A stretch of DNA of 32,000 bases from Candidatus Saccharimonadota bacterium (GTDB lineage Bacteria > Patescibacteriota > Saccharimonadia > Saccharimonadales > Saccharimonadaceae). The DNA is taken from positions 90,001 to 122,000 of the forward strand of contig CP075337.1 of assembly GCA_025349965.1 (NCBI GenBank), given 5' to 3'. This document shows positions 1-32,000 of the stretch, piece by piece (position 1 is the first letter of the stretch; the number at the start of each line of letters is the position of its first letter). Both the position numbers and the translations under genes were made by a program. The notes below the pieces were generated by a model. That model had not been told where the DNA came from. It saw nothing but the letters and a program-made list of their open reading frames with translations, and did not search any database.

Positions 1-9
1 GAAGTTTTA

Positions 10-1038
10 GTGAAGAGCGGCATGCGGCAATTTGTGAGAGCGGCCATTGTAGCAGCTCTTTTTGCTTTCCTAGCCGTGCCCGTTGTGTCCGCTGCCGATT
101 CCAAGACTGCCAATACGCTCAAAGTGTCACCCGTCCGCACTGATATAGAGGTACCTGCAGGTGGCAAGAAGGTAGTGCAAGCGACAGTGACAAATTTGGC
201 GGATGCCCCCGTCAAGGTTACGCCAGTAGCGAATGACTTTATTGCTGGGGATGAGCGTGGTACGCCAGCACTCATTCTTAATCAAGACCAGTATGCACCA
301 ACGCATAGCCTGAAGCGGTTTATGTCACCTCTTTCTTCGGTGACAATTCCCCCAAAGGGCTCAAAAACGATTAATGTAGTCATTACAGTACCAGTAACGG
401 CGCAGGCGGGTGGGTATTTTGGTGCTGTTCGCTTCATGCCTTCAGATCCGGATGAGGGTGGGCAAGTCAATCTTAGTCCGAGTGTTGCGTCGCTTATCCT
501 CTTAAAAGTTCCAGGTGCAATCGTAGAAGATCTCACTGTGACTACCTTTGAAGTACAAAAAGCGGGTGCTGCAGGATTTTACTTCCAAGATCCAAGCGAT
601 CTTCAGGTGCTGGCTCGCTTTGAAAATAAAGGAAATATCCAGACCGCGCCGCTTGGTGTAGTGCAAGTCCGACGCGGCAACGATGTTGTATATGAGACAA
701 ATTTCAATGCCAACACTCCACACGATATGATTTTGCCAGATAGTGCCCGACGTTGGGATGTGCCCCTTAAAGATATGGGCAAGATCGGCTATTACACTGC
801 CGTGGCGACTTTCACGTACGGAGAAAAAAATACTACCGTCACAATAGAGAAATCATTTTTAGTGGCGCCGCTGTGGCTAGTGCTAGTCGTACTGGCTGTG
901 CCTGTTCTGCTTATCGGCGGCGGTATTTTAACGGGTATCCTCGTCGTACGCAAAAAGCGTAAGGGTGGCGGGCGTCGGACTCCAAAACGCTCTCGCGGAA
1001 AAGCTAGTCTTGTACCCAAGAAACGGTTTGGTCGCTAG
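10..1038 (+). CDS. Secreted, C-terminally membrane-anchored cell-surface protein (DUF916/DUF3324-like layout)
   Basis: GTG-initiated ORF at the window edge. It has a signal peptide (AALFAFLAVPVVSA/ADS), a beta-rich Val/Thr body, and a C-terminal TM helix (LWLVLVVLAVPVLLIGGGILTGILVV) followed by a Lys/Arg tail. The family resemblance is from memory and was not searched. Confidence 0.6.
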   Translation: MKSGMRQFVRAAIVAALFAFLAVPVVSAADSKTANTLKVSPVRTDIEVPAGGKKVVQATVTNLADAPVKVTPVANDFIAGDERGTPALILNQDQYAPTHSLKRFMSPLSSVTIPPKGSKTINVVITVPVTAQAGGYFGAVRFMPSDPDEGGQVNLSPSVASLILLKVPGAIVEDLTVTTFEVQKAGAAGFYFQDPSDLQVLARFENKGNIQTAPLGVVQVRRGNDVVYETNFNANTPHDMILPDSARRWDVPLKDMGKIGYYTAVATFTYGEKNTTVTIEKSFLVAPLWLVLVVLAVPVLLIGGGILTGILVVRKKRKGGGRRTPKRSRGKASLVPKKRFGR

Positions 1039-1075
1039 GGGTGACCCACAGGCCTTCTTGAGGTACACTTAAATA

Positions 1076-2269
1076 ATGCAATCTTTTTCTTTTACTATTA
1101 CACACGCACCCGGTGACGCTCGATTTATGCGCACGGGTGTGATTAAGACTCCCCATGGCGAAATTAAGACACCGGCCTTTATCCCAGTTGGCACGCAGGC
1201 GGCCATGAAGGCGTTGACGGTTGATATGATGCACGGCGTTGAGGCGCAGGCGCTTCTTTCAAATGCGTACCATCTCTATATTCAGCCGGGGCACGAACTT
1301 ATTCGCAAAGCGGGAGGTATTCACCGTTTCATGAACTGGAATAAGCCTGTTGTGACTGACTCTGGCGGCTTTCAGGTGCTTTCTCTAGGGAGCGGCTACA
1401 AAAAGACAATCGAGATGACAGCTGCTGTTGCGACGGAAAATACCAAGAAGAGCGCGCGCCACGCTTTTGTTGATGAAGACGGGGTAACATTCAAGTCTCA
1501 CCGTGATGGTTCGCTCCATAAATTCACTCCAGAAGTATCTATGAATATTCAGAATGGTATTGGCGCGGATATTTGTTTCGCCTTTGATGAACTTACCTCG
1601 CTCATAGACCCCTACGACTATCAGGTTGAGGCGTTGGAGCGCACCCGGCGCTGGGCAATTCGTTCACTTGATGAATGGAAACGACTTCGCGAGACCACCG
1701 AAAACTACCAAGCGCTTTTTGGCGTGATTCAAGGCGCGAATTATGAAGATCTTCGCCGCAAGGCCGCTCAGGATATTGGCGCGATGGATTTTGATGGCTT
1801 TGGTATTGGCGGTGCAATTGAAAAGAGTCAGCTCGGACAAATCGTTCGCTGGGTGAATGAAGAACTTCCTGCAAACAAGCCAAAACATCTCCTCGGTATT
1901 AGTGAGCCAAGTGACATTTTTGCAGCCGTAGAGCAGGGGGTTGATACCTTTGACTGCGTAGCGCCAACCCGCGAAGCCCGTAACGGTGCTATTTATACGC
2001 ATGGAGGGCGCTATAGTGTTCGTCGTGCCGAACATAAAGAGGGTTTCATCCCACTTGAAGAGGGATGTGAATGCTATGTCTGTCAGAATTACAGCCGTGC
2101 CTATCTCCATCATCTCTTTAAGGCAAAAGAAATGCTTGCCGCAACGCTTGCTTCGTACCACAATGAATGGTTTACAATTCGCCTTGTTGAGAAGATTCGG
2201 CAAGCAATTGAAAGTGATACGTATGACGCTTTCAAGGCCGAATTTATTGCAAAATACTACGCAAAATAA
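1076..2269 (+). CDS. tgt: Queuine tRNA-ribosyltransferase (tRNA-guanine transglycosylase)
   Basis: 397 aa with Tgt hallmarks TDSGGFQV, AFDE and LLGISEPSD, and the zinc site CECYVCQNYSRAYLHHL. A -10-like TACACT (1064-1069) lies 6 nt upstream of the ATG. Confidence 0.95.
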   Translation: MQSFSFTITHAPGDARFMRTGVIKTPHGEIKTPAFIPVGTQAAMKALTVDMMHGVEAQALLSNAYHLYIQPGHELIRKAGGIHRFMNWNKPVVTDSGGFQVLSLGSGYKKTIEMTAAVATENTKKSARHAFVDEDGVTFKSHRDGSLHKFTPEVSMNIQNGIGADICFAFDELTSLIDPYDYQVEALERTRRWAIRSLDEWKRLRETTENYQALFGVIQGANYEDLRRKAAQDIGAMDFDGFGIGGAIEKSQLGQIVRWVNEELPANKPKHLLGISEPSDIFAAVEQGVDTFDCVAPTREARNGAIYTHGGRYSVRRAEHKEGFIPLEEGCECYVCQNYSRAYLHHLFKAKEMLAATLASYHNEWFTIRLVEKIRQAIESDTYDAFKAEFIAKYYAK

Positions 2270-2379
2270 CCAAAATAGTGTATGTAGTTAAAATTACTAC
2301 GTATTTCTTGTTTATGGTTATTGCAAGGGGTAATGAGCTTCTGTATTATAAGGAAAAGGGCGTTTAATAAACGCAATTC

Positions 2380-2408
2380 TTGACGCATGCAATGTGAATT
2401 GCTATTAT
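2380..2408 (+). promoter_or_regulatory. Sigma70-type promoter (TTGACG-17-TGcTATTAT)
   Basis: TTGACG at 2380-2385, a 17-nt spacer, and an extended -10 TGC-TATTAT ending at 2408. It lies in the 428-bp gap between tgt and the DsbA-like gene. Confidence 0.5.
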
Positions 2409-2491
2409 AGATGATGTGTCCCGTGCCAAAACTAATAATTTAAAGGTCGGAGTGTTCGGGGCTGTACATAGTACAAGGAGTGAACAATCAC

Positions 2492-2584
2492 ATGCCAATA
2501 GCCATCGAATTTGTGTCATCACGACGCAAAAAGATAGCAGTGGATGTGGTGCCTGCCGAATGGCAAGTCTTCATTGCGCACTAG
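2492..2584 (+). CDS. Possible 30-aa small protein (MPIAIEFVSSRRKKIAVDVVPAEWQVFIAH)
   Basis: AAGGAG at 2475-2480 lies 11 nt upstream of the ATG. The ORF is downstream of the 2380 promoter and upstream of the 2652 terminator. It is below the ORF-track size cutoff and no homology was recognised. Confidence 0.3.
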   Translation: MPIAIEFVSSRRKKIAVDVVPAEWQVFIAH

Positions 2585-2651
2585 TTTGCTAGAGGCTACC
2601 ATCTTTCAATACTATAGATGAAACGCCGCGCAATAATCTAAAAAGAAAATT

Positions 2652-2681
2652 AAAAACACCCCAAGGCACCGGGGTGTTTTT
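2652..2681. terminator. Bidirectional rho-independent terminator
   Basis: AAAAACACCCC / loop AAGGCACC / GGGGTGTTTTT. The A-run on the left and T-run on the right allow it to serve both the plus-strand unit and the convergent DsbA-like gene. Confidence 0.75.
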
Positions 2682-2697
2682 CTATTGTCTGCGAACC

Positions 2698-3387
2698 TTA
2701 CTTTAGGAGCGCGTCGATCTCCTTCTTGATAGCATCAAGGTTGCCTTTCGTGATACCATCGGCAGTCTCTTCTGATACCTTCTTGCCGTTTAGCACGAAG
2801 GTAGGAGTTGCGCTGACACTTTCACGCTTGCCAATAGCTTGGTCGAAGTTAATTTTCTTTGCAACTTCGGCGCTTGCAATGTCTTGTTCGAACTTCTTAA
2901 GGTCAAGTCCAAGCGATGATGCATACCCATTAAACGTATTTGTTCGGTCTTTAACACTTGCCGAGCTCCACTCGCTCTGCGCTTGGTAGAGGTGGTGATT
3001 CATTTCCCAATACTTTCCCTGTAGGCCAGCAGCCTCAGCGGTAGCGGCTGCAGCTTTAGCATTTGGGTGAATTGAAGTGAGTGGGAAATTGCGGAAAATA
3101 AAAGCAATTTTGTCGTTATATTCTTCCATGAGTTGCTGAACATATGGCGCAGCGCTTCCACAGCCAGGGCATTGGTAATCTCCGTACTCAATAAGCACCA
3201 CTTTGCTATCAACCTTGCCCGTCACGTGGTCGGCAATGTTGCCATTTTTCTCTGACGCACTGATTGCAACATTTGCATCAATTCCCGACACGTCTAGAGG
3301 CGGATTTGAGATGCGCGCCCATGCAATCAAGCTTCCAAGTCCAACCACAACAGCGGTAATAAAGATAATCCAACCAATTTTTGTCAT
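2698..3387 (-). CDS. Membrane-anchored DsbA-family thiol:disulfide oxidoreductase
   Basis: Thioredoxin-fold CxxC motif (YQCPGCGSAAP) and an N-terminal TM helix (IGWIIFITAVVVGLGSLIAW). The start was moved to ATG 3387 (MTKIGW) because GGAGGG lies 7 nt upstream. The longer ORF to 3453 has no SD. Confidence 0.85.
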   Translation of the reverse strand: MTKIGWIIFITAVVVGLGSLIAWARISNPPLDVSGIDANVAISASEKNGNIADHVTGKVDSKVVLIEYGDYQCPGCGSAAPYVQQLMEEYNDKIAFIFRNFPLTSIHPNAKAAAATAEAAGLQGKYWEMNHHLYQAQSEWSSASVKDRTNTFNGYASSLGLDLKKFEQDIASAEVAKKINFDQAIGKRESVSATPTFVLNGKKVSEETADGITKGNLDAIKKEIDALLK

Positions 3388-3498
3388 TAAAATCCCTCCA
3401 ATAATCGTTTCCATTACTATACCATATATAGTAATTAACCGTTTTAAATCCACTACTTATTGTAACAGAGCAGGTTCATTGTAGGGTACAATGGGGAT

Positions 3499-4506
3499 AT
3501 GTTTATGGTTTTACTTTTTCTCGTGTTTATCCTTGCAGTATTCTTTGGATCGGTCTCTCTCCGACAAGATGACCTAAGCGCCAAGGAGCTTGCTCGGCGC
3601 GCTAAACGCTCACAGGCGTACAAGCTTCGTCTGCGACGTCAAGAGTCGCTAACAAGTCTTATTGTTATGGCTCGTCTCGGCACTTGGATATTTCTTATTC
3701 TCTTCGTGGTATTGTCGACGCTTTGGTTTGGTTGGGTTGGAGGTTTCTTCCTATCACTTCTGGCTGCTGCGCTATATCCTGTTTGCACGCGTATGAAAGT
3801 CGCTTCAACGCTCAGTACAAAACTTTACGTAAAAGTCGAGCCGTATCTTTTGACTGCTGCCGAGAAAGTGCCGTGGCTATGGCGCTTTTTCCATGGACGC
3901 ATTGCTGATACATTTGGATCGGAGCGAGTATTTGCGTCACGCGAGGAGTTGAGCGAGAGCATTGCCGCCTCGACAGGTATTTTGACTGACGATGAACAAC
4001 TTCTTTTGGCTAATAGCTTGTCATTTCGCGATAAGAAAATAAAAGAAGTCATGACGCCGCGCGGTGTAGTGCAGACAGTGAAGAAGGATGAGTTTATCGG
4101 TCCGCTTGTGCTTGACGAGTTGCACAGTCTTGGGCATAGTCGACTTCCGGTGATTGATGGTGATATTGATCACGTTGTGGGCGTGCTTCATCTGCGTTCG
4201 CTTTTATCACTTGATGTGCGAACCTCCGAGTCTGCCGAAAAATTAATGGATCCGCAAATCGTTTATATTCACGAAGACGATTCACTCCAGAAAGCACTTA
4301 CCGGCTTTATTAAAAAACGCCAACACCTTTTTGTGGTCGTAAACAGCCAGCGCGAAACCGTTGGTCTTGTCACGCTTGAGGATGTTATTGAGACGCTCAT
4401 TGGCAAGAAGATTGTAGACGAAGATGACGTGCACGATGATATGCGTGTTGTAGCGGATGAAAAGGGCAGGTCTAACAACAATAGCCCTAATGGGACGTAT
4501 CTTTAG
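3499..4506 (+). CDS. CBS-pair domain membrane protein (CNNM/CorC-like, no C-terminal CorC domain seen)
   Basis: N-terminal TM helices followed by a CBS pair (MTPRGVVQTV...GHSRLPVID...VGVLHLRSLL; ...VVVNSQRETVGLVTLEDVIETLIG). A -10-like TACAAT (3487-3492) lies 6 nt upstream of the ATG. Confidence 0.8.
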   Translation: MFMVLLFLVFILAVFFGSVSLRQDDLSAKELARRAKRSQAYKLRLRRQESLTSLIVMARLGTWIFLILFVVLSTLWFGWVGGFFLSLLAAALYPVCTRMKVASTLSTKLYVKVEPYLLTAAEKVPWLWRFFHGRIADTFGSERVFASREELSESIAASTGILTDDEQLLLANSLSFRDKKIKEVMTPRGVVQTVKKDEFIGPLVLDELHSLGHSRLPVIDGDIDHVVGVLHLRSLLSLDVRTSESAEKLMDPQIVYIHEDDSLQKALTGFIKKRQHLFVVVNSQRETVGLVTLEDVIETLIGKKIVDEDDVHDDMRVVADEKGRSNNNSPNGTYL

Positions 4507-4555
4507 CGCCCACCTCTGGTAAAACATCAGAAAAAGTGTTAAAATACAAAGTAAT

Positions 4556-5869
4556 ATGACACGAGTACTTACGGATTCAATCGCCGCACATGTGGGCGAA
4601 ACAATTACTATTGAAGGTTGGCTACATAAAAAGCGCCTCCTTGGTGGGCTTAACTTTATCACCCTGCGTGACCGCCGCGGTCTTGCACAGAGCCTTATCG
4701 AAGATAAAGATCAAGTAGAAAAACTTCGTGGCATGCAGATTGGAACAGTGTTTGCGTTGACCGGTCTTGTCGTTGCTGACGAGCGTGCGCCGGGTGGTGC
4801 CGAGCTTCACGATGTGCAAGTTGAAGTAATCGTACCAGTAACGGATGAATCTCCAATTGAGATTGATAAGCCGCTTGATCACAAGTCTGAAAATCTCGAT
4901 ACGCTTTTTGAGCACCGTGTTATTGGCCTCCGTAACCTTCAGGAGGCGGCTATCTTCAAGGTGCAGGCTGAGGTAAAAGATGCAGCTCGTACCTTCTTTA
5001 AGGAAAATGACTTCACCGAATTTAACTCACCAAAGCTTCTTCCTGCGGCTACCGAAGGGGGTGCGGAAGTATTCAAGCTTGATTACTTTGGTAAAGAGGC
5101 GACCTTGGCACAGAGTGCCCAATTCTATAAGCAGATTATGGTTGGTGTATTTGAGCGTGCTTATGAGATTAACCCAACCTATCGCGCAGAGCTTTCTGCG
5201 ACCACTCGCCATATGACTGAATTTATGCACATTGATGCGGAGATGGGCTTTGTCACCTTTGACGAACTCCTTGATTTCGTTGATCGCTTTATCCACTCGG
5301 TTACAGCTACTGTTTGGGAGAATCACGAAACGGCACTTAAAAAGTGGAACGCAACACCCGTAAAACTTTCTGAAACACTTCCGCGTTTGTCGCTTGAAGA
5401 AATTCACGAGCTCTACACTAAGGCAACGGGTGAAGATACTCGCGGCGAGAAAGACCTCCGTCCCGATGAAGAGCGTTGGGTGACCGAATATACCAAGAAG
5501 AAGTTTGGTAGCGAGGCGGTATTTGTTGTTGATTGGCCAGTTGAAGAAATGAAATTCTATCACCGCAAGTCGGCGGAGAACCCACAGTTTGCAGAGCGGG
5601 CCGACCTTATTTTCCGTGGCGTAGAAATTGCAACCATCAGTATGCGTGAAAATCGTTACGACGTACTGCTTGAGCAACTTAAAACTATCGCTGGGGGCGA
5701 CCCAGAGGCTGAAGGCTTTAAATATTATCTTCAGGCATTCCGTTACGGACTTCCACCACACGGTGGGTTTGGTATGGGCCTCGAGCGCCTTACGCAGAAG
5801 ATTGTTGGCTTGAAGAATGTTAAAGAAGCGTCACTCTTCCCGCGCGACATTAACCGCTTAGGACCGTAA
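4556..5869 (+). CDS. aspS: Aspartate--tRNA ligase, archaeal/type-2 form (possibly non-discriminating)
   Basis: 437 aa class IIb synthetase with an N-terminal OB fold (ITIEGWLHKKRLLGGLNFITLRD). Motifs present: QSAQFYKQ, YRAELSATTRHMTEFMHIDAEM and GLPPHGGFGMGLERL. The length fits the short archaeal-type AspRS. AsnRS is not fully excluded. Confidence 0.85.
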   Translation: MTRVLTDSIAAHVGETITIEGWLHKKRLLGGLNFITLRDRRGLAQSLIEDKDQVEKLRGMQIGTVFALTGLVVADERAPGGAELHDVQVEVIVPVTDESPIEIDKPLDHKSENLDTLFEHRVIGLRNLQEAAIFKVQAEVKDAARTFFKENDFTEFNSPKLLPAATEGGAEVFKLDYFGKEATLAQSAQFYKQIMVGVFERAYEINPTYRAELSATTRHMTEFMHIDAEMGFVTFDELLDFVDRFIHSVTATVWENHETALKKWNATPVKLSETLPRLSLEEIHELYTKATGEDTRGEKDLRPDEERWVTEYTKKKFGSEAVFVVDWPVEEMKFYHRKSAENPQFAERADLIFRGVEIATISMRENRYDVLLEQLKTIAGGDPEAEGFKYYLQAFRYGLPPHGGFGMGLERLTQKIVGLKNVKEASLFPRDINRLGP

Positions 5870-5872
5870 CCG

Positions 5873-6703
5873 TTGCCGGACGTGCTAACGCAACAGGAAG
5901 TTACTGATTTTCAGGAAGAGGTTTGGCGGCAGGGGCGTGAACTGTATCGACCGATGCCCTGGCGAGAAAACACGAATCCTTATTTTGTCTTGGTAAGCGA
6001 GATTATGCTTCAGCAAACACAAGTAGACAGGGTTGTCCCAAAGTTTGAGGCATTTATTGCGACATTTCCGTCAATTTCGGAACTTGCAGAGGCGCCACTT
6101 TCTAAAGTGCTCGAGCTGTGGAGCGGTCTGGGCTATAACCGTAGGGCGAAGTTCCTTCATGAAGCTGCTAAGAAAATAACCACCGAGTTTAATGGTGTGT
6201 TTCCTGAGACTGAAAAAGAACTCATTTCCCTTCCAGGAGTGGGGGTGAATACCGCCGGGGCAATTTTAGCGTATAGCTTTAATCATCCGTCGATCTTCAT
6301 TGAAACGAATGTGCGCACAGTGTACTTTTATCATTTTTTCCAACATGATAATGATGTAACGGACACAACACTAAAAGAGTATATAGTGGCAACGCTTGAT
6401 GCCGAACATCCACGCGAGTGGTACTGGGCAATCATGGACTATGGAAGCCATCTTAAGCGAAGTGGGGTCGGGGCAAATAACAAGAGCCGTCACTACAAGA
6501 AGCAGACGCCCCTAAAGGGGAGTGTCCGTGAAGTACGCGGTAGTATCTTGAAAGAATTAACAAGGGCCGAGAACCATGCCTTGAGTATCCCGCAACTAGA
6601 GATGCTCTTTCTGGGGGATCCTCGCTTTGTGCTTGCATTCGACGGACTGAAAAAAGATGGCCTTGTTTACATTGAAAAAGACACCATTTACCTTGCTCGG
6701 TAA
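5873..6703 (+). CDS. MutY-like HhH-GPD DNA glycosylase lacking the 4Fe-4S cysteine cluster
   Basis: TTG start 3 nt after the aspS stop. MutY-type motifs are present: SEIMLQQTQVDRV, GLGYNRRAKFL and the HhH LPGVGVNTAGAILAYSF. The protein has no cysteine at all, and a winged-helix-like tail replaces the Cys cluster and NUDIX region. Confidence 0.75.
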   Translation: MPDVLTQQEVTDFQEEVWRQGRELYRPMPWRENTNPYFVLVSEIMLQQTQVDRVVPKFEAFIATFPSISELAEAPLSKVLELWSGLGYNRRAKFLHEAAKKITTEFNGVFPETEKELISLPGVGVNTAGAILAYSFNHPSIFIETNVRTVYFYHFFQHDNDVTDTTLKEYIVATLDAEHPREWYWAIMDYGSHLKRSGVGANNKSRHYKKQTPLKGSVREVRGSILKELTRAENHALSIPQLEMLFLGDPRFVLAFDGLKKDGLVYIEKDTIYLAR

Positions 6704-6722
6704 ATCAGCAAACAGGTATACT
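6693..6722 (+). promoter_or_regulatory. Promoter TTGCTC-18-TATACT positioned for a leaderless transcript
   Basis: The -10 TATACT (6717-6722) is followed by AGATAT and then ATG 6729. The 14-mer TATACTAGATATAT recurs at 27408-27421. Confidence 0.5.
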
Positions 6723-6728
6723 AGATAT

Positions 6729-7277
6729 ATGCATCGGTATTATCGCAGTATTGGAACTATCGCCTTTAGCTTTGTCGCGTTGGCATTGTTTGTGGTTCTT
6801 GGAACTTCGAGCGTACATGCAGCTTCTCCTGAACTCTCGAGTGAGCAGCGTCAACACATTCGGTCTGAATGCACACAGATTAAAGGTTCGCTGAGCCAAC
6901 TTCATGCAAGTGACGCGCTTCTTCGGGTTAACCGCGGGCAAGTATACGAGTCTATGACGAGTAAGCTTATGACTCCATTCAATACACGCCTTAGTACAAG
7001 TGGTCTCGATAATAAAGCTATGACAACTCATACACTTCAGTATCAAAGCGCGCTCGTTGCCTTCCGCAATGACTACATTCTCTACGAGCAAAAAACTTCT
7101 GAGGCGTTGCGGATAGACTGCGGCCAAGAACCAGCACGATTCTATCAGGCGATTCTTGATGCGCGTGACCTGCGCAGTACTGTTCATGATGATGTTCAAA
7201 AGCTCCACAGGATTATTAATGACTACGGTGACGCTGTCGGTGACTTCCTGCTTAACTATAAGAGGCTGGCAAATTAA
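6729..7277 (+). CDS. Secreted hypothetical protein
   Basis: Start moved from 6657 to ATG 6729 (MHRYYRSIGTIAFSFVALALFVVLGTSSVHA/AS signal peptide). The longer form overlaps the MutY-like gene. No family recognised. Confidence 0.6.
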   Translation: MHRYYRSIGTIAFSFVALALFVVLGTSSVHAASPELSSEQRQHIRSECTQIKGSLSQLHASDALLRVNRGQVYESMTSKLMTPFNTRLSTSGLDNKAMTTHTLQYQSALVAFRNDYILYEQKTSEALRIDCGQEPARFYQAILDARDLRSTVHDDVQKLHRIINDYGDAVGDFLLNYKRLAN

Positions 7278-7666
7278 TGGCTACGACAGAAGATACCTCA
7301 CCACTACTACCGCCACGAGTAGAGCCACCGGCGTTCTGGGAACGCCATCGTCTGACGCTCCTTCTTGTGCTCTCTGTTTCAATCGCACTTGTACTGACTA
7401 TCGTAAGTGTTATTTTGTATACCAACTCCGGGGCCGCTCAGCTTGATCTTAGTCGCCCAGGCTACCGTGCCGTAAGTGATAAGGTAGAGCGCAATAGCGA
7501 AATAGATCAGTATTCAAGCATTGGTCCGGTGACGGATAAAACAATCCAAGAATTTATTAAATTATACAAAACCCAAGCAGGGAAGGCTAAGGCTGTTGAT
7601 GCCTTCTCGGGCGATCCGCTCAACCCAGAAGTACTGGTCTTCGGATCTTCTTCCTCTGATAATTAG
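7277..7666 (+). CDS. Single-pass membrane hypothetical protein
   Basis: The ATG overlaps the upstream stop by 1 nt (TAATG), suggesting translational coupling. TM helix LTLLLVLSVSIALVLTIVSVILY. Confidence 0.6.
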   Translation: MATTEDTSPLLPPRVEPPAFWERHRLTLLLVLSVSIALVLTIVSVILYTNSGAAQLDLSRPGYRAVSDKVERNSEIDQYSSIGPVTDKTIQEFIKLYKTQAGKAKAVDAFSGDPLNPEVLVFGSSSSDN

Positions 7667-8943
7667 AGGGTAGGTGCTTTCGCGGCGTAGGCGCGCACCC
7701 AAGCGTCAATTGTTCCTGCGCCCATACAGAGCACGAGGCTGCCATTTTCGCGTGCCGTCGTAATTGCGCTTTCAAGCCCATCGTTCAAGTCACCGAAGTG
7801 GAGAGACCCATCTCTGTGAAGGCGGTTAGTCAGAGTTTCCGGTGAGAGTATCTCTTGTGTGGTATTCTCTCGAGTGAGGTATGTAGGAAGCCAGTAAATT
7901 TCATCGGCGCCTTGGAATACTTCATCGGTGTATTTTTCGCGTACTTCGTGTTGCCGAACGTTTTGGTGTGGCTGGTAGACGAGCGTAACGTGCTCTGAAA
8001 TTTCTCTTGCAAGTTGTAACGTAGCTGCAATTTCTTTGGGGTGATGTCCGTAGTCACTATAAAGGAGTGGTGCGATGAGCTCAAAGCGCCGGTCGGTGCC
8101 TGGAAACGTATTTAGCACTGAGAGCACGGTCGCTTCATCACAAATTTTAAGTCGAGTAAGAAGGGTATGTACAAGTGTAGCGTTACGTCGCGTGTGTGCG
8201 CCCGGAAGATGGAGCGCCTCAAGCGGTAGGACACTATCGGCCTGTAATATTTCAACGGCATTGGAGGCAATCGCCCCGATGTACGCTCGGTCTGACTCCC
8301 ACATATAAGTGTGAGCTGATTGTTGGATGTACTGTAAAAATGCTTGCTTGTAGTTTTCTTCGGTGGGATAGGTGTCTGGATGGTCGTAGTCAATTGACGT
8401 GATGAGTGATACCTCAGGATTGAAATGAAGGAAATTGCGATCAAATTCATCACATTCGTAAATGAAATATTCACTTCCTGGTTCATATGCACCACTCGGC
8501 CCGAAAGTAAGTGTTGTGCCGACGGAATAACTTACCGGTATGCCAAGTTGTTTAAAGGCCCACACTGCCATACCGGTGGTACTTGTCTTCCCGTGCGTAC
8601 CTGCGATTGCAATCATTTTAAGCGAATGCGCCTTAATAAACTCCGCAAGAAACTCGTCACGCTTGCCGGTGCGAATCCCAAGTTCACGCGCCTTTACGAG
8701 TTCAGGGTGGGTGTCTGGAAGAGCGGACGTATACACGAACCAATCGAGTGGCTGTTCTTGATGGCGAGCCTCTAGAAAGCTGCCGTCTTGCCCGATAGAG
8801 ACGGTAATACCTTTTTCTACGAGCTGTGCCGTAACGCGCCCTTCGGCAGCATCAGATCCGGTAACGGTATGTCCGGCGTCATGAGCGATTTCAGCAAGCG
8901 GTCCAATCCCAACTCCGCCAATACCTGAGAAATAAATATTCAT
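7663..8943 (-). CDS. Mur ligase family protein (MurC/Mpl-like UDP-N-acetylmuramate ligase)
   Basis: N-terminal Rossmann motif FSGIGGVGIGPLAEIAHDAGHTVTGSD and P-loop IAGTHGKTSTTGM. The start is placed at ATG 8943 (MNIYFSG) because the 8964 codon is TTG. About 426 aa is short for MurC, so an Mpl-type enzyme is possible. Confidence 0.8.
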   Translation of the reverse strand: MNIYFSGIGGVGIGPLAEIAHDAGHTVTGSDAAEGRVTAQLVEKGITVSIGQDGSFLEARHQEQPLDWFVYTSALPDTHPELVKARELGIRTGKRDEFLAEFIKAHSLKMIAIAGTHGKTSTTGMAVWAFKQLGIPVSYSVGTTLTFGPSGAYEPGSEYFIYECDEFDRNFLHFNPEVSLITSIDYDHPDTYPTEENYKQAFLQYIQQSAHTYMWESDRAYIGAIASNAVEILQADSVLPLEALHLPGAHTRRNATLVHTLLTRLKICDEATVLSVLNTFPGTDRRFELIAPLLYSDYGHHPKEIAATLQLAREISEHVTLVYQPHQNVRQHEVREKYTDEVFQGADEIYWLPTYLTRENTTQEILSPETLTNRLHRDGSLHFGDLNDGLESAITTARENGSLVLCMGAGTIDAWVRAYAAKAPTL

Positions 8944-9032
8944 ATACCTTACAGTATAGCGCAAGAGAGGCTAAAGTTGCGAATAAAACAGGGGTGTGGT
9001 GTAATAGATATAACACAGGTGGAAATATAAAA

Positions 9033-10253
9033 ATGATAAAGAAATTCTTTCATGCTCTTCTTTTGCGACGTCGCTTCTGGCGTTATGCAACCATGAGTGA
9101 AGTTGCAGAGATCTACATGTCCCGCATGCTAAGGGTTATGGCGCTCAATATGATGAGCGCATTTATCGTGATTTATCTGTACCAGAATGGATTTTCGGTG
9201 TCGCTCATCGCGTTTATCTGGGCGGCGCTTTATGGCTTCAAGATGCTTATCGCCTTGCCGCTCGCAACGCTTGTTGCATGGATTGGTCCGAAGCATTCAA
9301 CCTTCGTCTCCAATCTTCTTTATATCCCTGCGATGATTCTTTTTGCACTCATCCCAATACACGGTGACTGGCTGATTATTCCGGCCTTAACGTTTCAGGC
9401 TGTCAGTACTGTGCTGTACACTATTTCTCATTCGGTGAACTTTTCAAAAGTGAAAAGCCTTGAACATGCTGGTAAAGAGATTGCTGTAATGAATATTGTT
9501 GAAAAAGTGGCAGCAGGGCTTACGCCGATGCTCGGCGGTTTTCTGACACTTCTCTGGGGTCCGCAAGTAGTCATTGGTATTTCGGCACTCCTTTTTCTCT
9601 TTGCTGCTGCACCGCTATTTAGAACGGGCGAGCAAGTCCAGACTCGTCGTGTGCTGAAGTTCCGCGGCTTTCCGTGGCGGCTCTTCTTTGGGCAGTTTGG
9701 CGCCCATATTGCCACCGGGTTTGACGGCTTTGCTTCGGGGGTTGTGTGGTCGCTGTATGTTGCGATTATTGTTATAGGGATGGGTCATGGCAACGAGGTC
9801 TATGCCGTTACCGGTGCGCTCCTCTCGGTTGTTTTTGTGGTTTCGCTTATCTTCTCTTACATCTACGGTCGCCTTATTGATAGAAGGAAGGGCTGGCTTT
9901 TGTACAAGACTGGCGTGCTTGCAAGTGTGTTCGTGCACGCGATGAGGCCCTTTATCACAACAACGATTGCGGTTGCGGGACTTAATGCGGTAAAAGAGGC
10001 GACAAATACGGCGTACATGTTGCCGTATACGAGGGCAAGCTTTGACAGTGCTGATATATCAGGTGCGCGCTCTACGTACCTCGGCTTAACAGATGCTACG
10101 AGCAACTTCGGCGCAGCCCTGTCCTCGCTGGCACTTGGTGTGATTGCGTTGGCGATACCTCAAGGTGCCGCAGGGTTCCATGTTTTCTTTTTCATGACAG
10201 CTGCTGTGATGCTTCTTTTCTTGACCGCGCGCTTCCCGCTCTATAAGAAATAG
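9033..10253 (+). CDS. MFS-type transporter
   Basis: About 12 predicted TM helices across 406 aa. ATG 9033 is preceded by AGGTGG at 10 nt. The longer GTG 8994 form is rejected. Confidence 0.7.
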   Translation: MIKKFFHALLLRRRFWRYATMSEVAEIYMSRMLRVMALNMMSAFIVIYLYQNGFSVSLIAFIWAALYGFKMLIALPLATLVAWIGPKHSTFVSNLLYIPAMILFALIPIHGDWLIIPALTFQAVSTVLYTISHSVNFSKVKSLEHAGKEIAVMNIVEKVAAGLTPMLGGFLTLLWGPQVVIGISALLFLFAAAPLFRTGEQVQTRRVLKFRGFPWRLFFGQFGAHIATGFDGFASGVVWSLYVAIIVIGMGHGNEVYAVTGALLSVVFVVSLIFSYIYGRLIDRRKGWLLYKTGVLASVFVHAMRPFITTTIAVAGLNAVKEATNTAYMLPYTRASFDSADISGARSTYLGLTDATSNFGAALSSLALGVIALAIPQGAAGFHVFFFMTAAVMLLFLTARFPLYKK

Positions 10254-10320
10254 CAGTAAAGATGGTACAATAAAAGCAGTTATAGCAAGGTGGGGGCGCG
10301 AGAGTACTGCGTGCAAAAGT

Positions 10321-10953
10321 GTGGAAAATAGAGGAAAAATACAAAAGGGTATAGAAGGGCTGCAGCGAGTACGCACATGGCAGCTTGTTATTCTTTTGAT
10401 TATTTTTGGGTTTGTCGCGGCTACGTTTTTACGTCTTAATAGTATCGGTATGGTGCAGCGACGAGAGGCGGTACTGGCCGCTGATAAGGCGGGGAATGCC
10501 GACATAACCCTTCAAAGGTTGTATGACTTACAACACTATGTTAGTAGCCATATGAATACAGATTTGGGAAAAGGTGTATATCTCGAGGCGGGGTATAATC
10601 GCGATGTTCAGGTGTGGCAAGAGAAGTACTATGGAGACTCCAACCCTAATGGCAATATCCACAAAAAAGCACAAGAAGTTTGTGCGCCAAAATTCTCCTC
10701 TTGGTCACCGGCATATATCCAATGTACCACTAATGAATTGAACAAATATCCCGCTGCTCAGAACCCCGGCGCAGATACGAGTAAGCCCCGGCAAGAGGCG
10801 TACATCCATTCCTTCAGTTCACCGGTCTGGAGTCCAGATTTCGCCGGCTGGAGCGTGCTTGTCGTTGGGGTGATTCTTCTCCTTATTGTGATTAGAATTC
10901 TTGCATACGGAATTCTAAAACTTTTACTAAATAGACACTATAAGCGTGTTTAA
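10321..10953 (+). CDS. Bitopic membrane hypothetical protein
   Basis: An N-terminal TM helix (WQLVILLIIFGFVAATFL) and a C-terminal TM helix (WSVLVVGVILLLIVIRILAYGI) flank an extracytoplasmic domain containing 2 Cys. GTG start with no clear SD, so the start is uncertain. Confidence 0.55.
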   Translation: MENRGKIQKGIEGLQRVRTWQLVILLIIFGFVAATFLRLNSIGMVQRREAVLAADKAGNADITLQRLYDLQHYVSSHMNTDLGKGVYLEAGYNRDVQVWQEKYYGDSNPNGNIHKKAQEVCAPKFSSWSPAYIQCTTNELNKYPAAQNPGADTSKPRQEAYIHSFSSPVWSPDFAGWSVLVVGVILLLIVIRILAYGILKLLLNRHYKRV

Positions 10954-11021
10954 TGTTGACAGCACCCCCTTTGAGGCGGTACGCTAACACCGTATATCAT
11001 TAATAGGAGGTATATACTCAC

Positions 11022-11228
11022 ATGGCGTATAGTCACACAAATTCCAAAGGTATCACTTACTACTTGCACAGCACCGAAGTAACACTTCGCGGCGGAAAGC
11101 CACAAACAATCTTCTTCTTCGCAAAGGTAGAGAAGAACGACAAGGGTACTCCAGTAGACCTTCCAGCAGACCGTATCGTTAAGGAAAACCCACGTAACGG
11201 CTTCCTTACTGTTTCAAAGAAGAAGTAG
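11022..11228 (+). CDS. Small conserved-looking hypothetical protein (68 aa)
   Basis: A very strong SD (TAGGAGGT) lies 9 nt upstream of the ATG. The basic protein (MAYSHTNSKGITYYLHSTEVTLRGGKPQTIFFF...) is followed by the hairpin GGGTCG-aaaatt-CGACCC at 11248-11265. Confidence 0.65.
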   Translation: MAYSHTNSKGITYYLHSTEVTLRGGKPQTIFFFAKVEKNDKGTPVDLPADRIVKENPRNGFLTVSKKK

Positions 11229-11274
11229 TCTCCTAGAGCCTTAGAATGGGTCGAAAATTCGACCCAAAATAGAC

Positions 11275-11303
11275 TTGCACCATAAGCGCTTTGAGCTTAT
11301 ACT
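11275..11303 (+). promoter_or_regulatory. Promoter TTGCAC-17-TATACT
   Basis: -35 at 11275-11280, a 17-nt spacer, and -10 at 11298-11303. It is followed within about 25 nt by the 11326 terminator. Confidence 0.45.
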
Positions 11304-11325
11304 AAGTTCAAACAAACAGGTGCCG

Positions 11326-11358
11326 AAAACACTCCCATTCCCCGGGGGTGTTTTTATT
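11326..11358. terminator. Rho-independent terminator (usable in both directions)
   Basis: AAAACACTCCC / loop ATTCCCC / GGGGGTGTTTT, followed by TATTTG. The reverse complement is followed by TTTTCGGC. Confidence 0.7.
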
Positions 11359-11392
11359 TGTATCATTTCCCCCGTTGCGCTAAATGAGAGCA

Positions 11393-11422
11393 AGCCCCGC
11401 CAGAAGTACCTCTGGCGGGGCT
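11393..11422 (-). terminator. GC-rich 11-bp perfect hairpin downstream of the NrdH-like gene
   Basis: AGCCCCGCCAG / loop AAGTACCT / CTGGCGGGGCT, 31 nt past the stop at 11454. It lacks a strong U-tract (I-shaped style). Confidence 0.5.
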
Positions 11423-11453
11423 ATAAGTGCTCTTGGTTGATGCATGGGTTGGG

Positions 11454-11822
11454 TCATGCCAGCTGCGGCACGAGCGACTTGATTGCAGCAAGCGCCTCAA
11501 TGTTGTCGGGGTTAAGGCCGCTCCAGTGAGCAAAGCCTTCGGTTCGCAGGCCGGTAATCATCTTGCGGGCGAGCTCGTTCTTCGTGATAGTCTCGAAGAC
11601 AACCTCGTCGGCAGGGATCTGCCGCTTCAGGTCATCGTCGATTTCCACGGTGACGACAGGTGCCTGCAGGTAGCCGAGCTCCTTGACGCGAGCGAGATCA
11701 GCGCTGTGCTCATCGGCCGAAATGTCCGGGATGATGGCATGTGCAATCTCGTGCTTGTCGAACAGCTCCCCAGTGCGGGTGCACTGCCAGCAGACGAGCT
11801 TCTTGTACAGCGTAACATTCAT
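11454..11822 (-). CDS. nrdH: NrdH-like glutaredoxin-fold redoxin with an internal insertion of about 35 aa
   Basis: MNVTLYKKLVCWQCTRT carries the CxxC motif (NrdH has CVQC). APVVTV and the NrdH-type C-terminal motif WSGLNPD (NrdH has WSGFRPD) are present. AAAGGA lies upstream of ATG 11822. Three hand-counted 60-nt lines give 57-60% GC. Confidence 0.7.
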   Translation of the reverse strand: MNVTLYKKLVCWQCTRTGELFDKHEIAHAIIPDISADEHSADLARVKELGYLQAPVVTVEIDDDLKRQIPADEVVFETITKNELARKMITGLRTEGFAHWSGLNPDNIEALAAIKSLVPQLA

Positions 11823-12094
11823 TTTCTTATTCCTTTCAAAAGTGTCAGTCACAAGCGCGACTGGCGAATCAGAAGGGAAATAGCATCATGTCCAAGAGCG
11901 ATTCAGGCACTCATGAACAAGGAATACTACCCCCTATAGGCGTACTCAACCCTCCAGTGAGAGTGCGAATCTGTGTTTCATTGTACGCCTCCCGCTCGGC
12001 TAGGGCTAGGGCTATATGGTGTGAAAACGTAGTAAAATACGCTATATATGGTGGATAAGTAGGGTAGCCTGTAATTCCAACCGAGGTAGAGCGA

Positions 12095-12123
12095 TTGACT
12101 TTTTTACAAGCTTATGCTATAAT
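12095..12123 (+). promoter_or_regulatory. Near-consensus promoter TTGACT-17-TGcTATAAT positioned for a leaderless transcript
   Basis: TTGACT 12095-12100 and TATAAT 12118-12123, then GCAGTC and ATG 12130. It is 24/29 identical to the promoter at 17500-17528. Confidence 0.7.
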
Positions 12124-12129
12124 GCAGTC

Positions 12130-12972
12130 ATGGAAAACAGCCGTATCTCACCTCAAAGCCACGGCGCTCAAGTAGGGCTTGAAGCCCCAACTCTTTTTGA
12201 TGATTGGGATGAGCAAACAGGCGAGTTTGATACGGGACAACTAAAGGTCATTGAGCAGGCTACTGAAATTGTTGAGCAAAGCCAAGAGCGGACGCGCCAT
12301 CTTCTTGATTTGGGCGGAGTGGCGATGCTGCGATTTGCTGAGGTCGAGGTAGGGCCAAAGCCCGCACACCTTACTGTTGCCGACGCGCAGCGCAAGCTTG
12401 AGGCGCAGCGGGAGAGGGATGACCGAAACGATGCTTACAGCGAGTACGGTAGCCGCGAGGTGTACCCATTTGCTACAGCCCTTGACGCTTATGAGCCGTG
12501 GCACGAGCAAACGCGCCGGATGATTGAACAGTATCAGGTGAGCACTATGGACCGCTCGGATTTTGAGGCAATGAGCAAATCCCACCAAAAGGCATTGAGC
12601 TATAGCTTCTTTAGAGACTATGAGCGTACGAAAACACTGAAGCGTTTGATTGAGGAGAATCACGGCGAAGCTCAAAACGATCAATATTTAATTGAGGCGT
12701 TTGGCCGGAGTCATTCCGCACCAGAACTGCAAAGTTATGCTCGAGTGCTTGAGGGGCTTCTTCGTGATGTTGAGTCAACTGGTATCCCGTGGGCGGTGCG
12801 CAAGGTCCTAGGAGTGCCCGATCCACGTCAGAGTAGCTCGGCCGGTAAAAGCTATTTTGAAAAAATGCGCGCTCAGGCGTTGAAAAAATGTATGTCAGAC
12901 TATGCTAAAAATGGTCCAGCTCAAGTGGTGCTTGGTAATAGTGGCTATGTCGTACGACGCATAAGTAAGTAA
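12130..12972 (+). CDS. Acidic cytoplasmic hypothetical protein (280 aa)
   Basis: Long ORF behind a near-consensus promoter. No TM helix, signal peptide or family motif was recognised. Confidence 0.6.
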   Translation: MENSRISPQSHGAQVGLEAPTLFDDWDEQTGEFDTGQLKVIEQATEIVEQSQERTRHLLDLGGVAMLRFAEVEVGPKPAHLTVADAQRKLEAQRERDDRNDAYSEYGSREVYPFATALDAYEPWHEQTRRMIEQYQVSTMDRSDFEAMSKSHQKALSYSFFRDYERTKTLKRLIEENHGEAQNDQYLIEAFGRSHSAPELQSYARVLEGLLRDVESTGIPWAVRKVLGVPDPRQSSSAGKSYFEKMRAQALKKCMSDYAKNGPAQVVLGNSGYVVRRISK

Positions 12973-12978
12973 CGGTCT

Positions 12979-13509
12979 TTAATTGGGTGACTTGAACCAC
13001 TGTGCATATACTGCACGTGCTTTGGAAATTTTAGGGCTAATAACAACCGAACAATAGCCGCTGTCTGGATTCTTATTAAAGTAATCTTGATGTTCGCCTT
13101 CTGCTGGGTAAAACACGTCAAGCGGTGTAATTTGCGTAACAATTGCATCACCCCAGTGTTTAGTGGCACGCTGGATTGCGGCAGTAAAGTCTTGGCGCTG
13201 CGCTTCATCTGCGTAGAACATCGCAGAACGGTACTGAGGGCCAGTGTCGGCCCCTTGACGATTAAGTGTGGTGGGGTCGTGCACCAGGAAGAATAGGTCA
13301 AGGATAACTTCTTTAGAAATAACAGCTTCGTTAAAAGTAATTTGAACGGCTTCGGCATGGTCTGTTGCCCCAGTAGCAACACGTAAGTAATGGGCGTCGG
13401 TTTGCGAACCGCCGCTATATCCGCTTATCACCTTCTCAACACCTTTTAGGCGACGATATACTGCGTCAAGGCACCAGAAGCAGCCACCGGCTAGTACGTA
13501 GGTAGTCAT
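12979..13509 (-). CDS. msrA: Peptide-methionine (S)-S-oxide reductase
   Basis: Active-site motif LAGGCFWC at the N-terminus, GYSGG, and a length of 176 aa. Confidence 0.95.
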   Translation of the reverse strand: MTTYVLAGGCFWCLDAVYRRLKGVEKVISGYSGGSQTDAHYLRVATGATDHAEAVQITFNEAVISKEVILDLFFLVHDPTTLNRQGADTGPQYRSAMFYADEAQRQDFTAAIQRATKHWGDAIVTQITPLDVFYPAEGEHQDYFNKNPDSGYCSVVISPKISKARAVYAQWFKSPN

Positions 13510-13515
13510 ACTTTT

Positions 13516-13524
13516 ATTATAACA
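13516..13524 (-). promoter_or_regulatory. Extended -10 (TGtTATAAT) 6 nt upstream of the msrA ATG
   Basis: The minus strand reads TGTTATAAT-AAAAGT-ATG. There is no room for an SD. Confidence 0.55.
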
Positions 13525-13526
13525 AT

Positions 13527-13549
13527 AAGATCAGGCATGGCCTGATCTT
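13527..13549 (-). terminator. Hairpin downstream of tRNA(CAT) 13565-13640
   Basis: AAGATCAGGC-atg-GCCTGATCTT is a 10-bp perfect inverted repeat. On the minus strand it is followed by ATTGTTATAAT. Confidence 0.5.
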
Positions 13550-13564
13550 GCTGGGTGTCTAGAA

Positions 13565-13640
13565 TGGTGGGGCTGGTTGGAATCGAACCAACTACCAAGT
13601 GGTTATGAGCCGCCTGCTCTAACCGATGAGCTACAGCCCC
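13565..13640 (-). tRNA. tRNA with CAT anticodon, Ile2(lysidine)-like or elongator Met; CCA encoded
   Basis: The reverse complement GGGGCTGTAGCTCATCGGTTAGAGCAGGCGGCTCATAACCACTTGGTAGTTGGTTCGATTCCAACCAGCCCCACCA folds as a 76-nt cloverleaf. The anticodon arm AGGCGGCTCATAACC resembles E. coli ileX as I recall it. There is one C-A mismatch in the anticodon stem. Confidence 0.9.
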
Positions 13641-13743
13641 AATGCTTTTTATTATACCGCCTTTAACCCTTGTCGCCAATGGGATTGTTTTGATGAGACC
13701 TCTGTTTGCTTAATGCTATAATAAGCGTAAGGCATATGGTCTT

Positions 13744-14220
13744 ATGAAGCAGTCCGATATACAAAAAATCGTTTACCGAATACGGCACAAATATTTCACG
13801 TTTAACAACGTAGTTATTTTTGTGGCGTTTTTAATTGCGGTAGGGTGGCTATGGGGCTCTCTACAGGTAATGCAGCGTAATTATACACTGCAACGCGAAG
13901 TAGATAATAAGCGTCGGGAGCTTATGGTGACGCGTCTTCAGAAAGACAGTCTTGAGCTCCAGAAGCGATATTATCAAACGAATGAGTACAAAGAGATGGC
14001 GGCGCGTGAATCACTCGGGCTCGTGATGCCGGGTGAGCGCGTGCTTATTTTACCGGCGAACACTGAAGCTGTTAAAAAAGCTGATACACAGGCGGCAAAT
14101 CGTGGAGTTGTTACAGAGGCGACACCACTTACTACCGAGGCGAGCAATGTTGAGCAATGGATGAACTTCTTGTTTGGCGGGTACAGTCAGAGTATGCGGG
14201 CGGCGGAGGAAGAAAAATAG
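13744..14220 (+). CDS. FtsB/DivIC-like septum formation initiator
   Basis: An N-terminal TM helix (VVIFVAFLIAVGWLWG) followed by a coiled coil, then the family-typical ARESLGLVMPGERVLILP segment. An extended -10 TGcTATAAT at 13714-13722 lies upstream. Confidence 0.65.
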   Translation: MKQSDIQKIVYRIRHKYFTFNNVVIFVAFLIAVGWLWGSLQVMQRNYTLQREVDNKRRELMVTRLQKDSLELQKRYYQTNEYKEMAARESLGLVMPGERVLILPANTEAVKKADTQAANRGVVTEATPLTTEASNVEQWMNFLFGGYSQSMRAAEEEK

Positions 14221-14223
14221 ACA

Positions 14224-14247
14224 AACAAAAAAGACCTTCCAGTCTTT
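14224..14247 (-). terminator. Rho-independent terminator of the initiator-like tRNA
   Basis: The minus strand reads AAAGAC-TGGAAG-GTCTTTTTTGTTTG, beginning 13 nt after the CCA end. Confidence 0.6.
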
Positions 14248-14260
14248 GAAAAGTCTTTCT

Positions 14261-14338
14261 TGGTAGCGGGGGCAGGATTTGAACCTGCGACCTTGTGGTT
14301 ATGAGCCACACGAGCTAACCGGGCTGCTCCACCCCGCG
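14261..14338 (-). tRNA. Initiator-like tRNA-Met (CAT), CCA encoded
   Basis: The reverse complement is CGCGGGGTGGAGCAGCCCGGTTAGCTCGTGTGGCTCATAACCACAAGGTCGCAGGTTCAAATCCTGCCCCCGCTACCA. It is near-identical in the acceptor, D and T arms to E. coli tRNA-fMet as I recall it. It has an unpaired 1:72 position (C:U). Only two of the three G-C pairs expected at the base of the anticodon stem are present. Confidence 0.9.
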
Positions 14339-14441
14339 GTACCATAGTAGTATAACAGAGAGGATGGGACATTGCAACCGTAGCCCGCTTGTATAGTGGT
14401 GGTATCGGGCGTATGATAAAAGTAATAACGGAGGTATGGGT

Positions 14442-15005
14442 ATGGATCTGCTCAAGAAGCTCGAACACACTATAGCGGGATGGTTAAAATCGGTTCCGCA
14501 TTTGCCAGCCGAGGGGCGAACATGGCTCGGAAATAATATTTGGTGGATTGTTATTATTGGGGCGGTTGCGTGCGGGCTGGCTATTATTAGCACGCTCGGG
14601 GTGCTTTTTGGAAGCATGGCGCTCTTTGGTGCGGTTGGACTGCCGAGCTATGTGGCGTCGACAGTGGTTGCATGGGGGATTGTCCATTCGCTCGTGGCAT
14701 TGGTCTTTCTCGTGGTGCAGGGTATTCTATTCGTTACGGCAATTCAGCCACTTCGCGCAAAGGTGAAGCGGGGTTGGGTGCTGCTTTTTGCAACACTTCT
14801 CGTGGGTGCGCTTTCCATCGTACTTAATGCGGTACTGACGTTGAGCATCGGTGATTTTATCGTCAGTATTCTCATGGGCGCAATTGGACTTGCGATTGGC
14901 GCATACTTTATCTTTGAAATTCATGGTGAGTTTGCCCATGACGAGCGCTTGAAGAAGGATGTTCGACCAGCCGAAGAAGTGCCCGACCGTCCAGTCGATG
15001 CTTAG
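14442..15005 (+). CDS. Polytopic membrane hypothetical protein
   Basis: About 5 TM helices. GGAGGT lies 6 nt upstream of ATG 14442, whereas ATG 14436 abuts the SD. Its stop overlaps the convergent flavoprotein stop within TTAG. Confidence 0.6.
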   Translation: MDLLKKLEHTIAGWLKSVPHLPAEGRTWLGNNIWWIVIIGAVACGLAIISTLGVLFGSMALFGAVGLPSYVASTVVAWGIVHSLVALVFLVVQGILFVTAIQPLRAKVKRGWVLLFATLLVGALSIVLNAVLTLSIGDFIVSILMGAIGLAIGAYFIFEIHGEFAHDERLKKDVRPAEEVPDRPVDA

Positions 15006-16375
15006 ATAAGTTTCTGCGCAGTCACTCGCACTACTTCGCCCCAAGAGAGGAATGCATGCGGCGTCTCGGCAAGTTGCGCTGCGGTAAGGCCGTATTTTAC
15101 CGCAAGGCCAATTTCGTGAATCATTTCGGCTGCATGCGGGGCAACGATGGTTCCGCCAAGAATGACTCCTTTTTTATCAGTGATAATCTTTGCGAATCCA
15201 TCTCGGAAATCGGCAGTATTGCTACGAGCAATAATAGAGAGCGGAGTGGTCGCCTTCTTAATGGCAAGGTCGCGACGGCGGCAATCATCTTCTGTGAAGC
15301 CGACGTGTGCAATTTCTGGGCTCGCTGACACGACACTTGGTGTCGCAGTGTAATCTGGGGCGATACGGTTCTTATTGAGGATATTATGGGCAGCGACTCG
15401 ACTTTCAAGTAGGGCATTGTGCGTGTTGCTCATGCGCCCAAGGACGTCTCCAGCTGCAAAAATATGCGATGTGCTTGTCTGGAGGTGATCATTTACCTCA
15501 ATACCTTTGGCGGTATATTCAATAGAGGCGTTTTCGAGCCCGAGATCAACATTTGGTGTGCGTCCAGCTGCAACAAGAATTTCATCGGCGCGAACATATT
15601 TTTCCGTTCCCCCGCGAGTAATGAGGATTTTCTTGCCTAAGCCTTCTTTTTCAACAGAGAGGACGCGACTATGCGTGAGGACGGTTGCCCCTTTTTGCTC
15701 GGTCAGGACTTTTTCGGTCAGTTCACCCACTTCGGCATCAAAAGCGGGGAGAAGGCGTCCAGCTTGCTCGGCCAGATAGACTTTTGTTCCTAGTGTTGCC
15801 ATAATGTGGGCAATTTCAACACCGTACTGGCCACCACCAATAATGAAAAGACTCTTTGGTGGACGGAGTGCTTCAAGGATGGTGCGCGGGGTGTAGTGCT
15901 TTATCTCGGCGAGACCTTGAATTGATGGCTCCACCCAAGATGAGCCGGTTGCTACGAGGAAATATTGCGCCGAAAGACGACGTCGATTAACGGTAATTTC
16001 ATGCGGGGTTAAGAAATGAGCCTTGCCCTGAAAGGCGCTAATATTGTGCTTTTCATAAAAACGGCGGTTGTTAGCTGCGCCAGTGCGCTTTACGGCAGTC
16101 TCTTTCCATGCACGGATAGAAGGGTAGTTATAGCCAAGTGTTGAGGTGCGGAGGCCGAAGCGGCTTGCTTGTTTCGCTTCGTCATAGATGCGCGTCGCGT
16201 GGAGGAGTGCCTTGGTTGGTACGTCACCCCAGTTTGGTGAGTCACCACCAAAAGTGTCTTCTTCAATAATTGCAACACGCTTTCCGGCGCGCGCCACAAT
16301 AGTTGCCGCTGCGCTTCCGCCAGCGCCGCTTCCTATAATGATGAGGTCGTAATCAAATGTGTGTTTTTTTGCCAT
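15002..16375 (-). CDS. FAD/NAD(P)-dependent pyridine nucleotide-disulfide oxidoreductase family protein lacking the redox-active cysteine pair (E3/SthA-like)
   Basis: FAD site DLIIIGSGAGGSAAA and NAD site FIIGGGQYGVEIA are present, as is a C-terminal interface segment ETPHAFLSWGE. The canonical GGTCLNVGCIPSK reads FGGDSPNWGDVPTK, so Cys becomes Ser and Cys becomes Asp. AAGGAG lies 8 nt upstream of the ATG. Confidence 0.85.
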   Translation of the reverse strand: MAKKHTFDYDLIIIGSGAGGSAAATIVARAGKRVAIIEEDTFGGDSPNWGDVPTKALLHATRIYDEAKQASRFGLRTSTLGYNYPSIRAWKETAVKRTGAANNRRFYEKHNISAFQGKAHFLTPHEITVNRRRLSAQYFLVATGSSWVEPSIQGLAEIKHYTPRTILEALRPPKSLFIIGGGQYGVEIAHIMATLGTKVYLAEQAGRLLPAFDAEVGELTEKVLTEQKGATVLTHSRVLSVEKEGLGKKILITRGGTEKYVRADEILVAAGRTPNVDLGLENASIEYTAKGIEVNDHLQTSTSHIFAAGDVLGRMSNTHNALLESRVAAHNILNKNRIAPDYTATPSVVSASPEIAHVGFTEDDCRRRDLAIKKATTPLSIIARSNTADFRDGFAKIITDKKGVILGGTIVAPHAAEMIHEIGLAVKYGLTAAQLAETPHAFLSWGEVVRVTAQKLI

Positions 16376-16387
16376 GGTGGATGCTCC

Positions 16388-16684
16388 TTATAGTATCGAT
16401 CGGTGGTTTTCGTACAGATAGCTTGCGTCTGGGTGGTAGGTTTTGAGTCGAGCTGCCGCAATTCTTCGTAGGTCGGCGCTGGTCACTTCGGGACGTTTCT
16501 CGAGCCATGAAAGCACTTCATCGGTCACTTTGCGGGCAATAGACTCTGCTTGTCCGGTTGGCGCGCCTGAGCTAATGCAGGCAACCGTGATACTCTTGTG
16601 GAGCTTCTCTCTATCGAACGGCTCAAGTGCCTGGCGAATCCGTTTCTTATTTTGACGCTTTAAGACGTGAATAGGCGTGTCCAT
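16388..16684 (-). CDS. Stand-alone ATP-cone domain protein
   Basis: About 98 aa from ATG 16684 (MDTPIHVLKRQNKK...EPFDREKLHKSI...AESIARKVTDEVLSWL...DLRRIAAARLKTYHPDASYLY), matching the ATP-cone pattern. There is no zinc ribbon, so it is not a full NrdR. AGGAG SD is present. The start is 1 nt from the upstream stop. Confidence 0.7.
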   Translation of the reverse strand: MDTPIHVLKRQNKKRIRQALEPFDREKLHKSITVACISSGAPTGQAESIARKVTDEVLSWLEKRPEVTSADLRRIAAARLKTYHPDASYLYENHRSIL

Positions 16685-16685
16685 C

Positions 16686-17402
16686 CTAGAGGGCTCCTGC
16701 TGCAATAGAAACAACTTGATTTACGTAGATAAAGAACCCAAGCACAATGAGTGCACTCCCGGCTGCAAATTGAAGGAACTTCTTGTTATTTTCGCGCCAC
16801 TTTTGAATCTTACTGATAGAATGCCCGCTACCCGTGAGCCCCCAGATGATAATGAGGCCGAGGAGAGAAATGATAGTGTAGAGGGCAAGTCCGGCAAGCT
16901 GCCACGACCCCTCTAGTTGTAATAGGGTAAGCGCCGCGACAATGAGCGAAGGTATAATAAAGATAATCTCGGCAATAACTGTTACGAGGCCGAGGCTAAA
17001 TGCTTCGACACTTTGCTTAGTTGCCTTACTACGCTCTGTAAGGTGGTGGGCGAAGGCACGTGGGATCCAGAGCTCGGTGCCTTTTTTGTGCCGGCGGTAG
17101 TAGAAAAGCCAAATGGCGATGCCTATGCCAAGTGTCAGTCCAGCACAGACTGTCCATGCAATGAGAGGAATGCCCCCGTTAAAAAGATGGATGCTGATAA
17201 GTACAGTAAGTGATAAAAGAAGGAGTGTCATCACTCCGGCGCCTGTGATGTACGCGGCGGAGAGCCGGAAGAGCTTTGCGCGTGACTTCTTCGTTCCAAT
17301 TGCATGGCCACTCATAAGTGTCATGACACCAATACTGAGCTGGAAGCTCGCATGCACTAACGCGGCGAGGCCGAGAATTGCGAGTGAAGAGAATGTATCC
17401 AT
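16686..17402 (-). CDS. Polytopic (6-7 TM) membrane protein, first gene of a three-gene operon
   Basis: Hydrophobic throughout. Upstream on the minus strand are TTGACA (17454-17459), an 18-nt spacer, TGgTATAAA (17430-17438), and a GAGGT SD. Confidence 0.7.
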   Translation of the reverse strand: MDTFSSLAILGLAALVHASFQLSIGVMTLMSGHAIGTKKSRAKLFRLSAAYITGAGVMTLLLLSLTVLISIHLFNGGIPLIAWTVCAGLTLGIGIAIWLFYYRRHKKGTELWIPRAFAHHLTERSKATKQSVEAFSLGLVTVIAEIIFIIPSLIVAALTLLQLEGSWQLAGLALYTIISLLGLIIIWGLTGSGHSISKIQKWRENNKKFLQFAAGSALIVLGFFIYVNQVVSIAAGAL

Positions 17403-17499
17403 GTTTATTTTTTATAACCTCTACCATTATTTATACCATAAGCAAAACAGGGGTGTCAAAATAAAAGGGGAGTGTGGGGAGTGTTTTACTATAAGCATA

Positions 17500-17528
17500 T
17501 TGACTTTTTATCAAACTTATGCTAATAT
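17500..17528 (+). promoter_or_regulatory. Promoter TTGACT-17-TGcTAATAT, twin of the 12095 promoter
   Basis: 24 of 29 positions are identical to 12095-12123. A tandem GGGGAGTGT x2 at 17467-17484 lies upstream. Confidence 0.6.
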
Positions 17529-17573
17529 AAGAGTATTAAACAATAAAACAAAAAGAAAGCGAAAAACAAAAAA

Positions 17574-17714
17574 ATGGAAATCGTTTCAGATGCGATTATT
17601 GAACCCGTAACTATGACCGAGGTGCTCTCACTTGCCTCATGGGATCGCCCCCGTTCTTCAGAGGAGCTTAAGGGTTTTATTTCACAGCGTGAATCTGTGC
17701 TCGGTATTCAATAA
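17574..17714 (+). CDS. Possible 46-aa small protein (MEIVSDAIIEPVTMTEVLSLASWDRPRSSEELKGFISQRESVLGIQ)
   Basis: First ATG after the 17500 promoter, behind an A-rich leader with no SD. It ends 6 nt before the convergent GH97 stop. It is below the ORF-track cutoff and no homology was recognised. Confidence 0.3.
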   Translation: MEIVSDAIIEPVTMTEVLSLASWDRPRSSEELKGFISQRESVLGIQ

Positions 17715-17720
17715 CAGTTT

Positions 17721-19667
17721 TTAAGCTGCATAAGGTAACGGTGTTTCACCGTCAATAGCAAGCCGAATTGCACAGCCTCCGCCAGGAGCTAAACGAAGCG
17801 TCAATGTTGTTTCTTTTGACACGTTCTGTGTATCAATAACATAGGCTTCCGGATTACTTTGCCAATCTGCATCATCTGCGTCGCGGTAAATAGTTGCGGT
17901 GTATGAGCGATACTCAGGTAAGAAGGAGAGTGGAATCGTTACGGTGCGCTCATTCTCATCCGTAATAGCGCCAATATACCAATCATCACTTTCGCGGTCC
18001 TTACGAGCGACCACGAAGAAATCGCCAATAACACCATCGAGCGGAATGGTTGTGTCCCAGTTGACGGGCACGTCTTTGATAAACTGTAACGCCGCGTGTC
18101 CACGATAGTGCTCAGGCAAATCTGCAACCATTTGTAGCGGGCTAAAGAGGGTGACGTAAAAGGCGAGTTGCTTGGCAAGGGTAGAGCTGATCTTGCGGCT
18201 TGTGCCGGAAAGGTTAAATAACCCTGGCGTGTAATCAAGTGGCCCAGCCAGCAGGCGAGTAAAGGGGAGAACGGTGGTGTGTTCTGGTGTCACTGCCCCA
18301 CTCCCCTCGTACTCCTGCCCCATCACTCCTTCGCGGGTCATGAGATTTGGCCAGGTTCGTTCAATACCAGTGCCTTTAACGGGTTCATGGATATCGAGCA
18401 TGATCCGGCGTTCAGCGGCCATTTCAACCGTTTTCTGATAATGATTAACCCCAAATTGGGAAGAGTGGAATTCTTTTCCATTAGAGCGAGGGCTGACGTA
18501 GCCGGTTTTAATATAGCGGACGCCAAAAGTGTTGTAATAGTCATAAGCTTCGGGGAGCTGCCATTCGTAATGCGCCATATTGCCGGCAGTCTCGTGGTGA
18601 CCAATGAGGTCAACGCCCTGTGATTTTGCATACTTTGTAATGGCGTGAATATCAAAATCTGGGTAGGGTTGCATGAGGTTCATTTTGTCGCCATTTTGCG
18701 TCCAGTCGCCGTCCCAGCCTTCATTCCAGCCTTCAATGAGGAGGCCGCGGATGCCGAACTCTTTGCAGGCATTGATGTATCGAAAAGCGTTTGCAGTGGT
18801 AGCGCCATGTTTTTCACCACTTCCCCATGTGAAATAGTGGAGGAACATTCCCCACCAGATGCCCATGAATTTTGCTGGTTGAATCCAAGAAGTGTCCTCG
18901 ATTTTTGAGGGTTCGTTGAGGTTGAGCATAATACGCGATGTTGTGAGCCCAACGGCGGTATCTGAGAAGATGACTGTGCGCCACGGCGTGGTGAACGGAA
19001 GGCTGATTTCAGCTGCGTTACCAGTAGAAAGCGGAGTAATTTTACTTTTCAGGCCTTGTTCGGCTGGAATGAGGTTCATGGAGCCATAGTTATAAAGGGC
19101 TGCTTCGTGAATGGCCATAAAGCCACCGTTTTCAAGTTCAAGTGTGAGAGGCGTATGGGCAATACCAAGTTCTTGAATTGGCGTTTTATGATAGAGGTGT
19201 TCGTAGTGATTTTGGCCAAGGGCAGGGATCCACCAGGCAGAGGCATTGCCGTTGATGTTGAAACTTGTTTCTTCGTGAGTGATGGCGGTTTCACTCTCGC
19301 CGTGAAGTTCGTAGCGGAAGCCAAAGCCTTCGTTGAAAAGCCGGAAGCGAATAGTGAATGACTCGCCTTTTACGGCAAGTTCGTTGTAGTTATTGTGAAT
19401 ACTGCGCTGCTCGCCCCAAGGCTGATCCCAGGTTTCGTCAAAAGAGGTATATTCAACCGGAAGTGCATCAGGGGTGTGGGTGAAGTTTTTTTCGTCAGGA
19501 CCGTAGAGCGCAAGGAGTGATTTGTTGATATAGGCGTGATCTTCTTTTTTGACTTCATACCAAAGCTGGTTGACGTGTTCATCAATACCAACGGTAAGAG
19601 TGAGTGCGCCATCTGGCGAACCAAGTGATTTGGATTGGTGCGCTGTTACCAGTTGTGATTCGTCCAT
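17721..19667 (-). CDS. Glycoside hydrolase family 97 (alpha-glucosidase/alpha-galactosidase type)
   Basis: The segment LIGHHETAGNMAHYE...IKTGYV...FHSSQFGVNHYQKTVEMAAERRIMLDIHEPVKGTGIERTWPNLMTREGVMGQEYE parallels the catalytic core of Bacteroides SusB as I recall it. ATG 19667 (MDESQL) is preceded by AAGGGTGG. No signal peptide. Confidence 0.8.
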   Translation of the reverse strand: MDESQLVTAHQSKSLGSPDGALTLTVGIDEHVNQLWYEVKKEDHAYINKSLLALYGPDEKNFTHTPDALPVEYTSFDETWDQPWGEQRSIHNNYNELAVKGESFTIRFRLFNEGFGFRYELHGESETAITHEETSFNINGNASAWWIPALGQNHYEHLYHKTPIQELGIAHTPLTLELENGGFMAIHEAALYNYGSMNLIPAEQGLKSKITPLSTGNAAEISLPFTTPWRTVIFSDTAVGLTTSRIMLNLNEPSKIEDTSWIQPAKFMGIWWGMFLHYFTWGSGEKHGATTANAFRYINACKEFGIRGLLIEGWNEGWDGDWTQNGDKMNLMQPYPDFDIHAITKYAKSQGVDLIGHHETAGNMAHYEWQLPEAYDYYNTFGVRYIKTGYVSPRSNGKEFHSSQFGVNHYQKTVEMAAERRIMLDIHEPVKGTGIERTWPNLMTREGVMGQEYEGSGAVTPEHTTVLPFTRLLAGPLDYTPGLFNLSGTSRKISSTLAKQLAFYVTLFSPLQMVADLPEHYRGHAALQFIKDVPVNWDTTIPLDGVIGDFFVVARKDRESDDWYIGAITDENERTVTIPLSFLPEYRSYTATIYRDADDADWQSNPEAYVIDTQNVSKETTLTLRLAPGGGCAIRLAIDGETPLPYAA

Positions 19668-19790
19668 TTTGCCACCCTTTTGTTTGTTGTTTTGAAGACG
19701 TATTATTACTTTAGAGTATAGCATAGAAGCATGAGCGGAATTGCACAGTGAAGAGTTATTTAATCTACTACTATTCTCTCAAAAAGAAGA

Positions 19791-19836
19791 ACCCCGCACC
19801 AATACGGGAGCGAGGCTCGACCGTGTAGTGCGGGGT
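19791..19836 (-). terminator. Terminator of the 177-aa gene
   Basis: ACCCCGCAC ... GTGCGGGGT is a 9-bp stem with a structured 28-nt interior. On the minus strand it is followed by TTCTTCTTTTT. Confidence 0.55.
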
Positions 19837-19841
19837 ATATA

Positions 19842-20375
19842 TTAGTGCGGGTGCGGCTTTTCGCCGATACCGTGCAGATTCTGCCTCGTCAGTTTACCGA
19901 CAAATTGGATTCCGAGGTAGGCGACAAACCTGACTGGACCCTTGCACCACCACTGGAGGTTGAGTGGGCTTTTGTCGAAAGCGATGACGCCTCCGCCATA
20001 CCCGACAACATTAAAACCTGCCTTTCTGACGATTGCTTCGGCAGCCTGTTTGTGCAGGAACCGGTTAGCGACCACGGCGACGTCTTTGACGCCAAACTCA
20101 TGAAATACCTCGAACGCCTTGTTGAGGAGATCCTGAGTGTCAAGGTACGGTTTGCCGTTCCTGTCCATGTTCGTGGCATCTTTCTGGGTGACGACGAGCC
20201 AAGGCTGTGTCGGCAGTGCCAATGCCGTCTCCCATTGGGCAACCACAACGGTTGGTTCCCCCATTTGCTGGAGGAAATCATCGAGCTCGTCGGCAAATTG
20301 AGCAAGCTTGATATTGACTGGACTTGGCTCTTCTGCGCGCTTTGCGAATGCAAGCACTACGATACCAGTTGTCAC
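19842..20375 (-). CDS. Hypothetical alpha/beta protein (possibly DUF218/YdcF-like)
   Basis: GTG start with AGGAG 5 nt upstream. The segment KPYLDTQDLLNKAFEVFHEFGVKDVAVVANRFLHKQAAEAIVRKAGFNV loosely recalls DUF218. A mirror ORF on the plus strand was rejected. Confidence 0.55.
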   Translation of the reverse strand: MTTGIVVLAFAKRAEEPSPVNIKLAQFADELDDFLQQMGEPTVVVAQWETALALPTQPWLVVTQKDATNMDRNGKPYLDTQDLLNKAFEVFHEFGVKDVAVVANRFLHKQAAEAIVRKAGFNVVGYGGGVIAFDKSPLNLQWWCKGPVRFVAYLGIQFVGKLTRQNLHGIGEKPHPH

Positions 20376-20453
20376 AACTTCTCCTAATCGGGGCTGAAAT
20401 ACCGCTCGGATGAGAGGTGCTTATATTTTATCATATTTCTATAAAAAAGCAAA

Positions 20454-20481
20454 CAAAAAAACCCTTCCTTTGAGGAGGGTC
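20454..20481 (-). terminator. Rho-independent terminator, inferred to be the original tRNA-Met terminator displaced by the islet
   Basis: The minus strand reads AGACCCTCCT-CAAA-GGAAGGGTTTTTTTGTTTG. It begins 13 nt from the left TTGGTAG repeat and has the same layout and TTTTTTGTTTG tail as the terminator after the initiator-like tRNA. Confidence 0.65.
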
Positions 20482-20494
20482 TTTAAATCATTTC

Positions 20495-20501
20495 TTGGTA
20501 G
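20495..20501. repeat. Left copy of the 7-bp direct repeat TTGGTAG (putative attL core)
   Basis: Identical to 26152-26158, which is the reverse complement of the tRNA end CTACCA plus one nucleotide. Confidence 0.5.
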
Positions 20502-20630
20502 AATGGGTTCATTCGAAATGGAACTCAATTCTTTCTGAACTGGTAGCCATGAATCGTATCGTTGAAGCTTCTAGGGATTATGACCTGTTGAGTATTAAGC
20601 GTTAGTGATTGAACTATAGGTGCTAATGGC

Positions 20631-21602
20631 TTACAGATTTTCCACCGACATTTTATGGGTCTCCTTATTAACCCGTAGTTCGTACTCTTTTGTGATGGAG
20701 TGGTGCTGGGTATTCGCCACGCCATCGTTGACTGTGCTGGAAAGCTCATAATCGTCACGCTCTGGTCGCCGCAATAAGACAATTTTGTAATACATTGTCA
20801 CTCTAGCGTTGAGGTAGTAATTCTCATCATCTTCCTTGTAGATGTAGTAATTTTCTAGGACATCGGTCAACCACTCTGAGTCTAAAATTTCCCAATCGTA
20901 TTTGAAGGAGTAGTCAAAGTCGAAAGGACGTTCTTGTTCTGTTATGTCAGCATCGGTCTGCTCTAGGTATGGTTGGAGGGTTTCCAAAATCACCTCTTCA
21001 GTAATGTAGTCAACTGTCTTACTATTCATTTCCAAGAAGCTACCGAGACTCGTATGATACACCACTCTCTCTTGGACGCCCAAGCTTAAGAGTTCATCTC
21101 TAAGTGCTTGACTTAGTTCATTTTTACCGAAATCATCTGAATTTTCAGATATGAAGGCTACTTTCTTTGTAGGGTTTTTGGTTAGATACGCTATCAAGCT
21201 GTACCAAATTAGCGTATCCATAAAGCCACGCCCTCTCGACTTAAACGGAGCAGTTTCATGAACGGCTCTATCGAACAGCTGGTCTACGGTAACATCTCCC
21301 CAGCCGAGGTGCTGCTTAAAGGGCGCTGTGTAATTGTCGAATTTTGCTATAATTGCATCGCTAATCTCCGCCCTACTTACAGAGTTCTCTATCAGGCCAA
21401 GTTTTACCTGTTTCAGCTGTTGAAACTTTCGATATTCGGCATCTGCAGTTGCTAGTGCGTGTTTTTTGACCTCCGCTTCAACGACTGATGGTATGAGCAG
21501 CTTCTTTTCAGACAATAACAAGAACGTACTTAGCGCCTGAAATTCTGGCGTTTCAAAGGAGCTGTTCTTGTCGTAGATGTTTGTATCAAGCAGGATATCC
21601 AT
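20631..21602 (-). CDS. PIN-like nuclease domain protein (DUF4935/PIN_12-like N-terminus) with an unassigned acidic C-terminal domain
   Basis: The motifs MDILLDTNIY, LIPSVVEAEV, GFMDTLIW and ISENSDDF supply the conserved acidic positions in PIN order. Residues from about 170 to 323 are beta-rich and acidic, with no family recognised. Confidence 0.65.
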   Translation of the reverse strand: MDILLDTNIYDKNSSFETPEFQALSTFLLLSEKKLLIPSVVEAEVKKHALATADAEYRKFQQLKQVKLGLIENSVSRAEISDAIIAKFDNYTAPFKQHLGWGDVTVDQLFDRAVHETAPFKSRGRGFMDTLIWYSLIAYLTKNPTKKVAFISENSDDFGKNELSQALRDELLSLGVQERVVYHTSLGSFLEMNSKTVDYITEEVILETLQPYLEQTDADITEQERPFDFDYSFKYDWEILDSEWLTDVLENYYIYKEDDENYYLNARVTMYYKIVLLRRPERDDYELSSTVNDGVANTQHHSITKEYELRVNKETHKMSVENL

Positions 21603-21608
21603 TTACTT

Positions 21609-21617
21609 ATGATACCA
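21609..21617 (-). promoter_or_regulatory. Extended -10 (TGgTATCAT) 6 nt upstream of the PIN-like gene ATG
   Basis: The minus strand reads TGGTATCAT-AAGTAA-ATG. Confidence 0.5.
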
Positions 21618-21705
21618 GTATTACCGAGGCACATAAAATCACCTTGAAACTGGAGTGCAGTGTAGCCCCTACAACAATCTTGTTAAGTTAGGTACAATAG
21701 CGTAA

Positions 21706-22809
21706 ATGGCGTCTATAATTGTTCGGTCAAAGCTGATTAGTAGTATGGTAAAAAACCGCAGGGCTAACTCTGAGGATATTGATGCTGAGCTTAATCTTAA
21801 ATCAACCTCTATCGCAGAACTCCTTGCTGAGGATAGAGATGTTGATTTTAAGGACATTCAGTCTATCGCCAAGTACTTCAAGAAGCCATGGTCATATCTC
21901 CTGCTGGAACATGAGGAGACGATGCCTACGATTGGGCGAGACCATCGTACTGTCCGTAATGTAGAAGCATCATTTTCGAGTGACATGCTCAACGAGTCTG
22001 TATGGGCGGAGGATTACTTAGATGAGGCAAAAGAGCTTAGCGAAGAAGGCTCTTCTCTGTCGCCAACGTTACCTGTCGAACATACTCCAGCGGGTGTGCG
22101 AGACTTTTTTGACATCAGCACTGATGATATTTTTAAACTTCGTGATGATTATGCAGCTCTGAAGCTTTGGGTTCGTAAAATCGAATCTACTGGTGTATAC
22201 GTTGCTCAAAGAAGAATACCCGATGAGACAATTCGAGCTTATTCGACTTCAAAGCATGGCATAGTACTTATAGTTGTTAATACTAGAGACTCTGCTGCTG
22301 CTCGAATCTTCTCTCTTATGCATGAATACTGTCATGTACTATTCAATACTACTGGATTGTGTGATTTTGATGAGCATAATACAGTTGAAACAAAGTGTAA
22401 TCGTTTTGCGGCCGATGTTCTAATGCCAGCTGGCGACCTTGCTGAGAAGAATGACAGCTACGAATTCAATCTCGACCTTATTAAAGATGAAGAACACGCT
22501 ATTTGGCTAAGTAGAAAGTTTAAAGTGAGTCAGGCTGCCATGTTTATCAGGCTGCTAGAAAAGCACTATATCTCCGAGCCAACATACCGTGCTTTAGAGC
22601 GCAGAAGAGCGTTACGAAAGGCGAAGAAAAGCAGCGGAGGAGATTATTATAAGGCAAAAATAAACGCCGTTGGAGTAAAATACGCAAGCCTGGTGCTGGA
22701 TGCCTTAAGTAGAGGTGTTATTAACCGTAAAGATTCAAGTGTTCTCCTAGGGGTGGGTGAATACTCGGTTGTGAGTTTTAAGGAAAACTTGAGGAAAAAC
22801 GTGGAGTAG
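21706..22809 (+). CDS. Fused XRE-type HTH / ImmA-IrrE family (COG2856, peptidase M78) zinc metalloprotease
   Basis: N-terminal HTH-like segment (LKSTSIAELLAEDRDVDFKDIQSIAKYFKKPWSYLL). HEXXH motif in SLMHEYCHVLF. The family-typical FAADVLMP motif is present. TACAAT (21693-21698) lies 7 nt upstream of the ATG. Confidence 0.75.
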   Translation: MASIIVRSKLISSMVKNRRANSEDIDAELNLKSTSIAELLAEDRDVDFKDIQSIAKYFKKPWSYLLLEHEETMPTIGRDHRTVRNVEASFSSDMLNESVWAEDYLDEAKELSEEGSSLSPTLPVEHTPAGVRDFFDISTDDIFKLRDDYAALKLWVRKIESTGVYVAQRRIPDETIRAYSTSKHGIVLIVVNTRDSAAARIFSLMHEYCHVLFNTTGLCDFDEHNTVETKCNRFAADVLMPAGDLAEKNDSYEFNLDLIKDEEHAIWLSRKFKVSQAAMFIRLLEKHYISEPTYRALERRRALRKAKKSSGGDYYKAKINAVGVKYASLVLDALSRGVINRKDSSVLLGVGEYSVVSFKENLRKNVE

Positions 22810-22813
22810 TAAG

Positions 22814-23359
22814 ATGAGTTCTATTACGCCGCTTTACTGTGTAGATACTAATACCTTGGTTAGTTTCTTGAAAGAGTCGGATGATGAGCTGTACGGAAGA
22901 GACGTTTTTGCTCCTCAATGGGAGATGATTGAGTCTTTAATCGAAACGGGTCTAATAATAGCACCGAAGAATGTAAAGTTAGAATTAGATAAGTGGAAAG
23001 CAAGTAGCCCCGAAGTAAAGGAGTGGTTGTCGGCTCATACTTACATGTTTGTAGATATTGACGACCAACAGCTGGTATCATCACGAACTATATTGGGTAA
23101 GTATGAGGCTTACTCGAAAAATGAAAATTATGCTAACGACCTCAGTGTCATTGCACTAGCTCATTCAGCTAATCTTACTGTTATCACTCTTGAGCAGTTG
23201 GCGGCTACTCATGCGGCCACTAAACCAAAAATACCAAATGTGTGCCAAGACTTTGGAGTCAACTGTGTATCGGTTAGTGGTTTCTTGCGGCTTGAAAAAA
23301 TCCGCCAGACGACAGAACCTGCTATTGCTGTCCAAGAATCTTCAATACCCCTGGCATAA
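22814..23359 (+). CDS. DUF4411-type PIN-like nuclease
   Basis: There is a 4-nt gap after the protease gene, with a GGAG SD inside its 3' end. Motifs present: YCVDTNTLV, KLELDK, ANDLSVIALA, VITLEQ and KIPNVCQDFGV. Confidence 0.65.
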   Translation: MSSITPLYCVDTNTLVSFLKESDDELYGRDVFAPQWEMIESLIETGLIIAPKNVKLELDKWKASSPEVKEWLSAHTYMFVDIDDQQLVSSRTILGKYEAYSKNENYANDLSVIALAHSANLTVITLEQLAATHAATKPKIPNVCQDFGVNCVSVSGFLRLEKIRQTTEPAIAVQESSIPLA

Positions 23360-23392
23360 AAATAGACTCGCTTTCTATAGGCGAGTCTATTT
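23360..23392. terminator. Bidirectional terminator between convergent islet genes
   Basis: AAATAGACTCGC / 9-nt loop / GCGAGTCTATTT, a 12-bp perfect stem. Confidence 0.7.
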
Positions 23393-23403
23393 CTTGTCTG
23401 CGT

Positions 23404-23967
23404 TTAGTTCAAATTGAATGTCACGGCTTTGTTATCAAAGAAGCTAAAACTCTGATAAAGCAACTTAAGCCCTGTGTCATCTTTCGGTACTTCGTACGCA
23501 AGCTTGCCAGTGACTTTACCGCCAGGTGCAAGCGAACCGCTATTTAGCTTACCCTCAGAAAGAGCCGTGAATGATTCGCTCTGTTGAACGCCGCTTGAGT
23601 CTTGTAGCTTGAATTCAAACGTGTTGTAGTCCATTGCATCTTTACCGTTGTTGGTAATTTCAACTGTTACGAGTACAAATTCTTTACCAGATTCTGGTTG
23701 TGCAAACTGGTTACCTGTTTGGTAATTGCGCTGAACTTCTTTTACGGCGATAGACTTATCGTTAAAGCTCGCTGTGTCGCCCACCTTAAACTCTGTCTTC
23801 GTTTCTGTATTTGTAGTCGTTGAAGAGTTTGAATCGCCTGTGGTCTTCGTAGGCTCGTTACCATTGCCACTGTTGCCAATTGCACTTCCGATAATCACCA
23901 ATACGATAATGATAAGTACCCACACCCAGAATCGCTTATACCATGCTTTTGGTTGTTTTTTGTTCAT
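23404..23967 (-). CDS. DUF4352-like membrane-anchored extracytoplasmic protein
   Basis: N-terminal TM helix (FWVWVLIIIVLVIIGSAIG), a Ser/Thr/Asn linker, and a beta-sandwich-like body (FVLVTVEITNNGKDAMDYNTFEFKLQD...GKVTGKLAYEVP). AAGGAGG lies 6 nt upstream of the ATG. Confidence 0.7.
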   Translation of the reverse strand: MNKKQPKAWYKRFWVWVLIIIVLVIIGSAIGNSGNGNEPTKTTGDSNSSTTTNTETKTEFKVGDTASFNDKSIAVKEVQRNYQTGNQFAQPESGKEFVLVTVEITNNGKDAMDYNTFEFKLQDSSGVQQSESFTALSEGKLNSGSLAPGGKVTGKLAYEVPKDDTGLKLLYQSFSFFDNKAVTFNLN

Positions 23968-24009
23968 TGAGAGCCTCCTTGACCCGCTTTATTAGTTATT
24001 AGGAACCCC

Positions 24010-30221: not shown

Positions 30222-31700
30222 ATGCTGAAGAAAATATGTAGACTATTATTGTTGGGTTTAATGGTTTGCGCAGGTAGTGCGTGTGTAACCCCTACACACG
30301 CTTCTTCAGCGAACGTCTTGCTTCCAAGTACGGAGACTGGAGTTGTTTTGACACATATTTATCCAGCAACCCTGAACGGGGCGACGCATGAAATGGTGGC
30401 GCTGTATAACAATACTGCCGAGGCCATCGAAATAACAAATTGGTGTATTACGAATAAAAATGAGCAAGCACTCGTATGTTTCAAGAGCCAGGTAAAAGAC
30501 GGCTTCTTCATAGACGGGTATACCCGTGTTGCAGTTGCTTCGGAAGAGTATGTTGCTACACTTGATGAGCAGGTGTTTATCGACCGTGTTTTTACTGTAG
30601 CGAACAAGACGAGCGGTAGTCTCGTGGGGTCGAATGATACAGTACGCCTAAAAGATGCCGTTGGGCGCACCGTGTCTGAGTTTTCATGGACGTCCACTGC
30701 TGTAAAAGGAAGTGGATATATACGAACGAGTTTTAACGATGAGACGCGTATGTATAGTACGGAGTCGCGTCTTGAGTCATTGGTGGCTGTAGTGATAGCG
30801 GGCGGAGGTCTGCGTCTTGAGCCTCGAGCCGTTGATGATACACAAGAGGCTGCCATTGATACTGATCAGCTTCGCCTTTCCGAAATTCTTGCTAATCCAA
30901 CAGGCGCGGATGCGGGCAACGAGTTTATTGAATTGTACAATAGTGGCTCTGCCACGGTTTTGCTTGATATGTATGCACTGCGTGTTACGGGTGGTTCCTC
31001 GGATAAGACCTTTACCTTTCCTGACGGTTTGTCTCTCGAGCCTGATGAATACTATGCGATCTATGATACGGAAGTAAAATTCTCTTTAAATAATACGGCG
31101 GGCGCAGTCTCGTTACTTCGATCCGGGGATGGTGCGTCCGAGGAGGATGTAGTTGACGCCGCACTTTATAGGGGCCCAAAAGAGGGTTATTCCTGGGCGT
31201 ATTTTAATGAAGACGAAAGTGTGGATTGGATATATACCTCGCGCCCAACACCCAATCAGCCCAATTTAAAAGATGAGCCCGTTGAGCAGGGGGTGAAAGT
31301 TTCTCAAGTGAAGACTTGTAGTGAAGATCAGTATAGAAATCCAGAGACAGGGCGCTGTAAAAAGAAAGGGGTCGTCGCAGTGGCGGCGTCTTGTAAGATT
31401 GGGCAATATCGAAGCGAGGAAACAGGACGTTGCCGCAATGTCGCTACTGCAAAGATCCCTACAGATTGCAAACAAGGACAGGAACGAAACCCGGAAACAA
31501 ACCGATGTAGGAATAGTAAACAGATGACAAAAGCAGGTCATGGGGTTGAGGTGAAGCCGACTATTACTTCGGGTGGCGTCGCGTGGTATGCGTGGGTGTT
31601 GGTGGGGGTGATTGTTGTTGGGGTGCTTGCGTATGGGGCGTGGGAATGGAGGGGCGAACTTTATAAAATCTGGCAAAAGCTTCGTCAGCAGAAGGGGTAA
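30222..31700 (+). CDS. Secreted, C-terminally anchored protein with two lamin-tail-domain (LTD)-like modules and three Cys-bracketed repeats
   Basis: Signal peptide present. LTD signatures are LSEILANPTGADAGNEFIELYNSG and an earlier degenerate copy (HEMVALYNNTAEAIEITNW). The repeat CxxxQxRxxETxRC occurs three times. C-terminal TM helix VAWYAWVLVGVIVVGVLAYGAW. Confidence 0.75.
   Translation: MLKKICRLLLLGLMVCAGSACVTPTHASSANVLLPSTETGVVLTHIYPATLNGATHEMVALYNNTAEAIEITNWCITNKNEQALVCFKSQVKDGFFIDGYTRVAVASEEYVATLDEQVFIDRVFTVANKTSGSLVGSNDTVRLKDAVGRTVSEFSWTSTAVKGSGYIRTSFNDETRMYSTESRLESLVAVVIAGGGLRLEPRAVDDTQEAAIDTDQLRLSEILANPTGADAGNEFIELYNSGSATVLLDMYALRVTGGSSDKTFTFPDGLSLEPDEYYAIYDTEVKFSLNNTAGAVSLLRSGDGASEEDVVDAALYRGPKEGYSWAYFNEDESVDWIYTSRPTPNQPNLKDEPVEQGVKVSQVKTCSEDQYRNPETGRCKKKGVVAVAASCKIGQYRSEETGRCRNVATAKIPTDCKQGQERNPETNRCRNSKQMTKAGHGVEVKPTITSGGVAWYAWVLVGVIVVGVLAYGAWEWRGELYKIWQKLRQQKG
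31317..31508 (+). repeat. Three in-frame 75-nt (25-aa) repeats, each encoding a 14-residue Cys-Cys loop
   Basis: The loops are CSEDQYRNPETGRC, CKIGQYRSEETGRC and CKQGQERNPETNRC. Their first Cys codons are at 31317, 31392 and 31467. Confidence 0.8.
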
Positions 31701-31728
31701 TTCGCGTAAGTATCGTATACTAAGGGTA

Positions 31729-32000
31729 ATGAGAGTACTTGGAATTGACCCAGGAACGGGGATTATGGGATTTGGCGTCGTTGACGTGTCGCCGAGTGGC
31801 TCCTTTACGCTTGTCGATGCCGGGGTTATTCGCACTCCACCACACACTCCTCAAGACGAGCGACTCGAGGATATCTACGCGAGTTTGAATGAAATTATAG
31901 ACGCAACGAAGCCGGATGTTTGTTCGATTGAGAAACTCTTTTTTATGAGGAATATCACTACCGCTATGACCGTGGCGGAAGCACGTGGCGTGGCACTCTT
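31729..32000 (+). CDS. ruvC: Crossover junction endodeoxyribonuclease RuvC (5' part, runs off the window)
   Basis: MRVLGIDPGTGIMGFGVVD...PDVCSIEKLFF matches the RuvC N-terminus, including the catalytic Asp and Glu. It is absent from the ORF track because no stop lies in the window. TATACT (31716-31721) lies 7 nt upstream of the ATG. Confidence 0.9.
   Translation, partial: MRVLGIDPGTGIMGFGVVDVSPSGSFTLVDAGVIRTPPHTPQDERLEDIYASLNEIIDATKPDVCSIEKLFFMRNITTAMTVAEARGVAL

Follow-up and report, generated by a model that had tools for sequence, protein, structure and literature searches.

A stretch of 32,000 nt from Candidatus Saccharibacteria bacterium TM7i (contig CP075337.1; the whole stretch is referred to as the window) contains three adjacent genes that encode a PIN_12 protein of 323 aa, an HTH-M78 peptidase protein of 367 aa and a DUF4411 protein of 181 aa. 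The question raised by this locus is whether the three genes form one defence or addiction module, as was proposed in a sequence-only reading, or are separate modules that lie side by side. The question is of interest in that Saccharibacteria are ultra-small epibionts where accessory genes are scarce and phage defence is poorly explored. The analysis favors, with a probability of about 0.7, a miniature defence/addiction island that consists of two independent modules on a ~5.7-kb serine-recombinase element at the 3' end of a tRNA-Met gene. The three genes are two separate, already catalogued kinds of predicted defence/addiction genes, and the trio is no new defence system. The features are listed in Table 1. 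The open reading frames, motifs, 103-bp region and 4-nt gap of the sequence-only reading are all present where it had placed them.

Table 1. Features of the three-gene region and the surrounding islet (positions in the window)
Feature	Position	Strand	Remarks
Putative left islet junction	20454-20501	minus	TTGGTAG 20495-20501, repeated at 26152-26158
Solitary DUF4935/PIN_12 protein, 323 aa	20631-21602	minus	Pfam PIN_12 (PF16289, formerly DUF4935)
Divergent intergenic region	21603-21705		103 bp, between the 323-aa and 367-aa genes
Inverted repeat TGTAGcccCTACA	21661-21673		in the 103-bp region
Inverted repeat AACAAtcTTGTT	21673-21684		in the 103-bp region
-10-like TACAAT	21693-21698		7 nt before the ATG of the 367-aa gene
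RmrA-like antitoxin/regulator candidate, 367 aa	21706-22809	plus	Pfam Peptidase_M78, residues 160-282, E = 9.1e-15
Gap between the 367-aa and 181-aa ORFs	22810-22813		4 nt
DUF4411 PIN-like toxin candidate, 181 aa	22814-23359	plus	4 nt past the stop codon of the antitoxin gene
DUF4352 membrane-anchored protein, 187 aa	23404-23967	minus	Pfam DUF4352, E = 1e-28
Recombinase operon	24432-26196	plus	71-aa ORF 24432-24647 and 514-aa large serine recombinase 24652-26196
tRNA-Met (CAT)	26153-26229	minus	ARAGORN; Rfam tRNA, 65.6 bits

The three genes had been described as cargo of a 5.7-kb mobile islet with a recombinase operon. The low GC content, the large serine recombinase and the tRNA-Met gene bear this out, and the islet with its tRNA-linked recombinase context is plausible. 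GC content is 0.39–0.44 in segments that span ~20.5–26 kb vs 0.45–0.51 in flanking segments further out. The 514-aa recombinase matches the Pfam families Resolvase (E = 9.4e-31) and Recombinase (E = 8.3e-6) and the phrog_95 integrase (E = 2.1e-74). The Zn-ribbon domain expected in large serine recombinases is only marginal (Zn_ribbon_recom, E = 0.062), and CcrB/XisF-like matches stay below cut-off. The 71-aa ORF has no match in a Pfam search. The 3' end of the tRNA-Met gene and the recombinase stop region share 44 nt, and this tRNA gene is the presumed integration target. The only repeats found as possible att sites are the 7-nt TTGGTAG (20495, 26152) and the 9-nt GATTGAACT (20607, 26169), both of chance-level length. 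The left boundary of the islet is only inferred because the 7-mer repeat is no longer than expected by chance. A hairpin followed by U7 adjoins TTGGTAG at the left junction (fold of -14.4 kcal/mol, z = -1.8) and could represent the native terminator of tRNA-Met.

The 367-aa protein has a divergent XRE-type HTH (residues ~1–66), a helical linker, the M78 Zn-peptidase core and a conserved helical C-terminal region. The HEYCH motif is at residues 206–210 (nt 22321–22335); H206, E207 and H210, together with E228 and N232, are invariant among 53 relatives. The HTH is less readily recognized. The N-terminal region does not reach the Pfam threshold, and HTH_3 is matched in just 2 of the 53 relatives. 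The XRE-like HTH noted earlier is thus sub-threshold in Pfam, but it is backed by a profile-profile comparison and by the structural model. Full-length alignment with hhalign to relatives that carry both HTH_3 and M78 gives a probability of 100% and E = 5.9e-60, with residues 1–66 aligned, and the AlphaFold2 model (pLDDT 92.9) has a helical N-terminus with six helices, from H8–17 to H83–87, and two short strands. Foldseek matches the model to IrrE/PprI (3dti, 8sln; probability 1.0). Comparison with PDB profiles gives 9vzy_A at E = 3.4e-38 and IrrE at E of about 3–5e-4 (4.7e-4). There is also a full-length match to phrog_2439 (E = 1.9e-34), which is labelled transcriptional regulator. The patterns searched for in IMG/VR turned up no member of the M78 subfamily. 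A single protein combines HTH and protease and, as had been pointed out, there is no separate HTH repressor gene within the islet.

The 181-aa protein matches Pfam DUF4411 at residues 8–163 (E = 2e-24, 86.6 bits vs a cut-off of 23.5) and PIN at E = 1.6e-4. The acidic motifs originally quoted for this protein correspond to D11, E57, D109 and E127, which are kept in at least 24 of 26 relatives. Pfam therewith supports all three domain assignments first made by inspection (PIN_12, M78 and DUF4411).

The 323-aa protein is a full-length and typical member of the DUF4935/PIN_12 family, with its N-terminal PIN domain (four acidic residues), its long helical insert and its alpha/beta region at the C-terminus; there is no notable difference from the family. 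The Pfam match covers residues 3–158 (E = 2.8e-20, 73.9 bits vs a cut-off of 32). An exhaustive HMMER search yields 833 representative clusters at E ≤ 1e-3, and relatives among the best 150 of these are mostly 320–380 aa. Alignment of 40 relatives shows D6, E44, D129 and D157 to be invariant; these are the acidic positions of the motifs read earlier, and they suggest that the PIN domain is catalytically intact. The N-terminal VapC-like PIN domain comprises residues ~1–195. In the AlphaFold2 model (pLDDT 90.4) the C-terminal domain (about 200–323) displays a helix (202–219) and then four long strands (235–322) in an antiparallel sheet, in agreement with the beta-rich domain first described. Foldseek matches VapC and PAE0151 to the N-terminal half alone (probability 1.0); the C-terminal half has no significant Foldseek match and represents a domain without a known homologue. 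One phage-encoded full-length analogue is present in BFVD (E = 1.6e-14). The helix/beta-sheet domain may be a built-in regulatory or sensing domain.

These structural properties bear on the possibility that one of the modules, or both, is a passenger that has decayed or become inert, e.g., a non-toxic PIN-like protein or an HTH that no longer binds DNA. The divergence of the HTH beyond Pfam recognition, with HTH_3 detected in so few relatives, is in line with decay, as are the reduced genomes of Saccharibacteria and a searchable literature without experiments on DUF4411 or DUF4935. On the other hand, every ORF is intact and of full length, the peptidase and the two PIN-like proteins have retained the catalytic residues that are invariant in their families, and the two AlphaFold2 models are confident. 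Inert passengers are therefore improbable.

Gene neighborhoods were compared by running our own HMMs against the ORFs of 95 fetched loci, several of which are near-duplicates. There were 34 loci of the M78 subfamily, of which 33 have at least 150 nt of downstream sequence, and 54 loci of the PIN_12 family. In 32 of the 33, DUF4411 directly follows the M78 gene, and in 14 of these 32 the two genes overlap by 4 nt. The closest relative of the islet pair is at locus L005 (67%/59% identity at protein level), where the pair sits in a similar tRNA-linked serine-recombinase islet. By blastn, homology between the two islets is limited to positions 21692–23295, i.e., the two-gene cassette. The L005 islet has a homologous recombinase operon, with 26.6% identity for the recombinase and 50% identity over 36 aa for the small ORF. 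As the recombinases are so much less similar than the cassettes, the cassette moved independently. At two other loci (L006, L007) a type I R-M operon contains the pair, with an HTH-Panacea TA as its neighbor, and elsewhere its defence-island neighbors are TIR, a PD-T4-6-like kinase, AbiEii, Imm_superinfect and IS1595. The pair thus behaves as a tightly bounded ~1.6-kb cassette that moves between islets and R-M operons.

M78/ImmA proteins are established as controlling excision of ICEBs1 (cited in PMC10440598). By analogy, the HTH-M78 protein might, as a fused ImmR-ImmA, serve the islet itself as immunity repressor/anti-repressor and control excision by the serine recombinase, with DUF4411 as an accessory and no toxin-antitoxin or defence role. 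Location of the operon within an integrative islet, both in the window and at L005, is consistent with such a function, and so is the full-length PHROG match labelled transcriptional regulator. The pair is however also found without a nearby recombinase, e.g., in a type I R-M operon or beside AbiEii, kinase or TIR genes. The near-constant coupling to DUF4411, often with overlapping stop and start codons, is a signature of toxin-antitoxin pairs, and the recombinases have diverged far more than the cassette. We consider a repressor of excision quite unlikely.

A toxin-antitoxin or anti-phage function, as suggested in the sequence-only reading, is a reasonable prediction for the two-gene operon. 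The arrangement had not been recognized there as a known system, but its two-gene part has already been described. Matelska et al. (2017, PMC5499597) reported a fused HTH-DUF955 (COG2856) upstream of DUF4411.1 among predicted 'three-component' toxin-antitoxin modules, a class that is solely a bioinformatic prediction. The islet pair has this same arrangement: a gene for a fused HTH and M78 protein directly precedes one for a single-domain DUF4411 protein in which four acidic residues are conserved. There is no structural difference from the class; the pair is a member from Saccharibacteria whose HTH has diverged strongly and whose location is a serine-recombinase islet integrated at a tRNA gene. 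The pair also falls in the ImmA/Rosmer zone of NetFlax, where the D25 ImmA/Rosmer antitoxin node is linked to PIN-like domains (PMC10440598), and it has matches to RmrA models of PADLOC.

Rosmer consists of a Zn-peptidase antitoxin and a variable toxin (bioRxiv 10.1101/2022.05.11.491447), and in RipAB an XRE-ImmA protein neutralises its toxin. The islet pair shares with RosmerTA (Millman et al. 2022; Ernits et al. 2023; RipAB/Spr1629-1630) the antitoxin with XRE-HTH and ImmA-type Zn peptidase, the two-gene operon with a tightly linked variable small toxin, and the defence-island or mobile-element context. Fourteen PADLOC RmrA models match the 367-aa protein (best E = 1.8e-16), two of them from residues 16–19 to about 300, with weak scores of about 58 bits. 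The NCBIfam equivalog of the spr1629 family (NF052239) scores 55.6 bits vs a cut-off of 335, over residues 157–297 only. The toxin differs: that of the islet is PIN-like (DUF4411), whereas the RmrTs studied by experiment act by membrane depolarisation (RmrT of phage Kita) or on the sliding clamp (RipA). The 181-aa protein has no match among the PADLOC RmrT models, its sole PADLOC match being PDC-S70 (E = 0.013), and in the islet the antitoxin gene comes first. On these matches, a defence finder is unlikely to report a Rosmer system at this locus.

Two other known systems are more distant. ImmR/ImmA (ICEBs1) and DdrO/IrrE (PprI, Deinococcus) have in common with the islet pair the M78 HEXXH peptidase fold and the principle that a protease responds to a stress signal by acting on an HTH regulator. 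In those systems the substrate is a separate HTH repressor and the genes under control are for excision or repair, whereas the islet pair has a fused HTH and a nuclease as its conserved partner. With VapBC, the common property is the VapC-type fold with its four acidic residues, seen in both of the PIN-like proteins. Unlike VapBC, neither gene has a small antitoxin gene (RHH, AbrB, Phd or HTH, < ~100 aa) upstream; the partner of DUF4411 is the 367-aa HTH-peptidase, and PIN_12 has an additional C-terminal domain.

The third gene does not share the linkage of the pair. There is no PIN_12 gene in any of the 34 M78-subfamily loci, of which only about half, the 18 with at least 1.5 kb of upstream sequence, could have revealed a divergent 1-kb gene. 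DUF4411 is absent from all 54 PIN_12-family loci, and M78 is found in one of the 54 as a weak match 3 kb away. Genes that lie upstream of the pair, on one strand or the other, are unrelated. PIN_12 itself has no recurrent neighbor family over 52 loci, except for type I R-M genes in one distant subgroup; its neighbors elsewhere are heterogeneous (type I R-M, integrases, AbiJ, housekeeping genes). No partner ORF was found next to the 323-aa gene, and the DUF4935 family has been described as usually mono-cistronic (PMC5499597). The homologues are thus not co-localised elsewhere, which the sequence-only reading had itself named as a refutation, and this contradicts the proposal that the three genes are one module. 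The PIN_12 gene is a solitary module that merely adjoins the HTH-M78/DUF4411 pair.

This bears directly on the original concept of one integrated three-gene defence/addiction system, where the fused HTH-protease would control two PIN-like effectors through the 103-bp region. The genes are divergent with this region in common, and two adjacent inverted repeats overlap both promoter-like sites, the minus-strand site being at 21686–21659. L005 too has a predicted effector-type gene, TIR-like, in the divergent slot of a similar islet. The DNA homology with L005, however, ends 14 nt upstream of the ATG and leaves out the intergenic region. The palindrome AACAATCTTGTT, to which attention had been drawn, is indeed present at 21673–21684, but it is no more than expected by chance: approximately 0.76 perfect inverted repeats with 5-nt arms and a spacer of 0–6 are expected in 103 bp, and the repeats of this region are not conserved in L005, the closest homologous locus. 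Together with the absence of co-occurrence and the unrelated upstream neighbors, this makes an integrated trio highly improbable. Local co-regulation of PIN_12 by the HTH protein is conceivable, as two divergent promoters overlap the inverted repeats. A more conserved property is the -10-like element, as a TAnnnT is 6–9 nt upstream of the start in 16 of 19 relatives examined. The very short distance to the ATG suggests a leaderless mRNA for the 367-aa gene.

In the two-module island, module 1 (21706–23359) would be a Rosmer-like type II toxin-antitoxin operon with two genes. The antitoxin, at the same time the autoregulator, would be the 367-aa protein with its divergent XRE HTH and intact M78 zinc peptidase; the toxin would be the DUF4411 protein, a PIN-like nuclease that depends on metal. 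The mechanism proposed here draws on the analogy to RmrA/RmrT, RipAB and ImmA/ImmR. In the resting state the antitoxin would keep the toxin inactive and repress its own promoter, which probably gives a leaderless transcript. If a trigger, e.g., phage infection, damage or the element being lost, acts on the peptidase/sensor part, the antitoxin would be inactivated or process itself, and the nuclease released in this way would cut RNA and arrest the cell. Module 2 (20631–21602) would be the neighboring solitary DUF4935/PIN_12 gene. Toxicity and neutralisation are extrapolated, since the searchable literature holds no experiment on any DUF4411 or DUF4935 protein and no published test of a DUF4411 pair; trigger, substrate and phenotype of both modules are likewise predictions.

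PIN_12 has no PADLOC model and no assigned function. Two further proposals can be put forward for it, jointly as a rather doubtful speculation. Either it is an unrecognised single-gene anti-phage/abortive-infection nuclease, whose private C-terminal domain senses an invader and unleashes the PIN domain, or, in this islet, the RmrA-like HTH protein binds the overlapping divergent promoters and has captured PIN_12 as a second co-regulated effector. The former would agree with the contexts where the family recurs: defence islands and type I R-M operons, islets linked to an integrase and a small number of phage contigs.

The main value of the analysis is negative, in that adjacency of defence-type genes on a tiny islet represents defence-island clustering and not a functional unit. 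A further result is the occurrence in Saccharibacteria of a tRNA-targeting serine-recombinase islet that carries a Rosmer-like HTH-peptidase/PIN-like pair together with a DUF4935 nuclease, and either PIN-like family is a cheap candidate for toxicity and anti-phage assays. The DUF4352 gene is separate cargo of the islet. Its product matches phrog_806 over the full length (E = 6e-42) and its N-terminus weakly matches Sie-like PHROGs; it is possibly a superinfection-exclusion-like moron.

The PIN_12, HTH-M78 and DUF4411 genes represent two independent, already catalogued gene types that are clustered on a small mobile islet. Both the HTH-DUF955/DUF4411 pair and the PIN_12 gene are known types, and the islet holds a further member of each kind. 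The sequence-only reading had proposed the trio as a candidate uncharacterised defence or addiction module, in an arrangement that it did not recognise as a named defence system. Its features and domains are confirmed and its islet is plausible; the single three-gene module is not supported. The three ORFs, the 103 bp spacer between the divergent genes and the 4 nt gap inside the operon are exactly as it placed them. All three proteins have 100% identity to Candidatus Saccharibacteria bacterium TM7i proteins encoded on a contig of 780,698 bp. Pfam matches are PIN_12 (PF16289) at residues 3-158 of the 323-aa protein, Peptidase_M78 at residues 160-282 of the 367-aa protein and DUF4411 at residues 8-163 of the 181-aa protein. 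Functional residues lie in the motifs pointed out earlier, and relatives conserve them: all 40 PIN_12 relatives have D6, E44, D129 and D157, all 53 M78 relatives have H206, E207 and H210, and D11, E57, D109 and E127 are retained in 24 or more of 26 DUF4411 partners.

Features of the islet, its surroundings and the comparison loci (positions without a locus prefix are window positions)
Feature	Position	Strand	Remarks
PIN_12 (former DUF4935) protein	20631-21602	-	323 aa, ORF call
HTH-M78 protein	21706-22809	+	367 aa, ORF call
DUF4411 protein	22814-23359	+	181 aa, ORF call
DUF4352 membrane-anchored protein	23404-23967	-	remaining islet cargo; N-terminal transmembrane segment
Inverted repeat TGTAGcccCTACA	21661-21673		
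Palindrome AACAATCTTGTT	21673-21684		
TACAAT (-10-like TAnnnT)	21693-21698		
Hairpin + U7	~20454-20480	-	abuts left TTGGTAG
TTGGTAG, left copy	20495-20501		7 nt
TTGGTAG, right copy	26152-26158		7 nt
Recombinase gene with overlapping tRNA-Met gene (recombinase C-terminal residues …ATRIELVTSSL encoded by tRNA sequence)	24652-26229		
tRNA-Met (CAT)	13565-13640	-	
tRNA-Met (CAT)	14261-14338	-	
Sibling islet with M78-DUF4411 cassette	L005:6793-13400		
Interrupted type I R-M operon	L006:3557-13932		
Serine-recombinase islet with closest PIN_12 homologue	L001:3034-10981		36% identity
Tandem PIN_12 paralogues	L017:4809-7077		Solirubrobacterales MAG
Tandem PIN_12 paralogues	L020:4492-6762		Solirubrobacterales MAG

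The loci analyzed for co-occurrence of the three families comprised 50 from GTDB genomes with a PIN_12 relative and 38 from metagenomes with a relative of the 367-aa protein, together with 4 viral loci and the contigs that carry the closest homologues of either protein. HMMs were built for the three families and every ORF of the fetched loci was searched. A DUF4411 gene is directly downstream of the M78 gene in 32 of the 33 same-subfamily loci that have at least 150 nt downstream; the remaining locus has just 167 nt of sequence left on that side. The two genes overlap by 4 nt in 14 of the 32 loci. No PIN_12-family gene is present in the 34 M78 loci, 18 of which have at least 1.5 kb upstream, and no DUF4411 gene is present in the 54 PIN_12 loci. 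An M78 gene is near PIN_12 in one of the 54, as a weak match 3 kb away. The trio is thus not a unit, contrary to the earlier proposal.

The closest relative of the M78-DUF4411 pair, in locus L005, shows 67% and 59% protein identity. Its islet is of the same type: besides a small ORF it has a serine recombinase gene that, at its 3' end, again overlaps the 3' end of a tRNA. The two recombinases share just 26.6% identity, and the divergent slot in L005 encodes a 365-aa TIR-like protein (CAP12/PCTIR) with no relationship to the PIN_12 protein. At the nucleotide level the two islets are homologous only at positions 21692-23295, a stretch that starts 14 nt upstream of the ATG and ends in the 3' part of the DUF4411 gene. 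In the next relative (L006/L007) the pair is inside a type I R-M operon and adjoins an HTH-Panacea TA; neighbors elsewhere include another TIR protein, a PD-T4-6-like kinase, AbiEii, a superinfection-immunity protein and an IS1595 transposase. The varied neighbors and the confined homology therefore show that the M78-DUF4411 pair is a self-contained cassette of ~1.6 kb that lives in defence islands and has interchangeable neighbors. The L005 and window islets suggest that serine-recombinase islets which target tRNAs and exchange their defence cargo form a family. The L006 operon is interrupted between hsdS and hsdR by two TA-like cassettes, the M78-DUF4411 pair and an HTH-Panacea gene with a 142-aa partner, and has an Mrr-like gene upstream.

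The operon is itself a known arrangement. It matches the HTH-DUF955/DUF4411 arrangement described by Matelska et al., who read it as a three-component TA of regulator, protease and nuclease (PMC5499597). Millman et al. defined RosmerTA, in which a Zn-peptidase antitoxin is paired with a toxin whose function is unknown, and cite Matelska et al. for this configuration (bioRxiv 10.1101/2022.05.11.491447). The ImmA/Rosmer antitoxin node (D25) of Ernits et al. is a hub that is often HTH-fused, and PIN-like domains are among the associated toxins (PMC10440598). In pneumococcal RipAB (Spr1630/1629), the XRE-ImmA protein was shown experimentally to antagonise its toxin.

The profile searches suggested in the sequence-only reading (Pfam and PADLOC) assign the trio to PIN_12, M78 and DUF4411 and also relate the 367-aa protein to RosmerTA. 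It matches 14 PADLOC RmrA models, the best at E=1.8e-16 and two across almost the whole protein; the scores are modest. The DUF4411 protein matches no RmrT model. The 367-aa protein is also far below the cut-off of the NCBIfam spr1629 equivalog. Given these results, the pair is not filed as a catalogued Rosmer subtype but as a member of the described HTH-DUF955/DUF4411 class that would work like Rosmer. No M78-subfamily relatives were returned from IMG/VR with the search patterns used.

The AlphaFold2 model of the 367-aa protein (pLDDT 92.9) has a helical N-terminal region (helices 8-17, 22-29, 36-41, 48-57, 62-66 and 83-87) with two short strands. Structure searches show that the peptidase part is similar to IrrE and PprI. 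Residues 48-364 are homologous (E=3.4e-38) to PDB 9vzy chain A, a 393-aa 'HTH cro/C1-type domain-containing protein'. This structure may be the first of the antitoxin class; it is solved but apparently unpublished, as no publication on it was found in the literature searched. Pfam HTH_3 is reached by only 2 of 53 relatives, and the HTH of the 367-aa protein is below Pfam detection because it is too divergent. A profile-profile alignment with distant HTH_3-bearing relatives covers residues 1-367 with a probability of 100% (E=5.9e-60). With this full-length alignment, the assignment of an XRE-like HTH stands, as a divergent homologue.

In the 103 bp divergent region, AACAATCTTGTT had been noted as overlapping the protease promoter. 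It is present and overlaps the plus-strand -10/-35 region, but its frequency is at chance level, with ~0.76 perfect 5-nt-arm inverted repeats expected per 103 bp in the window. A second inverted repeat, TGTAGcccCTACA, abuts it, and neither is conserved in L005. Both repeats overlap the -10/-35 region of the plus strand as well as a promoter-like site on the minus strand, so local co-regulation of the PIN_12 gene is conceivable and would be the one novel reading left. A consensus promoter/terminator scan found sites no more numerous than in shuffled sequence. A -10-like TAnnnT ends 6-9 nt before the HTH-M78 start codon in 16 of 19 relatives examined, and no Shine-Dalgarno sequence accompanies these hexamers (window positions 21693-21706; loci L058-L081). 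This combination suggests a leaderless antitoxin mRNA across phyla, and the HTH-M78 gene in the window is probably transcribed in this form.

A mechanism with two modules can be proposed from these features. In the first, the HTH-peptidase protein would be both antitoxin and autorepressor, with the predicted DUF4411 toxin gene starting 4 nt after the antitoxin stop; the 4 nt overlap in 14 related loci suggests translational coupling. Once a trigger acted on the peptidase/sensor part, the PIN-like nuclease would be released, degrade RNA and arrest the cell, which would lead to abortive infection or to post-segregational stabilisation of the islet. In the second, the PIN_12 protein would act alone, its nuclease gated by the C-terminal domain.

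The PIN_12 protein model is confident (AlphaFold2, pLDDT 90.4). Its N-terminal half is similar to VapC-type PIN structures (PAE0151, VapC2, VapC20) with a probability of 1.0 in structure searches. In the C-terminal part, four long antiparallel strands (235-322) have a single helix (202-219) packed against them. This half had been described as beta-rich and unassignable, which the model and searches bear out: there is no significant PDB match by structure search or by profile search of PDB sequences. Resemblances to PARC6, SPLUNC1 and cystatin-like folds are weak and non-significant (E>0.01) and were rejected. The single match to the whole two-domain model is the phage-encoded A0A8S5M7Q9 in BFVD (E=1.6e-14, TM 0.67). 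The protein shares the DUF4935 architecture of Matelska et al., a PIN domain followed by an alpha/beta C-terminal region without known homologues (PMC5499597). In the literature searched, DUF4935 was found only in this 2017 PIN classification and a genome report. The idea that the PIN_12 protein has a C-terminal 'sensor' domain in common with the TIR-like protein that takes the corresponding slot in L005 was considered and dismissed, as there is no BLASTP similarity.

An exhaustive HMMER search with the PIN_12 protein finds 833 representative clusters at E<=1e-3. Among the matches listed, those that score best are mostly 320-380 aa long, and full-length alignments are seen for the closest. The nearest homologues (~36% identity) are in three different contexts: beside a DEAD/SNF2 helicase in another serine-recombinase islet, beside an AAA/S8-protease pair, and in an R-M/Schlafen-helicase island. 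Immediate neighbors across 52 loci are heterogeneous, and the sole recurrent theme is a distant subgroup surrounded by type I R-M genes. The distant PIN_12-family genes lie within conserved type I R-M operons with HsdM/HsdS/HsdR-like neighbors (L033, L034, L037, L038, L039 and L046), which echo the PIN-in-R-M operons pointed out by Matelska et al. (PMC5499597). No small antitoxin/partner ORF or known RNA was found beside the PIN_12 gene of the window, and PADLOC has no models for its protein. The helicase in the L001 islet is 1069 aa with weak type IV restriction and PbeA matches, and an unannotated 270-aa protein is also encoded there. The upstream 270-aa and 273-aa genes of L001 and L004 were rejected as a conserved PIN_12 partner; they fall into no common cluster and match nothing in Pfam or PADLOC. 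Side-by-side PIN_12 paralogues are present in two Solirubrobacterales MAGs.

GC content is 0.39-0.44 in windows spanning ~20.5-26 kb vs 0.45-0.51 in flanking windows further out. The right end of the islet has a 71-aa ORF and a 514-aa large serine recombinase gene, and the last 44 nt of the latter overlap an opposite-strand tRNA-Met gene, hence the tRNA-encoded C-terminal residues of the recombinase. No long att repeats were found around the islet. Insertion of the element at the 3' end of the tRNA would make the hairpin and U7 next to the left TTGGTAG the tRNA-Met's own displaced terminator and the islet ~5.66 kb long. We infer this boundary, since the TTGGTAG repeat is short enough to occur by chance and no empty site was found; exact-sequence look-ups of the flanking proteins gave no record. 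The DUF4352 gene is the remaining cargo besides the trio and the recombinase operon, in agreement with the sequence-only reading. Its protein matches the phage protein family phrog_806 over full length (E=6e-42) and, weakly, Sie-like superinfection-exclusion PHROGs; it is possibly a third, exclusion-type cargo gene. With two more on the minus strand, the window has three tRNA-Met genes, which probably represent initiator, elongator and tRNA-Ile2-type species.
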